Made by a program: the position numbers and the translations under genes | Source of the DNA: Escherichia coli | GTDB lineage: Bacteria; Pseudomonadota; Gammaproteobacteria; Enterobacterales; Enterobacteriaceae | Reading direction: 5' to 3' (one strand) | Assembly: GCF_050320075.1 (NCBI RefSeq) | Contig: NZ_CP190018.1 | DNA: 64,000 nucleotides | The notes under the pieces: generated by a model | Seen by the model: the letters and a program-made list of their open reading frames with translations, nothing else | What the model was told of the DNA's origin: nothing | Database searches by the model: none | In this document: piece by piece, positions 1 through 64,000 of the stretch | Numbering within the stretch: position 1 is the stretch's first letter | How the letters are laid out: the number at the start of each line of letters is the position of its first letter

Positions 1-1
1 C

Positions 2-388
2 AAATATTACTGCGATCGCGCAATGGCTAAAAAGTTTGTGCTGAACTTCAGGCCCGGCTATGCCGCCAATATCAACGATTACCTCCCGGAAAAACTGTCG
101 ACACGTCTGGCTGAGGAGTCTGTTTCCCTGTGGCTGTCTACCTGTATTGCCGGTGTGGTGAAGCCTTATGCCAACGGTGCTCACGCATGGGAAATGAGCG
201 TTGTCAGAGTGCGTCGAAGCTGGTGGAAAAAACATCGGGATGAGTTTTCTTTACTGGAAGGGGATGCGTTCAGGCAGTGGTGCATTGAACAGCGGCAAGA
301 GCCGGAGATGGCAAACGTGATTTTAGTCACCGATGACGAAAGTTGCGGGTATTCGGCTATGGAAGGATTGACTGGCAAGGTTGGTTGA
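2..388 (+). CDS. cas3: Cas3 C-terminal region (partial, 5' end outside window)
   Basis: Open frame runs from position 2 with no upstream stop and ends at TGA 386-388, directly upstream of cse1; position matches cas3 in type I-E operons. No motif-level confirmation possible on this fragment. Confidence 0.55.
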   Translation, partial: KYYCDRAMAKKFVLNFRPGYAANINDYLPEKLSTRLAEESVSLWLSTCIAGVVKPYANGAHAWEMSVVRVRRSWWKKHRDEFSLLEGDAFRQWCIEQRQEPEMANVILVTDDESCGYSAMEGLTGKVG

Positions 389-485
389 GATGCCTGCGAC
401 AGGGCTCTCTGAATAGTTGATACACCGAAAAGGATGGAATGATGGACAACCGACCAGGGATGGTCTTTTTTACGAGAGGATGCGT

Positions 486-2048
486 ATGAACTCGTTTTCA
501 CTTCTGACAACCCCGTGGTTGCCCGTTCGTTATAAAGACGGAACGACAGGCAAACTGGCGCCAGTCGATCTGGCGGATGAAAATGTTGTCGATATCGCTG
601 CGCCGCGGGCAGATCTCCAGGGGGCGGCATGGCAGTTTTTGCTGGGACTATTACAAACCAGCTTCGCGCCAAAAGATCAACGTCGTTGGGATGATATCTG
701 GGAAGACGGACTGGAAGCTGAAAAGCTACGGGAAGCATTGCTGTCATTAGACCATGCTTTCCAGTTCGGGCCAGATTCACCTTCATTTATGCAGGATTTT
801 GAGGCGCTCACGGGAGATAAAGTTCCGGTCGCTTCGCTACTGCCTGAGATTCCCGGCGTTCAAACAACAAAGTTTAATAAAGACCACTTTATCAAGCGTG
901 GTGTAACGGAACACCTGTGCCCACAGTGTTCTGCACTAGCCTTGTTCTCTCTACAGTTAAATGCGCCGTCAGGTGGCAAAGGCTATCGCACCGGCTTACG
1001 CGGCGGTGGGCCGATGACCACGCTGATTGAATTACAGGAATATCAGGGCAATCAACAAACTCCCTTGTGGCGCAAACTATGGCTCAACGTGATGCCGCAG
1101 GATGAAGCCGACTTACCGCTACCCAAAAAATTTGACGATCTGATTTTCCCCTGGCTAGGCCCGACGCGTACCAGCGAACTGGCCGGTGCGGTGGTAACCC
1201 ATGATCAGGTCAATAAACTCCAGGCGTACTGGGGAATGCCGCGGCGTATACGTATTGATTTTAATACCACGACAGTCGGCAACTGCGATATTTGCGACGA
1301 GCAGAACGACGCGCTCCTGAGCCTGATGACGACCAAAAATTATGGTGCCAATTATGCCATGTGGCAGCATCCCTTAACGCCTTACCGTGTACCACTTAAA
1401 GAGGGGGGCGAGTTTTACTCCGTTAAACCACAACCGGGCGGTTTAATCTGGCGCGACTGGTTAGGCCTTATCGAAACGGGTAAATCAGAAAACAATACGG
1501 AACTTCCCGCGCTGGTGGTGAAACTCTTTAATGCCAGCAGTCTGAAACAGGCAAAAGTGGGCCTATGGGGATTTGGTTATGATTTTGACAACATGAAAGC
1601 GCGCTGTTGGTACGAACACCATTTCCCGCTACTGCTCAATAAAAAAGAAGGCCAGATACCGAAGCTGCGGCTGGCTGCGCAAACGGCTTCACGGATTCTG
1701 AGTCTGTTACGGAGTGCATTGAAAGAAGCATGGTTCTCCGATCCAAAAGGTGCAAGGGGTGATTTCAGTTTTGTGGATATCGACTTCTGGAACAAAACTC
1801 AGCATCGCTTCCTGAGGTTAGTGCGCCAAATTGAAGAAGGTCAGGATGCGGATGAATTACTCGGCAAATGGCAAAAGGAAATTTGGTTATTCGCGCGTCA
1901 GGATTTTGACGAGCGTGTATTCACTAATCCTTATGAGCCCGTTGATTTGAAACGCGTCATGACCGCGCGCAAGAAATATTTTACAACATCGGCGGAGAAG
2001 CAAAGTGCTAAAGCCGCCAGGGAGAAAAAGCAGGAGGCTGCTGAATGA
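486..2048 (+). CDS. cse1: Cse1/CasA, Cascade large subunit (type I-E)
   Basis: 520 aa from ATG 486, preceded by GAGAGGA RBS. N-terminus MNSFSLLTTPWLPVRY and GYRTGLRGGGPMTT segment resemble Cse1; first gene of the Cascade operon. ORF-track start at 417 is judged an upstream extension. Confidence 0.85.
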   Translation: MNSFSLLTTPWLPVRYKDGTTGKLAPVDLADENVVDIAAPRADLQGAAWQFLLGLLQTSFAPKDQRRWDDIWEDGLEAEKLREALLSLDHAFQFGPDSPSFMQDFEALTGDKVPVASLLPEIPGVQTTKFNKDHFIKRGVTEHLCPQCSALALFSLQLNAPSGGKGYRTGLRGGGPMTTLIELQEYQGNQQTPLWRKLWLNVMPQDEADLPLPKKFDDLIFPWLGPTRTSELAGAVVTHDQVNKLQAYWGMPRRIRIDFNTTTVGNCDICDEQNDALLSLMTTKNYGANYAMWQHPLTPYRVPLKEGGEFYSVKPQPGGLIWRDWLGLIETGKSENNTELPALVVKLFNASSLKQAKVGLWGFGYDFDNMKARCWYEHHFPLLLNKKEGQIPKLRLAAQTASRILSLLRSALKEAWFSDPKGARGDFSFVDIDFWNKTQHRFLRLVRQIEEGQDADELLGKWQKEIWLFARQDFDERVFTNPYEPVDLKRVMTARKKYFTTSAEKQSAKAAREKKQEAAE

Positions 2049-2581
2049 GTATTGTAAAAGAGGAGCACAAAGCCACGCTGCGTAAATGGCACGAAGAGTT
2101 GCAGGAAAAACGCGGCAATCGTGCCAGTCTGCGGCGTAGCACAACGGTTAATGATGTTTGTCTGTCAGAAGGGTTTCGTTCTCTGCTGATGCAGACCCAC
2201 ACTTTGTGGAAAATTGAAGCACAAGAGTGGCGTTTTACCGCACTGGCGCTGGTCGCCGCAGTTAGCGCCAATGTTAAAGCTATTGATGAACGGCAGCCTT
2301 TTGCCGCGCAGCTGGCGGCGGTAATGTCGGAGGGGCGTTTTACTCGCCTGTCGGCAGTAAAAACGCCTGATGATTTACTGCGTCAGTTACGTCGCGCGGT
2401 CAAATTATTAAATGGTTCCGTCAATCTTATCTCTTTGGCAGAAGATATTTTCCGCTGGTGCCAGGAGAGCGACGACCTGCTCAATCATCACCGCCGCCAG
2501 CAGCGGCCAACAGAATTTATCCGTATCCGCTGGGCGCTGGAATATTACCAGGCTGGCGACGCCGATAACGAACAAAATTAA
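2045..2581 (+). CDS. cse2: Cse2/CasB, Cascade small subunit
   Basis: 178 aa, ATGA overlap with cse1 stop; size and position as expected for cse2. Confidence 0.8.
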   Translation: MSIVKEEHKATLRKWHEELQEKRGNRASLRRSTTVNDVCLSEGFRSLLMQTHTLWKIEAQEWRFTALALVAAVSANVKAIDERQPFAAQLAAVMSEGRFTRLSAVKTPDDLLRQLRRAVKLLNGSVNLISLAEDIFRWCQESDDLLNHHRRQQRPTEFIRIRWALEYYQAGDADNEQN

Positions 2582-2595
2582 TAAAGGACTATCTC

Positions 2596-3651
2596 ATGAC
2601 GACATTTATTCAGCTTCATTTGTTAACCGCTTACCCTGCTGCCAACCTTAACCGTGATGACACCGGTGCGCCAAAAACTGTGGTACTGGGTGGAGCAACG
2701 CGTCTGCGCGTTTCCTCACAAAGTCTGAAACGTGCGTGGCGCACTTCTGCACTTTTTGAACAGGCACTGGCGGGCCATATTGGTATTCGCAGTGGGCGTA
2801 TTGCGCGTGAGGCGGCAACTATCCTGATTGAGAAAGGCATCGAAGAGAAAAAAGCCATCGAATGGGCGGCAAAAATTGCGGATTATCTTGGGAAAGCTAA
2901 AAACGACAAAAAACCAAAAGATCCGCTCACTAACGCCGAAACTGAACAGCTAGTCCATATCAGCCCGGCAGAATTTGACGCCGTAAAAGCGCTGGCCCAT
3001 CAACTGGCCGAAGAAAAGCGCGCGCCAAAAGAGGAAGATCTCGCTTTGTTACGTAAAGATCGCATGGCGGTAGATATCGCTATGTTTGGTCGTATGCTGG
3101 CGAATAAACCCGAATTTAATGTTGAAGCCGCCTGCCAGGTCGCGCATGCATTTGGTGTCAGTGAAACGATTGTCGAAGATGATTTTTTCACCGCCGTTGA
3201 TGATTTGCGCCAGGCTTCTGAAGATGCCGGTGCCGGGCATCTTGGTGAAACCGGATTCGGTTCTGCGCTGTTCTACACCTATATCTGCATCGATAAAGAT
3301 CTGCTGGTCGAAAACCTCGGCGGTGACGAAGCGTTAGCTAATCAGACCTTGCGCGCCTTTACGGAAGCCGCACTTAAAGTCTCCCCAACCGGCAAACAGA
3401 ACAGCTTTGCCAGCCGTGCCTACGCCTCCTGGGCGCTGGCAGAAAAAGGCACTGAACAACCACGCTCTCTGGCGGCGGCTTTCTATGAACCCATTAATGG
3501 CACCCGGCAGTTAGATGTGGCGGTGCAGCGTATTACAACGCTTCGCGAAAATATGAATACGGTCTATGAACAGAAGACCGAATGCGCAAGCTTTGACGTG
3601 ATGAACAAACAGGGAAGCATGAAGGACGTGCTGGACTTTATCTGCGCGTAA
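2596..3651 (+). CDS. cas7: Cas7/CasC, Cascade backbone subunit
   Basis: 351 aa, third Cascade gene, RBS AAGGA upstream. Confidence 0.85.
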   Translation: MTTFIQLHLLTAYPAANLNRDDTGAPKTVVLGGATRLRVSSQSLKRAWRTSALFEQALAGHIGIRSGRIAREAATILIEKGIEEKKAIEWAAKIADYLGKAKNDKKPKDPLTNAETEQLVHISPAEFDAVKALAHQLAEEKRAPKEEDLALLRKDRMAVDIAMFGRMLANKPEFNVEAACQVAHAFGVSETIVEDDFFTAVDDLRQASEDAGAGHLGETGFGSALFYTYICIDKDLLVENLGGDEALANQTLRAFTEAALKVSPTGKQNSFASRAYASWALAEKGTEQPRSLAAAFYEPINGTRQLDVAVQRITTLRENMNTVYEQKTECASFDVMNKQGSMKDVLDFICA

Positions 3652-3661
3652 GGGGCGGCTA

Positions 3662-4408
3662 ATGAGCCAATATTTGATTTTTCAGCTTCATGGGCCAATG
3701 GCATCCTGGGGCGTCGATGCCCCCGGCGAAGTGCGTCATACCCATGAACTGCCTTCGCGCTCAGCATTGCTGGGGCTGCTGGCTGCCGGGGTAGGGATTC
3801 GGCGTGATGATACCGAACGATTAAACGCGTTTAACAGCCACTATTCACTGGTGGTTTGCGCCAGCCGTAACCCGCGCTGGGCACGGGATTATCACACGGT
3901 CCAGATGCCAAAAGAGGTGCGTAAAGCGCGTTATTTCAGCCGTCGCGAAGAGTTGAGCGCCCCTGATCTTCTGAGCGCGATTATCTCCCGGCGCGACTAC
4001 TACACCGATGCCTGGTGGATGGTGGCGGTGGCAACAACCCCCGATGCGCCTTACAGGCTTGAACAGTTGCAGGACGGTTTACGTCATCCGGTTTTTCCGC
4101 TTTATCTGGGGCGAAAAAGTCATCCGCTGGCGTTACCACTTGCGCCGTTACTGCTCGAAGGCAACGCGTCTGATGTCTTACGTAACGCATACCAACAGTA
4201 TCAGGATAGTTTCCGCGAACTGAAAGTCTCACTCCCGAAACTTCAGGATGAATGCTGGTGGGAAGGGGAACACGACGGCCTGGTCGCGAGCAAAATATTA
4301 CGTCGCCGGGATGTTCCTTTAAATCGTCAGCAGTGGCTGTTTGGGGAACGCACCATCAATCAGGGGCCGTGGCTCAGCAAGGAGGAACCATGTACCTCTC
4401 AAGAATAA
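3662..4408 (+). CDS. cas5: Cas5/CasD
   Basis: 248 aa; N-terminus MSQYLIFQLHGPMASWG resembles the CasD N-terminus (MRSYLILRLAGPMQAWG in K-12 as I recall). Confidence 0.85.
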   Translation: MSQYLIFQLHGPMASWGVDAPGEVRHTHELPSRSALLGLLAAGVGIRRDDTERLNAFNSHYSLVVCASRNPRWARDYHTVQMPKEVRKARYFSRREELSAPDLLSAIISRRDYYTDAWWMVAVATTPDAPYRLEQLQDGLRHPVFPLYLGRKSHPLALPLAPLLLEGNASDVLRNAYQQYQDSFRELKVSLPKLQDECWWEGEHDGLVASKILRRRDVPLNRQQWLFGERTINQGPWLSKEEPCTSQE

Positions 4409-5036
4409 CCTTACATACCGGCCAGCTTTCGCCTGCGCAGTTGCTGCATCTGGTGGATCGCGGTGAATATGTAATGCATCAGTGGCTGTGGGATCTTTTT
4501 CCTGGCGGCAAAGAAAGGCAATTTCTTTATCGTCGGGAAGAACTCCAGGGGGCGTTTCGCTTTTTTGTCCTGTCGCAGGAACGCCCGGCGGAAAGTGATA
4601 TTTTCACCATCGAATGCCGACCATTTGCGCCAGAGTTGCGTACCGGACAATCCCTTTGTTTCAACCTGCGGGCGAATCCAACAATTTGTAAAGCGGGCAA
4701 ACGCCACGACTTGCTGATGGAGGCGAAACGGCAGGTGAGGGGGCAGGTGGAAGGAAGTGATGTCTGGTTGCATCAACAACAGGCGGCGCTGGACTGGCTG
4801 GCAGCGCAGGGGGAAAGAAGCGGTTTTACACTACTGGATACCTCGGTCGATGCCTACCGACAACAGCAACTGCGGCGGGAAAACTCCCGGCAACTGATCC
4901 AGTTCAGTAGCGTGGATTATACGGGGATGCTTACGGTCACCGATCCTGGGTTATTTCTGCAACGTCTGAGCCAGGGGTATGGCAAAAGCCGCGCGTTCGG
5001 CTGTGGTCTGATGCTGATCAAACCCGGAGCAGAGGC

Positions 5037-5040
<4 letters not shown>
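4390..5040 (+). CDS. cas6e: Cas6e/CasE, crRNA endoribonuclease
   Basis: 216 aa from ATG 4390 (MYLSRITL..., cf. K-12 CasE MYLSKV...); GGAGGAACC RBS; overlaps cas5 3' end by 19 nt. ORF-track start 4252 rejected as extension. Confidence 0.85.
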
Positions 5041-6250
<1,210 letters not shown>

Positions 6251-6346
6251 GTTATCTGTTCTTTAAAAATAAGGAAATGTTTTAATTTAGTTGGTAGATT
6301 GTTGATGCGGAATAAATTTGTTTAAAAACAGTTATGTATGCTTAGT
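6251..6346 (+). promoter_or_regulatory. CRISPR leader (AT-rich, between cas2 stop and first repeat)
   Basis: 96-bp AT-rich segment immediately upstream of repeat 1 on the sense side; leader position next to cas2 as in E. coli CRISPR-I. Confidence 0.7.
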
Positions 6347-6985
6347 GTGTTCCCCGCGTCAGCGGGGATAAACCGACAATCAGATCACGATCGATGCCTC
6401 GCGTGAGGTGTTCCCCGCGTCAGCGGGGATAAACCGATTTTCGCAGCGGGTAACCGCGCCCGGCGATCGTGTTCCCCGCGTCAGCGGGGATAAACCGTTT
6501 ATGTGGAGTATCAGTGCCTGGGTGGAAAGGTGTTCCCCGCGTCAGCGGGGATAAACCGTGGGGCTGAGCATGGCTAAACAACCGAGGCGCGTGTTCCCCG
6601 CGTCAGCGGGGATAAACCGGTCAACTGGCACCACAGGATGATGGCGGCGAAGTGTTCCCCGCGCCAGCGGGGATAAACCGCAGGTCGACCGACTGGAGGC
6701 GGAGATTGTCGGGTGTTCCCCGCGCCAGCGGGGATAAACCGTGTTGTTTTTCTGCCGGATTAACGCGGTGCGAGTGTTCCCCGCGCCAGCGGGGATAAAC
6801 CGTTGTCGGGCTTGTTCGGCGCGGGTTGTTAACTGTGTTCCCCGCGCCAGCGGGGATAAACCGCCAGCGAAGGACTTGCTCGTGTGGTTAAAGCCGTGTT
6901 CCCCGCGTCAGCGGGGATAAACCGGACGCACTGGATGCGATGATGGACATCACTTGGAGTTCCCCGCCCCTGCGGTAGAACTCCC
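6347..6985 (+). CRISPR. Type I-E CRISPR array: 10 full 29-bp repeats, 10 spacers of 32 bp, plus a degenerate terminal repeat
   Basis: Repeat GTGTTCCCCGCG(T/C)CAGCGGGGATAAACCG at 6347, 6408, 6469, 6530, 6591, 6652, 6713, 6774, 6835, 6896 (period 61 bp); terminal degenerate repeat GAGTTCCCCGCCCCTGCGGTAGAACTCCC at 6957-6985. Sense strand is + (hairpin then AUAAACCG 5' handle). Confidence 0.97.
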
Positions 6986-7005
6986 AGCTCTCATTTTCAA
7001 ACCCA

Positions 7006-8043
7006 TCAAGACGCCTTCGCCAGCTCTTTCACCAGCGGTAGCATTATCCGTATAACATCACGGCAGCGACGTTCTATTCTTCCAGGAAGCGCCTTATCAA
7101 TATGTTGTTGATTATCAAGCCTGACATCGTGCCAGCTTGTTCCCGCAGGGAAGGCGGCGGTTTTTGCACGTTGCTGATAGCCATCCTTATTCCCAAGATT
7201 CCAGTTAGTTGCCTCCACCGAAAGTACCGCAATACCGGCTTTGTCAAAAACTTCCGCGTCGTTACAGCACCCGGTACCCTTCGGATAATTTTTATTCAAA
7301 CCCGGATTGGTCGTTGCGGCAATTCCATGACTACGCGCAATTGCCAGCGCCCTGTCGCGCGTTAATTTCCTTACTGCTTCAGGGGTTTTTACACCGCTGT
7401 TGAAATACAATTTATCGCCAACAATTAAGTTATCGAGATTAATCACCAGCAGCGTATTTTTCTTTTCGGTGTCACTCATCCGCTTGAGTAAATTCTCAGC
7501 ACCTAATTTCCCTTCCTCTTCACCACTGGTCGCCACAAATCGAATACCATACTCGGTAGGCGTATTTTTCAGGCGTTCTGCCAGTTCCAGCATGACACCT
7601 AAACCTGCGGCGTTATCATCCATTCCTTGTAACGTCAGCCCGCCGAGATTGGCATCGGCGTCAGCATCGCTCAGCGGGGCGTATGTATCCAGATGCGCCA
7701 TAATGATGATCTGCTGCGGCGCTTTGCCTTCATGAGCGGCAATCACCGTACTTCCCGTCACGTTATGCCAGCTCTTGCGATTATCGCGGGCGGTATAAAT
7801 ATACCGACTATTAAATGTCCGAATATCACTGCGATAACCCATTTGCTGAAACTGTTGGCGAATATAATCGGCAGATAACATTTCTGCAGGAGTTCCGGTC
7901 ATGCGTCCCGGAAAGAAAGTAGCAATATGTCGTGCCTGAGTATTAGCAAAATCGCCAGGTTTAGGTGACGAGGCGTGTACGGGGAGAATAAAGCATACGC
8001 CGAGCGCCAGGGCAGCGGTACGGTGGCGCAATGCGGAAAACAT
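7006..8043 (-). CDS. iap: Alkaline phosphatase isozyme conversion aminopeptidase
   Basis: 345 aa with signal peptide; matches E. coli Iap; classic neighbour of the CRISPR-I array. Confidence 0.9.
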   Translation of the reverse strand: MFSALRHRTAALALGVCFILPVHASSPKPGDFANTQARHIATFFPGRMTGTPAEMLSADYIRQQFQQMGYRSDIRTFNSRYIYTARDNRKSWHNVTGSTVIAAHEGKAPQQIIIMAHLDTYAPLSDADADANLGGLTLQGMDDNAAGLGVMLELAERLKNTPTEYGIRFVATSGEEEGKLGAENLLKRMSDTEKKNTLLVINLDNLIVGDKLYFNSGVKTPEAVRKLTRDRALAIARSHGIAATTNPGLNKNYPKGTGCCNDAEVFDKAGIAVLSVEATNWNLGNKDGYQQRAKTAAFPAGTSWHDVRLDNQQHIDKALPGRIERRCRDVIRIMLPLVKELAKAS

Positions 8044-8294
8044 AGTGAGTCCTTAAATACCATGCAAATTTTTTTACCGCCATAGTATGAAACTGCCGCT
8101 GCGCTAAAACAATTTCAAATCTTCCTAAACGCCCGAAATCCGGTGCCTTAAGCACTTTTTGATATTAGCTTTGCCAAATCGTTATTCCGTTAAGGAACTA
8201 CTCATTCTAATTGGTAATTTCATTCGTTCTCTTACGCTCCCTATAGTCGAAACATCTGATGGCAAGAAAATAGCGGTATTGCAAAGGAACGGTT

Positions 8295-9203
8295 ATGGAT
8301 CAAATACGACTTACTCACCTGCGGCAACTGGAGGCGGAAAGCATCCACATTATTCGCGAGGTGGCGGCAGAATTCTCAAATCCGGTGATGCTCTACTCTA
8401 TCGGTAAAGATTCCAGCGTCATGCTGCATCTGGCGCGCAAGGCGTTTTATCCAGGTACGCTGCCTTTCCCGTTGCTGCATGTCGATACCGGCTGGAAATT
8501 CCGCGAGATGTATGAGTTCCGCGATCGTACGGCTAAAGCCTACGGCTGCGAGCTGCTGGTGCATAAAAACCCGGAAGGCGTGGCGATGGGGATTAATCCA
8601 TTCGTTCATGGCAGCGCGAAACATACCGATATTATGAAAACTGAAGGCCTGAAACAGGCGCTGAATAAATACGGTTTTGATGCCGCCTTCGGTGGTGCAC
8701 GCCGCGACGAAGAGAAATCCCGCGCTAAAGAGCGAATCTACTCTTTCCGTGACCGCTTCCATCGCTGGGATCCGAAAAATCAGCGCCCGGAGCTGTGGCA
8801 CAACTACAACGGGCAAATTAACAAAGGCGAAAGCATTCGCGTCTTCCCGCTCTCTAACTGGACCGAGCAGGATATCTGGCAATACATCTGGCTGGAAAAT
8901 ATCGACATTGTTCCGCTGTATCTCGCTGCGGAACGACCGGTTCTGGAACGCGACGGTATGTTGATGATGATTGATGACAACCGTATCGACCTGCAACCGG
9001 GCGAAGTGATTAAAAAACGGATGGTGCGTTTCCGTACGCTGGGCTGCTGGCCGCTGACCGGTGCGGTGGAGTCAAATGCACAAACACTGCCGGAAATCAT
9101 CGAAGAGATGCTGGTTTCCACCACCAGTGAACGTCAGGGTCGCGTGATTGACCGCGACCAGGCGGGATCCATGGAGTTGAAAAAACGTCAGGGGTATTTT
9201 TAA
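8295..9203 (+). CDS. cysD: Sulfate adenylyltransferase subunit 2
   Basis: 302 aa, [27 protein letters not shown]..., E. coli CysD. Confidence 0.97.
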
Positions 9204-9204
9204 G

Positions 9205-10632
9205 ATGAACACCGCACTTGCACAACAAATCGCCAATGAAGGCGGCGTCGAAGCCTGGATGATTGCGCAACAACATAAAAGCCTGCTGCGTTTTCTGACC
9301 TGTGGTAGCGTCGATGACGGCAAAAGTACCCTGATTGGTCGCCTGCTGCACGATACCCGCCAAATCTACGAAGATCAGCTCTCATCGCTGCATAACGACA
9401 GTAAACGTCACGGCACCCAGGGCGAAAAACTGGATCTGGCACTGCTGGTGGACGGCCTGCAAGCTGAGCGCGAACAGGGCATCACCATTGACGTGGCTTA
9501 CCGTTATTTCTCTACCGAGAAGCGTAAATTTATTATCGCCGATACCCCAGGGCACGAGCAGTACACTCGCAATATGGCGACTGGCGCATCGACATGTGAA
9601 CTGGCGATCTTACTGATCGATGCCCGTAAAGGCGTGCTCGATCAAACCCGTCGTCACAGTTTTATCTCCACACTGTTGGGGATCAAACATCTGGTCGTGG
9701 CGATCAACAAAATGGATCTGGTGGGTTACAGTGAAGAGACGTTCACCCGTATTCGCGAAGATTATCTGACGTTTGCCGGGCAGCTGCCGGGTAATCTGGA
9801 TATCCGCTTTGTGCCGCTCTCTGCACTGGAAGGCGACAACGTGGCTTCGCAAAGTGAAAGTATGCCGTGGTACAGCGGTCCGACACTGCTCGAAGTGCTG
9901 GAAACCGTGGAGATCCAGCGAGTGGTGGATGCCCAGCCAATGCGCTTCCCGGTGCAGTACGTTAATCGCCCGAATCTCGATTTTCGTGGCTACGCCGGAA
10001 CGCTGGCATCCGGTCGCGTGGAAGTCGGGCAACGTGTCAAAGTGCTGCCCTCTGGTGTGGAATCAAACGTCGCGCGGATCGTGACTTTTGATGGCGATCG
10101 CGAAGAAGCCTTTGCCGGAGAAGCGATCACCCTGGTGCTGACGGATGAGATCGACATCAGCCGTGGCGATCTGCTGCTGGCGGCAGACGAATCATTACCG
10201 GCTGTGCAGAGCGCGTCGGTGGATGTGGTATGGATGGCGGAACAGCCGCTTTCCCCAGGCCAGCGTTACGACATCAAAATTGCCGGTAAGAAGACGCGTG
10301 CTCGTGTTGATGGCATTCGTTATCAGGTTGATATTAATAACCTTACCCAACGCGAAGTTGAAAACCTGCCGCTGAACGGCATCGGCTTGGTGGATCTCAC
10401 CTTTGACGAGCCACTGGTGTTAGATCGTTATCAGCAAAACCCGGTTACCGGTGGGCTGATTTTTATCGATCGCCTGAGTAATGTGACCGTAGGTGCCGGT
10501 ATGGTGCACGAGCCAGTTAGCCAGGCAACTACTGCGCCATCTGAATTCAGTGCATTCGAACTGGAATTGAATGCACTGGTTCGTCGCCACTTTCCGCACT
10601 GGGGCGCGCGCGATTTGCTGGGGGATAAATAA
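9205..10632 (+). CDS. cysN: Sulfate adenylyltransferase subunit 1 (GTPase)
   Basis: 475 aa, GTP-binding motifs [18 protein letters not shown]. Confidence 0.97.
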
Positions 10633-11237
10633 TGGCGCTGCATGACGAAAACGTCGTCTGGCATAGCCATCCGGTCACTGTGCAACAACGCGAGCTACAC
10701 CACGGTCATCGTGGTGTAGTGCTGTGGTTTACCGGCCTCTCCGGGTCCGGTAAATCAACGGTCGCCGGGGCGCTGGAGGAGGCGTTACATAAACTCGGCG
10801 TCAGTACGTATCTGCTGGATGGCGACAATGTTCGCCACGGATTATGCAGCGATCTCGGTTTTAGCGATGCCGATCGTAAAGAAAATATCCGTCGCGTCGG
10901 TGAAGTGGCGAATTTGATGGTTGAAGCCGGACTGGTGGTGCTGACCGCATTTATCTCGCCACACCGCGCCGAACGCCAGATGGTTCGCGAACGCGTAGGA
11001 GAAGGGCGCTTTATCGAAGTGTTTGTCGATACACCGCTGGCGATTTGCGAAGCCCGCGATCCAAAAGGCTTATATAAGAAAGCGCGTGCCGGTGAACTGC
11101 GTAACTTTACGGGAATAGATTCCGTTTACGAAGCGCCTGAATCGGCAGAAATTCATCTCAATGGTGAACAATTAGTAACAAATTTGGTACAGCAATTATT
11201 AGATCTGTTGAGACAGAACGATATTATCAGATCCTGA
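10632..11237 (+). CDS. cysC: Adenylylsulfate (APS) kinase
   Basis: 201 aa, P-loop GLSGSGKST. Confidence 0.97.
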
Positions 11238-11286
11238 GACACCACCGGGTTTCCATGCCCGGTTCGTCAAAGTAACAGGATCAAAT

Positions 11287-11610
11287 ATGCGTAATAGCCA
11301 TAACATTACACTAACAAATAACGACAGCCTTACTGAGGATGAAGAAACCACATGGTCACTGCCTGGTGCCGTGATCGGTTTTATCTCATGGTTATTTGCG
11401 CTGGCGATGCCGATGTTGATTTATGGCTCTAACACGCTGTTCTTCTTTATCTACACCTGGCCTTTCTTTCTGGCACTGATGCCTGTCGCGGTAGTGGTGG
11501 GGATTGCGCTGCATTCATTGATGGACGGAAAGCTACGCTACAGTATTGTTTTCACCCTGGTGACAGTAGGCATTATGTTTGGCGCACTGTTTATGTGGCT
11601 ACTGGGCTAA
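11287..11610 (+). CDS. ygbE: Inner membrane protein YgbE
   Basis: 107 aa, hydrophobic segments; position between cysC and ftsB as in E. coli. Confidence 0.85.
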   Translation: MRNSHNITLTNNDSLTEDEETTWSLPGAVIGFISWLFALAMPMLIYGSNTLFFFIYTWPFFLALMPVAVVVGIALHSLMDGKLRYSIVFTLVTVGIMFGALFMWLLG

Positions 11611-11803
11611 TTTGTACTTTCTTGTCTCCTCTGTTCATAATTCAAACCGTAACTAATAATGAGATTATGTTCTGCACGCCCTGGGTATACGTAACAATGG
11701 ACAAATGTGGTACATTTGCCCGCGTTGTCGCGGTATCCCCAACAGAGGATGTAGAGTCGTCTTCGGATGCATGGGATGATGATGCCGTTTTTCAGGGGGC
11801 AGG

Positions 11804-12115
11804 ATGGGTAAACTAACGCTGCTGTTGCTGGCTATTCTGGTCTGGCTACAGTATTCGCTGTGGTTCGGTAAGAACGGTATACATGACTATACCCGCGTCA
11901 ATGATGATGTGGCGGCACAGCAAGCTACAAACGCGAAACTTAAAGCGCGAAACGATCAACTTTTTGCCGAAATTGACGATCTCAATGGCGGCCAGGAGGC
12001 GCTCGAAGAGCGTGCGCGTAATGAACTCAGCATGACCAGGCCGGGCGAAACTTTTTATCGTCTGGTGCCTGACGCGTCGAAGCGCGCACAGTCTGCGGGG
12101 CAAAACAATCGATAA
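11804..12115 (+). CDS. ftsB: Cell division protein FtsB
   Basis: 103 aa, N-terminal TM segment and coiled coil; E. coli FtsB. Confidence 0.95.
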
Positions 12116-12133
12116 ATCAGCCCAGGAATTAAC

Positions 12134-12844
12134 ATGGCAACCACTCATTTGGATGTTTGCGCCGTGGTTCCGGCGGCCGGATTTGGCCGTCGAATGCAAA
12201 CGGAATGTCCTAAGCAATATCTCTCAATCGGTAATCAAACCATTCTTGAACACTCGGTGCATGCGCTGCTGGCGCATCCCCGGGTGAAACATGTCGTCAT
12301 TGCCATAAGTCCTGGCGATAGCCGTTTTGCACAACTTCCTCTGGCGAATCATCCGCAAATCACCGTTGTAGATGGCGGTGATGAGCGTGCCGATTCGGTG
12401 CTGGCAGGTCTGAAAGCCGCTGGCGACGCGCAGTGGGTATTGGTGCATGACGCAGCTCGTCCTTGTCTGCATCAGGATGACCTCGCGCGATTGTTGGCGT
12501 TGAGCGAAACCAGCCGCACGGGGGGGATCCTCGCCGCACCAGTGCGCGATACGATGAAACGTGCCGAACCGGGCAAAAATGCCATTGCTCATACCGTTGA
12601 TCGCAACGGCTTATGGCACGCGCTGACGCCGCAATTTTTCCCTCGTGAGCTGTTACATGACTGCCTGACGCGCGCTCTAAATGAAGGCGCTACCATTACC
12701 GACGAAGCCTCGGCGCTGGAATATTGCGGATTTCATCCGCAGTTGGTCGAAGGCCGCGCGGATAACATTAAAGTCACGCGCCCGGAAGATTTGGCACTGG
12801 CCGAGTTTTACCTCACCCGAACCATCCATCAGGAGAATACATAA
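12134..12844 (+). CDS. ispD: 2-C-methyl-D-erythritol 4-phosphate cytidylyltransferase
   Basis: 236 aa, E. coli IspD. Confidence 0.95.
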
Positions 12845-13323
12845 TGCGAATTGGACACGGTTTTGACGTACACGCCTTTGGCGGTGAAGGCCCAATTATC
12901 ATTGGTGGCGTACGCATTCCTTACGAAAAAGGATTGCTGGCGCATTCTGATGGCGACGTGGCGCTCCATGCGTTGACCGATGCATTGCTTGGCGCGGCGG
13001 CGCTGGGGGATATCGGCAAACTGTTCCCGGATACCGATCCGGCATTTAAAGGTGCCGACAGCCGCGAGCTGCTACGCGAAGCCTGGCGTCGTATTCAGGC
13101 GAAGGGTTATACCCTGGGCAACGTCGATGTCACTATCATCGCTCAGGCACCGAAGATGTTGCCGCACATTCCACAAATGCGCGTGTTTATTGCCGAAGAT
13201 CTCGGCTGCCATATGGATGATGTTAACGTGAAAGCCACTACTACGGAAAAACTTGGATTTACCGGACGTGGGGAAGGGATTGCCTGTGAAGCGGTGGCGC
13301 TACTCATTAAGGCAACAAAATGA
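12844..13323 (+). CDS. ispF: 2-C-methyl-D-erythritol 2,4-cyclodiphosphate synthase
   Basis: 159 aa, [12 protein letters not shown]..., E. coli IspF. Confidence 0.95.
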
Positions 13324-14349
13324 TTGAGTTTGATAATCTCACTTACCTCCACGGTAAACCGCAAGGCACCGGGCTGCTGAAAGCCAATCCGGAAGACTTT
13401 GTGGTGGTGGAAGATTTGGGCTTTGAGCCTGATGGTGAAGGTGAGCATATTCTGGTTAGAATCCTCAAAAACGGCTGCAATACCCGTTTTGTGGCGGATG
13501 CACTGGCGAAATTCCTTAAAATTCATGCCCGTGAAGTCAGCTTCGCTGGGCAAAAAGACAAACATGCTGTAACGGAACAGTGGTTATGTGCTCGCGTGCC
13601 GGGCAAGGAAATGCCCGATCTGAGCGCCTTTCAACTGGAAGGCTGCCAGGTGCTGGAGTATGCGCGGCACAAGCGCAAGCTGCGTTTAGGCGCGCTGAAA
13701 GGTAACGCCTTTACCTTGGTTCTGCGCGAAGTGAGCAATCGCGATGACGTTGAACAACGTCTGATCGATATTTGCGTAAAAGGCGTGCCTAACTATTTTG
13801 GTGCCCAACGTTTTGGGATTGGCGGTAGCAACTTGCAGGGCGCGCTGCGCTGGGCGCAAACCAATACTCCGGTGCGCGATCGCAATAAACGGAGTTTTTG
13901 GTTGTCGGCAGCCCGCAGTGCGTTGTTTAATCAGATTGTTGCTGAGCGCCTCAAAAAAGCAGACGTTAATCAAGTTGTTGACGGCGATGCGCTACAATTA
14001 GCCGGACGTGGTAGCTGGTTTGTCGCAACCACCGAAGAACTGGCGGAATTACAGCGTCGCGTCAACGATAAAGAGCTGATGATAACCGCCGCATTGCCGG
14101 GCAGTGGCGAATGGGGAACTCAGCGTGAAGCGTTGGCATTCGAACAAGCAGCTGTCGCCGCAGAAACTGAATTACAAGCCTTACTGGTGCGCGAAAAAGT
14201 TGAAGCCGCGCGCAGAGCGATGCTGCTGTATCCGCAACAATTAAGCTGGAACTGGTGGGATGACGTCACCGTAGAAATCCGTTTCTGGCTTCCGGCGGGT
14301 AGTTTTGCAACCAGCGTTGTCAGGGAACTTATCAACACAACAGGTGATT

Positions 14350-14369
<20 letters not shown>
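13320..14369 (+). CDS. truD: tRNA pseudouridine(13) synthase
   Basis: 349 aa, E. coli TruD. Confidence 0.95.
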
Positions 14370-15731
<1,362 letters not shown>

Positions 15732-15870
15732 AACGTGAGGAAATACCTGGATTTTTCCTGGTTATTTTGCCGCAGGTCAGCGTATCGTGAACATCTTTTC
15801 CAGTGTTCAGTATGGTGCCTTGCACGGTAATTATGTCACTGGTTATTAACCAATTTTTCCTGGGGGATAA

Positions 15871-17010
15871 ATGAGCGCGGGAAGCCCAAAATTCACCGTT
15901 CGCCGCATTGCGGCTTTGTCACTGGTTTCGCTATGGCTGGCAGGCTGTTCTGACACTTCAAATCCACCGGCACCGGTCAGCTCCGTTAATGGCAATGCGC
16001 CTGCAAATACCAATTCTGGTATGTTGATTACGCCGCCGCCGAAAATGGGAACGACGTCTACAGCGCAGCAACCGCAAATTCAGCCGGTACAGCAGCCACA
16101 AATTCAGGCTACTCAACAACCGCAAATCCAGCCAGTACAGCCAGTAGCTCAGCAGCCGGTACAGATGGAAAACGGACGCATCGTCTACAACCGTCAGTAT
16201 GGGAACATTCCGAAAGGCAGTTATAGCGGCAGTACCTATACCGTGAAAAAAGGCGACACACTTTTCTATATCGCCTGGATTACTGGCAACGATTTCCGTG
16301 ACCTTGCTCAGCGCAACAATATTCAGGCACCATACGCGCTGAACGTCGGTCAGACCTTACAGGTGGGTAATGCTTCCGGTACGCCAATCACTGGCGGAAA
16401 TGCCATTACCCAGGCCGATGCAGCAGAGCAAGGAGTTGTGATCAAGCCTGCACAAAATTCCACCGTTGCTGTTGCTTCGCAACCGACAATTACGTATTCT
16501 GAGTCTTCGGGTGAACAGAGTGCTAACAAAATGTTGCCGAACAACAAGCCAACTGCGACCACGGTCACAGCGCCTGTAACGGTACCAACAGCAAGCACAA
16601 CCGAGCCGACTGTCAGCAGTACATCAACCAGTACGCCTATCTCCACCTGGCGCTGGCCGACTGAGGGCAAAGTGATCGAAACCTTTGGCGCTTCTGAGGG
16701 GGGCAACAAGGGGATTGATATCGCGGGCAGCAAAGGACAGGCAATTATCGCGACCGCAGATGGCCGCGTTGTTTATGCCGGTAACGCGCTGCGCGGCTAC
16801 GGTAATCTGATTATCATCAAACATAATGATGATTACCTGAGTGCCTACGCCCATAACGACACAATGCTGGTCCGGGAACAACAAGAAGTGAAGGCGGGGC
16901 AAAAAATAGCAACCATGGGTAGCACCGGAACCAGTTCAACACGCTTGCATTTTGAAATTCGTTACAAGGGGAAATCCGTAAACCCGCTGCGTTATTTGCC
17001 GCAGCGATAA
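15871..17010 (+). CDS. nlpD: Murein hydrolase activator lipoprotein NlpD (LysM + M23 peptidase domain)
   Basis: 379 aa, lipobox LAGC, Q/P-rich linker, LysM and degenerate M23 domain. Confidence 0.95.
16066..16160 (+). repeat. In-frame imperfect 24-bp tandem repeat inside nlpD (encodes QQPQIQPV-like units)
   Basis: Three consecutive 24-bp units starting 16066, 16090, 16114 plus a partial unit; read directly from DNA and translation. Confidence 0.6.
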
Positions 17011-17072
17011 ATCGGCGGAACCAGGCTTTTGCTTGAATGTTCCGTCAAGGGATCACGGGTAGGAGCCACCTT
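16500..17072 (+). promoter_or_regulatory. rpoS main promoter and long 5' UTR embedded in 3' part of nlpD (approximate)
   Basis: Established knowledge for E. coli: rpoS is transcribed from a promoter inside nlpD giving a ~570-nt leader targeted by DsrA/RprA/ArcZ. Coordinates are approximate; not mapped motif by motif. Confidence 0.5.
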
Positions 17073-18065
17073 ATGAGTCAGAATACGCTGAAAGTTCATG
17101 ATTTAAATGAAGATGCGGAATTTGATGAGAACGGAGTTGAGGTTTTTGACGAAAAGGCCTTAGTAGAAGAGGAACCCAGTGATAACGATTTGGCCGAAGA
17201 GGAACTGTTATCGCAGGGAGCCACACAGCGTGTGTTGGACGCGACTCAGCTTTACCTTGGTGAGATTGGTTATTCACCACTGTTAACGGCCGAAGAAGAA
17301 GTTTATTTTGCGCGTCGCGCACTGCGTGGAGATGTTGCCTCCCGCCGCCGGATGATCGAGAGTAACTTGCGTCTGGTGGTAAAAATTGCCCGCCGTTATG
17401 GCAATCGTGGTCTGGCGTTGCTGGACCTGATCGAAGAGGGCAACCTGGGGCTGATCCGCGCGGTAGAGAAGTTTGACCCGGAACGTGGTTTCCGCTTCTC
17501 AACATACGCAACCTGGTGGATTCGCCAGACGATCGAACGGGCGATTATGAACCAAACCCGTACTATTCGTTTGCCGATTCACATCGTAAAGGAGCTGAAC
17601 GTTTACCTGCGAACCGCACGCGAGTTGTCCCATAAACTGGACCACGAACCAAGTGCGGAAGAGATCGCAGAGCAACTGGATAAGCCAGTTGATGACGTCA
17701 GCCGTATGCTTCGTCTTAACGAGCGCATTACCTCGGTAGACACCCCGCTGGGTGGTGATTCCGAAAAAGCGTTGCTGGACATCCTGGCCGATGAAAAAGA
17801 GAACGGTCCGGAAGATACCACGCAAGATGACGATATGAAGCAGAGCATCGTCAAATGGCTGTTCGAGCTGAACGCCAAACAGCGTGAAGTACTGGCACGT
17901 CGATTCGGTTTGCTGGGGTACGAAGCGGCAACACTGGAAGATGTAGGTCGTGAAATTGGCCTCACCCGTGAACGTGTTCGCCAGATTCAGGTTGAAGGCC
18001 TGCGCCGTTTGCGCGAAATCCTGCAAACGCAGGGGCTGAATATCGAAGCGCTGTTCCGCGAGTAA
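17073..18065 (+). CDS. rpoS: RNA polymerase sigma factor RpoS (sigma-38), intact
   Basis: 330 aa from ATG 17073, [25 protein letters not shown]...; codon 33 is GAG (Glu), no amber. Confidence 0.97.
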
Positions 18066-18083
18066 GTAAGCATCTGTCAGAAA

Positions 18084-18116
18084 GGCCAGTCTCAAGCGAG
18101 GCTGGCCTTTTTTCTT
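18084..18116 (+). terminator. Rho-independent terminator downstream of rpoS
   Basis: 10-bp stem GGCCAGTCTC/GAGGCTGGCC with loop AAGC, followed by TTTTTT. Confidence 0.75.
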
Positions 18117-18185
18117 TTGTTTGGGAAGCATGTGTTTTTGTGGGCTGGATAAGCCGCGATAGCGTCGCATCCGGCAATTTGCACC

Positions 18186-18593
18186 CTATGTGTTCATCAT
18201 CTTGCGCACCAACTGCATAAACAGCTCCTGCTCTTCTGCACTCAAACGCCCCAAAAATTCCTCATCCACGCTGTCACCAATGGGGATCGCCGCAGCAAGT
18301 ACCTTTTCTCCTTCGGCAGTCAGCCAGACAAAGCGTCGCCGCTTGTCAGCGGCGTCATGTTCACGTCTGACTAAGCCACGATTTTCCATTCTTGCCAACA
18401 TTTCTGCCAGCGTTGCTTTGGTGCTGACTGCTGCTTCTATCAGTGCCACCTGTTCGATACCAGGCTTATCAGCAATGGCGCGCATCACCGCGTACTGTGG
18501 TTTGGTGAGGTCAGGTAACTCGTGCTGCCAGCGAGCCGTGTGCTGCTGAAAAAGCTGTCGTAACTGATGGAACGCTTTATTTCGTAACGCCAT
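18186..18593 (-). CDS. hosA: MarR/SlyA-family transcriptional regulator (HosA-like)
   Basis: 135 aa from ATG 18593 (GGAG RBS 5 nt upstream); winged-helix MarR pattern; divergent from the decarboxylase genes. Symbol from recollection of the rpoS-mutS islet in pathogenic E. coli. Confidence 0.75.
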   Translation of the reverse strand: MALRNKAFHQLRQLFQQHTARWQHELPDLTKPQYAVMRAIADKPGIEQVALIEAAVSTKATLAEMLARMENRGLVRREHDAADKRRRFVWLTAEGEKVLAAAIPIGDSVDEEFLGRLSAEEQELFMQLVRKMMNT

Positions 18594-18739
18594 GTAAACT
18601 CCGGGCAAACTATCTGCCGCTATCATAGCGGTTTTTCAGTGACGAAGAAGATGTTGTTACTTTTCAGTGCTTGCCGCGATGAAAACAGAGGCGTATTTTA
18701 ATAATAACGTTCGTATACGAACAATTAAGAGAATAAACA

Positions 18740-19333
18740 ATGAGACTGATCGTCGGGATGACAGGGGCCACCGGAGCGCCTCTTGGTGTGGCATTACTGC
18801 AAGCGCTGCGGGAGATGCCGAATGTCGAGACTCATCTGGTGATGTCGAAGTGGGCGAAAACCACCATTGAACTGGAAACGCCTTACAACGCCCGCGATGT
18901 TGCTGCCCTCGCAGACTTCTGCCATAACCCGGCGGATCAGGCCGCAACCATCTCCTCAGGTTCCTTTCGTACCGACGGCATGATCGTTATTCCGTGCAGT
19001 ATGAAAACGCTCGCCGGTATCCGTGCCGGTTACGCCGATGGCCTGGTAGGGCGCGCGGCGGACGTCGTGCTCAAAGAAGGCCGCAAACTAGTGCTGGTGC
19101 CGCGTGAAATGCCGCTTAGCACCATCCATCTCGAAAATATGCTCGCACTTTCACGCATGGGCGTGGCGATGGTGCCGCCGATGCCTGCCTTTTATAACCA
19201 TCCCGAAACGGTAGATGACATTGTCCACCACGTGGTAGCCCGCGTGCTGGATCAATTTGGCCTCGAACATCCTCACGCCAGGCGCTGGCAAGGATTGCCG
19301 CAGGCCCGGAATTTTTCTCAGGAGAATGAATAA
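18740..19333 (+). CDS. ecdB: UbiX-like flavin prenyltransferase (decarboxylase subunit B, Pad1-like)
   Basis: 197 aa, MRLIVGMTGATGAPLG flavoprotein N-terminus typical of UbiX/Pad1. Confidence 0.9.
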   Translation: MRLIVGMTGATGAPLGVALLQALREMPNVETHLVMSKWAKTTIELETPYNARDVAALADFCHNPADQAATISSGSFRTDGMIVIPCSMKTLAGIRAGYADGLVGRAADVVLKEGRKLVLVPREMPLSTIHLENMLALSRMGVAMVPPMPAFYNHPETVDDIVHHVVARVLDQFGLEHPHARRWQGLPQARNFSQENE

Positions 19334-20760
19334 TGGCATTTGATGATTTACGCAGCTTTTTACAGGCGCTTGATGACCACGGCCAGTTACTGAAAATCAG
19401 CGAAGAGGTGAACGCGGAACCGGATCTGGCAGCCGCTGCCAACGCCACCGGACGTATCGGCGATGTTGCACCGGCGCTGTGGTTTGACAATATTCGCGGC
19501 TTTATCGATGCCCGCGTGGCAATGAACACCATCGGTTCCTGGCAGAACCACGCGATTTCCCTCGGCCTGCCGCCAAACACCCCGGTTAAAAAACAGATTG
19601 ATGAGTTTATCCGCCGCTGGGATAACTTCCCCATTGCCCCGGAGCGCCGCGCCAATCCAGCCTGGGCGCAGAACACCGTCGATGGCGACGAGATCAACCT
19701 GTTCGATATTCTGCCTCTGTTTCGTTTAAACGACGGTGATGGCGGTTTCTATCTCGACAAAGCGTGCGTGGTTTCCCGCGATCCGCTTGATCCGGATAAC
19801 TTCGGCAAGCAGAACGTCGGCATCTACCGTATGGAAGTGAAGGGTAAGCGTAAGCTCGGTCTGCAACCGGTGCCGATGCACGATATCGCCCTGCATCTGC
19901 ATAAAGCGGAAGAACGCGGTGAAGATCTGCCGATTGCCATCACACTCGGTAACGATCCGATCATCACCCTGATGGGGGCCACGCCGCTGAAATATGATCA
20001 GTCCGAGTACGAAATGGCAGGCGCGCTGCGTGAAAGCCCGTACCCGATCGCCACCGCCCCGCTGACTGGTTTTGATGTGCCGTGGGGTTCAGAAGTGATC
20101 CTCGAAGGGGTCATCGAAAGCCGTAAACGCGAAATCGAAGGGCCGTTTGGTGAGTTTACCGGGCACTACTCCGGCGGGCGTAACATGACCGTGGTGCGTA
20201 TCGATAAAGTCTCTTATCGCAGCAAACCCATTTTTGAATCGCTCTATCTCGGGATGCCGTGGACGGAAATCGACTACCTGATGGGGCCAGCCACCTGCGT
20301 GCCGCTGTATCAGCAACTGAAAGCCGAGTTCCCGGAAGTGCAGGCGGTAAATGCCATGTACACCCACGGCCTGCTGGCGATTATCTCCACCAAAAAACGC
20401 TACGGTGGCTTTGCCCGCGCGGTGGGCCTGCGTGCGATGACCACGCCACACGGTCTGGGCTACGTGAAGATGGTGATTATGGTCGATGAAGACGTTGATC
20501 CGTTCAACCTGCCGCAGGTGATGTGGGCGCTCTCTTCGAAAGTGAACCCGGCAGGGGATTTGGTGCAGTTGCCGAATATGTCCGTGCTGGAACTCGACCC
20601 CGGCTCAAGCCCGGCCGGTATCACCGACAAGCTGATTATCGACGCCACCACGCCTGTCGCCCCGGACAACCGTGGTCACTACAGCCAGCCGGTGGTGGAT
20701 TTACCGGAAACCAAAGCCTGGGCTGAAAAACTGACCGCTATGCTGGCCGCACGTAAATAA
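19333..20760 (+). CDS. ecdC: UbiD-family (prFMN-dependent) aromatic acid decarboxylase subunit C
   Basis: 475 aa, UbiD-family length and motifs; start overlaps ecdB stop. Confidence 0.9.
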   Translation: MAFDDLRSFLQALDDHGQLLKISEEVNAEPDLAAAANATGRIGDVAPALWFDNIRGFIDARVAMNTIGSWQNHAISLGLPPNTPVKKQIDEFIRRWDNFPIAPERRANPAWAQNTVDGDEINLFDILPLFRLNDGDGGFYLDKACVVSRDPLDPDNFGKQNVGIYRMEVKGKRKLGLQPVPMHDIALHLHKAEERGEDLPIAITLGNDPIITLMGATPLKYDQSEYEMAGALRESPYPIATAPLTGFDVPWGSEVILEGVIESRKREIEGPFGEFTGHYSGGRNMTVVRIDKVSYRSKPIFESLYLGMPWTEIDYLMGPATCVPLYQQLKAEFPEVQAVNAMYTHGLLAIISTKKRYGGFARAVGLRAMTTPHGLGYVKMVIMVDEDVDPFNLPQVMWALSSKVNPAGDLVQLPNMSVLELDPGSSPAGITDKLIIDATTPVAPDNRGHYSQPVVDLPETKAWAEKLTAMLAARK

Positions 20761-20770
20761 GGAGAACAAG

Positions 20771-21007
20771 ATGATTTGTCCACGTTGTGCTGATGAACAG
20801 ATTGAAGTGATGGCGAAATCGCCGGTAAAAGATGTCTGGACGGTCTACCAGTGCCAGCATTGCCTCTATACCTGGCGCGATACCGAACCGCTACGCCGCA
20901 CCAGCCGCGAACATTATCCCGAAGCGTTCCGCATGACACAGAAAGATATTGATGACGCGCCGATGGTGCCGAGCATCCCGCCGCTGCTGGCGGAAGGTAA
21001 GCGCTAA
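20771..21007 (+). CDS. ecdD: Decarboxylase small subunit D (zinc-ribbon, CxxC...CxxC)
   Basis: 78 aa, MICPRCADEQ...YQCQHCLYTW, typical small subunit of BsdBCD/EcdBCD-type decarboxylases. Confidence 0.85.
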   Translation: MICPRCADEQIEVMAKSPVKDVWTVYQCQHCLYTWRDTEPLRRTSREHYPEAFRMTQKDIDDAPMVPSIPPLLAEGKR

Positions 21008-21010
21008 ATA

Positions 21011-21041
21011 AAAGGTCCGATGCCCATCGGACCTTTTTATT
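21011..21041. terminator. Bidirectional terminator between convergent ecdD and ygbN
   Basis: Stem GGTCCGATG/CATCGGACC flanked by an A-run and TTTTT. Confidence 0.7.
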
Positions 21042-21045
21042 AAGG

Positions 21046-22410
21046 TCAAATTACCGCCCATACGCACCAGGTAATTAAGAATCCGGTAAAACCGAGAATG
21101 GTCGTTAACACTGTCCAGGTTTTCAGACCGTCTGCTACCGATAACCCCAGATATTTGGTCACAATCCAGAACCCTGAGTCATTAATATGTGACGCGCCAA
21201 GCCCACCAAAGCAGGCTGCCAGCGTCACCAATACGCACTGAATCGGATTCAATCCCATCACCGCTTCTGAGAGTAACCCGCCGGTTGTCAGGATTGCTAC
21301 GGTTGCTGACCCCTGCGATGCACGCAGCGCCAGTGAAATAATAAATGCGGCTGGTAACAGAGGCAGGTCAATCATTTGTAGCATGTTGGCAAGGGCTTTG
21401 CCGACGCCCGATTCCACCAGCACTTTGCCAAATACCCCTCCAGCACCAGTAACCAAAATCACTACCGCCGCGGTGGGAAGGGCTGAGCCCATAATGTCGC
21501 TGGTGTGTTGTAAGCTCCAGCCGCGACGTAAAGCCAATAACCAGAATGCCAGCACCAGCGCAATCATTAGAGCTACCATTGGTGAGCCGATCAGCTGTAG
21601 CGTACCAAGCAGGGGATGCGAAGGCGGCATCAGTGTTGCGGAAACCGTACCCGCCATGATAATCGCGATAGGAATAACAATTAGCGAGGTGACCAGCGCG
21701 ACGCCCGGTGGATTTATTTTATCGCTTAATTTTGTCGCGCCTTCCTCACTGGCCGGAGCCAGTTGCATCTGTTCCAGTACTTCCACCGACATCGCATATT
21801 GGCGCTTATTGATTATTTTCGCTGCAAAGTAGCCAACAATCCCTACGGGAATAGAAATCGCAATACCGATGATGGTTAGCCAGCCGATGTCTGCGTGGAG
21901 TAACCCCGCTGCGGCGACAGGGCCTGGATGCGGCGGTACCGCCACATGAACAGTTAGCATGATTCCAGCGACAGGCAGGCCAAATTTGAGTGGCGATATT
22001 TTGGCAACCTTGGCAAAACCGTAAATGATTGGCGCAAGAATAATAAAGCCGACATCAAAGAAGACGGGAATACCGAGGAAGAACGCTGCCAGAGTCAGCG
22101 CAGCGATAGTTCGTTTGTCACCTAACTTGCGACTGAAATAATTAGCCAGTGACTCTGCACCACCAGAGTGTTCGATCATACGCCCCAGCATAGCGCCCAG
22201 ACCAATAATAATAGTGACGGAACCAAGCACACCGCCCATCCCGGCGATCATCACTTTACCCACTTCGCCCGCCGGTATACCCGCCGCAAGTGCGACTAAC
22301 AGGCTGACGAGGAGCAGAGCAACGAATGGTTGTACCTTTGCCTTGATGACCAGCAGCAACAGCATGATTACGCCAGTTAACGCAATGCATAACAATGTAA
22401 TTGTGGACAT
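21046..22410 (-). CDS. ygbN: GntP-family permease YgbN
   Basis: 454 aa polytopic membrane protein; E. coli YgbN. Confidence 0.93.
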   Translation of the reverse strand: MSTITLLCIALTGVIMLLLLVIKAKVQPFVALLLVSLLVALAAGIPAGEVGKVMIAGMGGVLGSVTIIIGLGAMLGRMIEHSGGAESLANYFSRKLGDKRTIAALTLAAFFLGIPVFFDVGFIILAPIIYGFAKVAKISPLKFGLPVAGIMLTVHVAVPPHPGPVAAAGLLHADIGWLTIIGIAISIPVGIVGYFAAKIINKRQYAMSVEVLEQMQLAPASEEGATKLSDKINPPGVALVTSLIVIPIAIIMAGTVSATLMPPSHPLLGTLQLIGSPMVALMIALVLAFWLLALRRGWSLQHTSDIMGSALPTAAVVILVTGAGGVFGKVLVESGVGKALANMLQMIDLPLLPAAFIISLALRASQGSATVAILTTGGLLSEAVMGLNPIQCVLVTLAACFGGLGASHINDSGFWIVTKYLGLSVADGLKTWTVLTTILGFTGFLITWCVWAVI

Positions 22411-22498
22411 GGGAAACCCTGTCTGAAAGTTATAGTTAACCTACCCCATCCGTAGATGGGGGGATGTATGGGTACTTTGTAATTAGGGATTTAACGAA

Positions 22499-23275
22499 TT
22501 AGCGCCAGGCGTCAAACCAGCCAAGCCCTTCTTCGGTGAGGCCACGAGGTTTATATTCACAACCGATCCAGCCCTGATATCCCACCTCATCGAACAGGCG
22601 GAACAGCCACGGATAGTTGATTTCTCCATCGTCCGGTTCATGTCGATCAGGTAGTCCGGCAATTTGTACGTGCGCATATTTCCCGGCGTAGTCGCGGATT
22701 AAATGCGTCAGGTTGCCATCTACTTTTTGCGCATGAAAAGTATCTAGTTGAATAAACACGTTATCTCGTGCAACTTCTTCAACAATAGCCAGTGCCTGAT
22801 ACTGGCTGGAGAAGAGATAATGAGGCTTAACGCCGGGGCTGAGTGCTTCAACTAATATTCGCTTGCCGTGTGGCGCAAAGCGGTCGGCAGCGTAGCGGAG
22901 ATTATCGATAAATACTGCCCTGTACCGTTCAGCATCTTCGCCAGCGGGCACGACGCCTGCCATCACATGGACTTGTTCACAATTGAGCGCCAATGCATAT
23001 TCCAGTGCCAGGTCGATGTCTGCGTGTGCTTCGTGCTCACGTCCGGGAAGGGCGGATAATCCCCATTCCCCCGCATTAATATCTCCGGGAGCGGTATTGA
23101 ACAGCGCCAGTGTCAGATGGTTTTGCTCCAGTTGCTTTTGGATTTGCAGGGTGGAGTAGTCATAGGGAAACAGAAATTCCACAGCATCGAACCCGGCTTT
23201 TCGCGCTGCGGCGAAGCGTTCAATAAAAGGCACTTCGGTGAACATCATGGATAAATTAGCTGCAAAACGAGGCAT
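22499..23275 (-). CDS. ygbM: Hydroxypyruvate-isomerase-family protein YgbM (2-oxo-tetronate isomerase, OtnI)
   Basis: 258 aa, TIM-barrel xylose-isomerase-like; E. coli YgbM. Confidence 0.93.
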
Positions 23276-23279
23276 TGCA

Positions 23280-23918
23280 TTAACTCCTTAATTCCGCAAT
23301 TTCACCTGCGGTCAGATAACGGATCGGGCGGTCACCGAGAATAAAAATCAGCTTTGCCGTTTCCTCCAGCTCTTCCATATTGTTGGCGGCTTCTTGCAGG
23401 CTTTCACCGCAAACCACTGGGCCATGATTTGCCAGTAAAAAAGCCTGATTGTCTGCTGCCAGTTCCGCCAGATCCTGTGCGATGCGTTTATCGCCCGGTC
23501 GGTAATAAGGCACCAGCGGGACATTTCCCATCCGCATCACCACGTATGGTGTGAACGGACGAATAACGTTGCTGCTGTCCAGCCCTTGCAGGCAGGAAAG
23601 CGCCGTCGACCATGTGCTGTGCAAATGCACCACCGCTTTACAGCGCGGATTGTTGCGATACAGCGCCAGATGAAAGAGCACCTCTTTCGAGGGTTTGTCA
23701 CCACTTAACCATTCGCCATCCGCGGCGACTTTGGAAAGCCGCTGCGGATCGAGATTGCCCAGGCATGAACCTGTCGGTGTCGCCAGTAAATTCCCGTCAG
23801 GTAAAAGCAGCGACAGATTGCCAGCCGAACCGGTTGCATAGCCGCGCTGAAAGAATGAACTGGCAATCCGCGTCATCTCCTCTCGCAAAGACTGCTCTAC
23901 TTTTGCGAAATCGCTCAT
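23280..23918 (-). CDS. ygbL: Class II aldolase/adducin-family protein YgbL (OtnC)
   Basis: 212 aa; E. coli YgbL. Confidence 0.93.
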
Positions 23919-25177
23919 GATAAAAACTCTCTTTGGGCTCGTGAAAAAAAGGCTTCATCACCGAAGTTGCCAGATTTAAGGGCGAGTGAGACAGGTTTAT
24001 CCAGTGCGTTTACCCACGGCACGCCGGGAGAAATGGTTGGGCCAATATGAAACCCTTTTATTCCCAGGCTCTGTGTGACTACGCCGGAGGTCTCACCGCC
24101 TGCGACAATAAAGCGTGTCACGCCTTCCGCTGCTAACCGCGCCGCTAGTTGAGAAAACAGTGTTTCTACTGCCTGACTGGCTTTTTGTGCACCGTATTGC
24201 TGTTGAATTGCTGCCAATGCGTCAGTGCTGGCGGTGGCAAAAACCAGTGGAGCAAGTACACTTTCCTGGCCCAGAACCCACTCTGCCAGTTCGTGTGCAT
24301 AAGCGGCCAGAGTTTCAATTGAGAGGCAGCGTGCCACATCAACTTCACGGGCTGGTGCAATTTGACGGTAATGTGCTACCTGGCGGTTGGTCATTTGAGA
24401 GCATGAACCGGAGAGCACTACGCCGCGCCCAGCGAGCGGATGCCCTGCTTTGCGAGCCTGGTTACCGTTTTCTTGCGCCCACTGCCGGGCAAGGCCAATC
24501 GCCAGACCAGAACCGCCCGTTACCAGTGGGGTATCGCGCAAGGCTTCTCCCTGAATTTCCAGATGGTGTTCGGTCAGCGCATCAAGCACCGCGTAGCGGT
24601 AGCCCTCTTGCTGTAAGCGAGCCAGCTCTTGACGAACGGCATCCACACCTTGTTCGAAAACATGTGCCGAAACGACGCCGCAGCGCCCTGTGGATTGCGC
24701 TTCAACCAGACGGGGAAGATAGCTGTCGGTCATGGGATTTACCGGGTGATGGCGCATCCCGGATTCGGCCAGCAGTTGATTCATTACGAACAAATACCCC
24801 TGATAAACCGTACGTCCGTTGACCGGCAGGGCCGGAGAGAAGACCGTAAACGGCGTGTCGAGAGCATCCATTAATGCATCGGTAACCGGGCCGATATTAC
24901 CTTTCGCCGAACTGTCGAAAGTAGAGCAGTATTTGAAATAGATCTGTTTGCAACCTTGCTGTTGCAACCAGCTCAGTGCCGCCAGCGATTGCTGTGTGGC
25001 TTCAACCACCGGACAGGAACGCGTTTTCAGGCTGATCACCAGTGCGTCGATTGCTTCCGGCATTTTACCTGTTGGAACACCGTTAATTTGTACCGTTGGT
25101 AGACCGTTTTCCACCAGAAAACTGGCGATATCCGTCGCGCCGGTAAAATCATCGGCGATAACGCCAATCTTGATCAT
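23915..25177 (-). CDS. ygbK: Four-carbon acid sugar kinase YgbK (OtnK)
   Basis: 420 aa; E. coli YgbK. Confidence 0.9.
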   Translation of the reverse strand: MIKIGVIADDFTGATDIASFLVENGLPTVQINGVPTGKMPEAIDALVISLKTRSCPVVEATQQSLAALSWLQQQGCKQIYFKYCSTFDSSAKGNIGPVTDALMDALDTPFTVFSPALPVNGRTVYQGYLFVMNQLLAESGMRHHPVNPMTDSYLPRLVEAQSTGRCGVVSAHVFEQGVDAVRQELARLQQEGYRYAVLDALTEHHLEIQGEALRDTPLVTGGSGLAIGLARQWAQENGNQARKAGHPLAGRGVVLSGSCSQMTNRQVAHYRQIAPAREVDVARCLSIETLAAYAHELAEWVLGQESVLAPLVFATASTDALAAIQQQYGAQKASQAVETLFSQLAARLAAEGVTRFIVAGGETSGVVTQSLGIKGFHIGPTISPGVPWVNALDKPVSLALKSGNFGDEAFFSRAQREFLS

Positions 25178-26082
25178 GATTTCGCTCCCGGTAGAGTGAT
25201 GCCAGAGAAAATCTTGATAACTGCGCTATCGTCTTCTTTCCCGTAACCCGCGTTACTGGCGCTGGTGAACATATTCAATGCTGTTGAGGCCAATGGCAGC
25301 GGGAAGTGCAGGGCTTTGGCTGTATCGGCAACCAGACCAAGATCCTTAACAAAAATATCGACGGCTGAATGCGGGGTGTAATCGCCATCCACCACATGAC
25401 GCATCCGGTTTTCGAACATCCAGGAATTTCCGGCGGCATTGGTCACGACGTCATACATCACATCCAGCGGGATCCCCGCACGGGCTGCAAGTGCCATCGC
25501 TTCGGCTCCGGCAGCAATATGTACGCCCGCTAACAACTGGTGAATAATTTTTACGGTCGAACCTAGTCCCGGTTCTGCACCTATGCGATAAACTTTTCCG
25601 GCAACGGCTTCCAGCACGGGTGCCAGTCGTTCAAAGGCAATATCGCTACCGGAGGCCATGACAGTCATTTCACCGTTAGCGGCTTTTACTGCACCACCAG
25701 AAACTGGCGCATCCAGCATTTCCAGATCGAATCCAGCCAGAGCGGTAGCAATTTCTTGCGCATCAGCACTAGCGATAGTGGAAGAAACCATTACTGCCGT
25801 ACCGGGTTTCAGATGTTGTGCAACGCCTGTTTCACCAAACAGCACCTGTTTAACCTGGGCCGCATTGACCACCAGCACCAGCAGAGCGTCCAGTTTTTCG
25901 GCAAACGTCGCGGCGTTATCAGAAACCCCGCAAGCACCTGCCTCTTTCAACGTAGCGCAGGCATTGCTGTTCAGGTCTGCGCCCCAGGTAGAAAGACCTG
26001 CGCGGACACATGACAGTGCTGCTCCCATTCCCATTGACCCTAAGCCAACGATACCGACATGAAACTCAGATCCCGTTTTCAT
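25174..26082 (-). CDS. ygbJ: NAD-dependent dehydrogenase YgbJ (L-threonate dehydrogenase, LtnD)
   Basis: 302 aa, Rossmann GLGSMGMG; E. coli YgbJ. Confidence 0.93.
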   Translation of the reverse strand: MKTGSEFHVGIVGLGSMGMGAALSCVRAGLSTWGADLNSNACATLKEAGACGVSDNAATFAEKLDALLVLVVNAAQVKQVLFGETGVAQHLKPGTAVMVSSTIASADAQEIATALAGFDLEMLDAPVSGGAVKAANGEMTVMASGSDIAFERLAPVLEAVAGKVYRIGAEPGLGSTVKIIHQLLAGVHIAAGAEAMALAARAGIPLDVMYDVVTNAAGNSWMFENRMRHVVDGDYTPHSAVDIFVKDLGLVADTAKALHFPLPLASTALNMFTSASNAGYGKEDDSAVIKIFSGITLPGAKS

Positions 26083-26277
26083 CTGCTCTCCTTGTTAATT
26101 TAAGTGATATTTTGTTTGATATTGTGAATATAGGCGCTGGAAGATAACGATATGGTGAGCTGATTCACAAAAATTAACATTGTGTGTTATTTTATGTGAA
26201 CTAAGCGTTAGTTGCGCCGCGCACGTTTCGCAGGCAAATAGCGTAGAATGTCAGCAGGACAAAGGAAGGAGCAAAAG

Positions 26278-27045
26278 TTGATACCCGTAGAGCGTCGCCA
26301 AATCATCCTTGAGATGGTAGCTGAAAAAGGCATTGTCAGTATTGCTGAACTAACGGACAGAATGAATGTGTCACATATGACCATTCGTCGGGATTTACAA
26401 AAACTGGAGCAGCAGGGAGCCGTTGTGCTGGTGTCCGGAGGCGTCCAGTCTCCGGGACGCGTGGCGCATGAACCTTCTCATCAGGTAAAAACTGCGCTGG
26501 CAATGACGCAAAAAGCGGCTATTGGCAAGCTGGCGGCAAGTCTTGTTCAGCCGGGAAGTTGTATCTATCTGGATGCGGGAACGACCACGCTAGCGATAGC
26601 ACAGCATCTGATTCACATGGAGTCACTGACTGTGGTCACAAACGATTTCGTTATTGCGGACTACTTGCTCGACAACAGTAATTGCACAATTATTCACACT
26701 GGCGGTGCAGTGTGTCGGGAAAACCGTTCCTGTGTCGGGGAAGCCGCTGCGACCATGCTGCGCAGCCTGATGATTGATCAGGCTTTTATTTCTGCATCGT
26801 CATGGAGTGTGCGGGGGATTTCTACGCCAGCGGAAGATAAAGTCACGGTGAAACGGGCGATTGCCAGTGCCAGCCGCCAGCGAGTTTTGGTCTGTGATGC
26901 GACGAAATATGGTCAGGTGGCGACATGGCTGGCGTTACCATTAAGCGAGTTTGATCAGATTATTACAGACGACGGTTTGCCGGAGAGTGCCAGTCGCGCG
27001 CTGGCGAAGCAGGATCTCTCTTTGCTGGTAGCGAAAAATGAATAA
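26278..27045 (+). CDS. ygbI: DeoR-family transcriptional regulator YgbI
   Basis: Probable TTG start at 26278 with AAGGAAGGAG RBS 6 nt upstream (255 aa); the ATG at 26248 has no RBS. Confidence 0.88.
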   Translation: MIPVERRQIILEMVAEKGIVSIAELTDRMNVSHMTIRRDLQKLEQQGAVVLVSGGVQSPGRVAHEPSHQVKTALAMTQKAAIGKLAASLVQPGSCIYLDAGTTTLAIAQHLIHMESLTVVTNDFVIADYLLDNSNCTIIHTGGAVCRENRSCVGEAAATMLRSLMIDQAFISASSWSVRGISTPAEDKVTVKRAIASASRQRVLVCDATKYGQVATWLALPLSEFDQIITDDGLPESASRALAKQDLSLLVAKNE

Positions 27046-27068
27046 TGGCCTGCAATAACACCGGGTTA

Positions 27069-27094
27069 CTCATGCTTCACAGAAGAAGCATGAG
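27069..27094. terminator. Hairpin between convergent ygbI and pphB
   Basis: Perfect 10-bp stem CTCATGCTTC/GAAGCATGAG with loop ACAGAA. Confidence 0.6.
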
Positions 27095-27095
27095 A

Positions 27096-27752
27096 CTACT
27101 TTATTTTATAAAATGACAGCCGCCCGCTTTTCGGCGATCCGGTATCAATATAAATCTGGTTTGCGAACGTCTGAATGTTATCAAACATCATATGTCCAAA
27201 TATAAAATAATCAGCGCCGTTTATTTGTTGTAACTCGCCATTAAGCGATTTCTGCACACGATCAACAGGCCAGAGTAGTTCTCTCTCCGCTATTTCTTTG
27301 CCAAAGAGATATTCATTCCCCGGATAATCTGCATGTGCGATGACATATTTTATTATGTCGTTAGTGATTTCAATAATATGTGGAAGGCGATGAAATTTCA
27401 GCAACAGATTTATTGCTTCTTGTTGTTCCGTCTCATTTAATTCAAAGAACCAGTCGCCGCCGCTGGCAAGCCACATATTTCCATCGCCAGTTTCGAATGC
27501 ATCAAGCGCCATCGCTTCATGGTTGCCTTTAACCGATGTAAACCAGGGCTGGTTTAACAGGCGTAGTACGTTAAGACTCTCCGGCCCACGATCAATATTA
27601 TCGCCGACAGAAATAAGTAAGTCGGTTTCAGGGAAAAAAGAGAGTTGATGTAAGCGGGATTGTAATAATTGATAGTCACCATGAATATCACCAACGGCCC
27701 ATATATAACGATAGTGATGGGCATTAATTTTTTGATAGCGTGTAGATGGCAT
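27096..27752 (-). CDS. pphB: Serine/threonine protein phosphatase 2
   Basis: 218 aa, metallophosphatase motifs GDIHG, GDNIDRG, GNHE. Confidence 0.93.
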   Translation of the reverse strand: MPSTRYQKINAHHYRYIWAVGDIHGDYQLLQSRLHQLSFFPETDLLISVGDNIDRGPESLNVLRLLNQPWFTSVKGNHEAMALDAFETGDGNMWLASGGDWFFELNETEQQEAINLLLKFHRLPHIIEITNDIIKYVIAHADYPGNEYLFGKEIAERELLWPVDRVQKSLNGELQQINGADYFIFGHMMFDNIQTFANQIYIDTGSPKSGRLSFYKIK

Positions 27753-27857
27753 GGTTTTACCCTGTAAAATAAGATTTCCTATTATACAGGGTGTTTTTAT
27801 TTGATTCGTCTGTTGTCGTTAATATTCCCGATAGCAAAAGACTATCGGGAATTGTTA

Positions 27858-30419
27858 TTACACCAGACTCTTCAAGCGATAAATCCACTCCAGCGCCTGA
27901 CGCGGAGTCAGTGAATCCGGGTCGAGATTTTCCAGTGCTTCGACCGCAGGCGACGTTTCTTCTGGCACTGACAGCAAAGACATTTGCGTACCATCCACTT
28001 GCGTAGCGGCGGCGTTCGGCGAAATGCTTTCCAACTCACGCAGTTTTTGCCGTGCGCGCTTAATAACCTCTTTTGGCACGCCGGCCAGAGCTGCAACCGC
28101 CAGGCCGTAGCTTTTGCTCGCCGCGCCATCCTGCACGCTGTGCATAAAGGCAATGGTGTCGCCGTGCTCCAGCGCATCGAGATGCACGTTGGCGACGCCT
28201 TCCATTTTCTCCGGTAACTGGGTCAGCTCGAAATAGTGGGTGGCAAACAGTGTCAACGCTTTAATCTTATTCGCCAGATTTTCCGCGCACGCCCACGCCA
28301 GCGACAGACCATCGTAAGTGGACGTCCCGCGCCCAATCTCATCCATCAGCACCAGACTGTACTCGGTGGCGTTATGTAAAATATTGGCGGTTTCGGTCAT
28401 TTCCACCATAAAGGTTGAACGCCCGGATGCCAGATCATCCGCTGCCCCTACGCGGGTAAAGATGCGATCGATAGGTCCAATCTCGACTTTTTGTGCCGGT
28501 ACATAGCTGCCGATGTAGGCCATCAGCGCAATCAGTGCGGTCTGGCGCATATAGGTACTTTTACCGCCCATATTCGGACCGGTAATGATCAACATGCGAC
28601 GCTGCGGCGACAGGTTCAGCGGGTTGGCGATAAACGGCTCATTCAGCACCTGTTCAACCACCGGATGGCGGCCTTCGGTGATGCGAATACCCGGTTTATC
28701 AATAAAGGTCGGGCAGGTGTAGTTCAGCGTATAGGCCCGTTCTGCCAGGTTCACCAGCACGTCGAGTTCCGCCAGCGCGCTCGCGCTCTGTTGCAACGCT
28801 TCCAGATGCGGCAACAGCAGGTCGAACAACTCTTCATAAAGCTGTTTTTCCAGTGCCAGTGCTTTGCCTTTTGAAGTGAGAACTTTGTCTTCGTACTCTT
28901 TTAGCTCTGGAATAATGTAGCGTTCGGCGTTTTTCAGCGTCTGGCGGCGCATGTAGTTAATCGGTGCCAGATGGCTTTGTCCACGGCTGATCTGAATGTA
29001 ATAACCATGCACCGCGTTAAATCCGACTTTCAGCGTGTCCAGGCCGGTACGTTCACGCTCGCGGACTTCCAGACGCTCCAGATAATCGGTCGCGCCGTCA
29101 GCCAGCGCGCGCCACTCATCCAGCTCTTCGTTATAGCCCGATGCGATAACACCACCGTCGCGCACCAGTACCGGCGGTGTGTCGATAATGGCCCGCTCCA
29201 GCAGATCGCGCAGTTCGGCAAACTCACCCATCTTCTCACGCAGCGCCTGTACCGGAGCGCTATCGACATTTTCTAACTGCGCACGCAGCTCCGGCAGTTG
29301 CTGGAAAGCGTGACGCATACGGGCCAGATCGCGTGGGCGAGCAGTTCGTAAAGCCAGACGTGCCAGAATACGTTCCAGGTCGCCGACCTGACGCAGCACC
29401 GGCTGTAGCTCGGCGGTGAAATCCTGCAATGCGCCAATAGTTTGCTGGCGCTCAAGCAACACGCGGGTATCGCGCACTGGCATATGCAGCCAGCGTTTCA
29501 GCATACGACTACCCATTGGCGTTACAGTGCAGTCGAGCACTGAAGCCAGCGTGTTTTCCGCACCGCCCGCCAGGTTCTGAGTAATTTCCAGGTTACGACG
29601 TGTCGCGGCATCCATAATGATGCTGTCCTGCTCACGTTCCATGGTGATAGAACGAATATGCGGCAGGGTCGTACGTTGGGTATCTTTCGCATACTGCAAC
29701 AGACAACCGGCAGCACAAAGTCCGCGCGGCGCGTTCTCGACGCCAAAACCGACCAGATCGCGGGTGCCAAATTGCAGATTCAACTGCTGGCGCGCGGTGT
29801 CGATTTCAAACTCCCACAGCGGGCGACGGCGCAGGCCGCGACGGCCTTCAATTAACGACATTTCAGCAAAATCTTCTGCATACAGCAGTTCCGCCGGATT
29901 AGTGCGTTGCAGTTCTGCCGCCATCGTTTCGCGGTCAGCCGGTTCGCTCAGGCGAAAACGACCGGAACTGATATCCAGCGTCGCGTAGCCGAAACCTTTG
30001 CTGTCCTGCCAGATAGCCGCCAGCAGGTTGTCCTGACGCTCCTGCAACAGGGCTTCATCGCTGATGGTGCCTGGCGTAACGATACGCACAACTTTGCGCT
30101 CAACCGGACCTTTGCTGGTCGCCGGATCGCCAATTTGTTCGCAGATGGCAACGGACTCGCCCTGATTCACCAGTTTGGCGAGGTAGTTTTCCACCGCATG
30201 GTAGGGGATCCCCGCCATCGGGATCGGCTCTCCCGCGGAAGCACCGCGTTTGGTCAGTGAAATATCCAGCAGCTGCGAGGCGCGTTTCGCGTCGTCATAA
30301 AACAGTTCGTAAAAGTCACCCATCCGATAGAACAGCAGGATCTCGGGATGCTGGGCTTTCAGCTTGAGATACTGCTGCATCATGGGCGTATGGGCATCGA
30401 AATTTTCTATTGCACTCAT
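27858..30419 (-). CDS. mutS: DNA mismatch repair protein MutS
   Basis: 853 aa, Walker [10 protein letters not shown]; E. coli MutS. Confidence 0.98.
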
Positions 30420-30665
30420 GGGGTTATGTCCGGTTCCCTGATATTAAATGGGGTGTGATGGTTTTTATTTTCGTTGTAATCACATAAGGCGCACATGATA
30501 CCGGAGTTAATCATTTCAGGGGAAGAAGCGAACGGCGAGTTCTTGATGCTGGTTCCGGGAAAGATGCTGTTTTGCAGCTTTTGCGTGATGCTTATGAAGC
30601 AAGTACGCAAAATTGTATCGGTTGGCTAACCCTTCTTCTTTAGAGTCATAGTGCCCTTTAAGATT

Positions 30666-30688
30666 AAGTTGTAATATAAATGCATCTT
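30666..30688 (+). promoter_or_regulatory. Candidate NsrR operator upstream of ygbA
   Basis: AAGTTGTAATA-T-AAATGCATCTT: right half matches the NsrR half-site AAATGCATCTT as I recall it, left half 7/11; ygbA is a known NsrR target. Confidence 0.4.
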
Positions 30689-30705
30689 AATGAGATGGAG
30701 GCAGC

Positions 30706-31050
30706 ATGTCCGGCAAGCGTATCTCTCGTGAAAAACTGACGATTAAAAAAATGATCGATCTTTATCAAGCGAAATGCCCGCAGGCGTCAGCGGAGCCGGA
30801 GCATTATGAGACGTTGTTTACTTACGCGCAAAAGCGGCTGGATAAATGTGTGTTCGGCGAAGAGAAACCAGCCTGTAAGCAGTGTCCGGTGCACTGTTAC
30901 CAGCCTGCAAAGCGTGAAGAGATGAAACAGATTATGCGTTGGGCTGGGCCGCGAATGCTGTGGCGTCATCCGATCTTAACCGTGCGTCATCTCATCGATG
31001 ACAAGCGTCCGGTGCCGGAGTTGCCAGAAAAATATCGTCCAAAGAAATAA
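30706..31050 (+). CDS. ygbA: NsrR-regulated protein YgbA
   Basis: 114 aa, MSGKRISREKLTIKKMIDLYQAKCP...; E. coli YgbA. Confidence 0.9.
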   Translation: MSGKRISREKLTIKKMIDLYQAKCPQASAEPEHYETLFTYAQKRLDKCVFGEEKPACKQCPVHCYQPAKREEMKQIMRWAGPRMLWRHPILTVRHLIDDKRPVPELPEKYRPKK

Positions 31051-31088
31051 ATCTGCCGGAGAGCCATACTCTCCGGCAAATAAGGCGC

Positions 31089-31517
31089 TTACGCTTTGGT
31101 GGCAATCAGGATGGCTGATGCTTTGATCAATGCAATAACGCGCGAGCCAGTGGTGAGTTTCATTTCATCCTGACTTTCATTTGTTACCACTGCCACAATT
31201 TCAAAACCCGCATCCGTTTTGATATGGACAGTGGCGTTCACTGCGCCTTCGGTGATTGTCGACACGCTGCCAGCAAACTGGTTGCGAGCAGAGAATTTCA
31301 GTCCACAGTCTTCCGTTGCCAGCGTTACCCACGGGGCTTTAATCAGGGCAATCGCTTCTTTCCCTTTCGCCAGACCCAGCGCTTGCTGGCTGCTGTGAGT
31401 CACAATTGCCACCAGCTTTGCACCACCTGCCAGCGTCAGTTCTACTTCATCATTCACAGCGCCCATTGCTACTGCGCTAACTGTTCCGGTTAATTGATTT
31501 CTTGCTGAAACTGCCAT
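31089..31517 (-). CDS. Tandem Mop/TOBE-domain molybdate-binding protein
   Basis: 142 aa from ATG 31517 (AGGAGG RBS 4 nt upstream). Two internal repeats of about 70 aa (SARNQLTGTVS...AIALIKAPWVTLA and SARNQFAGSVS...VIALIKASAILIA) typical of Mop/TOBE domains. Confidence 0.8.
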   Translation of the reverse strand: MAVSARNQLTGTVSAVAMGAVNDEVELTLAGGAKLVAIVTHSSQQALGLAKGKEAIALIKAPWVTLATEDCGLKFSARNQFAGSVSTITEGAVNATVHIKTDAGFEIVAVVTNESQDEMKLTTGSRVIALIKASAILIATKA

Positions 31518-31561
31518 ACTGCCTCCTTTCATTGAACGTTGATCGAGTATAACCACATCTG

Positions 31562-33640
31562 TTAAATCAATGCCGATTTATCAATTCCCAGTCGCTTCAT
31601 CCGTGACAGCAGGGTCGTGCGTTTCAGCCCCAGACGTTGCGCAGCGCCTTTAGGCCCGGCAACCACGCCGTTGGTTTCTTTCAGCACGCGAACAATCAAC
31701 TGATATTCATCTTCGCCCTCCTGGGCGACAACCGTTGCGGCAGGCGGCGTTTCAGGCTCCGGTAAAGCAATATCTGGCAGTGACAGCTGCAGCACGTTGC
31801 CGCGTGTTAGCAATACCGCGCGCTCAATGACGTTTTCCAGTTCGCGTACGTTACCCGGCCACTCCATGTTGCTCAAGGTGCGCAGCGTCTCGGCAGGAAT
31901 GCTGTCGATATTGCGCCCGAGACGACGGGCAATTTTGAAGGTAAAGGCTTTCGCCAGCAGCGGAATATCTTCCGGACGCTCGCGTAGTGGCGGCAGGTGG
32001 ATCGGGAATACATTCAGGCGGTAATAGAGATCGCTACGGAACTCACGGTCGGCGACCATTTTTTTCAGATCGCGGTTAGTCGCGGCAATTAAACGTACGT
32101 CCGTCTGAATGATTTTGTTGCTGCCGAGGCGTTCAAACTCCTGTTCCTGTAATACACGCAGCAACTTCGGCTGTAACTCCAGTGGCATATCGCCCACTTC
32201 GTCGAGGAACAGGGAGCTTTTATCCGCCAGTTCAAAACGACCAATGCGCTGGGCGCTGGCACCGGTAAAAGCCCCACGCTCATGACCAAACAGATCGCTC
32301 TCCAGCAATCCGGCAGGCATTGCCGCGCAGTTCATTTTTACCATGCGGCGATTATTACGCCCACTGAGATTATGGATCGCGCGGGCAATCAGCTCTTTAC
32401 CTGTACCAGTTTCACCGAGAATCAGCACGGTACTGTCGCTTTGCGCCACCATTTCAACTTGTTTAAGTACGCTGTACATGGCTTCGCTGCGGCCAATAAT
32501 CTCGCCAAATTCACTATCAACATTGTTGAGCTGCTCGGTCAGGGCGAGGTTTTCATCAACCAGCCGTTCTTTCAGACGATGGATTTCCTGATAGGCGAGG
32601 GCGTTATCGACAGCGATTGCCACACGTTCGGTAATCTGGCGCAGTAAATTCAGATTGGTAGTGGTAAACACTTTCTCTTCGCATTGCGCCAGTTTCAGCA
32701 CGCCCAGCATGGTGTCGCCAGACATCAGCGGTAACAGGCACAAGGTTTGAATCTGGTTGCCCCAGGTGTCGAACAACATGCGTTCATAGGGGGCTAAATC
32801 GTCCCGCTCGTGGAGATTAATCAGCAGCATCTCTTTGCTTTTGAACACGCGTTCGGTGAGGGTTCCGGCTTCATCGACTTCGCTCTGTTCGTGGGCGGGA
32901 TGCTGTTTATCAAGATAGTGAGTGGAGTAGATGTTGAGTTTGTTTTTACGGTGGCTGCGTAAGACGATGCTGATATCGTCAATGTCGAAGTAGTAATGGA
33001 TTTCTTTGGCGACTTCGCTGACCAGTTCGTCCATATCCAGGCGGGAAAGCACCGCGTTGGTAATGGCAACCAGGATGCGGAAGTTATCGCGCTCCCGGCA
33101 TAACAACTCATAGTCGACATTATTGACGACGCGGCTCTGGATTTGTTCGGTGACGACAGAAACGATCTGCGTAAATGTTTGCAGACGATTGAACTCTTTT
33201 TCGCTCCAGGGGCGATCGTCATAACGAATAAATTCACAGCCACCAAAAATATGCCCTTCCGCCGCCAGTGGCATCAGGCAATAGTGACCAAATTTGGGGT
33301 ATAGCCCACCTGCGGCCAGCTGCGGCCAGGTTTCACAAAATTCTTCGTAACTGCAATGCAGCGTATCAGGGCGCGACAAAATGCTGCGTACCGGACCGTG
33401 TGCCAGAACAGTTTCGTCTTCATATTTAATGGGGGTGTCTTTTTCACGCGATGCGTAATAAGACGCACGTTGAGTCTGCGCTTGCCACAACACAATAGCC
33501 GCGTTGTCGGCGAGCGCAGAACGCTTTACCAGTTGCGAAAGAGCCTCACACAGCGAGGCCAGATCGGGCTGCTGCAATAGTGTCCGAGTGATGTCGAACA
33601 ACCCTTGTTGTCCGAGATCACTCATCGGTGTATATGACAT
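31562..33640 (-). CDS. fhlA: Formate hydrogenlyase transcriptional activator FhlA (sigma54-dependent)
   Basis: 692 aa from MSYTPMSDLGQQ; GAF domains, AAA+ sigma54-interaction motif GETGTGKE and GAFTGA. Confidence 0.96.
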   Translation of the reverse strand: MSYTPMSDLGQQGLFDITRTLLQQPDLASLCEALSQLVKRSALADNAAIVLWQAQTQRASYYASREKDTPIKYEDETVLAHGPVRSILSRPDTLHCSYEEFCETWPQLAAGGLYPKFGHYCLMPLAAEGHIFGGCEFIRYDDRPWSEKEFNRLQTFTQIVSVVTEQIQSRVVNNVDYELLCRERDNFRILVAITNAVLSRLDMDELVSEVAKEIHYYFDIDDISIVLRSHRKNKLNIYSTHYLDKQHPAHEQSEVDEAGTLTERVFKSKEMLLINLHERDDLAPYERMLFDTWGNQIQTLCLLPLMSGDTMLGVLKLAQCEEKVFTTTNLNLLRQITERVAIAVDNALAYQEIHRLKERLVDENLALTEQLNNVDSEFGEIIGRSEAMYSVLKQVEMVAQSDSTVLILGETGTGKELIARAIHNLSGRNNRRMVKMNCAAMPAGLLESDLFGHERGAFTGASAQRIGRFELADKSSLFLDEVGDMPLELQPKLLRVLQEQEFERLGSNKIIQTDVRLIAATNRDLKKMVADREFRSDLYYRLNVFPIHLPPLRERPEDIPLLAKAFTFKIARRLGRNIDSIPAETLRTLSNMEWPGNVRELENVIERAVLLTRGNVLQLSLPDIALPEPETPPAATVVAQEGEDEYQLIVRVLKETNGVVAGPKGAAQRLGLKRTTLLSRMKRLGIDKSALI

Positions 33641-33713
33641 TTTGTTCTTCCAGGAAAGCACCGCAAAGCGGTGCAAAAGGTCATTGACTAACTATAGGAG
33701 ATTTAGAATTTTA

Positions 33714-34724
33714 TTAGCATATACGCGGAAGCGGTTCGGCGTGTGGTAAATCGAGGGTTCGTTTCACGCCATACAGACCGGCAAGACGAACACCTTTACG
33801 TTCCACCACTTCACCAATCAGCGCCGCGTCTTTCCCCAGTGGATGGGAATGTAACGCTGCCAAAACTTGCTCTGCCGCGTTGCGTTCAACGGCGATCACC
33901 AGTTTGCCTTCGTTGGCAAAGTTAAGGGCGTCCAGTCCCAGCAGTTCGCAAACGCCGCGCACAGCAGGTTTAACCGGCAGTGCCGCTTCTGAAATTTCAA
34001 TACCGCAACCGCAGGCTGCCGCGAACTCATGAACTACCGCGTTCACACCACCACGGGTGGCATCACGCAGCGCTTTCACGCCGGGAATGTCACGCAGCGT
34101 CTGAATAAGCGGCGTTAGTACCGCACAGTCGCTGACCAGTTCGCCATCCAGCCCCAGCTGCTCACGCAGGTTAAGGATAGTCGCCCCGTGGTCGCCGAGT
34201 GTACCGCTAACCAGCAATACATCGCCTGCGGTTAGCGTCTGTGCGCCCCAGTGAATATTCGCCGGAATTGCGCCCATGCCAGCGGTGTTGATAAACAGTT
34301 TATCTGCCGCGCCGCGCTGCACCACTTTAGTATCGCCAGTGACGATGGCAATGCCTGCCGCGCGGGCGGTTTCTGCCATGCTGGTCACTACGGCTTTCAG
34401 TGTCTCCATCGGCAATCCTTCTTCGAGGATAAAGCCACAGGAGAGATAGCGCGGAATAGCGCCACTGACCGCAACGTCATTCGCGGTTCCGCAAATCGCC
34501 AGCTTGCCGATATTACCGCCAGGAAAGAACAGCGGGTCAATGACGTAACTGTCGGTGGAGAACGCCAGACGGTCGCCTTCCGCTACCAGCTGCGCCAGAT
34601 CAAGACGTGCCTGATCTTCCTGCTCTGCCAGCCACGGGTTGGCAAAGGCTTCCATAAACAGGCTGTTGATTAATTGCTGCATCGCCTGGCCGCCGCTACC
34701 GTGGGCGAGTTGGATATTATTCAC
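33714..34724 (-). CDS. hypE: Hydrogenase maturation carbamoyl dehydratase HypE
   Basis: 336 aa, ends ...PRIC. Confidence 0.95.
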   Translation of the reverse strand: MNNIQLAHGSGGQAMQQLINSLFMEAFANPWLAEQEDQARLDLAQLVAEGDRLAFSTDSYVIDPLFFPGGNIGKLAICGTANDVAVSGAIPRYLSCGFILEEGLPMETLKAVVTSMAETARAAGIAIVTGDTKVVQRGAADKLFINTAGMGAIPANIHWGAQTLTAGDVLLVSGTLGDHGATILNLREQLGLDGELVSDCAVLTPLIQTLRDIPGVKALRDATRGGVNAVVHEFAAACGCGIEISEAALPVKPAVRGVCELLGLDALNFANEGKLVIAVERNAAEQVLAALHSHPLGKDAALIGEVVERKGVRLAGLYGVKRTLDLPHAEPLPRIC

Positions 34725-35842
34725 GCTTCACTCTCCTGCTGACGATACTGATACCACGCGGCGCACGCTCCTTCGGAGGAAACCATCAGCGCACCAAACG
34801 CGGTTTGAGGATTACAGGTGTTACCAAACAGCGGGCATTGATGCGGCTTACATTTGCCCGTTAATACTTCGCCACAACGTGCGCGCGGGTCATCGCAGAC
34901 CTGCTGCGGTGCCGGGCGGAAATGCGCTTCGGCATCGAATCGTTGATAATCCGGCGTCAGGTGTACACCAGAAGATTCAATCACGCCTAAGCCGCGCCAT
35001 TCGCTGTCGCCGTTGACACAGAACACATCGGCAATCGCCTGTTGCGCCAGCAGGTTACCGGCATCCGGCACCACCCGACGATACTGATTCTCTACCTTGC
35101 TGTGGGCCGCTATTTTCTGCTCCACCAGCATCACCACGCCTTGCAGTAGATCAAGGGGTTCGAAACCAGCGACCACCAGCGGACGATGAAAATCGCTGGC
35201 GATAAAATTATAGGCATCAGTGCCGATAACCATACTAACGTGACCGGGCGCAAGAAACGCGTCGATACCGTTATCCGGCTCTTCCAGCAAACTGCGCAGC
35301 GTCGGGATAAGCGTAATATGCTGGCAGAAGAAGTAAAAATTCTGCACATCACGCGCTTTCGCCTGTTGCAGAGTGATGGCCGTCGTCGGCATGGTGGTTT
35401 CAAAACCTAAGCCGAAGAACACCACTTTGCGGGTTGGATTCTCCTGCGCCAGTTTCAACGCATCCATCGGCGAGTAAACGATGCGCACATCGGCACCGCG
35501 TGCTTTTGCCTGCAACAGCGATCCCTGTTTCCCCGGCACGCGCATGGCGTCGCCAAAGGTACAGAAGATGACTTCCGGATGGCTGGCAATCTCCACGCAG
35601 GTATCGATTCTACCCATCGGCAGTACACACACCGGACAACCCGGACCGTGGATAAACTCAACGTTTTCCGGCAGTAACTGGTCGAGGCCGAATTTAAAGA
35701 TAGCGTGGGTATGACCGCCACACACTTCCATAATCCGCAGAGGGCGTTCGGCTGTGTAAGAGAGATGTGAAGCACGTTCGCGCAGATGCTCAATTAACTG
35801 CATCACCTGTTCCGGCGCGCGATATTCATCAACAAAACGCAT
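34721..35842 (-). CDS. hypD: Hydrogenase maturation factor HypD
   Basis: 373 aa, cysteine motifs CGGHTH, GPGCPVC. Confidence 0.95.
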   Translation of the reverse strand: MRFVDEYRAPEQVMQLIEHLRERASHLSYTAERPLRIMEVCGGHTHAIFKFGLDQLLPENVEFIHGPGCPVCVLPMGRIDTCVEIASHPEVIFCTFGDAMRVPGKQGSLLQAKARGADVRIVYSPMDALKLAQENPTRKVVFFGLGFETTMPTTAITLQQAKARDVQNFYFFCQHITLIPTLRSLLEEPDNGIDAFLAPGHVSMVIGTDAYNFIASDFHRPLVVAGFEPLDLLQGVVMLVEQKIAAHSKVENQYRRVVPDAGNLLAQQAIADVFCVNGDSEWRGLGVIESSGVHLTPDYQRFDAEAHFRPAPQQVCDDPRARCGEVLTGKCKPHQCPLFGNTCNPQTAFGALMVSSEGACAAWYQYRQQESEA

Positions 35843-36114
35843 TATTTTTCCTCGCCATACAACAGCGCACCGACATCCGGCTCAACGTCAAACATGTTTT
35901 GTAAGGCGTCGAGAGTGTCGCGCGCTTCGGCTTCATTAATTACGCTCATGGCAAAGCCAACGTGGACCAGTACCCACTGGCCTACGCGTGGCTGACCGTT
36001 TTCATCGCAGCTGCCGACTAACGTTAAATCGACATCGCGCTGAATGCCGCAGACGTCGACTTTCGCCTGGTTGCCGTCAATGGTGCGGATCTGGCCGGGA
36101 ACGCCTATGCACAT
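35842..36114 (-). CDS. hypC: Hydrogenase maturation factor HypC
   Basis: 90 aa from MCIGVPGQI; ORF-track start 36141 rejected as extension. Confidence 0.93.
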
Positions 36115-36977
36115 CGCTGTGTCTCCAGCCAGTTCAGCCACTGGTCCATCCCTTCGCCGCTGGTGGCGGAAATAAGGATGATTTCAATTTCTGGATTGAC
36201 TTCGCGGGCGCAGGCGATGCACTTCTCAACGTCAAAGTTGAGATACGGCAGCAAGTCAACTTTGTTGAGCAGCATCAGCGAAGCTGCGGCAAACATATGC
36301 GGATATTTCAGCGGTTTGTCTTCACCTTCGGTAACGGAAAGCACCGCCACTTTGTGTTTTTCACCGAGATCGAAGCTGGCCGGGCACACGAGGTTGCCGA
36401 CGTTTTCGATAAACAGAATACCGTTATCGTCCAGTGGCAGGCGCGGTGCGGCGTCGGCAATCATCTGTGCGTCAAGATGGCAGCCTTTACCGGTATTCAC
36501 CTGAATCGCTGGTGTGCCGGTAGCGCGAATGCGCGCGGCATCGTTCACGGTTTGCTGGTCGCCTTCAATAACCGCGCACGGAACGCTGTCTTTCAGGCGC
36601 ATTAAGGTTTCCGTCAGCAGGGTGGTTTTACCGGAACCAGGGCTGGAAACCAGGTTGAGCACCAGTTGCTTGCGGGCAGCAAAGCGCGCGCGGTTGCGTT
36701 CAGCCAGACGGTTATTTTTGTCCAGCACGTCAATTTCGACTTCCAGCATCCGACGCTGGCTCATGCCCGGCGCGTGAGTACCCGCTTCGCCATGACCGTA
36801 ATGCAGATCGCCTTCTTCAGTCTGGCTGGGGGTAAATTCAGGCGCTTTAATGCCGGTGATTTTCATCTTCGGGCGTGCCGCCGGGGCAAATGGCGCGCTA
36901 CGAAACGCGGAATGAGGGTTATGTTCATCACCCTCGATATACAGGTTGCCTTCACCGCAACCGCATGTTGTACACAT
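36105..36977 (-). CDS. hypB: Hydrogenase nickel incorporation GTPase HypB
   Basis: 290 aa, [11 protein letters not shown]-terminus, His-rich region, GTPase motifs. Confidence 0.95.
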
Positions 36978-36980
36978 CGC

Positions 36981-37331
36981 TCACTCCTGGTCTATTTCTA
37001 TCCGCCGAATCTGTAAACCGTCGTCTGCCACAATCTGTAGCATGTCACCATGACACTGTGGACAGCGGCGGACGCGCTGGGTCAGTAGCGTCACATACTG
37101 TTGGCATGTTTCACACCAGCATTCGGCCTCTTGTTCTTCGAGGTGCAGTTTACAACCTTCCGCCACGCTGCCGCGGCAAACCAGATCAAAACAAAAGGCA
37201 AGAGAGCTGGTTTCGACACAAGAAAATGCGCCAATTTTGAGCCAGACCCCAGTTACGCGTTTTGCGCCGTGTTTTGCGGCCTGCTGTTCGATCAATTCCA
37301 GTGCCCGTTGGCAGAGGGTTATTTCGTGCAT
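36981..37331 (-). CDS. hypA: Hydrogenase nickel insertion protein HypA
   Basis: 116 aa from MHEITLCQRAL; CxxC...CxxC zinc site. Confidence 0.93.
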   Translation of the reverse strand: MHEITLCQRALELIEQQAAKHGAKRVTGVWLKIGAFSCVETSSLAFCFDLVCRGSVAEGCKLHLEEQEAECWCETCQQYVTLLTQRVRRCPQCHGDMLQIVADDGLQIRRIEIDQE

Positions 37332-37361
37332 ATCGCCTCCCATTAACTATTGCCAGCTACA

Positions 37362-37377
37362 AGCAATAATTGTGCCA
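37362..37377 (-). promoter_or_regulatory. Candidate sigma54 promoter for hypA
   Basis: Minus-strand reading TGGCAC-AATTA-TTGCT (GG-N10-GC), about 30 nt upstream of hypA start. Confidence 0.6.
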
Positions 37378-37490
37378 GTGTTGATTATCCCTGCGGTGAA
37401 TAATGTCGATGATGTCGAAATGACACGTCGACACGGCGACGAAATTCATCTTTATCTTAAAAATCTGTTTCATAACAATGAATTAAAAGT

Positions 37491-37506
37491 TGGCACAGAA
37501 AATGCT
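37491..37506 (+). promoter_or_regulatory. Candidate sigma54 promoter for hycA
   Basis: TGGCAC-AGAAA-ATGCT (GG-N10-GC), about 37 nt upstream of hycA ATG. Confidence 0.6.
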
Positions 37507-37542
37507 TAAAGCTGGCATCTCTGTTAAACGGGTAACCTGACA

Positions 37543-38004
37543 ATGACTATTTGGGAAATAAGCGAGAAAGCCGATTACATCGCACAGCGGCATCGTCGCC
37601 TACAGGACCAGTGGCACATCTACTGCAATTCGCTGGTTCAGGGGATCACGTTATCGAAAGCGCGCCTGCATCACGCCATGAGCTGCGCGCCGGACAAAGA
37701 ACTCTGTTTCGTCCTTTTTGAACATTTTCGCATTTACGTCACCCTGGCGGATGGCTTTAACAGCCACACCATCGAGTATTACGTCGAAACAAAAGATGGT
37801 GAAGACAAACAGCGGATTGCGCAGGCGCAACTGAGCATTGACGGCATGATTGATGGCAAGGTCAACATCCGCGATCGCGAACAGGTTCTGGAACACTATC
37901 TCGAAAAAATCGCTGGCGTTTACGACAGCTTATACACCGCCATTGAAAACAATGTGCCGGTGAATTTAAGCCAACTGGTAAAGGGACAAAGCCCGGCAGC
38001 ATGA
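37543..38004 (+). CDS. hycA: Formate hydrogenlyase regulatory protein HycA
   Basis: 153 aa, MTIWEISEKADYIAQRHRRLQ... Confidence 0.95.
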   Translation: MTIWEISEKADYIAQRHRRLQDQWHIYCNSLVQGITLSKARLHHAMSCAPDKELCFVLFEHFRIYVTLADGFNSHTIEYYVETKDGEDKQRIAQAQLSIDGMIDGKVNIRDREQVLEHYLEKIAGVYDSLYTAIENNVPVNLSQLVKGQSPAA

Positions 38005-38128
38005 GCTGAGGCTTTGCCCGTTTTGCAGGCGTTACGCCTGTTTGGGGATGGGCGTGTCGATGAGTGTCGAAAATGACATTTCATCGGCATGTTTTCGTCA
38101 AAAATGACAATCACCTGAGGAATGCCTG

Positions 38129-38740
38129 GTGAATCGTTTTGTAATTGCTGACTCCACGCTCTGTATCGGCTGCCACACCTGTGAGGCCGCCTGTTCAGAG
38201 ACGCATCGCCAGCACGGCCTGCAATCAATGCCGCGCCTGCGAGTGATGCTCAATGAAAAAGAATCTGCGCCGCAGCTCTGTCACCACTGTGAAGATGCGC
38301 CCTGTGCGGTGGTTTGCCCGGTTAACGCCATCACCCGCGTTGATGGGGCCGTGCAGTTGAATGAAAGTCTGTGCGTAAGCTGCAAACTGTGCGGCATCGC
38401 CTGCCCGTTTGGCGCAATTGAATTTTCCGGCAGCCGTCCGCTGGATATTCCGGCAAACGCCAATACCCCGAAAGCGCCACCGGCACCGCCTGCTCCGGCG
38501 CGTGTCAGCACATTGCTTGACTGGGTGCCAGGTATTCGCGCGATCGCCGTCAAATGTGACCTTTGTAGCTTTGATGAACAAGGTCCGGCCTGCGTGCGGA
38601 TGTGCCCGACTAAAGCCCTGCATCTGGTGGATAACACCGATATCGCCCGCGTCAGCAAACGTAAGCGTGAGCTGACTTTTAACACGGACTTTGGCGATCT
38701 CACCTTGTTTCAGCAGGCTCAAAGTGGAGAGGCTAAATGA
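38129..38740 (+). CDS. hycB: FHL iron-sulfur subunit HycB (4Fe-4S ferredoxin-type)
   Basis: 203 aa, multiple CxxCxxCxxxCP motifs. Confidence 0.95.
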   Translation: MNRFVIADSTLCIGCHTCEAACSETHRQHGLQSMPRLRVMLNEKESAPQLCHHCEDAPCAVVCPVNAITRVDGAVQLNESLCVSCKLCGIACPFGAIEFSGSRPLDIPANANTPKAPPAPPAPARVSTLLDWVPGIRAIAVKCDLCSFDEQGPACVRMCPTKALHLVDNTDIARVSKRKRELTFNTDFGDLTLFQQAQSGEAK

Positions 38741-40563
38741 GCGCAATTTCCCTGATCAATAGTGGCGTGGCGTGGTTTGCCGCCGCCGCTGTTCTGGCAT
38801 TTCTCTTTTCTTTTCAAAAGGCGCTAAGCGGCTGGATAGCCGGAATTGGCGGCGCGGTGGGTAGCCTGTATACGGCAGCCGCGGGCTTCACTGTGCTGAC
38901 TGGTGCGGTTGGCGTGAGCGGTGCGCTGTCGCTGGTAAGCTACGATGTGCAAATCTCTCCGCTTAACGCGATTTGGCTGATTACGCTCGGCCTGTGCGGT
39001 CTGTTTGTCAGCCTCTACAACATTGACTGGCATCGCCACGCGCAGGTGAAATGCAACGGCTTGCAGATCAATATGTTGATGGCTGCCGCCGTCTGTGCCG
39101 TCATCGCCAGCAACCTCGGCATGTTCGTGGTAATGGCCGAAATCATGGCCCTGTGTGCGGTGTTCCTCACCAGCAACAGCAAAGAGGGCAAACTGTGGTT
39201 TGCGCTGGGGCGTCTTGGCACTCTGCTGCTGGCGATTGCCTGCTGGCTGCTGTGGCAGCGTTACGGCACGCTGGATCTGCGCCTGCTGGATATGCGTATG
39301 CAACAGCTGCCGCTCGGTTCCGATATCTGGCTGCTCGGTGTGATTGGCTTTGGCCTGCTGGCCGGGATTATTCCGCTGCACGGCTGGGTGCCGCAGGCAC
39401 ATGCTAACGCCTCTGCGCCAGCTGCCGCGTTGTTTTCTACGGTAGTCATGAAAATTGGCCTGCTGGGCATTTTAACCCTGTCGCTGCTGGGCGGTAATGC
39501 ACCGCTGTGGTGGGGGATCGCGCTGCTGGTGCTCGGCATGATCACCGCGTTCGTCGGTGGTCTGTATGCGTTGATGGAACACAACATCCAGCGCCTGCTG
39601 GCTTACCACACCCTGGAGAATATCGGCATTATCCTGCTGGGGCTGGGCGCTGGCGTAACGGGTATCGCGCTCGAACAACCGGCGCTGATTGCTCTTGGCC
39701 TGGTCGGTGGTCTGTACCATCTGCTTAACCATAGCCTGTTCAAAAGCGTACTGTTCCTCGGGGCGGGGAGCGTCTGGTTCCGTACCGGTCATCGCGATAT
39801 CGAAAAACTCGGTGGTATTGGCAAGAAAATGCCGGTTATCTCCATCGCCATGTTAGTCGGGCTGATGGCAATGGCTGCGTTGCCGCCGCTGAACGGGTTT
39901 GCCGGGGAATGGGTTATCTATCAATCCTTCTTCAAACTGAGCAATAGTGGCGCGTTTGTTGCCCGTCTGCTGGGGCCGCTGCTCGCAGTGGGTCTGGCAA
40001 TTACCGGTGCGCTGGCGGTGATGTGTATGGCGAAAGTCTATGGCGTCACGTTCCTCGGCGCGCCGCGTACCAAAGAAGCCGAAAACGCCACCAGTGCGCC
40101 GCTCCTGATGAGCGTAAGCGTGGTGGCACTGGCGATTTGCTGCGTAATTGGCGGTGTTGCTGCGCCGTGGCTGCTGCCGATGCTCTCTGCTGCTGTACCT
40201 CTGCCGCTGGAGCCTGCTAACACCACCGTTTCTCAACCCATGATCACGTTGCTGCTGATTGCCTGCCCGCTGCTGCCATTCATCATTATGGCGATTTGCA
40301 AAGGCGATCGTTTGCCGTCGCGTTCCCGCGGCGCGGCCTGGGTGTGCGGCTACGACCATGAAAAATCAATGGTGATTACTGCTCACGGTTTTGCCATGCC
40401 GGTGAAACAGGCGTTTGCGCCGGTGCTGAAACTGCGCAAATGGCTGAATCCGGTGTCGCTGGTACCGGGCTGGCAGTGCGAGGGGAGTGCGTTGCTGTTC
40501 CGCCGGATGGCGCTGGTTGAACTGGCGGTACTGGTGGTGATTATTGTTTCACGAGGAGCCTGA
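38737..40563 (+). CDS. hycC: FHL membrane subunit HycC
   Basis: 608 aa polytopic membrane protein (NuoL/M/N-like). Confidence 0.95.
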   Translation: MSAISLINSGVAWFAAAAVLAFLFSFQKALSGWIAGIGGAVGSLYTAAAGFTVLTGAVGVSGALSLVSYDVQISPLNAIWLITLGLCGLFVSLYNIDWHRHAQVKCNGLQINMLMAAAVCAVIASNLGMFVVMAEIMALCAVFLTSNSKEGKLWFALGRLGTLLLAIACWLLWQRYGTLDLRLLDMRMQQLPLGSDIWLLGVIGFGLLAGIIPLHGWVPQAHANASAPAAALFSTVVMKIGLLGILTLSLLGGNAPLWWGIALLVLGMITAFVGGLYALMEHNIQRLLAYHTLENIGIILLGLGAGVTGIALEQPALIALGLVGGLYHLLNHSLFKSVLFLGAGSVWFRTGHRDIEKLGGIGKKMPVISIAMLVGLMAMAALPPLNGFAGEWVIYQSFFKLSNSGAFVARLLGPLLAVGLAITGALAVMCMAKVYGVTFLGAPRTKEAENATSAPLLMSVSVVALAICCVIGGVAAPWLLPMLSAAVPLPLEPANTTVSQPMITLLLIACPLLPFIIMAICKGDRLPSRSRGAAWVCGYDHEKSMVITAHGFAMPVKQAFAPVLKLRKWLNPVSLVPGWQCEGSALLFRRMALVELAVLVVIIVSRGA

Positions 40564-40565
40564 GA

Positions 40566-41489
40566 ATGAGTGTTTTATATCCGTTAATTCAGGCGCTGGT
40601 GTTATTTGCCGTTGCGCCGCTGCTCTCCGGTATAACCCGCGTGGCGCGCGCCCGCTTGCATAACCGTCGCGGGCCGGGCGTGTTGCAGGAGTATCGCGAC
40701 ATTATCAAACTGCTGGGCCGCCAGAGCGTTGGCCCGGATGCCTCCGGCTGGGTGTTCCGCCTGACGCCGTATGTGATGGTGGGCGTCATGCTGACTATCG
40801 CTACTGCGCTGCCGGTGGTGACCGTTGGTTCTCCGCTGCCGCAGCTGGGCGATTTGATCACTTTACTGTATCTCTTTGCCATCGCGCGTTTCTTCTTTGC
40901 CATTTCTGGTCTGGATACCGGTAGCCCGTTTACCGCTATCGGCGCGAGCCGTGAAGCGATGCTTGGCGTGCTGGTTGAACCGATGCTGCTGCTTGGTCTG
41001 TGGGTCGCCGCACAGGTTGCCGGTTCCACCAACATCAGCAACATCACCGACACCGTTTATCACTGGCCGCTGAGCCAGAGCATTCCGCTGGTGCTGGCGC
41101 TTTGTGCCTGTGCATTCGCCACCTTTATCGAAATGGGCAAACTGCCGTTCGACCTGGCGGAAGCCGAGCAGGAGTTGCAGGAAGGTCCGCTCTCTGAGTA
41201 TAGCGGCAGCGGCTTTGGCGTCATGAAATGGGGTATCAGCCTGAAACAGCTGGTGGTGTTGCAGATGTTCGTCGGGGTGTTTATTCCGTGGGGACAAATG
41301 GAAACCTTCACCGTCGGTGGGCTGCTGCTGGCGCTGGTGATTGCCATCGTCAAACTGGTGGTTGGCGTCCTGGTTATCGCGCTGTTCGAAAACAGCATGG
41401 CCCGTCTGCGTCTTGATATTACTCCGCGCATTACCTGGGCTGGGTTTGGCTTTGCATTTTTAGCGTTCGTCTCCTTGCTGGCGGCGTGA
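40566..41489 (+). CDS. hycD: FHL membrane subunit HycD
   Basis: 307 aa membrane protein (NuoH-like). Confidence 0.95.
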   Translation: MSVLYPLIQALVLFAVAPLLSGITRVARARLHNRRGPGVLQEYRDIIKLLGRQSVGPDASGWVFRLTPYVMVGVMLTIATALPVVTVGSPLPQLGDLITLLYLFAIARFFFAISGLDTGSPFTAIGASREAMLGVLVEPMLLLGLWVAAQVAGSTNISNITDTVYHWPLSQSIPLVLALCACAFATFIEMGKLPFDLAEAEQELQEGPLSEYSGSGFGVMKWGISLKQLVVLQMFVGVFIPWGQMETFTVGGLLLALVIAIVKLVVGVLVIALFENSMARLRLDITPRITWAGFGFAFLAFVSLLAA

Positions 41490-41506
41490 TTAAAGAGAGT
41501 TTGAGC

Positions 41507-43216
41507 ATGTCTGAAGAAAAATTAGGTCAACATTATCTCGCTGCGCTGAATGAGGCATTTCCGGGCGTCGTGCTGGACCACGCCTGGCAGACCAAAGATC
41601 AGCTGACCGTGACCGTGAAGGTGAACTACCTGCCGGAAGTGGTGGAGTTTCTCTACTACAAGCAGGGGGGCTGGCTGTCGGTGCTGTTTGGTAACGACGA
41701 ACGCAAACTTAATGGTCATTACGCCGTTTACTACGTGCTGTCGATGGAGAAGGGCACCAAATGCTGGATAACCGTGCGCGTTGAAGTTGACGCCAACAAA
41801 CCGGAATATCCGTCCGTAACGCCGCGCGTTCCGGCGGCGGTATGGGGCGAGCGTGAAGTGCGCGATATGTACGGTTTGATTCCGGTAGGGCTGCCGGATG
41901 AACGTCGTCTGGTGCTGCCGGATGACTGGCCGGATGAACTTTATCCGCTGCGTAAAGACAGCATGGATTATCGTCAACGTCCGGCACCGACTACCGATGC
42001 TGAAACCTACGAGTTCATCAACGAACTGGGCGACAAGAAAAACAACGTCGTGCCGATTGGTCCGCTGCACGTCACTTCCGACGAACCGGGTCACTTCCGT
42101 CTGTTCGTCGATGGCGAAAACATTATCGACGCCGACTACCGCCTGTTCTATGTCCATCGCGGCATGGAAAAACTGGCGGAAACCCGCATGGGTTACAACG
42201 AAGTGACCTTCCTCTCTGACCGTGTGTGCGGGATCTGCGGCTTTGCTCACAGCACCGCCTACACCACGTCGGTGGAAAACGCGATGGGTATTCAGGTGCC
42301 AGAACGTGCGCAGATGATCCGCGCCATTCTGCTGGAGGTAGAACGCCTGCACTCGCATCTGCTCAACCTCGGCCTCGCCTGTCACTTTACCGGCTTCGAC
42401 TCCGGCTTTATGCAGTTCTTCCGCGTGCGTGAAACCTCCATGAAAATGGCAGAGATCCTTACCGGTGCGCGTAAAACCTACGGCCTGAACCTGATCGGCG
42501 GAATTCGTCGCGATCTGCTGAAAGATGACATGATCCAGACCCGCCAGTTGGCGCAACAGATGCGTCGTGAAGTGCAGGAGCTGGTGGATGTGCTGCTGAG
42601 CACACCGAACATGGAACAGCGTACTGTCGGCATTGGTCGTCTGGACCCGGAAATCGCCCGCGATTTCAGTAACGTTGGCCCGATGGTCCGCGCCAGCGGT
42701 CACGCCCGCGATACCCGTGCCGATCACCCGTTTGTTGGTTATGGCCTGCTGCCAATGGAAGTCCACAGCGAGCAGGGCTGCGACGTTATTTCCCGTCTGA
42801 AAGTGCGTATCAACGAGGTCTATACCGCGCTGAACATGATCGACTACGGTCTGGATAACCTGCCGGGCGGTCCGCTGATGGTGGAAGGCTTTACCTATAT
42901 TCCGCACCGTTTTGCGCTGGGCTTTGCCGAAGCGCCGCGCGGCGACGATATCCACTGGAGCATGACCGGCGACAACCAGAAGCTGTACCGCTGGCGCTGC
43001 CGTGCCGCGACCTACGCGAACTGGCCGACCCTGCGCTACATGCTGCGCGGCAACACCGTTTCCGATGCGCCGCTGATTATCGGTAGCCTGGACCCTTGCT
43101 ACTCCTGTACCGACCGCATGACCGTGGTCGATGTGCGTAAGAAGAAGAGCAAAGTGGTGCCGTACAAAGAACTCGAGCGTTACAGCATTGAGCGTAAAAA
43201 CTCGCCGCTGAAATAA
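41507..43216 (+). CDS. hycE: Hydrogenase 3 large subunit HycE
   Basis: 569 aa from MSEEKLGQHY; NiFe-binding RVCGICGFAHS and C-terminal DPCYSCTDR. Confidence 0.96.
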   Translation: MSEEKLGQHYLAALNEAFPGVVLDHAWQTKDQLTVTVKVNYLPEVVEFLYYKQGGWLSVLFGNDERKLNGHYAVYYVLSMEKGTKCWITVRVEVDANKPEYPSVTPRVPAAVWGEREVRDMYGLIPVGLPDERRLVLPDDWPDELYPLRKDSMDYRQRPAPTTDAETYEFINELGDKKNNVVPIGPLHVTSDEPGHFRLFVDGENIIDADYRLFYVHRGMEKLAETRMGYNEVTFLSDRVCGICGFAHSTAYTTSVENAMGIQVPERAQMIRAILLEVERLHSHLLNLGLACHFTGFDSGFMQFFRVRETSMKMAEILTGARKTYGLNLIGGIRRDLLKDDMIQTRQLAQQMRREVQELVDVLLSTPNMEQRTVGIGRLDPEIARDFSNVGPMVRASGHARDTRADHPFVGYGLLPMEVHSEQGCDVISRLKVRINEVYTALNMIDYGLDNLPGGPLMVEGFTYIPHRFALGFAEAPRGDDIHWSMTGDNQKLYRWRCRAATYANWPTLRYMLRGNTVSDAPLIIGSLDPCYSCTDRMTVVDVRKKKSKVVPYKELERYSIERKNSPLK

Positions 43217-43225
43217 GGAATCGCC

Positions 43226-43768
43226 ATGTTTACCTTTATCAAAAAAGTTATCAAAACCGGCACGGCGACCTCGTCTTATCCGCTGGAGCCGATTGCGGTT
43301 GATAAAAACTTCCGTGGTAAGCCAGAGCAGAACCCGCAGCAGTGCATCGGCTGCGCGGCCTGCGTCAATGCCTGCCCGTCAAACGCCTTAACGGTTGAAA
43401 CTGACCTCGCCACAGGAGAGCTTGCCTGGGAGTTTAATCTCGGGCGCTGCATCTTCTGTGGACGCTGCGAAGAAGTTTGCCCGACGGCGGCGATTAAGCT
43501 GTCGCAAGAGTACGAACTGGCGGTGTGGAAGAAAGAAGACTTCCTGCAACAGTCCCGCTTCGCGCTGTGCAACTGTCGCGTCTGCAATCGTCCTTTCGCC
43601 GTCCAGAAAGAGATCGACTACGCCATTGCGCTGCTCAAGCACAACGGCGACAGCCGCGCGGAAAACCACCGCGAAAGCTTTGAGACTTGCCCGGAATGTA
43701 AGCGCCAGAAATGCCTGGTGCCGTCCGACCGTATTGAACTGACTCGCCATATGAAAGAGGCCATCTGA
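43226..43768 (+). CDS. hycF: FHL iron-sulfur subunit HycF
   Basis: 180 aa, two 4Fe-4S motifs. Confidence 0.95.
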
Positions 43769-44535
43769 TGAGCAATTTATTAGGCCCCCGTGACGCCAAC
43801 GGCATTCCGGTCCCGATGACGGTGGATGAATCCATCGCCAGCATGAAGGCGTCGTTACTGAAAAAAATCAAACGTTCTGCCTACGTTTACCGCGTGGACT
43901 GCGGCGGCTGCAACGGCTGCGAAATCGAAATTTTCGCCACGCTTTCGCCGCTGTTTGATGCAGAACGCTTCGGCATTAAAGTCGTTCCTTCACCGCGTCA
44001 TGCGGATATTTTACTGTTTACCGGCGCGGTCACCCGTGCAATGCGATCCCCTGCGCTGCGTGCGTGGCAGTCCGCGCCGGACCCGAAAATTTGTATCTCC
44101 TACGGTGCCTGCGGTAACAGCGGCGGGATCTTCCACGATCTCTACTGCGTGTGGGGCGGTACGGATAAAATCGTCCCGGTGGATGTTTATATCCCTGGCT
44201 GCCCGCCAACGCCTGCCGCCACGCTGTACGGCTTTGCAATGGCGCTCGGCCTGCTGGAGCAGAAAATTCACGCCCGTGGGCCGGGTGAGCAGGATGAACA
44301 ACCGGCGGAGATCCTGCATGGCGATATGGTGCAGCCGCTGCGCGTGAAAGTGGATCGCGAAGCTCGCCGCCTGGCGGGTTACCGTTACGGTCGCCAGATT
44401 GCCGATGACTTCCTGACACAGTTAGGGCAGGGCGAAGAGCAGGTTGCACGCTGGCTGGAAGCGGAAAACGATCCGCGTCTGAACGAGATTGTCAGCCATC
44501 TGAATCATGTTGTTGAAGAGGCGCGTATCCGATGA
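43768..44535 (+). CDS. hycG: Hydrogenase 3 small subunit HycG
   Basis: 255 aa, NuoB-like cysteine motifs. Confidence 0.95.
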
Positions 44536-44942
44536 GTGAAAAGGTGGTGTTCAGTCAACTGAGCCGTAAATTTATTGATGAGAACGATGCCACGCCCGCC
44601 GAGGCGCAGCAGGTGGTCTATTACAGCCTGGCGATTGGTCACCACCTTGGGGTTATCGATTGCCTGGAAGCGGCGCTCACCTGTCCGTGGGATGAATATC
44701 TGGCATGGATTGCCACTCTGGAGGCGGGCAGCGAAGCCCGCCGCAAAATGGAAGGCGTGCCGAAATATGGTGAGATCGTCATCGACATTAACCATGTGCC
44801 GATGCTGGCCAACGCATTCGATAAAGCCCGGGCTGCGCAAACTTCGCAGCAGAAAGAATGGAGTACAATGCTGTTAAGTATGCTGCATGATATTCATCAG
44901 GAAAACGCCATCTATTTGATGGTGAGGAGATTGCGTGACTGA
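44532..44942 (+). CDS. hycH: FHL maturation protein HycH
   Basis: 136 aa. Confidence 0.93.
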
Positions 44943-45405
44943 CGTTTTACTCTGTGTTGGCAATAGCATGATGGGCGATGATGGCGCAGGTCCGCTGCTG
45001 GCGGAAAAGTGTGCCGCCGCGCCGAAAGGTAACTGGGTGGTGATTGACGGCGGTAGCGCACCGGAAAACGACATCGTCGCTATTCGCGAACTGCGCCCGA
45101 CACGACTGTTGATTGTCGACGCCACGGATATGGGGCTAAACCCCGGCGAGATCCGCATCATCGATCCGGATGATATCGCCGAGATGTTTATGATGACTAC
45201 CCATAACATGCCGTTGAACTACCTTATCGACCAGTTGAAAGAAGACATTGGCGAAGTGATTTTCCTCGGCATCCAGCCGGATATCGTCGGCTTTTACTAC
45301 CCGATGACCCAGCCGATTAAAGACGCCGTAGAAACCGTTTATCAACGACTGGAAGGCTGGGAAGGGAATGGCGGATTCGCGCAGTTAGCGGTGGAAGAAG
45401 AGTAG
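44935..45405 (+). CDS. hycI: Hydrogenase 3 maturation protease HycI
   Basis: 156 aa, GTG start, (M)[18 protein letters not shown]. Confidence 0.95.
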   Translation: MTDVLLCVGNSMMGDDGAGPLLAEKCAAAPKGNWVVIDGGSAPENDIVAIRELRPTRLLIVDATDMGLNPGEIRIIDPDDIAEMFMMTTHNMPLNYLIDQLKEDIGEVIFLGIQPDIVGFYYPMTQPIKDAVETVYQRLEGWEGNGGFAQLAVEEE

Positions 45406-45461
45406 TTCGTAGACAAACATGTTCACGTTTTGGAATTTGGACGTGCAATTGTGACGTGTAG

Positions 45462-45490
45462 ACGGGTGTTTACATATTGTGAACACCCGT
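45462..45490. promoter_or_regulatory. Inverted repeat (candidate operator) overlapping a candidate promoter upstream of the higB-like gene
   Basis: ACGGGTGTT-N11-AACACCCGT; overlaps putative -35 TTGTGA (45477-45482), 17-bp spacer, -10 TACTAT (45500-45505); RBS AAGGAAG before ATG 45572. Confidence 0.4.
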
Positions 45491-45571
45491 GTGATCAACT
45501 ACTATAGAAAAATAAATCCGAAGGAATGGTAGTCCAGGTTTAGTCATTCAGGCGCTAATAAGGAAGTTAAA

Positions 45572-45883
45572 ATGCACATCATTTCGAAAGCGCCATTTGA
45601 AGAGTGTGCGCGCAAATATCCTAACGACGCTCTGGCTCTACACTCATTGTATCGGGTTATTAAGGAAACGGATTTTTCTACACCAGAAGAAATGCGAACG
45701 GCGTTTCCTAACCTCGACAATTTTAAATATCGCAACAAATGGTACGTTCTGGATGTCGGCGGGAACAATCTTAGGGTTATTGCCTACATAAACTTTGTTA
45801 ATAAGCGGTTCTTTGTGAAGCACATAACGAATCACGCAGAGTATGACAAACTGACACGTTACTACAGAGAGAACAAAGAATGA
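45572..45883 (+). CDS. HigB-like (RelE/ParE superfamily) toxin
   Basis: 103 aa basic protein with NLDNFKYRNKWYVLDVGGNNLRVIAY segment resembling HigB-family toxins; toxin gene precedes antitoxin as in higBA. Confidence 0.8.
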   Translation: MHIISKAPFEECARKYPNDALALHSLYRVIKETDFSTPEEMRTAFPNLDNFKYRNKWYVLDVGGNNLRVIAYINFVNKRFFVKHITNHAEYDKLTRYYRENKE

Positions 45884-46299
45884 CTGCTAATGCTGCACGC
45901 GCTGTTAAAGCAACAAGAGAACTGGTCAATGCAGTCCCCTTTCTGGGAGGCAGTGACTCAGAAGATGATTATCGTGAAGCACTGGAACTGGTCGAATATT
46001 TGATTGAAGAAGATGACACCAATCCACTTATCGACTTTCTGGCGAGCCGCATTGCAGAATATGAAAACAACAACGAAAAGTTTGCAGAGTTCGACAAAGC
46101 CGTTGCAGCAATGCCGGTTGGCGTGGCCTTACTTCGTACGCTGATTGATCAACATAATTTGACCTATGCGGATTTGAAGAACGAAATCGGCTCTAAATCT
46201 CTGGTCAGTCAGATTTTGTCTGGGCAACGATCCCTGACGATATCCCATATTAAGGCACTTTCAGCCCGATTTGGCGTTAAGCCGGAATGGTTTCTTTGA
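45880..46299 (+). CDS. HigA-like HTH (XRE-family) antitoxin
   Basis: 139 aa, ATGA overlap with toxin stop; C-terminal HTH ...IGSKSLVSQILSGQRSLTISHIKALSARFGVKPEWF typical of HigA. Confidence 0.8.
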   Translation: MTANAARAVKATRELVNAVPFLGGSDSEDDYREALELVEYLIEEDDTNPLIDFLASRIAEYENNNEKFAEFDKAVAAMPVGVALLRTLIDQHNLTYADLKNEIGSKSLVSQILSGQRSLTISHIKALSARFGVKPEWFL

Positions 46300-46377
46300 T
46301 TTTGACTGATGCCAAACCCAAGATTGCCCGATGCGCAACGCTTATCGGGCTTTCCTGGTTCGTGCGACGGTAGTTAC

Positions 46378-49268
<2,891 letters not shown>

Positions 49269-49527
49269 CGGATTTTATCCTGTTATCAGTAGGGTAGATG
49301 TAGTTGTTATCAGTCGACGTGACGGAAAAATGCCGATGCTGAAACGGAATTAGGAAACCGGTTTCACAAAATCATGAATAGTTGTCACTAAATAAGCAAG
49401 AGAGTTAATTGTTCATTTTTTATATTTGTGAAACCGGTCACCTGAATATTTTTCCCGCCGATTGCGCAAGGACAATCGGCAAACGGTGCAGTACACTGCG
49501 TTGATTGCGTGTAAAGGGATGAAAATG

Positions 49528-50538
49528 ATGACGACGATGCTGGAAGTGGCGAAGCGCGCCGGGGTTTCAAAAGCGACCGTTTCCCGCGTGCTTTCAGGTA
49601 ATGGCTACGTCAGCCAGGAGACTAAAGATCGCGTGTTTCAGGCGGTAGAAGAGAGCGGTTACCGCCCAAACTTGCTGGCGCGCAATCTGTCGGCGAAGAG
49701 TACTCAGACGCTGGGGCTGGTCGTGACCAACACGCTTTACCACGGCATTTATTTTAGTGAATTACTCTTTCATGCCGCGCGAATGGCGGAAGAGAAAGGG
49801 CGACAGTTGCTATTGGCAGATGGTAAACACAGCGCCGAAGAAGAGCGCCAGGCGATTCAGTATCTGCTGGATTTGCGCTGCGACGCCATTATGATTTACC
49901 CGCGTTTTTTAAGCGTGGATGAGATTGATGACATCATTGACGCACACAGTCAGCCGATAATGGTGCTTAATCGCCGCCTGCGCAAAAACAGCAGCCATAG
50001 CGTCTGGTGCGATCATAAACAGACCAGCTTTAACGCCGTGGCAGAGTTGATAAACGCCGGACATCAGGAGATTGCTTTCCTTACCGGCTCGATGGATTCT
50101 CCCACCAGCATTGAACGTCTTGCCGGGTATAAAGACGCGCTGGCGCAGCATAGTATTGCGCTCAATGAAAAACTTATCGCTAACGGTAAATGGACGCCTG
50201 CCAGCGGGGCCGAAGGGGTAGAAACGTTGCTCGAACGTGGGGCTAAATTTAGCGCGTTAGTTGCCAGTAACGACGATATGGCGATAGGTGCGATGAAAGC
50301 GTTACACGAGCGCGGCGTAGCGGTGCCAGAGCAGGTGTCAGTTATCGGATTCGATGATATCGCCATTGCCCCCTATATCGTTCCGGCGCTCTCCAGCGTA
50401 AAAATTCCGGTGACTGAGATGATTCAGGAAATTATTGGACGGCTGATTTTTATGCTCGATGGTGGGGATTTCTCACCGCCGAAAACCTTCAGCGGAAAAC
50501 TGATCCGCCGCGGCTCCCTCATTGCTCTTTCGCAATAA
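49528..50538 (+). CDS. ascG: LacI-family repressor AscG
   Basis: 336 aa from MTTMLEVAKRAGVSKATVSRVL; ORF-track start 49462 judged an extension. Confidence 0.92.
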   Translation: MTTMLEVAKRAGVSKATVSRVLSGNGYVSQETKDRVFQAVEESGYRPNLLARNLSAKSTQTLGLVVTNTLYHGIYFSELLFHAARMAEEKGRQLLLADGKHSAEEERQAIQYLLDLRCDAIMIYPRFLSVDEIDDIIDAHSQPIMVLNRRLRKNSSHSVWCDHKQTSFNAVAELINAGHQEIAFLTGSMDSPTSIERLAGYKDALAQHSIALNEKLIANGKWTPASGAEGVETLLERGAKFSALVASNDDMAIGAMKALHERGVAVPEQVSVIGFDDIAIAPYIVPALSSVKIPVTEMIQEIIGRLIFMLDGGDFSPPKTFSGKLIRRGSLIALSQ

Positions 50539-50551
50539 ACATTGTCATCAC

Positions 50552-50585
50552 ATGTCATCGTCACTAGTGTCGATGACATCGTTTT
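50552..50585. terminator. Near-perfect 28-bp palindrome plus T-run downstream of ascG (probable intrinsic terminator)
   Basis: ATGTCATCGTCACTAGTGTCGATGACAT (13 of 14 positions complementary) followed by CGTTTTT; begins 14 nt after ascG stop. Confidence 0.55.
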
Positions 50586-50686
50586 TCCTGCATTACAGAA
50601 TTTAATTTCTTTAAATAACAGTAAATTAAAAACTGGCATGATTTGTGAATGTATCGGCGCATTAACTGTCATTGCTGGAGAATTTG

Positions 50687-51214
50687 ATGAACCGTTTCAT
50701 CATTGCTGACGCGAGTAAATGTATTGGTTGCCGTACCTGTGAAGTGGCGTGCGTGGTTTCTCATCAGGAGAATCAGGACTGTGCATCGCTGACCCCGGAA
50801 ACTTTTTTACCGCGAATCCATGTCATTAAAGGTGTGAACATTTCTACGGCAACAGTCTGCCGTCAGTGTGAAGATGCACCGTGCGCTAACGTCTGCCCAA
50901 ATGGTGCTATCAGCCGTGATAAAGGGTTTGTTCATGTGATGCAGGAACGTTGCATTGGTTGCAAAACCTGCGTTGTGGCTTGCCCGTATGGCGCGATGGA
51001 AGTGGTGGTACGTCCGGTGATTCGCAACAGCGGCGCAGGGCTGAATGTACGGGCTGACAAAGCCGAAGCCAATAAATGCGACCTCTGTAACCATCGTGAA
51101 GACGGCCCGGCGTGTATGGCGGCTTGCCCGACCCATGCGCTGATTTGTGTCGATCGTAATAAACTTGAACAACTGAGCGCAGAAAAACGCCGCCGTACGG
51201 CGCTGATGTTCTAA
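50687..51214 (+). CDS. hydN: Electron-transport ferredoxin-like protein HydN
   Basis: 175 aa from [22 protein letters not shown]; multiple 4Fe-4S motifs. Confidence 0.95.
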
Positions 51215-51366
51215 AAATCTTACAGAACTGTTCTGGCATCAAAGGAATTCCCGGAAATATTCGTAGAATACGGAGCGGGCGGTATCGCCGACCTGTGATT
51301 GCCGGATACGACGCTGTCGTGTCCGGCAGGGCGGGTTACGCAATTCATGATGGCGGGAATAACTCA

Positions 51367-53607
51367 ATGGCAAAAAACACATCTTGCGGTGTCCAACTGC
51401 GTATTCGTGGCAAAGTGCAGGGCGTCGGTTTTCGTCCGTTTGTCTGGCAGCTGGCACAGCAATTAAATCTTCACGGCGATGTCTGTAATGACGGCGATGG
51501 CGTAGAAGTCCGGCTGCTGGAAGACCCGGAAACGTTTCTTGTGCAGTTGCATCAGCACTGCCCGCCGCTGGCGCGTATTGATAGCGTCGAGCGTGAGCCG
51601 TTTATCTGGTCACAACTGCCCACCGAGTTCACTATACGCCAGAGCACAGGCGGCACCATGAATACGCAAATTGTTCCCGATGCCGCTACTTGCCCTGCCT
51701 GTCTTGCCGAAATGAATACCCCAGGCGAGCGGCGTTATCGTTATCCGTTTATCAACTGTACTCACTGTGGCCCGCGTTTCACCATTATTCGCGCCATGCC
51801 TTACGACCGCCCGTTTACCGTGATGGCGGCGTTTCCGTTGTGTCCGGCTTGTGACAAAGAGTACCGCGACCCGCTCGATCGTCGCTTCCACGCCCAGCCG
51901 GTGGCCTGCCCGGAGTGTGGCCCACATCTTGAATGGGTAAGTCATGGTGAACATGCGGAACAAGAGGCGGCATTACAGGCAGCTATCGCACAGTTAAAAA
52001 TGGGCAACATTGTCGCCATCAAAGGGATTGGCGGATTTCATCTTGCCTGCGATGCACGTAACAGTAACGCGGTGGCGACACTTCGGGCGCGCAAACATCG
52101 CCCGGCGAAACCGCTGGCGGTCATGTTGCCAGTGGCAGAAGGTTTACCAGACGCTGCGCGCCAGTTGCTCACCACACCCGCCGCGCCGATTGTGCTGGTG
52201 GATAAAAAATACGTTCCTGAGCTTTGTGATGATATCGCCCCTGGCCTTAACGAAGTTGGGGTGATGTTGCCTGCGAATCCGCTTCAGCATTTGCTGTTAC
52301 AGGAACTGCAATGTCCGCTGGTGATGACCTCCGGCAACCTGAGCGGTAAACCACCGGCTATCAGCAACGAACAGGCGCTGGCGGATTTGCAGGGCATTGC
52401 CGACGGATTCTTGCTACATAACCGCGACATCGTGCAGCGGATGGATGATTCGGTGGTGCGCGAAAGCGGCGAAATGCTGCGCCGTTCGCGGGGGTATGTG
52501 CCGGATGCGCTGGCTTTGCCTCCGGGCTTTAAAAATGTTCCGCCTGTGCTGTGTCTCGGCGCGGATCTGAAAAACACCTTCTGCCTGGTGCGCGGTGAAC
52601 AAGCGGTGTTGAGTCAGCATCTGGGCGATTTAAGTGACGATGGCATCCAGATGCAGTGGCGCGAAGCGTTACGCCTGATGCAAAACATCTACGATTTCAC
52701 TCCGCAATACGTTGTGCATGACGCGCATCCGGGCTATGTCTCCAGCCAGTGGGCACGCGAAATGAATCTGCCGACGCAAACGGTGCTGCATCATCATGCT
52801 CATGCGGCGGCGAGTCTGGCAGAGCATCAGTGGCCGCTGGATGGCGGTGATGTCATTGCGTTGACGCTCGACGGTATCGGTATGGGGGAGAACGGCGCTT
52901 TGTGGGGCGGCGAATGCCTGCGGGTGAACTATCGCGAATGTGAGCACCTGGGCGGCTTGCCTGCGGTGGCGCTTCCGGGGGGCGATTTGGCTGCAAAGCA
53001 GCCGTGGCGTAACCTGCTGGCGCAGTGCCTGCGCTTTGTGCCGGAGTGGCAGAATTACCCTGAAACGACAAGTGTGCAACAGCAAAACTGGAGCGTGCTG
53101 GCGCGGGCCATTGAGCGTGGAATTAACGCGCCGCTGGCGTCATCGTGTGGGCGTTTGTTCGATGCTGTGGCGGCGGCACTGGGCTGTGCGCCAGCCACGT
53201 TAAGTTATGAAGGTGAAGCGGCTTGTGCTCTGGAGGCGCTCGCAGCCTCATGCGACGGAGTGACGCATCCGGTGACGATGCCGCTGGTGGACAATCAACT
53301 GGATCTCGCCACTTTCTGGCAGCAGTGGCTGAACTGGCAGGCACCGGTTAATCAACGCGCGTGGGCGTTTCATGATGCGCTGGCGCAGGGTTTTGCCGCG
53401 TTGATGCGTGAGCAGGCCACGATGCGCGGTATCACTACGCTGGTATTTAGCGGTGGGGTTATTCATAACCGATTGCTGCGTACACGCCTGGCGCATTATC
53501 TCGCTGATTTCACATTACTCTTTCCGCAGAGTTTACCGGCGGGTGATGGCGGCTTGTCTCTGGGGCAGGGGGTTATTGCTGCGGCGCGCATCCTGCATGC
53601 TGCATAG
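51367..53607 (+). CDS. hypF: Carbamoyltransferase HypF
   Basis: 750 aa from [24 protein letters not shown]; acylphosphatase, Zn-finger CxxC pairs, YrdC and Kae1-like domains. Confidence 0.96.
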
Positions 53608-53649
53608 TGGCGGATGTGGCGTAACTAAGCGTAAAAAGAGCGCGGACAG

Positions 53650-53675
53650 TCCCCTCGCCCTTTGGGCGAGGGAGA
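53650..53675. terminator. Hairpin between convergent hypF and norW
   Basis: Stem CCCTCGCCC/GGGCGAGGG with loop TTT. Confidence 0.6.
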
Positions 53676-53684
53676 AAACCATGC

Positions 53685-54818
53685 CTACACCGGCAACGTT
53701 TTCAACAATCCAAACGCCTCTTTCATCCGATCCTCACTGACCACAAAGGCGCGAAGCTGGTCGGCATCATCAACACCGCGCGCCACCATTCCCTGGCGTT
53801 CGGTATTAATTTGCCAGCGTAAATCCTGACGCTGGGTTTCGCCTGCCAGATGCAGCGGTAATTCTGGCGTTTTGATTTTCACCAGCATCGCAGGGAGTTT
53901 CAGCGGCGTGTTATTGCCGAGAAGATTTTTTGCCAGCACCATCGCGCTAAGTTGAATCGGCTGGAGGAACGGCAATACCTGACCGTTAATTTCCGTGCAA
54001 TCGCCCAGCGCATAAATATCGGCATTACTGGTTTGCAGATAACTATCGACGCAAACGCCGCGATTAATCGTCAGCCCGGCGCGTCGTGCCAGGGCGGTTT
54101 CCGGGCGCAGTCCGGTGGCGGCAATTACCGCATCCACTTCGATGCTGCGCTGGCGGTCCAGCGTTGCCAGAATGCCAGAATCCGTTTTTTCCAGCCCCTG
54201 CAACTGAGATTTTAACAGCAGATGAACGCCAATCTCCGTCAACCGATGCTGCAAGCGGCTGCTTACTTCCGGTGGCATTAACGATGCCAGAATACTGGCA
54301 GCGTTGTCGATTAGCGTGACCGCTTTGCCTGCACGACAAAAATCCATCGCCAGTTCGCTACCAATCAAGCCACCGCCAACAATCAATACGCGTCGGGCAT
54401 CCCGCAGTTGCGTTTCACAGGCGCGATACTCTTGCTGACTATTTAATGTCAGCATTAACTCACGCCCAGGCACTGGCGGGACAAAGGCGCTGGCTCCGGT
54501 TGCCAGCACTAACTTGTCGTATTGCCACTGATTATTCTGACTTTTCACCACATGGGCTTCGGCATCGATATCCGTCACCCAGGTGTGCGGAAACAGGTGC
54601 AGATTAAACTGCTCGGCAAATTCACCCGCCGTCTGGCGGGTAAGGTCATCGGCACGTTGCCCCTGGCTGATAACATGGCTGAGATCCGGTTTGTTGTACT
54701 CATCCATGCTGTCGGCGGCAATCAGAGTTAATGGAATACTGGCGTCCTGTTTGCGAATATTTTTCACCAGTTGGCGGGCGGCGAAGCCCGAACCAATGAT
54801 CACAATGCCGTTGCTCAT
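53685..54818 (-). CDS. norW: NADH:flavorubredoxin reductase NorW
   Basis: 377 aa, FAD/NAD Rossmann GSGFAA and GGGLIG. Confidence 0.95.
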
Positions 54819-56254
54819 TTTGCCTCCGATGCCAGTTCGTCAAAGACGTCTTTGCCGAGAGAGCATTCCGGGCACAGGAAGTTATCCGGGACTTCACTCC
54901 ACGGCGTTCCTGGCGCAACGTCCTGCATTGGCTCGCCTTTTGCCGGATCGTAAATCCACTGGCAGACGCTGCACTGCATCCGTGGGCCGAGGTCAGCCGT
55001 CGTGTTGGCAGAGGTTTCTTCTTTAACCACCGTATTCACCGTGCTCTGCGGCAGCGGCGCGAGCGCCCACTGACGGGCGATTTCGCGACCGTGTTCACGG
55101 CATAACTCCAGAGCGTCCTGGTCCGGTCGCCATTTGGCTTTCAGGCTAAGCGACATTTCGAAACCTGCATCCTGCAGGCGTGTGGAAAGACGATCCACCG
55201 CACCGCCGCTCCAGCCGTGAGAGCCGAAAGCACTGGCGCGTTTGTTACGGAAGCGTAAACCAGTCATCTCCTCCACCAGCCCGGCGATTTTCGGCATCAT
55301 CACATTATTCATCGTAGAAGTGCCGACCAGCACGCCTTTTGAGCGGAAGACATTGGTCAGGATTTCGTTTTTATCGCTTCGGGCGACGTTGAAAATTTTC
55401 ACCGCCACGCGTGGGTCGGTTTCCGCAATACCCTGGGCGATAGCATCGGCCATCATGCGGGTATTATTCGACATGGTGTCGTAGAAAATGGTGATTCTGT
55501 CTTCCTGATAATCCGCCGCCCATTTCAGGTACAGCTCGACAATTTGCGTCGGGTTATCGCGCCATACCACGCCGTGAGAGGTCGCTATCATATCGACTGG
55601 TAAGTTAAAGCCCAGGATCTCGGTAATTTTCGGCGTTACCAGGCGGCTGAACGGCGTCAGGATATTGGCGTAGTAACGCTGGCACTGCTCGAAAAGCTCC
55701 GTCTGATCCACTTCATCGTTGAACAGATGCTCGTCGCAGTAGTGCTGACCGAAAGCATCGTTACTGAATAGCACCGCGTCGCCTGTCAGGTAAGTCATCA
55801 TGCTGTCCGGCCAGTGCAGCATTGGCGTTTCGACAAAAATGAGCTGTTTGCCGTTGCCGATATCCAGTGTGTCGCCAGTTTTCACCACATTAAAATTCCA
55901 CTCCGGATGATGGTGATGACCATTTATCGAGTCGATAGCGTTGGCAGTACAGTAAATCGGCGTATCGGGAATTTGCGCCATCAGTTCGGTCAGCGCCCCG
56001 GCGTGGTCCTCTTCAGCATGGTTAATCACGATGTAATCGATATCCGCCAGATCGATTTCATTACGCAGGTTCTGCACAAATTCGCGGCTGAATTTATGGT
56101 CAACGGTGTCGATCAGCACGTTTTTTTCTTCGCGGATGAGGTAGCTGTTGTAGCTGCTGCCGCGCAGCGTTTTATATTCCGTGCCGTGAAAATCACGCAC
56201 TTCCCAGTCACGTTGACCAACCCAATGAATGTTATTTTTCACCACAATAGACAT
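54815..56254 (-). CDS. norV: Anaerobic nitric oxide reductase flavorubredoxin NorV
   Basis: 479 aa, metallo-beta-lactamase-like + flavodoxin + C-terminal rubredoxin (CSVCQ...CPEC). Confidence 0.96.
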
Positions 56255-56301
56255 AGCAACCTCAATTTATTCAGCGTGTTCTAAAAAGATGTCTTGCTAA
56301 T

Positions 56302-56317
56302 TGCAGATTGCGTGCCA
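56302..56317 (-). promoter_or_regulatory. sigma54 promoter of norVW
   Basis: Minus-strand TGGCAC-GCAAT-CTGCA (GG-N10-GC) about 45 nt upstream of norV start. Confidence 0.7.
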
Positions 56318-56373
56318 GTTTTTTATCTGATTGTTTTTACTCTATAAATAAAATTATGCTCATTAATGAGTAG

Positions 56374-56429
56374 TCAAAATGACTATCAATCAAATGGTCG
56401 ATATGACAATATCTATAGTCAAATTGACA
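56374..56429. promoter_or_regulatory. Three NorR enhancer sites (GT-N7-AC)
   Basis: GTCAAAATGAC 56374-56384, GTCGATATGAC 56398-56408, GTCAAATTGAC 56419-56429 in the norR-norV intergenic region. Confidence 0.75.
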
Positions 56430-56440
56430 GTGAGGCAAAG

Positions 56441-57955
56441 ATGAGTTTTTCCGTTGATGTGCTGGCGAATATCGCCATCGAATTGCAGCGTGGGATTGGT
56501 CATCAGGATCGTTTTCAGCGCCTGATCACCACGCTGCGTCAGGTGCTGGAGTGTGATGCCTCTGCGTTGCTACGTTATGACTCGCGGCAGTTTATTCCGC
56601 TTGCCATCGACGGGCTGGCGAAGGATGTACTCGGTAGACGCTTTGCGCTGGAAGGGCATCCACGGCTGGAAGCGATTGCCCGCGCCGGGGACGTGGTGCG
56701 CTTTCCCGCAGACAGCGAATTGCCCGATCCCTATGACGGTTTGATTCCCGGGCAGGAGAGTCTGAAGGTTCACGCCTGCGTTGGTCTGCCATTGTTTGCC
56801 GGACAAAACCTGATCGGCGCATTGACGCTCGACGGGATGCAGCCCGATCAGTTCGATGTTTTCAGTGACGAAGAGTTACGGCTGATTGCCGCGCTGGCGG
56901 CGGGAGCGTTAAGCAATGCGTTGCTGATTGAACAACTGGAAAGTCAGAATATGCTGCCAGGCGATGCCGCGCCGTTTGAAGCAGTGAAACAGACGCAGAT
57001 GATCGGTCTGTCGCCAGGTATGACGCAATTGAAAAAAGAGATTGAGATTGTGGCGGCGTCCGATCTCAACGTCCTGATCAGCGGTGAGACGGGAACCGGT
57101 AAGGAGCTGGTGGCGAAAGCGATTCATGAAGCCTCGCCACGGGCGGTGAATCCGCTGGTCTATCTCAACTGTGCCGCACTGCCGGAAAGTGTGGCGGAAA
57201 GTGAACTGTTCGGGCATGTGAAAGGAGCGTTTACTGGCGCTATCAGTAACCGCAGCGGGAAGTTTGAAATGGCGGATAACGGCACGCTGTTTCTCGATGA
57301 GATCGGCGAGTTGTCGTTGGCATTGCAGGCCAAGCTGCTGCGGGTGTTGCAGTATGGCGATATTCAGCGCGTTGGCGATGACCGCAGTTTGCGGGTCGAT
57401 GTGCGCGTGCTGGCGGCGACTAACCGTGACTTACGCGAAGAGGTACTGGCAGGGCGATTTCGCGCTGACTTGTTCCACCGCCTGAGCGTGTTTCCACTTT
57501 CAGTGCCGCCGCTGCGTGAGCGGGGCGATGATGTCATTCTGCTGGCGGGGTATTTCTGCGAGCAGTGTCGTTTGCGGCTGGGGCTCTCCCGCGTGGTATT
57601 AAGTGCCGGAGCGCGAAATTTACTGCAACACTACAATTTTCCGGGGAACGTTCGTGAACTGGAACATGCTATTCATCGGGCGGTAGTGCTGGCGAGAGCA
57701 ACCCGCAGCGGCGATGAAGTGATTCTTGAGGCGCAACATTTTGCTTTTCCTGAGGTGACGTTGCCGCCGCCAGAAGTGGCGGCGGTGCCCGTTGTTAAGC
57801 AAAACCTGCGTGAAGCGACAGAAGCGTTCCTGCGTGAAACCATTCGTCAGGCGCTGGCGCAAAATCATCACAACTGGGCCGCCTGTGCGCGGATGCTGGA
57901 AACCGACGTCGCCAACCTGCATCGGCTGGCGAAACGTCTGGGGCTGAAGGATTAA
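56441..57955 (+). CDS. norR: NO-responsive sigma54-dependent activator NorR
   Basis: 504 aa from [18 protein letters not shown]; GAF domain, AAA+ GETGTGKE and GAFTGA, C-terminal HTH. Confidence 0.96.
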
Positions 57956-58917
57956 ATAATCCCGGCCTGATAGAAATCCTGCAGGTTAATTGCGCCGGTG
58001 AGTTTGCCGTTTTCATCCACCACCGGTGCGGCAGTGATTTTGCGCTTCATCAGGATCTCTTTGGCGTCGATGGCACGGCTTTGCGCCTGTAATGTGGTGC
58101 CGCCTGTCGTCATCGCTTCATTAACTGGCGTGGTGAGTGCGCCGCCGCCAACCAGCCAGCGACGTAAATCACCGTCGGTAAAGACGCCTTGTACCTGTTG
58201 TTGAGCGTCACATACCGCCACCAGCCCCAGACCAGTGCGGCTAAGTTCCAGCATCGCGTCCATCACGCTGGCGGTTAACGCCACCTGCGGGATGGCATCG
58301 TCACGACGCATAAGATGATGCACTTTGTTCAGCAAGCGAGCGCCCAGCGCACCGGCTGGATGTGAACGGGCAAAATCTTCTTCATTAAAACCGCGCGCCT
58401 GCATGACTGCCATCGCCAGCGCGTCGCCCATCATCAGGGTATTTACAGTGCTGGAAGTCGGCGCAAGGTGCATCGGGCAGGCTTCGCGTTCTACGGAAAT
58501 ATCCAGCACCGCTTTCGCCGCCAGGCCCAGCGGTGACGTCGGTTTGCCGGTCATCGCCAGCAGCGCGATAGATTTATCTTCCAGACGCGGAATAATCAGA
58601 TCCAGTTCCTTCGCGCCACCGGAGTAAGAGATAAACAGCATCACATCGCGGCTTTCGATCATCCCCAGGTCGCCGTGCAATGCCTCTGCCGGATGGACAA
58701 AAAAGGCAGGAGTGCCGGTGCTGGCAAGCGTTGCGGCGATTTTCTTACCAATGTGGCCCGATTTGCCAATTCCCGAAACCACCACTTTACCTTCGCAGTG
58801 CAGGATGATATTGGCGGCGCGAACAAAATCATCGCCCAGACGTTCCGGTAAACGGCTTGCTTCCTGTAACTCCAGCATTAACGTCTGACGTCCCGCGTTC
58901 AGTAGTGCTTCACTCAT
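57952..58917 (-). CDS. gutQ: D-arabinose 5-phosphate isomerase GutQ (SIS + CBS domains)
   Basis: 321 aa. Confidence 0.95.
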
Positions 58918-59683
58918 TGCTCTCTCCGGTTATGATCACATCGATCCCTTTCTTTTCCAGCGCCTGACGAAACGCCGGATCGATACCTGCGTCGGTAATT
59001 AGCTTATCGACGCTTTCAAGACTGCAAACTACGTTGGGGCTTTTACGGCCAAACTTTGATGAGTCTGCCATCAAAATCACTTCGCGCGCGGCATTGCACA
59101 TTGCCTTACTGACGGTATAAACCTCGTTGAACGTGGTTACGCCCGCATTGAGATCGATGCCGTCGGTGCCCATAAACAATTTATCGAAGGTGAAATGCTC
59201 GAAGGCATTCTCTGCCAGTTGCCCGTGAAATGAGGCCGATTTTTTACGAAATGTTCCGCCTGGCATCAGGATAGTTTGTTCGTTATCCAGTTCGGATAGC
59301 GCATTGACGATATGCAGGCTGTTGGTCATCACTGTGATGTTATTAAAGCGCGAGAGCAGGGGAACCATCTGCAAAACGGTACTGCCAGCATCAAGAATGA
59401 TCGAATCGCCATCATGGATAAAACTAACGGCAGCTTCTGCAATCAGCTCTTTCTTGTGGGTGTTGATGAGAGTTTTATGATCGATAGGCGGATCGGATTC
59501 CTCTTTATTCAACACCACTCCGCCATAAGTACGAATGACGGTTCCGGCATGTTCCAGAATGACCAGATCTTTGCGGATGGTTGTGCCTGTGGTGTCAAAG
59601 TATTGCGCCAATTCTTCAACCGAGCATTTACCCTGCTTTTGCAGATACTCCAGAATGGCGGCCTGACGCTGACGAGGTTTCAT
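58910..59683 (-). CDS. srlR: Glucitol operon repressor SrlR (DeoR family)
   Basis: 257 aa. Confidence 0.95.
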
Positions 59684-59749
59684 GGGCGTGATTACCTGAT
59701 TTAGGTTTCAAAATGATAACTTCGCAAGCAAGTAACATTCACAACGAAA

Positions 59750-60109
59750 TTATCCACGTTTCAGTTTAAGCGCCAATGATAGAGCATTCTGTGATAGTGG
59801 ATCATGGGGAAAGATCACATCGGGCTGTAAATCACCCGCATGCATACCGGTAATTGCGGGAATTTTTTGCGGTCGGGCGAAGACGGTCAGTCCTTTCATA
59901 AACAAGGTGTCGACGATGCGTTGCTGATCGTCTAGCGCGATGGCGACCACGACCCGCGGTTTAAAGCGCCCGCTGGAACGGCCCACGCCAACCCGCCCTT
60001 GCTGGCATAGTGTGTCGAAAGCACGGTTAAAACGAGAAATTTGCCAACCGCCTAAGGCCAGTTGCGCACACCAGGCGATAACGGCGACGGTGATGAGTGC
60101 GGATACCAT
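59750..60109 (-). CDS. gutM: Glucitol operon activator GutM
   Basis: 119 aa. Confidence 0.93.
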   Translation of the reverse strand: MVSALITVAVIAWCAQLALGGWQISRFNRAFDTLCQQGRVGVGRSSGRFKPRVVVAIALDDQQRIVDTLFMKGLTVFARPQKIPAITGMHAGDLQPDVIFPHDPLSQNALSLALKLKRG

Positions 60110-60144
60110 AACTTTTCCTTAATGTAGTGGCGGAAGTCCTGTAG

Positions 60145-60169
60145 GCCTGATGAGCGTAGCGCATCAGGC
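60145..60169. repeat. REP-like palindromic element
   Basis: GCCTGATGAGCGTAGCGCATCAGGC, arms GCCTGATG/CATCAGGC, resembling E. coli REP sequences. Confidence 0.45.
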
Positions 60170-60183
60170 ATTTTATTAGTCTC

Positions 60184-60208
60184 GCGGAGATCCTTAACGG
60201 ATCTCCGC
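60184..60208. terminator. Perfect hairpin immediately downstream of srlD
   Basis: GCGGAGATCC-TTAAC-GGATCTCCGC, 10-bp perfect stem, 6 nt after srlD stop codon. Confidence 0.5.
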
Positions 60209-60214
60209 TGTTGA

Positions 60215-61369
<1,155 letters not shown>

Positions 61370-61379
61370 GTTTCAGCCT

Positions 61380-63154
<1,775 letters not shown>

Positions 63155-64000
63155 ATGTTCAAGCGTCGTTATGTAACATTGCTTCCCCTTTTTGTGTTGC
63201 TTGCCGCCTGTAGCAGCAAGCCAAAACCTACTGAGACTGAAACGACCACCGGAACGCCGTCTGGCGGCTTCCTGCTTGAGCCGCAGCACAATGTGATGCA
63301 GATGGGCGGCGATTTCGCTAATAACCCGAATGCCCAGCAGTTCATCGACAAAATGGTGAACAAACACGGTTTCGATCGTCAGCAGTTGCAGGAAATTCTC
63401 TCCCAGGCGAAACGTCTGGATTCGGTACTGCGGCTGATGGATAACCAGGCACCAACCACATCGGTGAAACCGCCATCAGGTCCGAACGGCGCATGGCTGC
63501 GTTATCGCAAAAAATTTATTACGCCGGACAACGTGCAGAACGGTGTGGTTTTCTGGAATCAGTATGAAGATGCGCTGAATCGCGCGTGGCAGGTGTATGG
63601 CGTACCGCCGGAAATTATCGTCGGGATTATCGGCGTTGAAACGCGCTGGGGGCGCGTGATGGGGAAAACTCGCATCCTCGATGCGCTGGCAACGCTGTCA
63701 TTTAACTACCCACGCCGCGCGGAGTATTTCTCTGGCGAGCTGGAAACTTTCCTGCTGATGGCGCGCGACGAGCAGGACGATCCGCTCAATCTGAAAGGTT
63801 CCTTTGCCGGGGCGATGGGCTACGGACAGTTTATGCCGTCGTCTTACAAACAATACGCGGTAGATTTCAGCGGCGACGGGCATATCAACCTGTGGGATCC
63901 GGTTGATGCCATTGGTAGTGTGGCGAACTATTTCAAAGCGCACGGCTGGGTGAAAGGTGATCAGGTTGCGGTGATGGCAAACGGTCAGGCTCCAGGCTTG
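63155..64000 (+). CDS. mltB: Membrane-bound lytic murein transglycosylase B (partial, 3' end outside window)
   Basis: MFKRRYVTLLPLFVLLAACSS lipoprotein signal, in frame to the window end (282 codons); not in ORF track because no stop is reached. Confidence 0.93.
   Translation, partial: MFKRRYVTLLPLFVLLAACSSKPKPTETETTTGTPSGGFLLEPQHNVMQMGGDFANNPNAQQFIDKMVNKHGFDRQQLQEILSQAKRLDSVLRLMDNQAPTTSVKPPSGPNGAWLRYRKKFITPDNVQNGVVFWNQYEDALNRAWQVYGVPPEIIVGIIGVETRWGRVMGKTRILDALATLSFNYPRRAEYFSGELETFLLMARDEQDDPLNLKGSFAGAMGYGQFMPSSYKQYAVDFSGDGHINLWDPVDAIGSVANYFKAHGWVKGDQVAVMANGQAPGL

Follow-up and report, generated by a model that had tools for sequence, protein, structure and literature searches.

The closest described counterpart of the protein considered here is ModG of Azotobacter vinelandii, which measures about 140–145 aa in its solved chains (1H9J, 1H9K and 1H9M) and consists of two tandem Mop domains with no other domain. 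The structures of ModG are reportedly the work of Delarbre et al. in 2001, and an assembly of the ModG type is a trimer binding eight molybdates. The same two-Mop fold is found at the C-terminus of the Escherichia coli regulator ModE (1H9R/1H9S, 1O7L and 1B9M), which additionally carries an N-terminal winged-helix DNA-binding domain. Single-domain proteins of this kind, such as MopII of C. pasteurianum (1GUG) and Tub of E. limosum (9BEB), are about 70 aa long and form hexamers. In Tub, the type-1 oxyanion site is built from the backbone of A20-V21-N22, while the type-2 site comprises S4, R6, K60 and A61 together with S40 from the neighbouring subunit; these sites resemble those observed in ModG, Mop and ModE (PMC11980592). 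As far as can be told from the titles cited in that paper, the modG gene of A. vinelandii is located within the mod locus and is regulated by ModE (PMC11980592).

Molybdate is also linked to the formate hydrogenlyase (FHL) system of E. coli. FHL expression depends on molybdate and ModE, the latter being needed for maximal expression of hyc and fdhF (PMC3149613), and maximal FHL expression requires all four of FhlA, formate, molybdate and ModE (PMC3149613; PMC11841067).

In the present work, a gene for a ModG-like protein, here called mop, was studied in a 64,000-nucleotide stretch of the E. coli chromosome (hereafter the window), which extends from cas3 to mltB and is reverse-complemented relative to the K-12 map. 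The 901 bp of the window that were tested are 100% identical to strain CFSAN061763. Like ModG, the product of mop has two tandem Mop domains and no other domain, and its 142 residues match the length of the ModG chains. Unlike A. vinelandii modG, mop is found 3' of hyp-fhlA and far from the mod genes, none of which was found in the 64-kb window. The host also differs from A. vinelandii in not being a nitrogen fixer, and the clients of the protein would be the formate dehydrogenase FDH-H and other Moco enzymes instead of nitrogenase.

The gene is already annotated in RefSeq, and its presence/absence polymorphism has already been published. Ewers and others used fhlA-mutS and c3292-mutS amplicons, with products of 1,673 bp in CFT073 versus 1,208 bp in MG1655/EDL933 (PMC4209514), and Lerminiaux and others described in 2020 the fhlA-mutS interval as a hotspot of gene gain and loss, in which mop appears as "modE" (PMC7232297). 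The present analysis adds that the protein belongs with ModG, that its ligand sets are intact in either domain, that the gene is under strong purifying selection, that hyp-fhlA-mop synteny spans the family and that the polymorphism arose by deletion.

The mop gene and its product

The coordinates of the locus are collected in Table 1. The open reading frame runs on the same strand as fhlA, from an ATG at 31517-31515 to a TAA at 31091-31089, and its start codon is located 44 nt past the fhlA stop codon. An earlier note on this DNA had described a 142-aa frame with an AGGAGG ribosome-binding site after fhlA, composed of two Mop halves of about 70 aa each, and all of this was borne out by the analysis. 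The same note had assigned the gene to 31051-31561; a gene is indeed present there, but these limits delineate the whole fhlA-ygbA interval, of which mop occupies 31089-31517.

Table 1. Features of the fhlA-mop-ygbA region, in window coordinates.
Feature	Position	Strand	Details
mop CDS (142-aa di-Mop, ModG-like molbindin)	31089..31517	minus	14.5 kDa, pI 6.7
Shine-Dalgarno AGGAGG	31522..31527	minus	4 nt 5' of mop ATG
fhlA, formate hydrogenlyase transcriptional activator (692 aa)	31562..33640	minus	directly upstream of mop
ygbA (114-aa allele)	30706..31050	plus	convergent with mop
Mop/TOBE domain 1, residues 4-66	31320..31508	minus	Pfam TOBE PF03459, E 1.6e-17
Mop/TOBE domain 2, residues 76-137	31107..31292	minus	Pfam TOBE PF03459, E 6.2e-16
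fhlA-mop spacer, 44 nt, no terminator	31518..31561	minus	fold z 0.18
Conserved spacer motif GGTTATACT	31546-31554	minus	within fhlA-mop spacer
GC-rich hairpin between convergent mop and ygbA	31051..31081		14-bp stem, 7 GC pairs
Segment missing from K-12/O157-type E. coli (~474 bp)	~31085..31558		alignment vs EDL933

The TOBE/Mop search with PF03459 returned two domains, and the NCBIfam model TIGR00638 "Mop" matched the product with 142 bits (cut-off 55), likewise over two stretches. The two halves share 30 identical residues out of 70. In RefSeq the protein is WP_000301062.1, a "TOBE domain-containing protein" which is the same as c3292 of CFT073. This record is found on at least 1,000 contigs and has carried the legacy names "transporter", "molybdopterin-binding protein" and "molybdate transport system regulatory protein".

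Some database records give a 155-aa form of the protein, starting from an upstream in-frame GTG (window 31518-31556). The comparison supports the shorter 142-aa form, since its ATG is preceded by a Shine-Dalgarno sequence and gives a constant length in 35 other genomes: counted from the equivalent ATG, none of the 35 syntenic orthologs departs from 142 aa, and a GGAG(G) core is placed equivalently in 35 of 35.

A further observation concerns Cys71 (codon 31305-31307), which is located in the linker EDCGLKF between the domains. Of the Enterobacteriaceae orthologs compared, at least 90% keep this residue, and A. vinelandii ModG has a serine at the same position.

Homology, fold and predicted ligand sites

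The product of mop is a ModG-type di-Mop molbindin and neither a ModE nor a transporter, because it has two Mop domains without a DNA-binding or ATPase domain. By phmmer, ModG (1H9J) was matched over residues 1-140 with an E-value of 5e-33, in an ungapped alignment with 68 of 140 positions identical (49%). An AlphaFold (AF2) model, which was built on 27 homologues, reached a pLDDT of 96.4 and a pTM of 0.88. When this model was searched with Foldseek, the top three structures were those of ModG (1H9K/J/M), with TM scores of 0.94–0.95 and rmsd values of 1.3–1.4 Å, followed by the di-Mop domain of E. coli ModE in its molybdate- and tungstate-bound forms (TM 0.88–0.90).

The single-domain proteins align residue for residue with each half of the mop product (E about 1e-9), with 40% identity to Tub and identical ligand positions; residues 2-67 of Tub (9BEB) align with residues 74-139, an offset of +72. 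Given that the single domains form hexamers while the mop chain fuses two of them, a trimer would be the equivalent assembly. The ligand contacts were mapped by alignment to Tub, and not from a structure with bound ligand. The predicted oxyanion contacts are S4, R6, A20-V21-N22, T40, K60 and A61 in domain 1, and S76, R78, A92-V93-N94, T112, K132 and A133 in domain 2. All 16 predicted positions are either invariant or conserved in 35 of the 36 orthologs, and they are shared with ModG, which has the same residues at the type-1 (GAVN) and type-2 (S-x-R, T/S40, K-A) sites in both halves. The ModE di-Mop region is about 34–36% identical to the mop product, and its first Mop domain shares the ligand motifs SARN, T..S and KAPW; according to the alignment, however, ModE no longer has the ligand motifs in its second Mop domain, whereas the mop product keeps both sets.

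Two other assignments were considered and rejected. The ModE equivalog model NF007957 gave 88 bits against a cut-off of 369 and matched at profile positions 124-261 only. The ModC/WtpC models of ABC ATPases matched at their C-terminal 65 or so profile positions only, far under their cut-offs, and no ATPase domain was detected in the product by Pfam.

The label "modE" (PMC7232297) and the name "molybdate transport system regulatory protein" are misnomers, since the product has no DNA-binding domain and both of its ligand sets are intact. The names "modE", "transporter" and "molybdopterin-binding" can thus be replaced by that of a ModG-type oxyanion binder, with neither a DNA-binding nor an ATPase domain.

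Distribution and synteny

A near-full-length mop was found in 1,889 of 5,426 complete E. coli genomes (about 35%), always as a single chromosomal copy and never on a plasmid, and an identical contiguous deletion junction was found in 3,506 (about 65%). Among the 1,892 genomes with any match, 1,889 have a near-full-length copy and in 1,891 the identity is at least 95%. Strains 536, E2348/69 and 042 were identified as carriers by the genome scan, while IAI39 (PMC7232297) and CFT073 (PMC4209514) are known as such from published work. The non-carriers include K-12, BW25113, EDL933 (O157:H7), UMNK88 and one O111:H8 strain. In K-12 MG1655, fhlA ends at 2856416 and ygbA starts at 2856453, so that 36 bp and no mop separate the two genes; the few tens of base pairs given for K-12 in the earlier note were therefore accurate, as was its size of roughly 470 bp for the difference, which amounts to about 474 bp against EDL933. 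The breakpoints are located within a few nucleotides of the fhlA and mop TAA stop codons, and the junction has diverged since the event.

Beyond E. coli, a scan of one genome per species revealed mop in 49 loci. In 35 of these the gene directly follows fhlA; hypE precedes fhlA wherever the locus reaches that far, and ygbA often comes after mop. These 35 loci belong to E. albertii, another Escherichia sp., Citrobacter, Pseudocitrobacter, Klebsiella, Raoultella, Kluyvera, Enterobacter, Pluralibacter, Yokenella, Lelliottia and Kosakonia, and outside Escherichia at least 12 genera of Enterobacteriaceae show the order hypE-fhlA-mop(-ygbA). Solitary orthologs, whose neighbours are unrelated (an aldehyde dehydrogenase, a peroxidase, and transporters for efflux and amino acids), occur in Serratia, Cedecea and Edwardsiella, and in Phytobacter mop follows hypE without fhlA. 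The scan, which relies on peptide patterns and is no proof of absence, gave no match in Salmonella. By the same peptide-pattern scan no match was obtained in E. fergusonii, a species reported to carry the gene (PMC7232297).

The Phytobacter type of arrangement was also noted in Kosakonia sp. S29. In the loci of Phytobacter spp. and of this strain (positions ~5866-6000), hypE is directly followed by mop, and no fhlA occurs within 6 kb upstream. The hypE-mop spacer of about 135 nt contains a conserved 10-bp palindrome, CTATACCCAT-N9-ATGGGTATAG, which is perfect in one locus (L047).

Expression signals

Co-transcription of mop with fhlA, as the last cistron, is plausible because no terminator is predicted between the two genes and a strong one is predicted after mop. 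Folding of the 96 nt surrounding the fhlA-mop junction is no more stable than that of shuffled sequence (z 0.18), and among the syntenic orthologs the spacer after the fhlA stop codon is mostly 36–56 nt long. The hairpin between mop and ygbA has a folding energy of −25.4 kcal/mol (z −4.53, a value reached in 0 of 200 shuffles) and is followed on the minus strand by a U-rich tail. Comparable GC-rich hairpins follow mop in other genera, and the deletion allele keeps the hairpin, there directly 3' of fhlA. It is likely, judging by these features, that this hairpin terminates a hyp-fhlA-mop transcript.

The hairpin region varies between alleles. At its 3' end (window 31040-31085, compared with 1640-1700 of locus L002), ygbA encodes 114 aa ending in KYRPKK in the window and 117 aa ending in KKPRE in K-12/EDL933. 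The stem of the shared hairpin differs between the allele classes by a compensatory G:C to C:G change, and the K-12-type hairpin resembles the one found after mop in Citrobacter amalonaticus.

No sigma-70 promoter was detected by a scan of 30400-32000 (0 sites), and inspection by hand found no usable -35 element upstream of the conserved TATACT. ModE operators (TATAT-N7-TAYAT or TATATA-N6-TATATA, mismatches allowed) were not found upstream of 13 of the orthologs outside the standard fhlA-mop arrangement, namely solitary, Phytobacter-type hypE-mop and distant homologues; the fhlA-linked spacers were inspected by eye only. A search of the whole window with Rfam gave no family at the gathering score.

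Within the spacer, a motif of the form GG(C/T)TATAC(T)/TATAA is kept in Escherichia, Citrobacter, Kluyvera and Pluralibacter, whereas the rest of the spacer diverges. A single-sequence fold allows base pairing between this motif and AGTATGGC, which covers the mop start codon. RNAalifold gave no consensus structure for this pairing, which by counting is 86% paired, with one compensatory change only. The TATAC-containing motif might mark an independent internal promoter or a translational control element. The motif matches neither the sigma-70 promoter consensus nor a ModE box.

Further observations on the window

Several features of the window were recorded independently of mop. A complete type I-E CRISPR-Cas locus (cas3 to cas2e) occupies positions 1-6925, with the CRISPR array at 6165-6925. 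In the mutS-rpoS interval, positions 18187-22411 comprise a MarR-family gene and the hydroxyarylic acid decarboxylase BCD genes adjoining ygbN; this is a known polymorphic segment which looks like "pattern IV" of Ewers and others (PMC4209514). In that study the long fhlA-mutS amplicon is stated to be exclusive to pattern III, and Table 1 of the paper is internally inconsistent for E2348/69 (PMC4209514). The gene c3292 is present in both E2348/69 and the window.

Between mutS and ygbA, a 44-aa "hypothetical protein" (WP_000611932.1) is annotated by PGAP at 30495-30629 on the plus strand, in gene-bearing as well as gene-less genomes. At about 45572-46299, between hycI and ascB, there are genes for a HigB-family toxin and a helix-turn-helix antitoxin, according to the annotation of CFSAN061763. 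In every PGAP record examined, fhlA (31562-33640) bears the symbol "flhA" and a product name ending in "activator FlhA"; this is the symbol of a flagellar export gene and a systematic naming slip for fhlA.

Proposed function

The explanation proposed here, in which a ModG-type buffer is encoded by an ancestral last cistron of hyp-fhlA that was lost once in the K-12/O157 line, appears probable when taken as a whole. The mop product is a cytoplasmic ModG-type molbindin made of two fused Mop/TOBE domains only. By analogy with ModG and the single-domain proteins, we infer that it would assemble as a trimer equivalent to a Mop hexamer, that this trimer would have two kinds of inter-subunit site for molybdate and probably for tungstate, and that it may supply or buffer molybdenum for FDH-H, acting as an intracellular buffer or store of oxyanions. 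The gene itself is an old resident of the Enterobacteriaceae at the 3' end of the hyp-fhlA string, probably transcribed as the last cistron of the hyp-fhlA unit up to the hairpin shared with ygbA. Its product would then be made upon induction of the formate hydrogenlyase system, which includes the molybdoenzyme FDH-H. Finally, an ancestor of K-12/O157-type E. coli lost mop through one deletion of about 474 bp that spared the terminator.

The earlier note had proposed a link between mop and the molybdate response of FHL; its premise agrees with the literature, which describes the FHL regulon as dependent on both molybdate and ModE (PMC3149613). For mop itself, the conserved place after hyp-fhlA suggests that the protein is produced together with the formate hydrogenlyase system. 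However, gene order alone could reflect vertical inheritance and not a functional link, and the solitary orthologs of Serratia, Cedecea and Edwardsiella, like the hypE-mop arrangement without fhlA in Phytobacter, speak against a strict tie to FHL. Any contribution of mop to FHL is moreover dispensable, at least with ModE and ModABC present, because about 65% of E. coli manage without the gene. In the article texts searched, no functional, expression, fitness or binding study of the mop product was found for any enterobacterium, and the gene was mentioned there only in the two papers on the structure of the locus (PMC4209514; PMC7232297).

Two other roles can be weighed against buffering. A regulatory role, in which the free di-Mop protein would sense molybdate through protein contacts (for example in mixed oligomers with the ModE di-Mop or the ModC TOBE domain, or by touching FhlA) and thereby tune the repression of mod or the molybdenum dependence of hyc/fdhF, seems quite improbable. 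Its attraction lies in the sequence identity of about 34–36% and the TM scores of 0.88–0.90 to the ModE di-Mop, in the requirement of ModE for maximal hyc/fdhF expression (PMC3149613), in the long-standing linkage of mop to the regulator gene fhlA and in the designation of ModG as a "molybdate homeostasis regulator" (PMC11980592). Yet the mop product lacks a DNA-binding domain, as reflected in its partial match, far under the cut-off, to the ModE equivalog; the full ligand sets in both of its domains are those of the storage proteins ModG and Tub, while the second domain of ModE is without one; and the orthologs of Serratia, Edwardsiella and Phytobacter are unlinked from fhlA.

Very improbable, in our assessment, is a tungstate-directed protein similar to TudG, which would sequester tungstate and so either shield Moco enzymes such as FDH-H from mis-metallation or store tungsten. 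The TudG/ModG architecture occurs in more gut species predicted to use tungsten than molybdenum (PMC11980592). Sites of the Mop type accept either oxyanion: the binding of tungstate and molybdate by Tub is comparable, and structures of the ModE di-Mop and of MopII with bound tungstate exist. On the other hand, the closest characterised relative of the mop product is the molybdate-binding ModG, and no tungsten-specific transporter or enzyme is encoded nearby. Tungstoenzymes are not known to be used by E. coli and its relatives.

Origin of the polymorphism

Judging from the comparison of genomes, mop is ancestral at the fhlA-ygbA site and was removed by one deletion on the branch towards K-12/O157-type E. 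coli, since its synteny extends across genera, its dS resembles that of the flanking genes, its GC content is native and the gene-less genomes share one junction. In the comparison with E. albertii the dS of mop is 0.36, versus 0.31–0.61 for fhlA, hypE, ygbA and mutS; with Escherichia sp. it is 0.23, versus 0.17–0.39 for the same genes; and with Citrobacter it is about 0.95–1.3, versus 0.94–1.75 for the flanking genes once the saturated estimates for ygbA are excluded. The GC content of mop is 50.6%, compared with 53.2% for the window, and no repeats, integrase or IS/mobility genes were found at the boundaries of the segment. The gene is under strong purifying selection, with dN/dS values of 0.03–0.09, close to those of fhlA and hypE, in comparisons with species ranging from E. 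albertii to Kosakonia.

The earlier note had interpreted the gene as a strain-specific insertion, that is, a foreign cassette of about 470 bp recently placed between fhlA and ygbA. This reading, which is extremely improbable, accommodates the fact that K-12, O157:H7 and some 65% of complete E. coli genomes are without mop, as well as the position of the gene within a known hotspot of gene gain and loss (PMC7232297). It is contradicted by the occurrence of mop at the same site in 35 other species-level genomes, with its position and orientation kept in E. albertii, Citrobacter, Klebsiella, Raoultella, Kluyvera, Enterobacter, Kosakonia and others, by dS values that match those of the flanking core genes species by species, and by a GC content near that of the window without flanking repeats, integrase or IS; in addition, the gene is single-copy and chromosomal, never carried on a plasmid, and the genomes without it share one junction. 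Next to no credence can be given to mop being a decaying or non-functional remnant frame that survives in some lineages, for although most E. coli show no obvious harm from having lost the gene and the peptide-pattern scan gave no match in Salmonella (not conclusive), the low dN/dS across genera, the invariant length of 142 aa, the kept Shine-Dalgarno sequence and ligand residues, and the near-full-length and at least 95% identical state of nearly all E. coli copies speak against decay.

Significance for E. coli and the Enterobacteriaceae

The polarity of the polymorphism is hereby corrected: the comparison points to an ancestral gene deleted in K-12-type E. coli, and not to an insertion. The standard laboratory strain is without a strongly conserved component that adjoins the FHL regulator gene in its relatives. 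If the mop product buffers molybdate or tungstate, it could affect the maturation of FDH-H under metal limitation, and it could likewise affect the response to tungstate of Klebsiella, Citrobacter and gene-bearing E. coli.

A stronger proposal would be that hyp-fhlA-mop constitutes, in most Enterobacteriaceae, a dedicated step of molybdate/tungstate buffering or sensing which couples oxyanion supply to the biogenesis of FHL/FDH-H; this we regard as rather unlikely. Should it be true, the homeostasis of molybdenum and tungsten would differ between K-12/O157-type strains and gene-bearing strains such as 536, E2348/69, 042 and CFT073, with a possible difference in sensitivity to tungstate or to molybdenum limitation in the gut or the urinary tract, one that studies of K-12 could never reveal.

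Follow-up and report, generated by a model that had tools for sequence, protein, structure and literature searches.

Results

The hypA–hycA spacer and its two sigma-54 elements

The DNA analysed here, hereafter the window, is a 64,000-nucleotide stretch of Escherichia coli (NCBI RefSeq assembly GCF_050320075.1, contig NZ_CP190018.1). Positions 37332–37542, as read from the sequence, are the whole 211-bp non-coding spacer between two divergent genes: hypA on the minus strand, whose true start is the MHEITLCQ opening at 37331, and hycA on the plus strand, whose ATG lies at 37543 and whose product, the anti-activator of FhlA, opens with MTIWEISEK. The features of the locus are as follows:

31562–33640, minus strand: fhlA, gene of the cognate sigma-54 enhancer-binding activator, downstream of hypE (Pfam PF00158, PF01590 and PF02954; NCBIfam NF011958 equivalog)
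36981–37331, minus strand: hypA coding sequence, first gene of the hyp transcription unit (NCBIfam NF002979 HypA, 241.8 bits; RefSeq annotation of a 100%-identical record)
37336–37340, minus strand: hypA Shine-Dalgarno sequence, GGAGG on the minus strand (sequence reading; GCCTCC at least 95% conserved in 81 intergenic regions)
37362–37378, minus strand: hyp sigma-54 promoter CTGGCACAATTATTGCT, with the −24 GG at 37375–76 and the −12 GC at 37363–64
37400–37448, either strand: enhancer (upstream activating) block, the putative FhlA-binding region (repeats, conservation, half-sites, likeness to fdhF/hydN/hyfA)
37449–37472, either strand: A/T-rich variable spacer (alignment of six E. coli alleles and E. 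albertii; identity bands of a 66-bp query)
37473–37485, plus strand: IHF-like core TAACAATGAATTA, directly upstream of the hyc −24 element (one mismatch to WATCAANNNNTTR)
37490–37506, plus strand: hyc sigma-54 promoter TTGGCACAGAAAATGCT, with the −24 GG at 37492–93 and the −12 GC at 37504–05
37517–37542, plus strand: hycA leader, with a block CATCTCTGTTAAACGGGTAACCTGAC (37515–37541) conserved across many genera (footprint of 81 spacers)
37543–38004, plus strand: hycA, formate hydrogenlyase regulator, first hyc gene (NCBIfam NF007567, 301 bits; annotation)

A sequence-only reading of this DNA had placed a minus-strand TGGCAC-N5-TTGCT at 37362–37377 and a plus-strand TGGCAC-N5-ATGCT at 37491–37506, and had assigned both to the GG-N10-GC architecture of sigma-54 promoters. 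Both motifs prove exact to the base, and in each the GG and GC lie exactly 10 nt apart. The hyp motif TGGCACAATTATTGCT (37377→37362, minus strand) reads TGGCAC-AATTA-TTGCT and has no mismatch to TGGCAC-N5-TTGCW, and the hyc motif TGGCACAGAAAATGCT (37491→37506, plus strand) reads TGGCAC-AGAAA-ATGCT and has one, an A for T before the GC. Their TGG starts are 114 bp apart (37491 − 37377). Bonocora et al, 2015 (PMC4591121) set the start 19 bp beyond the motif centre; by this convention, the predicted hyp start is at ~37351, 20 nt before the hypA ATG, and the predicted hyc start at ~37517, 26 nt before the hycA ATG.

The window also carries the gene for the activator. The fhlA ORF combines GAF, AAA+ sigma-54 interaction (Sigma54_activat) and HTH_8 domains and matches NF011958 with 1546 bits from residue 13 of the ORF; K-12-based tables give the transcription unit as hypABCDE-fhlA (PMC8743547). 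The gene for sigma-54 itself, rpoN, lies outside the 64-kb window.

The two motifs compared with chance and with sigma-70 promoters

A weight matrix was derived from 38 intergenic sigma-54 ChIP-seq motifs (Bonocora et al, 2015; PMC4591121), omitting hycA, hypA, norV and hydN because all four lie within the 64-kb window. With this matrix the hyp site scores 21.2 bits, the top of ~128,000 window positions, and 2 Mb of random DNA contained no hit of this quality. At 15.5 bits, the hyc site is the fourth-best in the window; since this is no better than the typical best of a random 64-kb window (mean 16.0 bits), the hyc motif is unconvincing by score alone.

This score lends something to the reading in which the motifs are chance matches and hyp and hyc are transcribed from ordinary sigma-70 promoters in the spacer, and so does one sigma-70-like match, with 9/12 positions, at 37343–37370. 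That match is weak, however, and is the only one found in a sigma-70 scan of the spacer, against 0.8 expected from shuffles. Position also speaks against chance: among the ~195 correctly oriented spacer positions, a match of at least 15.5 bits is expected only 1–2 × 10^−3 times. The pattern TGGCAC-N6-TGCT occurs twice in the 64 kb, both times in the hypA–hycA spacer, against 0.15 occurrences expected, a count of two being reached in 0/100 shuffles. Furthermore, Myers et al, 2013 found no sigma-70 peak at hyc (PMC3688515). An Rfam scan of 37000–38100 returned no family, and only a sub-threshold chance match to a microRNA.

Published surveys point to the same sites. Table 1 of Bonocora et al, 2015 (PMC4591121) lists OS27 for hycA (TTGGCACAAAAAATGCT, fold above threshold 91, start 26 nt from the gene) and OS28 for hypA (CTGGCACAATTATTGCT, fold above threshold 201, start 20 nt from the gene), the latter having both the highest fold above threshold and the highest matrix score (14.09) of the table. 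Both are flagged 'C', experimentally confirmed in EcoCyc; the compatibility of the predicted elements with mapped start sites therefore rests on the EcoCyc 'confirmed' flag as relayed by these authors. Zhao et al, 2010 give the same sequences at −52 (hyc) and −46 (hyp) from the start codons (PMC2831329), exactly the offsets found in the window, and report expression altered by rpoN deletion and overexpression. A genomic-SELEX peak of the sigma-54 holoenzyme lies in the hycA/hypA spacer (Shimada et al, 2021; PMC8743547), and in Salmonella both sites were recovered by ChIP-chip with the same 114-bp motif spacing (Samuels et al, 2013; PMC3844500), the sigma-54-dependent transcripts, 26-fold for hyc and 5.6-fold for hyp, being assigned to FhlA. 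Formate- and FhlA-dependent induction is stated in the secondary literature (including PMC3844500 and PMC4987338). For the occupancy by sigma-54, the dependence on sigma-54 and FhlA and the input of IHF we thus rely here on the literature, which for sigma-54 concerns K-12 and Salmonella. ChIP-seq, SELEX and ChIP-chip all lead to these exact sites, against a chance origin, and, with the arrays and the conservation described below, they support the FhlA-dependent divergent transcription of hyp and hyc that the sequence-only reading had invoked.

Conservation of the divergent arrangement

A scan for HycA with one genome per species gave 80 loci from ~20 genera of Enterobacteriaceae. In all 80, hypA lies divergently upstream of hycA and both −24/−12 elements are present; the hyc element starts 50–53 nt before the hycA ATG, and the hyp element 44–50 nt before the hypA ATG, with a single locus at 58. 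Footprinting of 81 distinct spacers delimited six conserved blocks, namely the hypA Shine-Dalgarno sequence, the hyp promoter, a central block, an A/T-rich tract, the hyc promoter and the hycA leader. Within the species, a 611-bp query found the hypA–hycA junction in 5425/5426 complete E. coli genomes, with at least 99% identity in 4348 records; the 611 bp are 100% identical to strain CFSAN061763, in which the flanks are annotated as hypA and hycA. The earlier description of the locus as conserved and well described is borne out by these 80/80 loci and by the presence of both sites in several published sigma-54 surveys. Fixed offsets in every locus are a further argument against chance matches, and the sigma-70 reading, to which we give next to no probability, is effectively already refuted.

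Two side observations concern sequences adjoining the promoters. The hycA leader block is conserved beyond what a weak ribosome-binding site would appear to require and has no Rfam match. The segments 37351–37377 and 37491–37517 form a 27-nt imperfect inverted repeat (78% complementary), in which both promoters run on as GCTT-N3-AGCTGGCA to a second CTGGCA at each predicted start. As this repeat is conserved in Escherichia, partly in Citrobacter and not across genera, we do not treat it as functional.

A conserved enhancer block between the promoters

The central block, at 37400–37448, contains tandem ATAATGTCG/ATGATGTCG and GACACGTC/GACACGGC repeats, a dyad TGTCGAAATGACA (37413–37425), GTCGAC and CGTCG-N6-CGACG. 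Its cross-genus conserved core (37403–37430) reads ATGTCGA-N3-TG(T/A)CGAAATGACA(C/T)GTCG, also written ATGTCGA-N3-TGxCGAAATGACAyGTCG, and TGTCG-N4-GACA occurs a single time in the 64-kb window, inside this block. The 16-bp FhlA consensus CATTTCGTACGAAATG of Leonhartsberger et al, 2000, in the form quoted in PMC4987338, has no match within three mismatches anywhere in the spacer, so that the case for the enhancer was built on half-sites and conservation only. The block holds two half-sites that match at 7 of 8 positions, TCGAAATG (37415–22) and ACGAAATT (37439–46), separated by 24 bp; note that the half-site word is not enriched across the 64-kb window. That FhlA binds this block and acts from it on both promoters is our inference from the block's position, its conservation and its resemblance to related regions, and not from a consensus match.

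A 'terminator-like' hairpin at 37426–37441 was set aside: it is the CGTCG-N6-CGACG dyad of the enhancer, and such hairpins are no more frequent than chance (0.9 expected). In Klebsiella and Raoultella (L037, L040, L044, L059 and L064), the enhancer core carries a 12-bp insertion, e.g. TGTCGACGCCCCGGGGCTGTCATCGACATGTCG, which aligns to window position 37418/37419 and splits the TGxCGAAATGACA dyad, the overall helical phase being kept.

Spacing and helical phase of the enhancer

In the window the block extends from about −69 to −117 relative to the predicted hyc start and from about −49 to −97 relative to the predicted hyp start. Across relatives, the promoter-to-promoter spacing falls into classes of 92 bp (3 loci), 102–103 bp (19 loci) and 112–116 bp (59 loci). 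The enhancer core lies 70.5–72.5 or 81.5–83.5 bp from the predicted hyp start and 71.5, 82.5–85.5 or 93.5–94.5 bp from the predicted hyc start, i.e. insertions and deletions on either side come in steps of ~10.5 bp. At a 10.5-bp period the Rayleigh R is 0.93 for hyp and 0.84 for hyc, with p ~0.01 for each side when only distinct distances are counted, in a small and phylogenetically dependent sample. Such phasing would be expected of an enhancer that has to point towards the two closed complexes alike, and it is compatible with a single conserved block activating both promoters.

Separate enhancers could also be envisaged, with the central block serving hyc only and the hyp enhancer elsewhere, for instance inside hycA at ~37703–37745. 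There the sequence TTTCGTC...TTTCGCATTTACGTCAC resembles the fdhF upstream region at the word level. FhlA binding within hycA is also said to have been reported, by Schlensog et al. 1994, which we count on this side. However, in 81 hycA genes synonymous-site variability peaks at codons 54–62 (normalised entropy 0.8–0.86 against a gene mean of 0.61), and synonymous constraint is confined to the first ~7 codons; because variability is highest there, 37703–37745 holds no conserved DNA element, and a second enhancer inside hycA is unsupported by synonymous-site conservation in these genes. The central block, moreover, stands at an enhancer-type distance and in helical phase for both starts. We therefore consider separate enhancers improbable and retain a single shared block.

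Reported IHF, FNR and ModE inputs

Directly upstream of the hyc −24 element, the IHF-like core of the window occupies the same alignment columns as the cross-genus majority sequence AATCAATAAATTA, so that most genera carry a perfect IHF core there. As a pattern in the 64-kb window, the IHF-like core is no better than chance. Secondary literature names IHF among the activators of hyc and hyp (PMC2636881), and we regard the core as the putative IHF site. ModE is given as a secondary activator of hyc (PMC2636881, PMC3149613), and FNR-dependent expression is stated for hyp (PMC3149613).

The FNR input bears on the relative importance of the two sites. It could be that only the hyc site matters physiologically, the hyp site being a strong but mostly idle dock for sigma-54 and hyp being expressed chiefly from an FNR-dependent promoter inside hypA. 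The hyp site has the top ChIP-seq occupancy in K-12 (201), yet hypA is only 1.3-fold down in the rpoN deletion (−1.3-fold; PMC2831329); the stated FNR dependence points the same way, as does an FNR ChIP-seq summit assigned to hyc (2,848,688 in U00096.2; PMC3688515), which maps ~19 bp inside hypA, near window position 37312. No FNR box (TTGAT-N4-ATCAA within two mismatches) was found inside hypA, the nearest matches being at 36265–36278 in hypB and at 37469–37482 in the spacer. Against an idle hyp site stand the 5.6-fold rise of Salmonella hypABCDE with a constitutive activator (PMC3844500), the experimental confirmation of the hypA sigma-54 promoter according to EcoCyc (PMC4591121), the constant position of the hyp motif, which all but one of the 80 loci place 44–50 nt before the hypA ATG, and the helical phase that the enhancer keeps to this motif. 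In addition, hypA lies upstream of any such internal promoter and would therefore need the hyp promoter of the spacer. Taken together, the Salmonella induction, the strict conservation and the confirmation in EcoCyc weigh more than the evidence for an idle site; we judge this possibility very unlikely and keep both sites as working promoters.

A variable patch within Escherichia

The same locus in K-12 MG1655 has the 211-bp spacer length and the start-codon offsets of the window, and its promoter pair is that of EcoCyc/RegulonDB, Lutz et al. 1990 and OS27/OS28 of Bonocora et al, 2015. No difference falls in the hyp motif, the enhancer block, either leader or the coding sequence on the flanks; K-12 differs from the window by five single bases, at 37455, 37467, 37471, 37480 and 37498. 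The last of these, a G in the window and an A in K-12, falls in the non-consensus spacer of the hyc element and is the sole promoter difference.

When six alleles of E. coli are aligned with E. albertii, nearly all differences fall in 37449–37480, with promoters, enhancer, leaders and flanking codons almost invariant. This patch of ~30 bp, made up of the variable spacer and the start of the IHF-like core, is the only fast-evolving part of the region within Escherichia. A 66-bp query (37445–37510) against 5426 records gave at least 99% identity in 286, 90–95% in 4705 and 80–90% in 412, so that the enhancer-to-promoter segment of the window is a minority allele.

Within the patch, the bases C at 37471 and G at 37480 mirror each other and complete a perfect dyad, TTCAT-AACA-ATGAA (37469–37482), where K-12 has TTAAT-AACA-ATAAA. 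The dyad overlaps the IHF-like core and is two mismatches from an FNR box, at the critical G/C positions; it may be a coincidence.

Other sigma-54-like sites in the window

Three further sites of the window correspond to entries of Bonocora et al, 2015:

39947–39963, plus strand: intragenic hycC site GTGGCGCGTTTGTTGCC (IS31)
50633–50649, plus strand: hydN promoter CTGGCATGATTTGTGAA (OS26)
56302–56318, minus strand: norV promoter motif CTGGCACGCAATCTGCA, 18.1 bits (OS25)

The hydN promoter has a TGTCAT/TGTCGATGACA repeat cluster ~60–100 bp upstream. One more sigma-54-like motif, GTGGCACATCTACTGCA, lies inside hycA in the sense direction, 69 nt into the gene (37611–37627, plus strand), and scores 16.1 bits with the matrix, slightly above the real hyc promoter. 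We rejected it as a promoter. The conserved W-[HRQ]-x-Y-C codons of hycA account for it as a codon by-product; about one species in four uses TGT for the Cys, which destroys the −12 GC, and synonymous variability at this place is average among the 81 hycA genes. The motif is also absent from the K-12 ChIP-seq tables though K-12 is identical there, and these tables resolved neighbouring sites 128 bp apart (PMC4591121).

Discussion

The 211-bp spacer is almost certainly the control region of the E. coli formate regulon, with two back-to-back sigma-54 promoters, a putative FhlA enhancer between them and probable IHF assistance on the hyc side. Direct observations of the present analysis comprise the motifs with their statistics, spacing and conservation, as well as a conserved enhancer block and an fhlA gene in the window. 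As a textbook hyp/hyc divergent sigma-54 control region, the locus is already known. To our knowledge the pair is among the earliest described divergent sigma-54 promoters and has been found again by every genome-wide sigma-54 study; the primary start-site mapping of the hyp and hyc promoters is reportedly that of Lutz et al. 1990.

In the proposed mechanism, the hyp promoter would drive hypABCDE-fhlA leftward and the hyc promoter hycABCDEFGHI rightward, sigma-54 RNA polymerase waiting on each as a closed complex. FhlA, the formate-sensing AAA+ activator, would bind the TGTCG/CGACA-rich enhancer at 37400–37448, contact the polymerase by DNA looping and hydrolyse ATP, whereupon the complex would open; the IHF-type bend site next to the hyc promoter would aid the loop on the hyc side. 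Since fhlA belongs to the hyp unit, leftward transcription supplies the activator, and the first product of rightward transcription is its anti-activator, HycA: the hyp transcript, on reaching fhlA, would close a positive feedback, and the hyc transcript, which starts with hycA, a negative one.

The other FhlA-dependent promoters, fdhF, hydN-hypF and hyfA, likewise have a −24/−12 element 20–40 nt before the gene, and TGTCG/CGACA or CGTCA/TGACG clusters lie ~85–130 bp upstream of fdhF and hyfA (in K-12) and of hydN (in the window), as at hyc/hyp. The spacing of these repeats differs between members and no single fixed pattern fits all. At hyc/hyp, unlike at fdhF, hydN and hyfA, the single conserved enhancer block identified is located between two divergent promoters. 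The zraP/zraSR locus also has back-to-back −24/−12 elements, ~150 bp apart around an enhancer region (Table 1 of Bonocora et al, 2015 includes zraP and zraS, whose motif centres are separated by 154 bp; PMC4591121). It answers another signal through another activator, ZraR, and the likeness is drawn from that table alone.

Placed to the base from raw sequence, the two promoters make this locus a positive control. What the analysis adds is small: the ~10.5-bp quantisation of insertions and deletions on both sides of the enhancer, within-species variation concentrated in one patch of the spacer, and the lack of a conserved enhancer or promoter inside hycA. These additions leave the established picture unchanged and could guide hydrogen-production engineering or studies of enhancer geometry. 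More speculatively, and we think it unlikely though worth stating, the conserved block in phase with both promoters could act as an allocation switch that splits FhlA activation, with the alleles of 37449–37480 tuning the split and the formate hydrogenlyase output. If this were true, FhlA activation would be divided between a positive-feedback arm (hyp-fhlA) and a negative-feedback arm (the hycA-led hyc operon), and the distinct patch alleles across E. coli lineages would tune natural formate hydrogenlyase output.

Follow-up and report, generated by a model that had tools for sequence, protein, structure and literature searches.

Two described toxin-antitoxin (TA) systems provide the reference for the gene pair considered here, HigB/HigA of Escherichia coli K-12 and SehA/SehB of Salmonella Typhimurium. 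K-12 HigB and HigA (YgjN/YgjM, b3083/b3082; PDB 5IFG, 6KML) are proteins of 104 and 138 amino acids encoded between fadH and rlmG, toxin gene first, with a 4-nt overlap. The toxin belongs to the PF09907 family and is annotated as a ribosome-dependent mRNA interferase. The antitoxin has an unusual layout, in which an N-terminal toxin-binding and dimerisation domain precedes a C-terminal HTH_3 helix-turn-helix (HTH), and the operator of the operon is a palindrome with a 3-nt centre that adjoins the -10 element. This K-12-type locus is matched in 4377 genomes, 2825 of them at a coverage of at least 80%. SehA and SehB (STM4031/STM4030.S) are 40% and 46% identical to the K-12 proteins (PMC12817084, PMC7160566). 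SehB reportedly binds its own promoter and acts as its repressor, and two palindromes were described over the -35 and -10 elements there (PMC7160566). SehA reportedly shows no RNase activity and inhibits RNase III (PMC12817084). The first paper on sehAB, published in 2013, has been marked as retracted. The HigB/HigA pair of the Proteus vulgaris/Rts1 type has the name and the gene order in common with these systems but represents a different subfamily, with a PF05015 toxin and an N-terminal HTH in the antitoxin.

The window analysed here is a 64-kb stretch of E. coli DNA in which the interval from the hycI stop to the stop of the convergent ascB (45406-46377, 972 bp) is occupied by a pair of this kind. 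The features of the interval are as follows.

45406..45571, + strand: leader from the hycI stop to the higB start, in an allele-specific version (166 bp, GC 0.39)
45462..45490, no strand: extended palindrome with 13-nt arms (45462-45474 and 45478-45490), 12 of 13 positions complementary, centre TAT
45468..45484, no strand: core of operator O1, GTTTACATATTGTGAAC, a conserved 17-bp palindrome and predicted HigA dimer site
45477..45482, + strand: putative -35 element TTGTGA within the right half of O1, with TTGTrA at the equivalent place in all relatives
45500..45505, + strand: putative -10 element TACTAT, 17 nt past the -35, in the same columns in relatives
45560..45566, + strand: Shine-Dalgarno sequence AAGGAAG, 5 nt before the higB ATG, also found in the leaders of the commoner full-length E. 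coli allele (L002) and of E. albertii
45572..45883, + strand: higB, 103-aa toxin of the YgjN/SehA-type HigB family (Pfam PF09907, PDB 5ifg_A, RefSeq WP_000547555.1)
45880..46299, + strand: higA, 139-aa antitoxin and repressor (Pfam HTH_3, PDB 5ifg_B, RefSeq WP_000126294.1)
46318..46358, no strand: REP-like hairpin 3' of higA, an inverted repeat that is part of the conserved junction and lies outside the module

The coordinates confirm the original prediction of a 103-aa and a 139-aa reading frame in toxin-first order with a 4-nt overlap, formed by an ATGA (45880-45883) that is common to both genes on the same strand. The impression that coding GC is lower than in the surrounding genes is borne out by calculation. 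GC is 0.417 in higB, 0.457 in higA, and 0.392 in the leader, compared with 0.541 in hycI, 0.514 in ascB, and 0.532 in the whole window; flanking genes range from 0.51 to 0.58, against 0.42-0.46 for the pair. Third codon positions follow the same pattern, with GC3 of 0.48 (higB) and 0.42 (higA) versus 0.59-0.65 in comparison genes. As also stated originally, K-12 carries no such module at this junction: the hycI-ascB interval of MG1655 is 158 bp long and gene-free, and its own higBA lies at the fadH/rlmG site. The segment from 46305 onward is also present in the empty-site alleles of K-12 and O157. A search of 45300-46500 against Rfam returned no match, and a terminator scan returned two terminator-like matches, both within coding sequence.

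E. coli CFSAN061763 has an identical stretch, annotated as hycI, WP_000547555.1, WP_000126294.1, and ascB. RefSeq names the first protein 'type II toxin-antitoxin system HigB family toxin' and the second 'helix-turn-helix domain-containing protein'. Literature searches on hycI with ascB, the WP accessions, orphan HigA, and higBA with phylogroup found no paper on the locus. The pair is a conventional, previously uncharacterised HigBA member that had already been named by homology in RefSeq. The exact HigB sequence also carries the UniRef label 'HIGB_ECOL6'.

Both proteins match the K-12 system along nearly their entire lengths. HigB contains the Pfam HigB_toxin domain PF09907 of the RelE superfamily (residues 22-93, E=4.6e-23) and aligns with K-12 HigB in PDB 5ifg_A (residues 1-100, E=7e-22). 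HigA aligns with K-12 HigA in 5ifg_B (residues 9-138, E=2.5e-35) and has the same two-part layout, its C-terminal XRE-type HTH being detected as HTH_3 at residues 85-138 (E=8e-9). BLASTP gives 39% identity with K-12 HigB and 46% with K-12 HigA, in agreement with the HigB/HigA-like identity first proposed from the sequence. Among eight homologous toxins, K-12 HigB included, 30 alignment columns are invariant, and the window's HigB retains all family-invariant residues. NCBIfam has no family for either protein. PF09907 was the only toxin family matched and PF05015 was not; since this goes together with the matches to K-12 HigBA and the C-terminal HTH, the pair is assigned as a paralogue of the K-12 YgjN/YgjM-type HigBA rather than to the Proteus/Rts1 type. 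With a probability of about 85%, the pair is thus a chromosomal type II TA operon of the HigB(YgjN)/HigA(YgjM)-SehAB family, paralogous to K-12 higBA and repressed through its operator. Within this family, the toxin gene lies 5' of the antitoxin gene in one operon and a palindromic operator overlaps the promoter, as in the window, which has one operator instead of the two usual in its relatives.

The 'mRNA interferase' label cannot be assumed for the window's HigB because its relative SehA reportedly has no RNase activity (PMC12817084). If the toxin works like that of K-12 HigBA or of Salmonella SehAB, its target may be either mRNA, through ribosome-dependent cleavage, or RNase III, through inhibition. 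A toxin that binds RNase III and blocks rRNA processing, with the TA logic otherwise the same, is a tentative reading, less likely than not. The residues described as essential in SehA (Y53, D61, H88, Y91, K93, T95, Y97, and Y98; PMC12817084) recur at the same positions in the window's HigB, eight of eight, whereas K-12 HigB differs at four of them (N61, F93, V97, H98). SehA and the window's HigB also have the same length of 103 aa and end in YYRxNKE: TRYYRENKE in the window resembles AYYRGNKE of SehA, deduced from the SehA-KpnI-3' primer (PMC7160566), and is unlike the TAVHRTKGKK of K-12. This comparison, however, is built on reported residues and primer fragments, and the RNase III result for SehA comes from one laboratory. 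K-12 HigB, which carries the ribosome-dependent mRNA interferase annotation, is about equally distant from the window's HigB (39%). In addition, a listing of the 120 closest HigB relatives, which extends down to 56% identity, does not include SehA, which therefore forms a separate clade. A genome scan with HigA peptides did not retrieve Salmonella LT2. A Salmonella HigB match (P0030) considered as a candidate for SehA was rejected, as it is a prophage copy. On the antitoxin side, SehB has 142 aa, and its primer-deduced fragments are by eye roughly half identical to the window's HigA.

HigB- and HigA-like proteins also occur in the anti-phage system PD-lambda-2 (Vassallo et al., 2022), which protects against lambda-vir (PMC9519451). 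PD-lambda-2 consists of three genes: A is HigB-like, B is an HTH-peptidase fusion of about 400 aa whose N-terminal part is HigA-like, and C, a P4-antitoxin-like protein, is required for defence. The PADLOC model PD-Lambda-2_A matches the window's HigB over its full length (E=1.2e-15) and PD-Lambda-2_B matches HigA (E=2.4e-14), and homologues of the pair lie on plasmids, on a phage, and in prophage immunity regions. These likenesses would fit an abortive-infection system related to PD-lambda-2. However, HigA covers only positions 9-115 of the 402-position B model and, at 139 aa, has no peptidase domain; no third gene that could correspond to C is present before ascB. The polarity of PD-lambda-2 is also opposite, with B toxic and A neutralising (PMC9519451), and the neighbours of the module are the hyc and asc housekeeping genes, with no defence island around it. 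An anti-phage system of this type is accordingly judged very unlikely, and the assignment to a TA operon of the YgjN/YgjM-SehAB family is retained.

The leader of higB contains a 9-bp inverted repeat, ACGGGTGTT-N11-AACACCCGT (45462-45470 and 45482-45490), which had been proposed as the operator. The repeat is present and overlaps the promoter as proposed, and it extends inward to the 13-nt arms of the palindrome listed above. A palindrome this good is expected by chance about 0.5 times per 64 kb of Markov-1 simulated sequence, or about 0.001 times per 166-bp leader. The conserved element, presumably the one contacted by protein, is however the inner 17-bp palindrome GTTyACA-N3-TGTrAAC, most of which had been taken as spacer. 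Its distribution was followed in the leaders of five plasmid or phage modules, Salmonella prophage copies, 16 other Enterobacterales chromosomal loci, E. albertii, and a cryptic Escherichia lineage. Of 21 homologous modules in other genera, on plasmids, and in prophages, spanning at least 10 genera, 20 carry the motif GTTYACATWWTGTRAAC 5' of higB, at fixed distances from the ATG and between unconserved flanks; the 119 kb of DNA around the modules contain four background matches of at least 14/17. When 12 leaders are aligned, the O1 core is invariant and its flanks vary. Within the 64-kb window, the core has a single match, at zero mismatches. The outer arms ACGGG/CCCGT belong only to the window allele, which 343 genomes carry.

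The putative promoter elements accompany the operator. The -35/-10 pair that was predicted to overlap the repeat matches only 8 of 12 consensus positions, and a consensus promoter scan left it below threshold and did not call it. Its position relative to the operator is nevertheless kept in all aligned relatives. The spacer is constant in length and variable in sequence, and the -10 columns hold a TAnnnT-type hexamer in 11 of the 12 aligned relatives, with CATAGT in Mangrovibacter. The putative higB promoter is thus supported by comparison and not by consensus.

Alternatively, the palindrome could act mainly at the RNA level, stabilising the 3' ends of hyc operon transcripts or terminating them. 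It lies 57 nt past the hycI stop and as RNA folds with -21.6 kcal/mol (z = -3.8), and the stem is lengthened by outer arms that only the window allele has. However, no U tract follows the palindrome, the terminator scan is silent there, and the 17-bp core is also conserved 5' of higB where no hyc operon lies nearby, on plasmids, in prophages, and on other chromosomes, usually twice around the -10. A role primarily in hyc RNA is therefore very unlikely, and the element is best read as the predicted operator of the TA operon.

The operator differs from that of the K-12 paralogue. The K-12 higBA promoter has a palindrome of the same geometry, CCGTTGCCA-ATC-TGGCAACGG, but its arms are unrelated to GTTTACA-N3-TGTGAAC in the window. 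The HTH stretch EIGSKSLVSQILSGQRSLT of HigA is likewise invariant in the window's clade and different in K-12 HigA, in what is the recognition region of the antitoxin. Operators and HTH stretches that differ together are what would be expected if the paralogous repressors ignore each other's operators.

The closest relatives outside Escherichia are carried by plasmids, a phage, and other chromosomes, with proteins 74-82% identical to those of the window; Salmonella prophage HigB is about 69% identical. At about 71-73% DNA identity, such modules are present on 549 plasmid records, of which 467 are from Klebsiella. Plasmid hosts comprise Klebsiella, Cronobacter, Salmonella, Enterobacter, and Leclercia, and homologous modules are also found in Cronobacter phage JK004 and in the immunity regions of Salmonella lambdoid prophages. 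These plasmid and prophage pairs encode proteins of nearly equal length and have the operator motif and promoter layout of the window. In most relatives, a second copy of the motif lies 38 bp downstream of the first, directly past the -10, and in the plasmid and prophage modules the leader is short, with about 19 nt from the end of O2 to the ATG. The Escherichia chromosomal copies, by contrast, have a leader that is longer, by about 31 nt in the window, and have lost the second operator, of which a degenerate trace persists in L002 and E. albertii. Repression of the Escherichia copies by a single operator may be weak or different. The leader of the window allele can be aligned with that of the commoner allele only at the operator core and the ribosome-binding region. 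While the plasmid and prophage relatives reside on mobile replicons, the Escherichia copy is fixed at one chromosomal junction.

From these features, the following operation is proposed. A sigma-70 promoter with its -35 inside the right half of the 17-bp operator O1 (45468-45484) would start transcription, and higB and higA would be translated from one mRNA, coupled by the ATGA. A HigA dimer, alone or with HigB on its N-terminal domain, would bind O1 through the C-terminal HTH and repress the operon. HigA would neutralise HigB by direct binding, and free HigB would shut down translation and arrest growth. DNA binding, repression, toxicity, and neutralisation are all modelled here on K-12 HigBA and Salmonella SehAB.

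The original prediction described the module as an islet at the hycI-ascB junction and called for a comparison of this interval among E. coli genomes. In a sample of 5426 complete E. coli genomes, full-length higB, together with higA, is found in 1091 (about a fifth), and the K-12 site is empty. The module is always a single chromosomal copy at the hycI-ascB junction. higA occupies this junction in 2508 of the 5426 genomes and stands alone, without higB, in about 1417 (about a quarter). The 166-bp leader of the window, always 5' of higB, accounts for the 343 genomes mentioned above. At least five allele states can be distinguished: the window type, a commoner full type, two toxin-deleted types, and empty sites. 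The commoner full type (L002), also found in E. albertii, has an extra 251-257-aa reading frame with a signal peptide between hycI and higB. This reading frame was considered as a third component of the module and rejected; it has no family match, is missing from the window, and among the fetched loci occurs only in Escherichia or Escherichia-like sequence. The two toxin-deleted types (L003/L035 and L004/L037/L038) arose by different deletions; in both, the operator and the promoter are gone and only the final 33-39 nt of higB are left.

The empty sites of K-12 and O157 bear on how the module came to this junction. Three pieces of L002 (1-46, 775-798, and 1694-1800) can be aligned with the empty K-12 interval over its whole length (147 of 179 columns), and there is a short repeat at each junction, one of 9 bp (GGGATGTGC) and one of 5 bp (ACTGA). 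An alignment in three pieces with repeats at the junctions makes the K-12 site look like the product of a double deletion. In E. albertii and the cryptic Escherichia lineage, this junction is likewise occupied by the module. Synonymous divergence between alleles is 0.07-0.16 for higA, 0.11-0.26 for hycI, and, with one aberrant allele left out, 0.07-0.16 for ascB. Because the junction is occupied in E. albertii and the cryptic lineage, higA has diverged like hycI and ascB, and the K-12 site can be rebuilt by deletions, the comparison favours a long-standing Escherichia locus with repeated loss, by deletion in K-12 and O157, over a recent islet. Of the islet description, the presence of the module here and its absence from K-12 hold, but an insertion is disfavoured by the K-12 alignment, which indicates deletion. 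Strict vertical descent from the ancestor of E. coli and E. albertii was also considered and has been softened: one higB from E. albertii matches an E. coli allele nucleotide for nucleotide, and exchange between the species therefore also occurs. The locus would thus be old in Escherichia and eroding, its second operator decayed, the module lost altogether from K-12 and O157, and higA alone kept in a quarter of the genomes.

Erosion of this kind raises the alternative that the pair in the window is itself decaying and functionally inert, its toxin inactive or its promoter silent. The lost second operator, the rearranged leader, and three private substitutions in the window's HigB (S12C, Q24H, A25S) would agree with decay, as would the deletion of higB or of the whole module in most lineages. 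The three substitutions all lie outside conserved residues. Neither reading frame is disrupted, however, the exact HigB and the exact HigA protein each occur on at least 1000 contigs, and pN/pS is well under 1 for both genes: 0.03-0.27 for higB and 0-0.1 for higA in all but three pairwise comparisons. Inertness is thus unlikely, and the intact TA operon remains the preferred reading.

Both genes are under purifying selection, and the orphan higA is strongly so. The HigA protein is identical in the window, L002, L003, L004, L037, and L038 despite 7-16 synonymous differences, with no non-synonymous difference, and this pattern also holds between two orphan lineages. L004 and L037, which share one toxin-deletion type, differ at 7 synonymous and 0 non-synonymous sites, where about 23 non-synonymous differences would be expected without constraint. 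As the protein is unchanged while synonymous sites diverge, orphan HigA may be kept either as anti-addiction immunity against the 74-82% identical HigB toxins of Enterobacterales plasmids and their prophage relatives (about 69%) or as a domesticated regulator. An antitoxin with such a life of its own is a possibility that we regard as rather doubtful. If true, the intact pair of the window would represent the ancestral state of the transition to orphan higA. That purifying selection has kept orphan higA is the finding of most interest in this analysis.

The module adds a second HigBA-type pair to the E. coli repertoire, one that was never studied because it is absent from the laboratory strain K-12. 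The basic picture is unchanged by it, as the locus is a conventional type II TA locus. The difference between its operator and that of the K-12 paralogue suggests that each regulatory circuit is insulated from the other. With its SehA-type residue set, the toxin offers an E. coli system for asking if inhibition of RNase III is a general property of this branch of 'HigB' toxins. Finally, the series of intact, toxin-deleted, and empty alleles constitutes a natural experiment on the decay of TA loci and on antitoxins that outlive their toxins.

Upstream of higB, the leader of the window allele (45406-45571) and its counterpart in the second full allele of the hycI-ascB junction align only at the 19-nt operator core, a palindromic predicted HigA site, and at the ribosome-binding site. 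The adjoining coding sequence is only ~3% different. The origin of the sequence that replaces the leader in the window allele was sought and not found. Between hycI and higB, the commoner full allele (L002) and E. albertii carry an additional reading frame that is absent from the window:

L002:1569-2330 (also in the loci L033, L035, L036, and L040), ORF of 251-257 aa with an N-terminal signal peptide

This ORF has no match in Pfam, NCBIfam, or PADLOC, and its fused ends remain in the K-12 empty site. The empty-site alleles (K-12 and O157) also share a hairpin with the window, and K-12 has one more REP copy at that site. Six other palindromes of the window are probably terminators or REP elements.

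46318-46358, REP-like hairpin downstream of higA, 15-nt arms, 80% complementary
18081-18110, 21009-21040, 27759-27792, 31051-31081, 50552-50580, and 51300-51328, further palindromes, 13-nt arms, at most one mismatch

The higB gene is nucleotide-identical in one E. albertii genome and E. coli MS1494 (L033 and L040). Both genomes lack ascFB and have a DUF4259 gene 3' of higA, which in the E. albertii locus is followed by hydN. The identity of higB, together with this common layout, suggests that the region was exchanged between species. One ascB allele stands apart from the others:

L006:2608-4032, ascB of E. coli LH10-b-1

Approximately 35% of its synonymous sites differ from the other alleles, which differ by 7-16% among themselves; the LH10-b-1 ascB is a highly divergent or imported allele. 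Homologues of the module also occur in Salmonella enterica (L014-L016), where HigB is 69% identical and the genes lie in lambdoid prophage immunity regions, adjoining Cro/CI-like genes. The Salmonella homologue has two slightly divergent copies of the window module's operator motif.

In about 1417 of 5426 genomes, the locus equivalent to 45406-46377 retains higA, while the operator, promoter, and higB are gone. These toxin-deleted alleles, represented by L003, L004, L035, L037, and L038 from further E. coli and Escherichia genomes, reflect at least two different deletions, with endpoints 33-39 nt 5' of higA. They encode an identical HigA protein, with synonymous differences only. The paralogous K-12-type pair lies elsewhere:

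L008:5729-6456, K-12 higBA, between fadH and rlmG

This pair is often partial, with matches in 4377 genomes and at least 80% coverage in only 2825. A published comparison reports an orphan higA at this locus in B2 strains (PMC7232551). Retention of the antitoxin after toxin loss may be recurrent at both paralogous higBA loci.

Follow-up and report, generated by a model that had tools for sequence, protein, structure and literature searches.

The spacer between ascG and hydN in Escherichia coli carries a near-perfect palindrome of 28 bp followed by a run of T residues, which raises the question of whether the palindrome ends the transcripts of ascG as an intrinsic terminator or serves as the binding site of a regulator of the hydN-hypF operon. 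We analyzed it within a stretch of 64,000 nucleotides (64 kb) of E. coli DNA, referred to here as the window. A preliminary description of this DNA had preferred the first reading and named the second as an alternative. Our analysis now ranks the second first, on the basis of the conservation of the palindrome arms, their helical phase with a mapped promoter, and motifs shared within the formate regulon. The palindrome, together with a TGTCATC copy upstream of it, is very probably the enhancer (upstream activating site [UAS]) through which FhlA activates the sigma-54 promoter of hydN-hypF. The following genes surround the element or encode the factor proposed to act on it.

49528 to 50538, plus strand: ascG, LacI-family repressor (annotation; LacI and Peripla_BP domains)
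50687 to 51214, plus strand: hydN, 4Fe-4S ferredoxin-like protein, first gene of the operon (annotation; Fer4 Pfam domains)
51367 to 53607, plus strand: hypF, carbamoyltransferase, second gene of the operon (annotation; HypF domains)
31562 to 33676, minus strand: fhlA open reading frame (ORF), proposed trans-acting factor (Pfam GAF, Sigma54_activat [sigma-54 AAA+], and HTH_8 [Fis-type helix-turn-helix {HTH}] domains)

The labels ascG and hydN, which the preliminary description had assigned, were borne out by 100% identity of positions 49400 to 51300 to annotated E. coli genomes and by agreement of the Pfam domains. The spacer differed from that of K-12 MG1655 at 3 of 161 aligned positions, none of them in the palindrome or the promoter, so that the K-12 literature applies directly. 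The palindrome and its surroundings are composed as follows.

50552 to 50579, no strand assigned: 28-bp dyad, proposed core of the FhlA enhancer (palindrome beyond chance, cross-genus conservation, and motifs shared with hyc/hyp)
50553 to 50563: left arm of the dyad, TGTCATCGTCA
50564 to 50567: variable centre of the dyad, CTAG
50568 to 50578: right arm of the dyad, TGTCGATGACA
50543 to 50549, plus strand: third TGTCATC copy, putative auxiliary half-site (position, and a weaker conserved block in relatives)
50582 to 50586, plus strand: T5 run 3' of the palindrome, possible U-tract for an ascG terminator (lineage specific)

The 28-bp dyad, ATGTCATCGTCACTAGTGTCGATGACAT, has 13 of its 14 positions paired, as described earlier. 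A repeat finder reported its two halves (50552-50565 and 50566-50579) as abutting arms with zero spacer and 93% complementarity, and comparison of the palindrome with its own reverse complement gave two symmetric differences, which amount to one T/T pair. TGTCATC occurs at 50543-50549 and 50553-50559 on the plus strand and at 50572-50578 on the minus strand; the latter two form the arms of the palindrome, and the first is the sole copy outside the dyad. The starts of the two direct copies (50543 and 50553) are 10 bp apart, that is, one helical turn. The extra copy and the T run had both been pointed out in the preliminary description, and both are indeed present.

Downstream of the palindrome lies the promoter of the operon, with an A/T-rich stretch in between.

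50633 to 50649, plus strand: sigma-54 (-24/-12) promoter CTGGCATGATTTGTGAA of hydN-hypF (matches a published ChIP-seq site)
50616 to 50628, plus strand: putative IHF-like A/T-rich element TAACAGTAAATTA, between the enhancer and the promoter

CTGGCATGATTTGTGAA is the identical 17-mer to the sigma-54 ChIP-seq site OS26, which Bonocora et al. ascribed to hydN in 2015 (PMC4591121), and the hydN-ascG spacer also contains a gSELEX peak of the RpoN holoenzyme (PMC8743547). The dependence of hydN-hypF on FhlA, formate, and sigma-54 is reported in the literature: PMC11841067 places the operon in the formate regulon, with its expression raised by formate-FhlA, and for Salmonella PMC4987338 and PMC3844500 describe hydN-hypF as FhlA and sigma-54 dependent, with 13-fold sigma-54-dependent expression.

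The palindrome is located upstream of this promoter, and its centre (50565/50566) is separated by 69 bp from the GG of CTGGCATGATTTGTGAA. With the second G of this GG (50636) taken as position -24, we infer that transcription of hydN starts near 50660, which would put the centre of the palindrome at about -95. Bacterial enhancers are usually found around -95, and the dyad falls within the range expected of an enhancer, roughly 80 to 150 bp upstream of a genuine -24/-12 promoter. Apart from this, a promoter consensus scan gave a sigma-70-like match at 50573-50601, which is at chance level and was rejected.

Conservation across the Enterobacteriaceae had been suggested as a check in the preliminary description, and it proved to be strong. 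By scanning for HydN in one genome per species, we obtained 80 loci, which represent about 20 genera of enterobacteria (Escherichia, Salmonella, Citrobacter, Klebsiella, Raoultella, Enterobacter, Kluyvera, Kosakonia, Lelliottia, Trabulsiella, Cedecea, and others), and their upstream regions were lined up. The pattern TGTCATCGWCA-N4-TGWCGATGACA was present in 79 of the 80 loci, with nearly all arm positions carrying about 2 bits, and 50 loci had perfect arms of 11 + 11 nucleotides. The central 4 nucleotides, on the other side of the scale, appeared as 19 different tetranucleotides, and on the 3' flank of the dyad the information fell at once to about 0.1 bit. A single arm position varied among T/A, T/T, and A/T states, with too few independent events to separate pairing in a hairpin from a tolerated W. 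Besides the dyad, a second and weaker conserved block (1.0 to 1.8 bits; consensus GTCGTCA, with the variants GTCGACA and TTGTCAT) was found 16 to 21 nucleotides upstream of the dyad centre, and it corresponds to the extra TGTCATC at 50543-50549. The gene upstream was ascG in most loci and hycI in Salmonella and Cedecea, where the dyad was retained too.

The distance from the dyad to the GG of the -24 element was bimodal among the 80 loci, with 50 loci at 68 to 71 bp, 30 loci at 58 to 61 bp, and no values between. The two classes are one helical turn (10 bp) apart, which indicates that the face of the helix is conserved. TGGCAC-type -24 motifs were conserved across the related loci. The alignment also contained conserved columns at the IHF-like element: 62 of 81 sequences had WAWCAR-N4-WTR at a constant distance from the promoter (-18 from TGGCA), and in 18 of 81 the match was to the strict IHF consensus, WATCAR-N4-TTR.

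Two minor features of these promoters may be recorded here. The -12 element of the hydN loci reads TGAA, TGCA, or TGTA, not the canonical TTGC, and in several Klebsiella and Raoultella loci TGGAAC replaces TGGCAC at -24. Separately, in loci L002, L006, L008, L014, and L030 (some Escherichia, Citrobacter, and Intestinirhabdus), the nearest recognizable upstream gene was hycI at a distance of 0.7 to 1.15 kb, and the final 3' bases of ascG and the dyad were still present, which suggests that part of the asc locus was deleted and the control region of hydN was left intact.

Metagenome contigs gave a similar picture. Among 120 exact matches to the dyad, 93 were situated 110 to 125 bp upstream of a hydN homologue, and 2 more were cut by contig ends. 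Of the remaining 25 matches, 23 lay inside stop-free frames of at least 125 amino acids on unrelated contigs. The exact dyad was found in no other promoter context among the metagenome matches, and none of the 25 non-hydN matches had a convincing sigma-54 promoter nearby.

The proposed assignment to FhlA draws further on comparison with other control regions of the formate regulon, two of which lie in the same window.

37400 to 37450, no strand assigned: hypA-hycA intergenic region, for comparison; contains TGTCGATGA-TGTCGAAATGACA-CGTCGACA
38050 to 38112, no strand assigned: hycA-hycB intergenic element, for comparison; TGTCGATGAG-TGTCGAAAATGACA ... CGTCAAAAATGACA

Five copies of the 9-mer TGTCGATGA, which corresponds to the right arm of the hydN dyad, are present in the window where 0.63 would be expected, and three of the five are in spacers adjoining formate-regulon promoters (ascG-hydN, hypA-hycA, and hycA-hycB). 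When YGTCR/YGACR pentamers were counted in sliding 45-nucleotide windows, these three spacers were among the four densest places in the 64 kb, and the hypA-hycA region, whose spacer is flanked by the sigma-54 sites OS27 and OS28 (PMC4591121), was the densest of all. The hypA-hycA and hycA-hycB spacers both contain TGTCGATGA(G)TGTCGAAA(A)TGACA. As a side observation, the hycA-hycB element TGTCGATGAGTGTCGAAAATGACA ... CGTCAAAAATGACA is a near-duplicate of the hypA-hycA element at 37400-37450.

An inner core, CGWCA-N4-TGWCG, is shared more widely. In hydN it takes the form CGTCA-CTAG-TGTCG; the K-12 fdhF upstream region has CGTCA-AAAC-TGACG, plus three TTTCGT(CA) repeats, and the K-12 hyfA upstream region has CGACA-CGGG-TGTCG, with about 110 bp between it and the GG of the hyfA sigma-54 promoter (L084, 180-205). 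Exact matches to the core numbered two in the window against 0.39 expected. With one mismatch allowed, CGTCA-N4-TGACG occurred 13 times against 2.5 expected, and it was overrepresented across coding DNA; the sharing of short motifs alone is therefore weak evidence. The exact 24-bp pattern was confined to hydN and absent from the other promoters of the regulon. The second exact match to the inner core, CGACATTATTGACG, is found on the minus strand inside the fhlA ORF, and together with the nearby GGTGACGACAG it makes up the second-densest YGTCR/YGACR cluster of the window (33111-33155). This cluster could be due to chance or could be an internal FhlA-like site within fhlA.

We also compared these regions with the 16-bp FhlA consensus, CATTTCGTACGAAATG, as quoted in PMC4987338. 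Its best match in the hydN spacer had 7 mismatches, and its best match at the palindrome had 8; the hyc, hycA-B, and fdhF regions, with 5 to 7 mismatches, were fitted poorly too, so that the test is uninformative for the hydN dyad. A search of the window for this consensus with up to 3 mismatches returned a single match, at 59238, which is unrelated and at chance level. A full-text literature search for the palindrome sequence found no paper, and only the consensus 16-mer was quoted.

How such an enhancer would work can be outlined by a model. FhlA, an enhancer-binding protein that responds to formate and whose gene lies in the same window, would bind both 11-bp arms (TGTCATCGWCA when read outward-in on either strand) with its C-terminal Fis-type HTH domains, and the extra half-site one turn upstream would aid assembly of the active FhlA oligomer. 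The A/T-rich, IHF-like spacer would then bend the DNA so that FhlA could touch the closed complex of the sigma-54 holoenzyme at CTGGCATGATTTGTGAA, and formate-stimulated ATP hydrolysis by FhlA would open the promoter, leading to expression of hydN-hypF. In this model, the contact of FhlA with precisely these bases, the contribution of the third half-site, and the involvement of IHF are our inference. As a side effect in Escherichia, transcripts of ascG that run into the dyad could form a hairpin with a U-run behind it, and some of them might terminate there.

We consider it highly likely that the hydN dyad belongs with the FhlA UASs of the formate regulon, as a compact, nested-dyad variant of an apparently loosely defined motif. 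Like the UASs of hyc, hyp, and fdhF, it sits upstream of a sigma-54 promoter (by about 95 bp) in an operon reported to depend on FhlA and formate, and it is built of TGTC/GACA-type units; TGTCGATGA is common to both hyc-region elements, and CGWCA-N4-TGWCG is common to the hydN, fdhF, and hyf upstream regions. It differs from the hyc elements, which consist of direct repeats spaced by A-tracts (TGTCGAAATGACA), in being one compact, near-perfect 28-bp dyad of nested inverted repeats, and it departs from the quoted FhlA consensus by the 8 mismatches given above. NtrC-type enhancers, such as that of glnAp2, have their dyad sites in pairs, in phase with a sigma-54 promoter. The hydN element resembles them in having a dyad upstream of a -24/-12 promoter, in its reliance on the helical face, and in the proposed formation of an oligomer from more than one site; it is unlike them in the protein and recognition sequence, in the signal (formate as opposed to phosphorylation), and in having one full dyad plus one extra half-site instead of two full dyads.

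Reports of FhlA and sigma-54 control of hydN-hypF date back to the 1990s, and the palindrome occupies the place at which such control would call for an enhancer. The primary papers and RegulonDB presumably already describe an activating site upstream of hydN. The control circuit is already known, and the finding adds little new biology. Its value lies in annotation, where the label of the element ought to be that of a binding site for a regulatory protein and not just that of the ascG terminator. Besides, the cross-genus footprint describes the site more cleanly, and in a form open to testing, by its arms, variable centre, auxiliary half-site, and one-turn phasing; this description could help to refine the loosely defined FhlA motif and may aid the engineering of formate-responsive promoters.

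The explanation that competes best with an enhancer acting alone is one in which the 28 bp serve twice, as a conserved enhancer and, through a T-run acquired in Escherichia and perhaps Salmonella, as a partial terminator that insulates hydN-hypF. All evidence for the enhancer applies to it equally. Moreover, the stop codon of ascG is at 50536-50538, with 13 nucleotides from it to the palindrome, so that ascG transcripts would enter the dyad, and their RNA is predicted to form a hairpin of 12 to 14 bp (-13.6 kcal/mol; z = -3.2) that is directly followed by UUUU(U)CC. The T-run is lineage restricted; most Escherichia loci retain it, as do two Salmonella loci. The hairpin is, however, only modestly stable, and it contains a T/T (U-U) mismatch that most other genera lack. 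We regard this double function as a real possibility that nevertheless falls short of being probable; in Escherichia, the transcribed hairpin and U-run may weakly terminate ascG transcripts, as a predicted side effect. A more speculative pair of proposals is that the 28 bp act both as FhlA enhancer in DNA and, in Escherichia and Salmonella, as a terminator in RNA that shields the operon from transcription running on from ascG or hyc, or else that the hydN dyad displays the core of FhlA recognition, TGTCATCGWCA with the inner CGWCA-N4-TGWCG, more sharply than the 16-bp consensus does. We put this pair forward tentatively and consider it doubtful.

That the palindrome is primarily a Rho-independent terminator of ascG, with RNA polymerase released about 45 to 50 nucleotides past the ascG stop codon, is unlikely. 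This reading was the one preferred in the preliminary description, and part of it stands: in E. coli, ascG ends shortly upstream on the same strand, and a hairpin followed by a U-run is present, as in intrinsic terminators. It hardly stands as the main role. A conserved terminator would keep its hairpin and U-tract together and show covariation in the stem, whereas a T-run of at least 4 within 10 nucleotides 3' of the dyad occurred in only 15 of the 80 loci and was missing in 65, most of them with ascG upstream, while the stem was invariant in sequence, not merely in pairing, its loop varied, its 3' flank was unconserved, and the element survived where ascG is not the neighboring gene. The base of the stem is also A/U rich, unlike that of intrinsic terminators. 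A scan with simple terminator consensus rules called no terminator at the element, probably because, given the internal U-U mismatch, the perfect stem that remains encloses a loop too large for these rules, and Rfam covariance models gave no match with an E value of 1 or lower in 50300-50900. The 3' ends of ascG and hydN were absent from the Term-seq supplementary tables examined, which weighs little, as ascG is poorly expressed and the tables may be incomplete. An invariant stem with a free loop, an unconserved U-tract, independence of the upstream gene, and a conserved helical face fit a protein-binding enhancer and not an RNA terminator; judged by the aligned loci, termination cannot be the conserved function of the element.

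If the dyad is a binding site, it might be bound by a regulator other than FhlA, either its paralogue HyfR or some dimeric factor. The CGACA-N4-TGTCG core upstream of hyfA, whose operon encodes HyfR, is in keeping with this, and the dyad matches the published FhlA consensus so poorly that there is room for it. The literature, however, credits FhlA with the activation of hydN-hypF, in PMC11841067, PMC4987338, and PMC3844500; the motifs of the hydN dyad recur in the hyc and hyp regions; and the dyad is conserved in Salmonella, where a review of bacterial enhancer-binding proteins assigns hydN-hypF to FhlA (PMC4987338). We therefore consider another regulator very improbable and retain FhlA as the proposed activator.

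An origin by chance or as one copy of a dispersed repeat (REP/BIME- or MITE-like), for which the palindromic shape and nothing else speaks, is refuted, since the dyad is single in the window, holds an orthologous position across genera, and belongs to a class of palindromes (zero spacer, 14-nucleotide arms, at most one mismatch) of which only 0.01 would be expected per 64 kb by calculation, with a mean of 0.05 in 60 first-order Markov simulations. The palindrome at 50552-50579 is real, and a chance origin is excluded. Likewise, 5425 of 5426 complete E. coli genomes had the ascG-hydN spacer as a single copy (median, one place); one genome had two copies, and one of the 5426 matching places was on a plasmid-typed record.

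Two zero-spacer 14 + 14 palindromes were observed in the 64-kb window, and the only one besides the hydN dyad, AAAAGGTCCGATGCCCATCGGACCTTTT, is at 21010-21037. It has a GC-rich stem between A4 and T4 and sits between the convergent ORFs at 19333-20760 (plus strand) and 21046-22410 (minus strand). It looks like a bidirectional intrinsic terminator of textbook-like form, in contrast to the hydN dyad, in which conservation concerns the sequence of the stem and not its pairing, and whose U-run is missing from most relatives.

What the first reader, a model, noticed from the sequence alone, without database searches (positions are those of the whole stretch)
56255..56440. norR-norVW control region reads as the textbook arrangement
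Three GT-N7-AC NorR enhancer sites and a minus-strand sigma54 promoter (TGGCAC-N5-CTGCA) are all present, matching the established NorR-dependent NO detoxification circuit. The ORF-track start of norR at 56366 would place coding sequence over the enhancer sites, supporting the downstream ATG at 56441 as the true start.
Basis: partly seen in the sequence, partly recalled or inferred. Interest (0 to 1): 0.15.

Follow-up and report, generated by a model that had tools for sequence, protein, structure and literature searches.

The report
Standard E. coli norR-norVW control region

Summary
Window 56255..56440 is exactly the spacer between norV (minus strand, ATG at 56254) and norR (plus strand, ATG at 56441).

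- **Enhancer sites:** three palindromes lie at 56373-83, 56397-407 and 56418-28.
- **Promoter:** a minus-strand sigma54 -24/-12 element, TGGCACGCAATCTGCA, lies at 56317..56302.
- **Match to K-12:** the spacer plus 50 bp of each flanking gene (286 bp) differs from K-12 MG1655 at one base, 56360, which is outside every motif.
- **Match to published reagents:** the 66-bp NorR-binding fragment used in the published biochemistry matches 56368..56433 exactly. The promoter equals sigma54 ChIP-seq site OS25.
- **Conservation:** across 79 enterobacterial species the three sites keep 24- and 21-bp spacing and sit 54-56 bp from an invariant TGGCAC.

The true norR start is 56441, not 56366. 56441 has a conserved GAGG Shine-Dalgarno. 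Codon periodicity begins there and is absent upstream. The 25-codon extension carries in-frame stops in 35 of 81 sequences and in 616 of 5,426 E. coli genomes. The curated NorR family model and the published residue numbering both fit the 504-aa protein.

Verdict: already known, low interest.

The parts
53685..54818 (-). norW, NADH:flavorubredoxin reductase (377 aa), second gene of the regulated operon
   Evidence: ORF. NCBIfam equivalog NF003437 NorW scores 681.9 bits (cut-off 392). Pfam finds Pyr_redox_2 and Rbx_binding.
54815..56254 (-). norV, anaerobic NO reductase flavorubredoxin (479 aa, intact), first gene of the regulated operon
   Evidence: ORF. NCBIfam equivalog NF003954 scores 1046.6 bits over residues 1-479. 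Pfam finds metallo-beta-lactamase/ODP, flavodoxin and rubredoxin domains. There are 3 substitutions relative to K-12.
56255..56291 (-). Predicted norV 5' untranslated leader (about 37 nt). The Shine-Dalgarno GAGG is the reverse complement of CCTC at 56260-56263. The predicted transcription start is about 56290-56291, next to the conserved block 56288-56292.
   Evidence: The -12 GC is at 56304/56303. Bonocora 2015 Table 1 lists site OS25 with distance 37 to norV. The block is conserved. The exact +1 position is inferred and was not measured here.
56302..56317 (-). sigma54 promoter of norVW: TGGCAC (-24) N5 CTGCA (-12), read on the minus strand
   Evidence: Exact match (expected 0.12 per 64 kb). 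Identical to K-12. Identical to sigma54 ChIP-seq motif OS25 CTGGCACGCAATCTGCA, flagged as experimentally confirmed in EcoCyc. TGGCAC is present in 75 of 79 aligned species and TGGCAT in the other 4.
56319..56338 (.). Conserved A/T-rich block just upstream of the -24 element (TAAAAA on the norV sense strand). It is a candidate for the IHF-bent region.
   Evidence: Conservation profile. Tucker 2010 states that IHF binds between the norV start site and the NorR sites. The exact IHF footprint was not available, so the assignment is inferred.
56339..56372 (.). Non-conserved spacer of conserved length between promoter and enhancer. It contains the single difference from K-12 (56360, T versus C) and the spurious in-frame ATG at 56366.
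   Evidence: Information content is near 0-3 of 9. The gap between the -24 hexamer and site 1 is 54-56 bp in 76 of 79 species. The SNP is shown.
56373..56383 (.). NorR enhancer site 1 (GTCAAAATGAC), the copy nearest the norV promoter
   Evidence: It lies inside the published 21-bp NorR1 oligonucleotide, which matches 56367-56387 exactly. GTC/GAC arms are conserved at -68 from the norR ATG in 77 of 79 species.
56397..56407 (.). NorR enhancer site 2 (GTCGATATGAC)
   Evidence: It lies inside the published 66-bp NorR123 fragment, which matches 56368-56433 exactly. It is 24 bp from site 1 in 77 of 77 species.
56418..56428 (.). NorR enhancer site 3 (GTCAAATTGAC), 12 nt upstream of the norR ATG
   Evidence: It lies inside the 66-bp NorR123 fragment. 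It is 21 bp from site 2 in 76 of 77 species.
56432..56435 (+). norR Shine-Dalgarno GAGG, 5 nt before the ATG
   Evidence: GAGG is at -9..-6 in 71 of 78 species. The anti-SD duplex is -6.5 kcal/mol, among the strongest 6.6% of all plus-strand ATGs in the window, against +1.6 kcal/mol for ATG 56366.
56441..57955 (+). norR, NO-sensing sigma54 enhancer-binding protein (504 aa: GAF, AAA+, C-terminal HTH)
   Evidence: NCBIfam equivalog NF003451 NorR scores 821.3 bits, with residues 2-503 aligned to model positions 3-511. Pfam finds GAF, Sigma54_activat and AAA_lid_14. GAFTGA is at 262-267 and Walker A at 215. RefSeq annotates the same start in K-12 and four other strains.

Best explanation
This is the canonical divergent norR / norVW control region of E. 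coli. NorR (504 aa, translated from ATG 56441) binds as dimers to the three palindromes at 56373-56428 and assembles on this DNA into a hexameric AAA+ ring. Sigma54-RNA polymerase sits as a closed complex on the minus-strand -24/-12 element at 56317..56302. IHF-assisted bending of the roughly 55-bp spacer brings the two together. [quoted passage not shown] ATP hydrolysis then drives open-complex formation, and norVW (flavorubredoxin NO reductase and its NADH reductase) is transcribed from about 56290-56291. The same three sites lie directly over norR's own 5' region, which fits the reported negative autoregulation of norR. The ATG at 56366 is not a start codon. The frame stays open upstream of 56441 only because the three sites are spaced by multiples of three (24 and 21 bp) and contain no stop codon in that frame.

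Shown here: presence, position, identity to K-12 and to the published reagents, cross-species conservation of all DNA elements, and sequence-based evidence for the start codon. Taken from the literature: NorR binding, the requirement for all three sites, hexamer formation, NO sensing, IHF binding and sigma54 occupancy. Inferred: the exact +1 position, the IHF position and the autoregulation mechanism.
For: - **Identity:** the window is E. coli, and the region is present in 5,425 of 5,426 complete genomes. It differs from K-12 MG1655 at 1 of 286 bases, outside all motifs.
- **Published reagents:** the 66-bp NorR123 and 21-bp NorR1 oligonucleotides match exactly. PMC2831303 reports that mutating any one site to GG-N7-CC abolishes norV-lacZ induction.
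- **Specificity:** in gSELEX, the only major NorR peak is at the norR/norV spacer; the paper's figure legend lists two minor peaks elsewhere (PMC8249747).
- **Promoter:** sigma54 ChIP-seq site OS25 has the identical motif and distance 37 to norV (PMC4591121).
- **Conservation:** in 79 species there are three GTC-N5-GAC sites in 77, spacing of 24 bp (77/77) and 21 bp (76/77), a 54-56 bp gap to the -24 hexamer in 76, and a strictly conserved -24 hexamer, TGGCAC in 75 of 79 and TGGCAT in 4.
- **Proteins:** NorR, NorV and NorW all score above the NCBIfam equivalog cut-offs. NorR has GAFTGA and Walker A, and R75, D96, D99, C113 and D131 are present.
- **Start codon, sequence features:** GAGG is present in 71 of 78 species. 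Anti-SD pairing is -6.5 versus +1.6 kcal/mol. Information content by codon position is 1.71/1.83/0.97 after 56441 against 1.25/1.30/1.31 in the extension.
- **Start codon, extension not conserved:** only 19 of 81 sequences have a start codon at -75 with an open frame, and 35 of 81 have an in-frame stop. TAA at -51 occurs in 616 of 5,426 E. coli genomes, including the type strain.
- **Start codon, databases:** published numbering F264/G266 in GAFTGA fits only the 504-aa form. The 529-aa sequence is absent from about 15 billion proteins, while the 504-aa form is on 145 contigs.
Against: Nothing contradicts it, but there are gaps.
- No transcription-start or translation-initiation data for norR could be retrieved. 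The Cappable-seq supplement had no searchable positions, and Tucker 2004, Hutchings 2002 and Busch 2004 are not held.
- No plus-strand sigma70-like promoter for norR passed the simple scan, so how norR itself is transcribed is not established here.
- The Pfam HTH_8 match at the C-terminus is below threshold (E = 0.04, 14.1 bits against a cut-off of 22).
- The IHF site could not be placed by consensus.
- All binding and activation steps are taken from work on K-12, not on this strain. Its NorR differs from K-12 at 6 residues.
Confidence: 0.96

Rival explanations
1. norR is translated from ATG 56366, giving a 529-aa NorR whose first 25 residues are encoded by the enhancer sites themselves. This could be the sole start or a minor second isoform in strains where the frame is open.
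For: The frame is open from 56366 in the window and in K-12. The window's allele of the 31-mer around -51 is in 3,758 of 5,426 E. coli genomes. An ATG or GTG sits at -75 in 24 of 78 other species.
Against: There is no Shine-Dalgarno (duplex +1.6 kcal/mol; 99% of the window's plus-strand ATGs have a stronger upstream anti-SD pairing). There is no codon periodicity in the extension. In-frame stops occur in 35 of 81 sequences and in 616 E. coli genomes, including the type strain. E. albertii has ATT at -75. The NorR equivalog model begins at residue 2 of the short form. The protein studied in the literature uses the short-form numbering. RefSeq annotates the short form in every strain inspected. 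The long form is absent from the protein collection. The apparent peptide conservation (SQND, RYD, QID) is simply the palindromes read in frame.
Confidence: 0.02
2. The three GT-N7-AC motifs and the -24/-12 match are chance occurrences in an A/T-rich spacer and have no regulatory role.
For: GT-N7-AC on its own occurs at the chance rate in the window: 203 observed against 194.5 expected. A second exact TGGCAC-N5-YTGCA match exists inside a coding region at 37612.
Against: About 0.034 extended palindromes are expected in 186 bp and three are observed. The arms and the 24/21-bp spacing are conserved in 77 of 79 species while the surrounding sequence drifts. The sequence matches footprinted and mutationally tested DNA exactly. 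Sigma54 occupies the site in ChIP-seq.
Confidence: 0.005
3. The control region is present but non-functional in this strain, a decayed copy like the norV deletion alleles known in some enterohaemorrhagic E. coli.
For: Natural loss variants exist. Isolate AF3 has a 45-bp deletion that fuses the three sites into one. NorR here differs from K-12 at 6 residues and NorV at 3.
Against: norV is full length (479 aa), with the equivalog match spanning residues 1-479. norR and norW are intact and score above their equivalog cut-offs. Every DNA element is identical to K-12. The catalytic and sensing motifs are present. None of the substitutions falls in GAFTGA, Walker A or the five iron-centre residues checked.
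Confidence: 0.015

Closest known systems
E. coli K-12 norR-norVW intergenic region (NorR enhancer sites 1-3 plus the sigma54 promoter norVp; Tucker et al. 2004 and 2010; Gardner et al. 2003)
   Same: Same genes, same 186-bp spacer, the same three palindromes at the same spacing, the same -24/-12 sequence, and the same norR start and Shine-Dalgarno. 285 of 286 bases are identical, and the published oligonucleotides match exactly.
   Different: One base differs: 56360 is T here and C in K-12, in the non-conserved spacer. The flanking proteins carry 6 (NorR) and 3 (NorV) substitutions. No functional difference is expected.
norR-norV control regions of other Enterobacteriaceae (Salmonella, Citrobacter, Klebsiella, Enterobacter, Kosakonia and others)
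   Same: Three GTC-N5-GAC sites at -68, -44 and -23 from the norR ATG, 24/21-bp spacing, a 54-56 bp gap to a strictly conserved -24 hexamer (TGGCAC in 75 of 79, TGGCAT in 4), and a GAGG Shine-Dalgarno.
   Different: In 40 of 79 species (Enterobacter, Klebsiella, Raoultella, Kosakonia and others) the -12 pentamer is TTGAT. The window and 32 species of the Escherichia/Citrobacter/Salmonella/Kluyvera group have CTGCA. The commonest half-site core elsewhere is GTCAATATGAC, where the window's site 2 has GTCGATATGAC.
FhlA-dependent sigma54 control region between hycA and hypA, present in the same window around 37344-37542
   Same: Also a divergent spacer with sigma54 promoters driven by a GAF-AAA+-HTH enhancer-binding protein. 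It contains GTCGAAATGAC at 37414, which fits the NorR-type GTC-N5-GAC palindrome. The promoters match OS27 and OS28 of Bonocora 2015, the hypA motif exactly and the hycA motif with one base different.
   Different: It has a different activator (FhlA, formate-responsive), a different site arrangement, and two sigma54 promoters rather than one. NorR gSELEX gives no peak there.

Membership tests
NorR-dependent sigma54 promoter region (norVp type) | A -24 GG / -12 GC sigma54 promoter element correctly oriented upstream of the regulated gene | tested here: met
   TGGCACGCAATCTGCA lies at 56317..56302 on the norV strand. The -12 GC is 49-50 nt upstream of the norV ATG. It is identical to ChIP-seq site OS25.
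NorR-dependent sigma54 promoter region (norVp type) | Three upstream inverted repeats with core GT-N7-AC that bind NorR | tested here: met
   The sequences are present at 56373-83, 56397-407 and 56418-28. They match the footprint-defined 66-bp fragment exactly. Binding itself was not tested here and is taken from PMC2831303.
NorR-dependent sigma54 promoter region (norVp type) | Divergently transcribed norR adjacent to the target operon | tested here: met
   norR at 56441..57955 (+) and norVW at 56254..53685 (-).
NorR-dependent sigma54 promoter region (norVp type) | IHF site between the promoter and the enhancers | tested here: inconclusive
   A conserved A/T-rich block lies at 56319-56338, but I could place no clear WATCAA-N4-TTR match by eye, and the original footprint paper is not held. 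The literature states that IHF binds in this interval.
NorR-dependent sigma54 promoter region (norVp type) | NO-, NorR- and RpoN-dependent induction of norVW | not testable with these tools
   This requires a reporter or expression assay in this strain. It has been shown for K-12 (PMC2831303) and for Salmonella (PMC3844500).
NorR (bacterial enhancer-binding protein, GAF-AAA+-HTH) | Scores above the curated equivalog threshold over its full length | tested here: met
   NF003451 scores 821.3 bits against a cut-off of 476, with residues 2-503 aligned to model positions 3-511.
NorR (bacterial enhancer-binding protein, GAF-AAA+-HTH) | N-terminal GAF domain with the iron-centre residues (R75, D96, D99, C113, D131; the residue list is recalled from Tucker et al. 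2008) | tested here: met
   Pfam GAF E = 1.2e-13. All five positions carry the expected residue in the 504-aa numbering.
NorR (bacterial enhancer-binding protein, GAF-AAA+-HTH) | Sigma54-interaction AAA+ domain with the GAFTGA loop and Walker A | tested here: met
   Sigma54_activat E = 7.9e-69. GAFTGA is at 262-267 and GETGTGKE at 215.
NorR (bacterial enhancer-binding protein, GAF-AAA+-HTH) | C-terminal Fis-type helix-turn-helix | tested here: inconclusive
   Pfam HTH_8 gives only E = 0.04 and 14.1 bits against a cut-off of 22. However, the NorR equivalog model aligns through residue 503.

The most novel reading that the evidence does not exclude
In the roughly 70% of E. coli strains where the frame is open (this window included), ATG 56366 might be used at a low level to make a 529-aa NorR isoform. 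Its 25-residue N-terminal tail would be encoded by the enhancer sites themselves ([25 protein letters not shown]), placing a tail in front of the NO-sensing GAF domain. The sequence evidence argues strongly against this, but no direct initiation data were available to exclude it.
Probability: 0.02. Interest if true: 0.3.

Novelty: already known. Interest (0 to 1): 0.05.

Why it matters
It matters only as a correct annotation. The window carries an intact, K-12-like NO-detoxification switch, and norR should be annotated from 56441 (504 aa), not from the longest ORF at 56366. The case also shows how a mechanical longest-ORF call can run over a regulatory region: the NorR sites are spaced in multiples of three and contain no stop codon in the norR frame. 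The cross-species survey adds a modest quantitative point, namely how rigidly the site spacing and the enhancer-to-promoter distance are conserved. It changes no existing model.

Tried and rejected
- **Original papers:** I tried to read the footprinting and autoregulation papers (Tucker 2004 PMC516610, Hutchings 2002 PMC135257, Busch 2004 PMC529094). None is held.
- **norR/norV transcript starts:** I searched the Cappable-seq supplement of Ettwiller 2016 by coordinate prefixes in both K-12 coordinate versions and found no hits in the stored text.
- **Autoregulation statement:** I searched the library for a statement on norR autoregulation or promoter. The hits were irrelevant, and two NO-sensor and review papers give no norR promoter.
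- **Promoter scan:** the sigma70 scan of 56100-56600 found one weak minus-strand hit at the chance level and none on the norR strand. I considered TGnCAATAT (56404-12) and TATAGT (56414-19) as possible norR -10 elements. Both are only partly conserved, so I do not claim them.
- **Rfam:** a scan of 56100-56600 at E up to 1 found nothing, so no known RNA element is present.
- **Strict promoter pattern:** my first strict sigma54 regular expression missed half the species. The alignment showed that these carry TTGAT at -12 and have not lost the promoter.
- **Fourth palindrome:** I considered GTCACGTTGAC at 56207-17 as an extra NorR site and rejected it. It lies inside norV codons for G-Q-R-D, downstream of the promoter, and is kept in only 25 of 78 species.

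Full report
**What is there**

Window 56255..56440 is exactly the 186-bp spacer between two divergent genes. On the minus strand an ORF of 479 aa begins at 56254 and is followed by one of 377 aa. On the plus strand a long ORF ends at 57955.
- NCBIfam equivalog models identify the three proteins, all far above the curated cut-offs: NorV flavorubredoxin (1046.6 bits), NorW reductase (681.9 bits) and NorR (821.3 bits).
- Pfam gives the expected domains. NorR has GAF, Sigma54_activat and AAA_lid. NorV has metallo-beta-lactamase/ODP, flavodoxin and rubredoxin. NorW has Pyr_redox_2 and Rbx_binding.
- The window is E. coli. A 386-bp query around the spacer hits 5,425 of 5,426 complete genomes, one of them at 100% identity.

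**Checking the observation**

The three GT-N7-AC motifs are GTCAAAATGAC (56373-83), GTCGATATGAC (56397-407) and GTCAAATTGAC (56418-28). They are the only three in the spacer.

The minus-strand element TGGCACGCAATCTGCA occupies 56317..56302. The mechanical longest ORF does start at ATG 56366.

One caveat concerns chance. GT-N7-AC by itself is as common as expected in the window (203 found, 194.5 expected), so it carries little information. What is improbable is the extended palindrome GTC-N5-GAC. It is expected 11.7 times per 64 kb, or about 0.034 times per 186 bp, yet it occurs three times within 56 bp. The full -24/-12 pattern is expected 0.12 times per 64 kb.

The spacer plus 50 bp of each flanking gene differs from MG1655 at a single base. 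Position 56360 is T here and C in K-12, and it lies between the promoter and the enhancers, outside every motif.

Two oligonucleotides used by Tucker et al. 2010 match the window exactly. The 66-bp "NorR123" fragment was defined from earlier footprints as the minimal DNA carrying the three sites, and it matches 56368..56433. The 21-bp "NorR1" fragment matches 56367..56387. Site 1 is therefore the copy nearest norV.

The literature provides the functional evidence:
- Changing any one site to GG-N7-CC abolishes norV-lacZ induction, and enhancer DNA drives NorR oligomerisation and ATPase activity (PMC2831303).
- In genomic SELEX, the only major NorR peak is at the norR/norV spacer; the paper's figure legend lists two minor peaks elsewhere (PMC8249747).
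- Sigma54 ChIP-seq lists site OS25 with the identical 17-mer CTGGCACGCAATCTGCA and a distance of 37 to norV, flagged as experimentally confirmed in EcoCyc (PMC4591121).

That distance places the predicted norV transcription start at about window 56290-56291. A conserved block lies next to it at 56288-56292. The exact +1 is my inference.

**Conservation elsewhere**

A scan of one genome per species returned 80 NorR loci with 78-99% protein identity.
- In 77 of 79 usable loci, three GTC-N5-GAC palindromes lie within 90 nt of the norR ATG, at -68, -44 and -23.
- The spacing is 24 bp in 77 of 77 and 21 bp in 76 of 77.
- The gap between the -24 hexamer and site 1 is 54-56 bp in 76 of 79.
- The whole spacer is 179-192 bp long.
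- The per-column conservation profile peaks on the palindrome arms, the -24 TGGCAC (TGGCAC in 75 of 79 sequences, TGGCAT in 4), an A/T-rich block just upstream of it, the two Shine-Dalgarno sequences and the start codons. The roughly 34 bp from 56339 to 56372 are unconserved in sequence but conserved in length.

This is the signature of a phased enhancer-promoter unit. It agrees with the published model of IHF-assisted looping.

**The norR start codon**

Independent evidence supports 56441.

(i) GAGG sits 5 nt upstream of 56441 and is at that position in 71 of 78 species. Predicted pairing to the anti-Shine-Dalgarno is -6.5 kcal/mol, among the strongest 6.6% of all plus-strand ATGs in the window. 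For 56366 it is +1.6 kcal/mol, which means no pairing.

(ii) Across 75 sequences in register, information content by codon position is 1.71/1.83/0.97 in the first 150 nt after 56441, which is the coding signature. In the 75-nt extension it is flat at 1.25/1.30/1.31, and 0.78/0.82/0.99 once the palindromes and Shine-Dalgarno are excluded.

(iii) Only 19 of 81 sequences have a start codon at -75 with an open frame, and 35 of 81 have an in-frame stop within the 25 codons. Within E. coli itself, a TCA to TAA change at -51 is present in 616 of 5,426 complete genomes, including the type strain ATCC 11775. The window's allele is in 3,758.

(iv) The NorR equivalog model aligns from its position 3 to residue 2 of the 504-aa protein.

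(v) Published residue numbers (F264 and G266 in GAFTGA; PMC2941729) fit the 504-aa form exactly. The five iron-centre residues also fit; I recalled that list from Tucker et al. 2008.

(vi) RefSeq annotates the short form in K-12 and four other strains. The exact 529-aa sequence is absent from a collection of about 15 billion proteins, while the exact 504-aa form is on 145 contigs.

The frame stays open in this strain for a simple reason. The sites are 24 and 21 bp apart, both multiples of three, so each palindrome is read as a harmless S-Q-N-D-like tetrapeptide.

I could not retrieve direct initiation or transcript-start data for norR. The long form is therefore excluded by strong inference, not by measurement.

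**How it works**

- *Shown here:* all cis elements and all three genes are intact and K-12-like.
- *From the literature:* NorR binds the three sites and assembles into a hexamer on this DNA. Sigma54-RNA polymerase forms a closed complex at -24/-12, and IHF bends the intervening DNA. NO binding to the GAF-domain iron releases the AAA+ domain, whose ATP hydrolysis opens the promoter so that norVW is transcribed.
- *Inferred:* NorR bound 12 nt from its own start codon hinders norR transcription. Negative autoregulation was reported by Hutchings et al. 2002, which I cite from memory because the paper is not held. Where norR's own promoter lies remains open. No plus-strand sigma70 match passed the scan, and two weak -10 candidates inside the enhancer are only partly conserved.

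**Rivals**

- A 529-aa NorR from 56366 is very unlikely, for the reasons above.
- Chance motifs are excluded by conservation and by the published biochemistry.
- A decayed, non-functional copy is unlikely, because every element and every motif checked is intact.

**Verdict**

The feature is the already-known norR-norVW control region in its common form. Interest is low, and the practical outcome is the correct norR start at 56441. The side observations are listed separately:
- a natural 45-bp enhancer-collapse allele in isolate AF3;
- a clade-specific TTGAT -12 element;
- a coding-driven fourth palindrome inside norV;
- a sigma54-like match inside the hycA-sized ORF;
- a NorR-like palindrome in the hyc-hyp spacer.

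Noticed in passing
L082 (E. coli isolate AF3, NZ_OZ547117.1), locus 401-541; corresponds to window 56384-56428: A natural 45-bp deletion, exactly the site 1 to site 3 distance, shortens the spacer to 141 bp. It fuses the three NorR palindromes into a single GTCAAAATGAC directly followed by the norR Shine-Dalgarno. Because all three sites are required in K-12, this blood isolate is predicted to be unable to induce norVW. It could also be an assembly artefact. It was the only hit with less than 100% coverage among the 30 evenly spaced rows shown, and it ranked last of them.
   Followed up: partly
window 56302-56306, compared with L019, L024, L027, L029, L032, L034, L036-L039, L041-L044, L046-L052, L057, L059-L069, L071-L073 and L075-L081: The -12 element of the norV sigma54 promoter is CTGCA in the window and in 32 species (Escherichia, Citrobacter, Salmonella, Kluyvera). 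It is TTGAT, with GA in place of the consensus GC, in 40 species (Enterobacter, Klebsiella, Raoultella, Kosakonia and others). The -24 TGGCAC and all spacings stay fixed.
   Followed up: partly
window 56390-56392: The codon TCA at -51 from the norR ATG is TAA in 616 of 5,426 complete E. coli genomes, including the type strain ATCC 11775, and in E. albertii, Escherichia sp. E1V33 and E. coli SCPM-O-B-8794. About 1,050 further genomes carry other variants of the surrounding 31-mer, for example AF10 with C to T at 56387.
   Followed up: yes
window 56207-56217: A fourth GTC-N5-GAC palindrome (GTCACGTTGAC) lies inside norV, at the codons for G-Q-R-D of the conserved N-terminus and downstream of the promoter. 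It is kept in only 25 of 78 species although the protein motif is conserved. It therefore looks like a by-product of codon choice and not a NorR site.
   Followed up: partly
window 37612-37627 (+): A second exact TGGCAC-N5-YTGCA match (TGGCACATCTACTGCA) lies about 70 nt inside the 153-aa ORF 37543..38004 (the size and position of hycA), in the sense orientation. This 16-mer does not appear in the main text of the sigma54 ChIP-seq paper, so its occupancy is unknown.
   Followed up: partly
window 37372-37506: The hypA-hycA spacer carries the two known FhlA-dependent sigma54 promoters. CTGGCACAATTATTGCT is on the minus strand at 37388..37372. TTGGCACAGAAAATGCT is at 37490-37506, one base different from the K-12 sequence in Bonocora 2015. 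The spacer also holds an upstream palindrome, GTCGAAATGAC at 37414-37424, that fits the NorR-type GTC-N5-GAC pattern. NorR gSELEX nevertheless shows no peak there.
   Followed up: no
L007-L059 and others, position -30 relative to the norR ATG (window equivalent 56411-56413, ATC): 48 of 78 non-window species have an in-frame ATG 10 codons upstream of the conserved norR start, between sites 2 and 3. It has no Shine-Dalgarno and is ATC in the window and five other loci. It may reflect a conserved TATG (a possible norR -10-like element) and not a start codon.
   Followed up: partly
window 55814-56284 (+): A 156-aa GTG ORF lies antisense to the 5' end of norV and runs into the spacer. Nothing supports it, and it appears to be a mechanical antisense ORF.
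   Followed up: no

Follow-up and report, generated by a model that had tools for sequence, protein, structure and literature searches.

The window, that is, the whole stretch of 64,000 nucleotides of Escherichia coli DNA that was analyzed, contains the sorbitol (srl/gut) operon on its minus strand, and all the features described below lie on that strand. According to the open reading frame list and the RefSeq annotation, the genes follow one another in the order srlA (62336-62899), srlE (61380-62339), srlB (60998-61369), srlD (60215-60994), gutM (59750-60109), srlR (58910-59683) and gutQ (57952-58917). The srlD gene encodes sorbitol-6-phosphate dehydrogenase and terminates with a TGA stop codon at 60217-60215; gutM is the first of the regulator genes gutM-srlR-gutQ. 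The names srlD and gutM were taken from RefSeq, from strain CFSAN061763 (100% identity over 601 bp) and from K-12. The working of the sorbitol circuit depends on how the activator GutM and the repressor SrlR are balanced.

The spacer between srlD and gutM is 105 nt long (60110-60214). In the direction of transcription, from the srlD stop codon to the gutM start codon, its mRNA reads TGA-TCAACA-(GCGGAGAUCC-GUUAA-GGAUCUCCGC)-GAGACUAAUAAAAU-(GCCUGAUGCGC-UAC-GCUCAUCAGGC)CUACA-GGACUUCCGCCACUACAUUAAGGAAAAGUU-AUG, where the parentheses enclose two stem-loops. An earlier note on this DNA had described a palindrome and a perfect hairpin in the spacer. Both are real, and the complementarity of their arms agrees exactly with the positions given for them. 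The linker between the srlD stop and the hairpin, TCAACA (60214-60209), confirms the 6-nt distance claimed in the same note, and its length is invariant in the Escherichia alignments.

The hairpin, called hairpin 1 below, was delineated by arm search and by folding and occupies positions 60184-60208 (GCGGAGAUCC-GUUAA-GGAUCUCCGC). Its arms (60184-60193 and 60199-60208) are complementary at 10 of 10 positions and enclose a loop of 5 nt, and its stem begins 6 nt past the srlD stop codon. Two GATC sites, at 60189 and 60200, are found inside hairpin 1, and the stop codon of srlD shares bases with another one, at 60213; all three fall within 28 bp. The A/U-rich linker GAGACUAAUAAAAU (60170-60183), which is variable and carries a 1-nt indel in K-12, separates hairpin 1 from the second stem-loop. 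The latter belongs to a REP element spanning 60141-60169 (sense strand GCCUGAUGCGCUACGCUCAUCAGGCCUAC), which consists of the palindrome proper (60145-60169) and of the foot tetranucleotide CTAC at 60144-60141 on the sense strand. The arms of the palindrome (60145-60155 and 60159-60169) are complementary at 10 of 11 positions with a loop of 3 nt. The REP lies 14 nt beyond hairpin 1 and 45 nt from the srlD stop.

The next nucleotide, 60140, corresponds by alignment to a transcript 3' end mapped in K-12 at 2828590, and the end would be expected at this position in the strain of the window. The remainder of the spacer is the gutM leader GGACUUCCGCCACUACAUUAAGGAAAAGUU (60110-60139), the sequence of which has more C than G, with a Shine-Dalgarno sequence AAGGA at 60120-60116; the C/G ratio in 50-nt windows of the leader region is 1.3-1.7. 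Further downstream, the interior of srlR (59384-59500) contains a C-rich window followed by the homologue of the best Rho coordinate of the region, as judged from base composition and from the data of Adams et al. 2021.

The two stem-loops and their conservation in Escherichia

Both stem-loops are far beyond chance, and hairpin 1 is the stronger of the two. When folded as RNA, hairpin 1 has an energy of -20.8 kcal/mol (z = -7.2), the REP -15.3 kcal/mol (z = -4.5) and the entire spacer -45.8 kcal/mol (z = -5.25). The 64-kb window contains 6 distinct perfect hairpins with a stem of at least 10 bp and a loop of 3-8 nt, compared to 0.63 +/- 0.84 in its dinucleotide shuffles, which corresponds to about 0.001 such hairpins expected in a 105-nt spacer. 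The minimum free energy fold also contains an outer helix between GUUCUG at the srlD stop and CAGGAC past the REP. This helix was set aside because a translating ribosome would occupy its 5' arm, and because a transcript with the mapped 3' end lacks the 3' arm. The sole match in Rfam 15, NiCo-AnGGAG, scores 25.4 bits against a gathering threshold of 64.5 (E = 0.038) and was taken as chance.

The second stem-loop, labeled REP-like in the earlier note, is indeed a member of the E. coli REP family, as its dispersed copies, its match to the consensus and its CTAC foot show. It has one mismatch to the degenerate consensus GCCKGATGCGNNNNGCNTNTCMGGCCTAC, and this consensus finds no match in 100 shuffles of the window. 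A 39-nt query covering the REP matches at least 20 places per genome, with a median of at least 40, in 5425 of the 5426 complete E. coli genomes. As in other E. coli REPs, the palindrome is imperfect, carries a CTAC/GTAG foot, is extragenic, lying within the 105-nt srlD-gutM spacer, and has many similar places per genome. It differs in that the spacer holds a single REP and no BIME pair, and in that its neighbor, hairpin 1, is not a REP. A BIME, an inverted pair of REPs, was considered and rejected: the spacer holds one REP match and hairpin 1 has no similarity to REPs. The CTAC foot has been lost in the alleles of K-12, O157 and 2011C-4251, which read ATAC (CATAC in K-12 and O157). The copy of the K-12 record NC_000913.3 that was examined carries no repeat features, and the srlD-gutM REP was not found in the text of the RepRanger supplementary tables. 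Public data already contain the REP together with the 3' end that follows it, and hairpin 1 appears to be undescribed in the literature that was searched.

Both elements are conserved across Escherichia. A 41-nt query covering hairpin 1 has a single match per genome in 5408 of the 5426 complete E. coli genomes, and this match is always located where srlD ends; hairpin 1 is thus a single-copy, locus-specific element. It is also present in 5 other Escherichia species-level genomes and absent in other genera. The exact 41-mer of the window is found in only 316 of the 5408 genomes, which makes the allele with the "perfect" stem a minority one. The alleles of K-12, O157 and B2 have one G.U pair each, located at the base of the stem in K-12 and O157 and, as U.G, at its top in B2 (Nissle).

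For a closer comparison, 14 distinct haplotypes were aligned: nine E. coli haplotypes of the RefSeq set, the window among them, and further haplotypes from E. whittamii, two other Escherichia species and two E. coli-labelled genomes from the GTDB species set. In this alignment, every one of the 140 stem cells of hairpin 1 is paired (100%). Seven base pairs are invariant, and the other three vary on one side only (GC to GU, UA to UG and CG to UG), each change giving a G.U wobble; at loop position 1, all four bases occur. The three wobbles pair on the sense strand only, which speaks mildly for a structure formed by the srl mRNA, rather than for an antisense RNA or a palindrome acting as DNA. Little weight can be placed on the wobbles, because the stem shows no compensatory double substitutions among the 14 haplotypes and the divergence is shallow. 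By our own count on the alignment, 5 of the 40 stem columns are variable compared to 15 of the 65 unpaired columns of the spacer, a difference that is not significant.

These observations bear on the possibility that the spacer holds no more than neutral or selfish DNA: the REP would be a parasitic insertion in a permissive spacer, hairpin 1 a lineage-specific palindrome without a selected function, and the 3' end a by-product. This reading is unlikely in our judgment, though far from negligible. The stems lack compensatory covariation, and their columns are not significantly more conserved than the unpaired ones, as neutrality would have it. Furthermore, hairpin 1 is disrupted in the natural strain XD35 by an IS5-family element inserted within the loop. 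However, XD35 is the only disruption among about 5400 genomes, and a palindrome that drifts freely would hardly be kept in 5408 of 5426 genomes with each of its stem changes preserving the pairing.

The spacer in other Enterobacteriaceae

GutM-anchored loci were collected from 70 species-level genomes, 67 of which have both srlD and gutM. The spacer between the two genes ranges from 41 to 612 nt in length and is non-homologous outside Escherichia. In Citrobacter, Klebsiella, Salmonella and Enterobacter it contains species-specific REPs or BIME pairs, the BIME-like pairs being found in Citrobacter, Klebsiella and Enterobacter. Short GC hairpins occupy the spacer in Trabulsiella, Pluralibacter and Kosakonia, CCCUCUCCC/GGGAGAGGG hairpins are present in Enterobacter and Lelliottia, and REP/BIME arrays of 550-612 nt fill it in Kosakonia cowanii and Phytobacter ursingii.

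In spite of this variety, the spacer is structured in most species. Over 65 species, the folding of the srlD-gutM spacer has a median z of -3.5, with 86% of the values below -2 and a median energy of -0.42 kcal/mol per nt. The gutM-srlR spacer of the same loci, which serves as a control, has a median z of -1.27, with 21% below -2 and a median of -0.21 kcal/mol per nt. In 56 of the 67 species (84%), a simple hairpin of -12 kcal/mol or lower begins no more than 15 nt after the srlD stop, compared to 68 of 201 shuffled spacers (34%). The median distance from the stop codon to the hairpin is 6-7 nt over the 67 species, the hairpins being unrelated in sequence. Five or more U residues in the 8-nt tail occur in only 2 of the 67 species, and a few other genera have a short GC hairpin with a partial run of U behind it. 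What is conserved next to the end of srlD is thus the presence of a stable stem-loop lacking a U tract, whereas its sequence is replaced; the species compared are related to one another, and REPs, being mobile, may simply prefer this spacer.

The comparison of genera cuts both ways for the neutral reading. The complete replacement of the spacer content between genera, and arrays as long as 550-612 nt in two of them, are what a permissive spacer would accumulate. On the other hand, chance insertion does not readily account for the excess of stop-proximal hairpins over the shuffles, nor for the unstructured state of the adjacent gutM-srlR spacer at the same loci. In a further reading, a stable stem-loop that abuts the srlD stop codon and lacks a U tract would be under selection in the sorbitol operon throughout the Enterobacteriaceae. 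It would have been rebuilt repeatedly from unrelated sequences (REPs, BIMEs, GC hairpins, CCCUCUCCC/GGGAGAGGG and hairpin 1) and would set the ratio of structural to regulator gene expression, possibly also via ribosome stalling. This proposal we consider distinctly unlikely.

The position of the hairpins also raises the question of an effect on translation. Hairpin 1 might hinder the terminating ribosome and thus lead to stalling, mRNA cleavage, tmRNA tagging and a lower level of SrlD. Liang, Rudd & Deutscher 2015, as quoted in PMC12306157, reported that REPs reduce translation via stalling and tmRNA when their distance from a stop codon is below 16 nt. Hairpin 1 resembles the elements of this class in being stable and in lying 6 nt after the stop, inside the limit of <16 nt, and both the invariance of this spacing in Escherichia and the median of 6-7 nt over 67 species with unrelated sequences are in accord with such an effect. 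The rule, however, was established with REPs, to which the single-copy hairpin 1 does not belong, and the srl REP, at 45 nt from the stop, lies beyond the limit. By simple reasoning, with the stop codon in the A site, the 6-nt linker puts the foot of the stem at about +13 relative to the P site, where little unwinding may be needed. Moreover, we know of no reason for down-tuning the last enzyme of the operon. That hairpin 1 acts mainly on translation is improbable.

Transcript ends, termination and internal initiation in K-12

The curated Term-seq data of Adams et al. 2021 (PMC7815308) contain one 3' end in the spacer of K-12, at 2828590 on the + strand, with 4666 reads. These data represent the K-12 allele in one condition, growth in LB to an OD of 0.4 with no sorbitol. 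The end is situated 31 nt before the gutM ATG, and its reported flank, ...GCCUGAUGCGCUACGCUCAUCAGGCAUAC[A]GG, places it 5 nt past the REP stem, at the position aligned with 60140 of the window. No 3' end after hairpin 1 is called in this curated set, and the TERMITe supplements have no entry for the 3' end in the spacer.

At 2828590, DirectRNA-seq gives counts of 585 upstream and 197 downstream in windows of 800 nt, and of 309 and 199, respectively, in the presence of bicyclomycin (PMC7815308). Coverage across srlD-gutM is thus non-uniform in K-12. By our own arithmetic, two overlapping count windows imply that at least 500 of the 585 reads fall in the last 44 nt, and most of the "upstream" reads appear to be the REP-ended species itself. 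Since DirectRNA-seq reads are very short and the counts are mostly a 3'-end peak, the drop from 585 to 197 is no plain coverage ratio. The Rho score of 2828590 is 1.91, which is below the authors' guide value of 2, and the authors mark the site as a significant Rho termination region; its intrinsic terminator score is 1.51, the cutoff being 3 (PMC7815308).

The best Rho coordinate of the region, 2829346, lies 299 nt into srlR and has a Rho score of 3.7 (p = 1.7e-18), with counts of 697 upstream and 76 downstream without bicyclomycin and of 386 and 156 with it (PMC7815308). It corresponds to position 59384 of the window, about 750 nt beyond the 3' end at the REP. Of all windows in the region, the richest in C, 59451-59500 (C 17, G 5), is located just upstream of 59384. 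The C-rich window and the Rho coordinate in srlR are probably linked to the events in the spacer.

According to the earlier note, the structures could stabilize the upstream mRNA or attenuate the expression of the regulator genes. As far as the REP is concerned, this idea fits the K-12 data, in which the 3' end lies 5 nt past the stem and the Rho score is 1.91. Neither structure is an intrinsic terminator, however, and the attenuation appears to depend on Rho, with its strongest signal inside srlR, away from the hairpins.

That one or both stem-loops are leaky intrinsic attenuators, which stop RNA polymerase between srlD and gutM, is very improbable. Both are stable, G+C-rich and placed where such attenuators should be, their size and energy are similar to those of intrinsic terminators, and a GC hairpin with a partial U run does occur in a few other genera. 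However, a U tract is missing behind both stems, whose tails are GAGACUAAUA and CUACAGGACU, and neither can therefore act as an intrinsic terminator; an A tract upstream is lacking as well. The terminator scan of 59600-60700 returned no terminator-like sites, the published score remains below the cutoff, the read-through appears to rise with bicyclomycin, and tails with five or more U residues are limited to 2 of the 67 species. Cleavage by RNase III was also considered, as the srl genes respond to YmdB overexpression. A stem of 10 bp is too short for RNase III, and such a site in hairpin 1 was rejected on this ground.

An internal promoter would change the meaning of the spacer, since the REP would belong to the leader of gutM if transcription started upstream of it. 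For supplementary file 3 of Adams et al. 2021, 3' ends that follow a stop codon were retained only when a transcription start had been mapped at most 200 nt upstream of them. Together with the entry for 2828590, this rule implies a start 21-200 nt upstream of the 3' end, that is, between 2828390 and 2828569. The SMRT-Cappable-seq supplements have no entry for an internal start. A genomic SELEX study with the RpoD holoenzyme lists the spacer as a constitutive promoter site, for which the hexamers are not given (PMC3946193). In our scan of 59600-60700, no promoter-like pair of hexamers passes in the spacer. By eye, a weak promoter candidate, TTAAGG-N16-TAAAAT, can be seen, with TAAAAT in the 60170-60183 linker, where the indel of K-12 alters the spacing.

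If such a promoter is active, the 10-N5-10 palindrome with its two GATCs might be the operator of a dimeric regulator, or a Dam/SeqA-sensitive site, controlling internal transcription of gutM-srlR-gutQ. The signals of a promoter just mentioned, namely the SELEX site and the start implied by the filter, speak for this possibility, as do the three GATCs within 28 bp. A preprint on strain ATCC 25922 reports, in addition, hypomethylation in each of four media for a GATC "corresponding to gutM". The coordinate given there, 777328, falls in ilvA of NZ_CP009072.1, the assembly being unstated, and gutM itself has three other GATCs. Westphal 2016 has nothing on srl or gut. Against such control, the three natural changes in the stem break the DNA symmetry and keep the pairing of the sense-strand RNA. 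Neither the srlA promoter nor the gutM-srlR spacer contains the half-site GGAGATCC, and the failure of the promoter scan weighs against a regulated internal promoter as well. Control at the DNA level is, on balance, quite improbable. As a separate observation, a perfect inverted repeat could itself depress the coverage in the methylation assay of the preprint.

An internal start combined with the 3' end at the REP might also produce a small stable RNA, which would carry hairpin 1 and the REP and have a function of its own. This is a less likely outcome. An RIL-seq-based resource of sRNA predictions has no entry for srlD or gutM in its supplements.

A putative exonuclease barrier and related systems

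By combining the structural, comparative and transcript data, it is possible to propose a course of events for the spacer. In this proposal, which we hold at a probability of roughly 0.55, the two stem-loops form a barrier to 3' exonucleases that defines the stable 3' end of the srlAEBD message upstream of the Rho-attenuated gutM-srlR-gutQ genes. The spacer would fold into two independent RNA stem-loops within the srlAEBD-gutM-srlR-gutQ transcript. Transcription from the srlA promoter would traverse the spacer, as neither stem-loop is an intrinsic terminator. Rho would then halt a part of the transcription downstream, most strongly about 300 nt into srlR. The released RNA would be trimmed by PNPase or RNase II until the exonuclease stalls at the REP stem-loop, and the outcome would be a stable srlAEBD message ending 5 nt past the REP.

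Hairpin 1, which abuts the srlD stop codon, may serve as the second barrier and keep the srlD coding sequence intact if the REP is breached. Against this role stands that the one 3' end called in the spacer is the one behind the REP. The net result would be that the mRNA of the structural genes is more abundant and longer-lived than that of the regulators. Exonucleolytic trimming at the srl locus after Rho termination in gutM or srlR is suggested by analogy with other Rho-dependent transcripts, and the effects on mRNA half-life, on protein ratios and on the ratio of structural to regulator mRNA would be expected to follow from the barrier. An internal start near the spacer would count against the barrier, because it would let the expression of gutM escape the control of the stem-loops.

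If the barrier model holds, the srl spacer is another case in which stem-loops within an operon give the enzymes and their own regulators different message levels. The pattern across genera represents a modest example of a structure that is kept while its sequence turns over. The locus could also serve as a natural test of the influence of stop-proximal hairpins on decay and on translation termination. In itself, the element is of a known kind in a well-studied operon, and it matters little beyond this operon.

The intra-operon REP between malE and malF is an mRNA stabilizer (Newbury et al. 1987, according to a citing paper). The srl spacer differs from it in that the boundary parts the structural genes from the operon's own regulators. 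In both operons, a REP lies between highly expressed upstream and lower-expressed downstream cistrons, and a 3' end is found past the stem.

A class of transcript ends to which the srl end can be compared was described by Dar & Sorek 2018. In their work, Rho-dependent transcripts end just past stable stem-loops that have no U tract, about a quarter of which are REPs, and such ends arise by trimming with PNPase or RNase II. The srl site is located within an operon and not at its end, its Rho score is only 1.91, and the strongest Rho signal comes about 750 nt later, in srlR. It shares with the class the lack of a U tract behind a stable stem-loop, a 3' end located a few nucleotides further on and a mild enrichment of C over G downstream, and its read-through appears to respond to bicyclomycin.

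Disruption of hairpin 1 and the sites around it

Hairpin 1, the perfect 10-bp stem with a 5-nt loop that lies 6 nt after the srlD stop codon (window 60184-60208), is interrupted by a mobile element in one strain. In E. coli XD35 (NZ_CP089142.1) an IS5-family element, the transposase of which is annotated as ISEc68, is located inside the loop (positions 1518-2726 of the srl/gut locus L082). The insertion point is the TTAA of the loop, homologous to window 60194-60198, and the element is flanked by a duplication of this TTAA target. As a result of the insertion the two arms of the hairpin are about 1.2 kb apart. XD35 is a natural disruption mutant of hairpin 1, and the only loop-interrupted case seen in about 5400 genomes.

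Three GATC (Dam) sites are found within 28 bp at hairpin 1, at window 60189-60192, 60200-60203 and 60213-60216, with spacings of 11 and 13 bp. Two of them are situated in the arms of the hairpin, and the third overlaps the srlD stop codon. According to a preprint (10.1101/2021.02.08.430217), a GATC assigned to gutM in ATCC 25922 is constitutively hypomethylated; a search for this site did not locate it. Upstream, a genomic SELEX study (PMC8743547) lists a peak of RpoN holoenzyme binding at K-12 2825748, in the coordinates of that paper. The study attributes the peak to the srlB/srlD junction and predicts srlD-gutM-srlR-gutQ as its unit; the equivalent window position is approximately 60995.

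Five further perfect hairpins (stem of at least 10 bp, loop of 3-8 nt) are present in the window, at 10695-10719, 21010-21037, 27069-27094, 27824-27852 and 31054-31078. The second of these has a 12-bp stem that starts with AAAA and ends with TTTT and, judged from its sequence, looks like a bidirectional terminator.

Repeats and reading frames in the srlD-gutM spacer

The srlD-gutM spacer has grown to 612 nt in Kosakonia cowanii (L063:889-1500) and to 550 nt in Phytobacter ursingii (L076:951-1500) by tandem REP/BIME-like repeats, which yield a run of near-identical, spurious 63-aa ORFs on the reverse strand. A 45-aa ORF of the window (60027-60164, minus strand) is almost certainly spurious as well; its start lies within the REP, and it runs into gutM in another reading frame. 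Such REP-derived ORFs do become annotated elsewhere: a REP match in JM109 sits under 'yahH'.

An Escherichia-type spacer also occurs on contig DXKH01000030.1 of a MAG labelled Citrobacter sp.; the GutM that this contig encodes is 100% identical to that of the window. Another contig in this MAG carries a Citrobacter-type locus, and the bin is probably contaminated with E. coli.

The gutM-srlR spacer

The gutM-srlR spacer (window 59684-59749; equivalents in loci L013, L018, L025 and L061) is probably an srlR promoter or operator. The 8-mer TCATTTTG occurs both in this spacer and in the srlA promoter, where it adjoins a GCGATC site at about 62982; the window holds 5 copies of it where 3.7 are expected, which is no enrichment. 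In Salmonella enterica subsp. diarizonae (L037:~1860-2127) the spacer measures 267 nt instead of the usual ~66 nt, owing to an insert that we take to resemble an ERIC element (GAATCCCCAGG...GTGACCGGGGTGAGCGAGG...CCAACGCACATGCAACTTGAAGTATGACG). The srlD-gutM spacer differs from the gutM-srlR spacer, as the latter is weakly structured and its sequence, TTTCGTTGTGAATG...CTTGCGAA.TTATCATTT, is conserved across genera.
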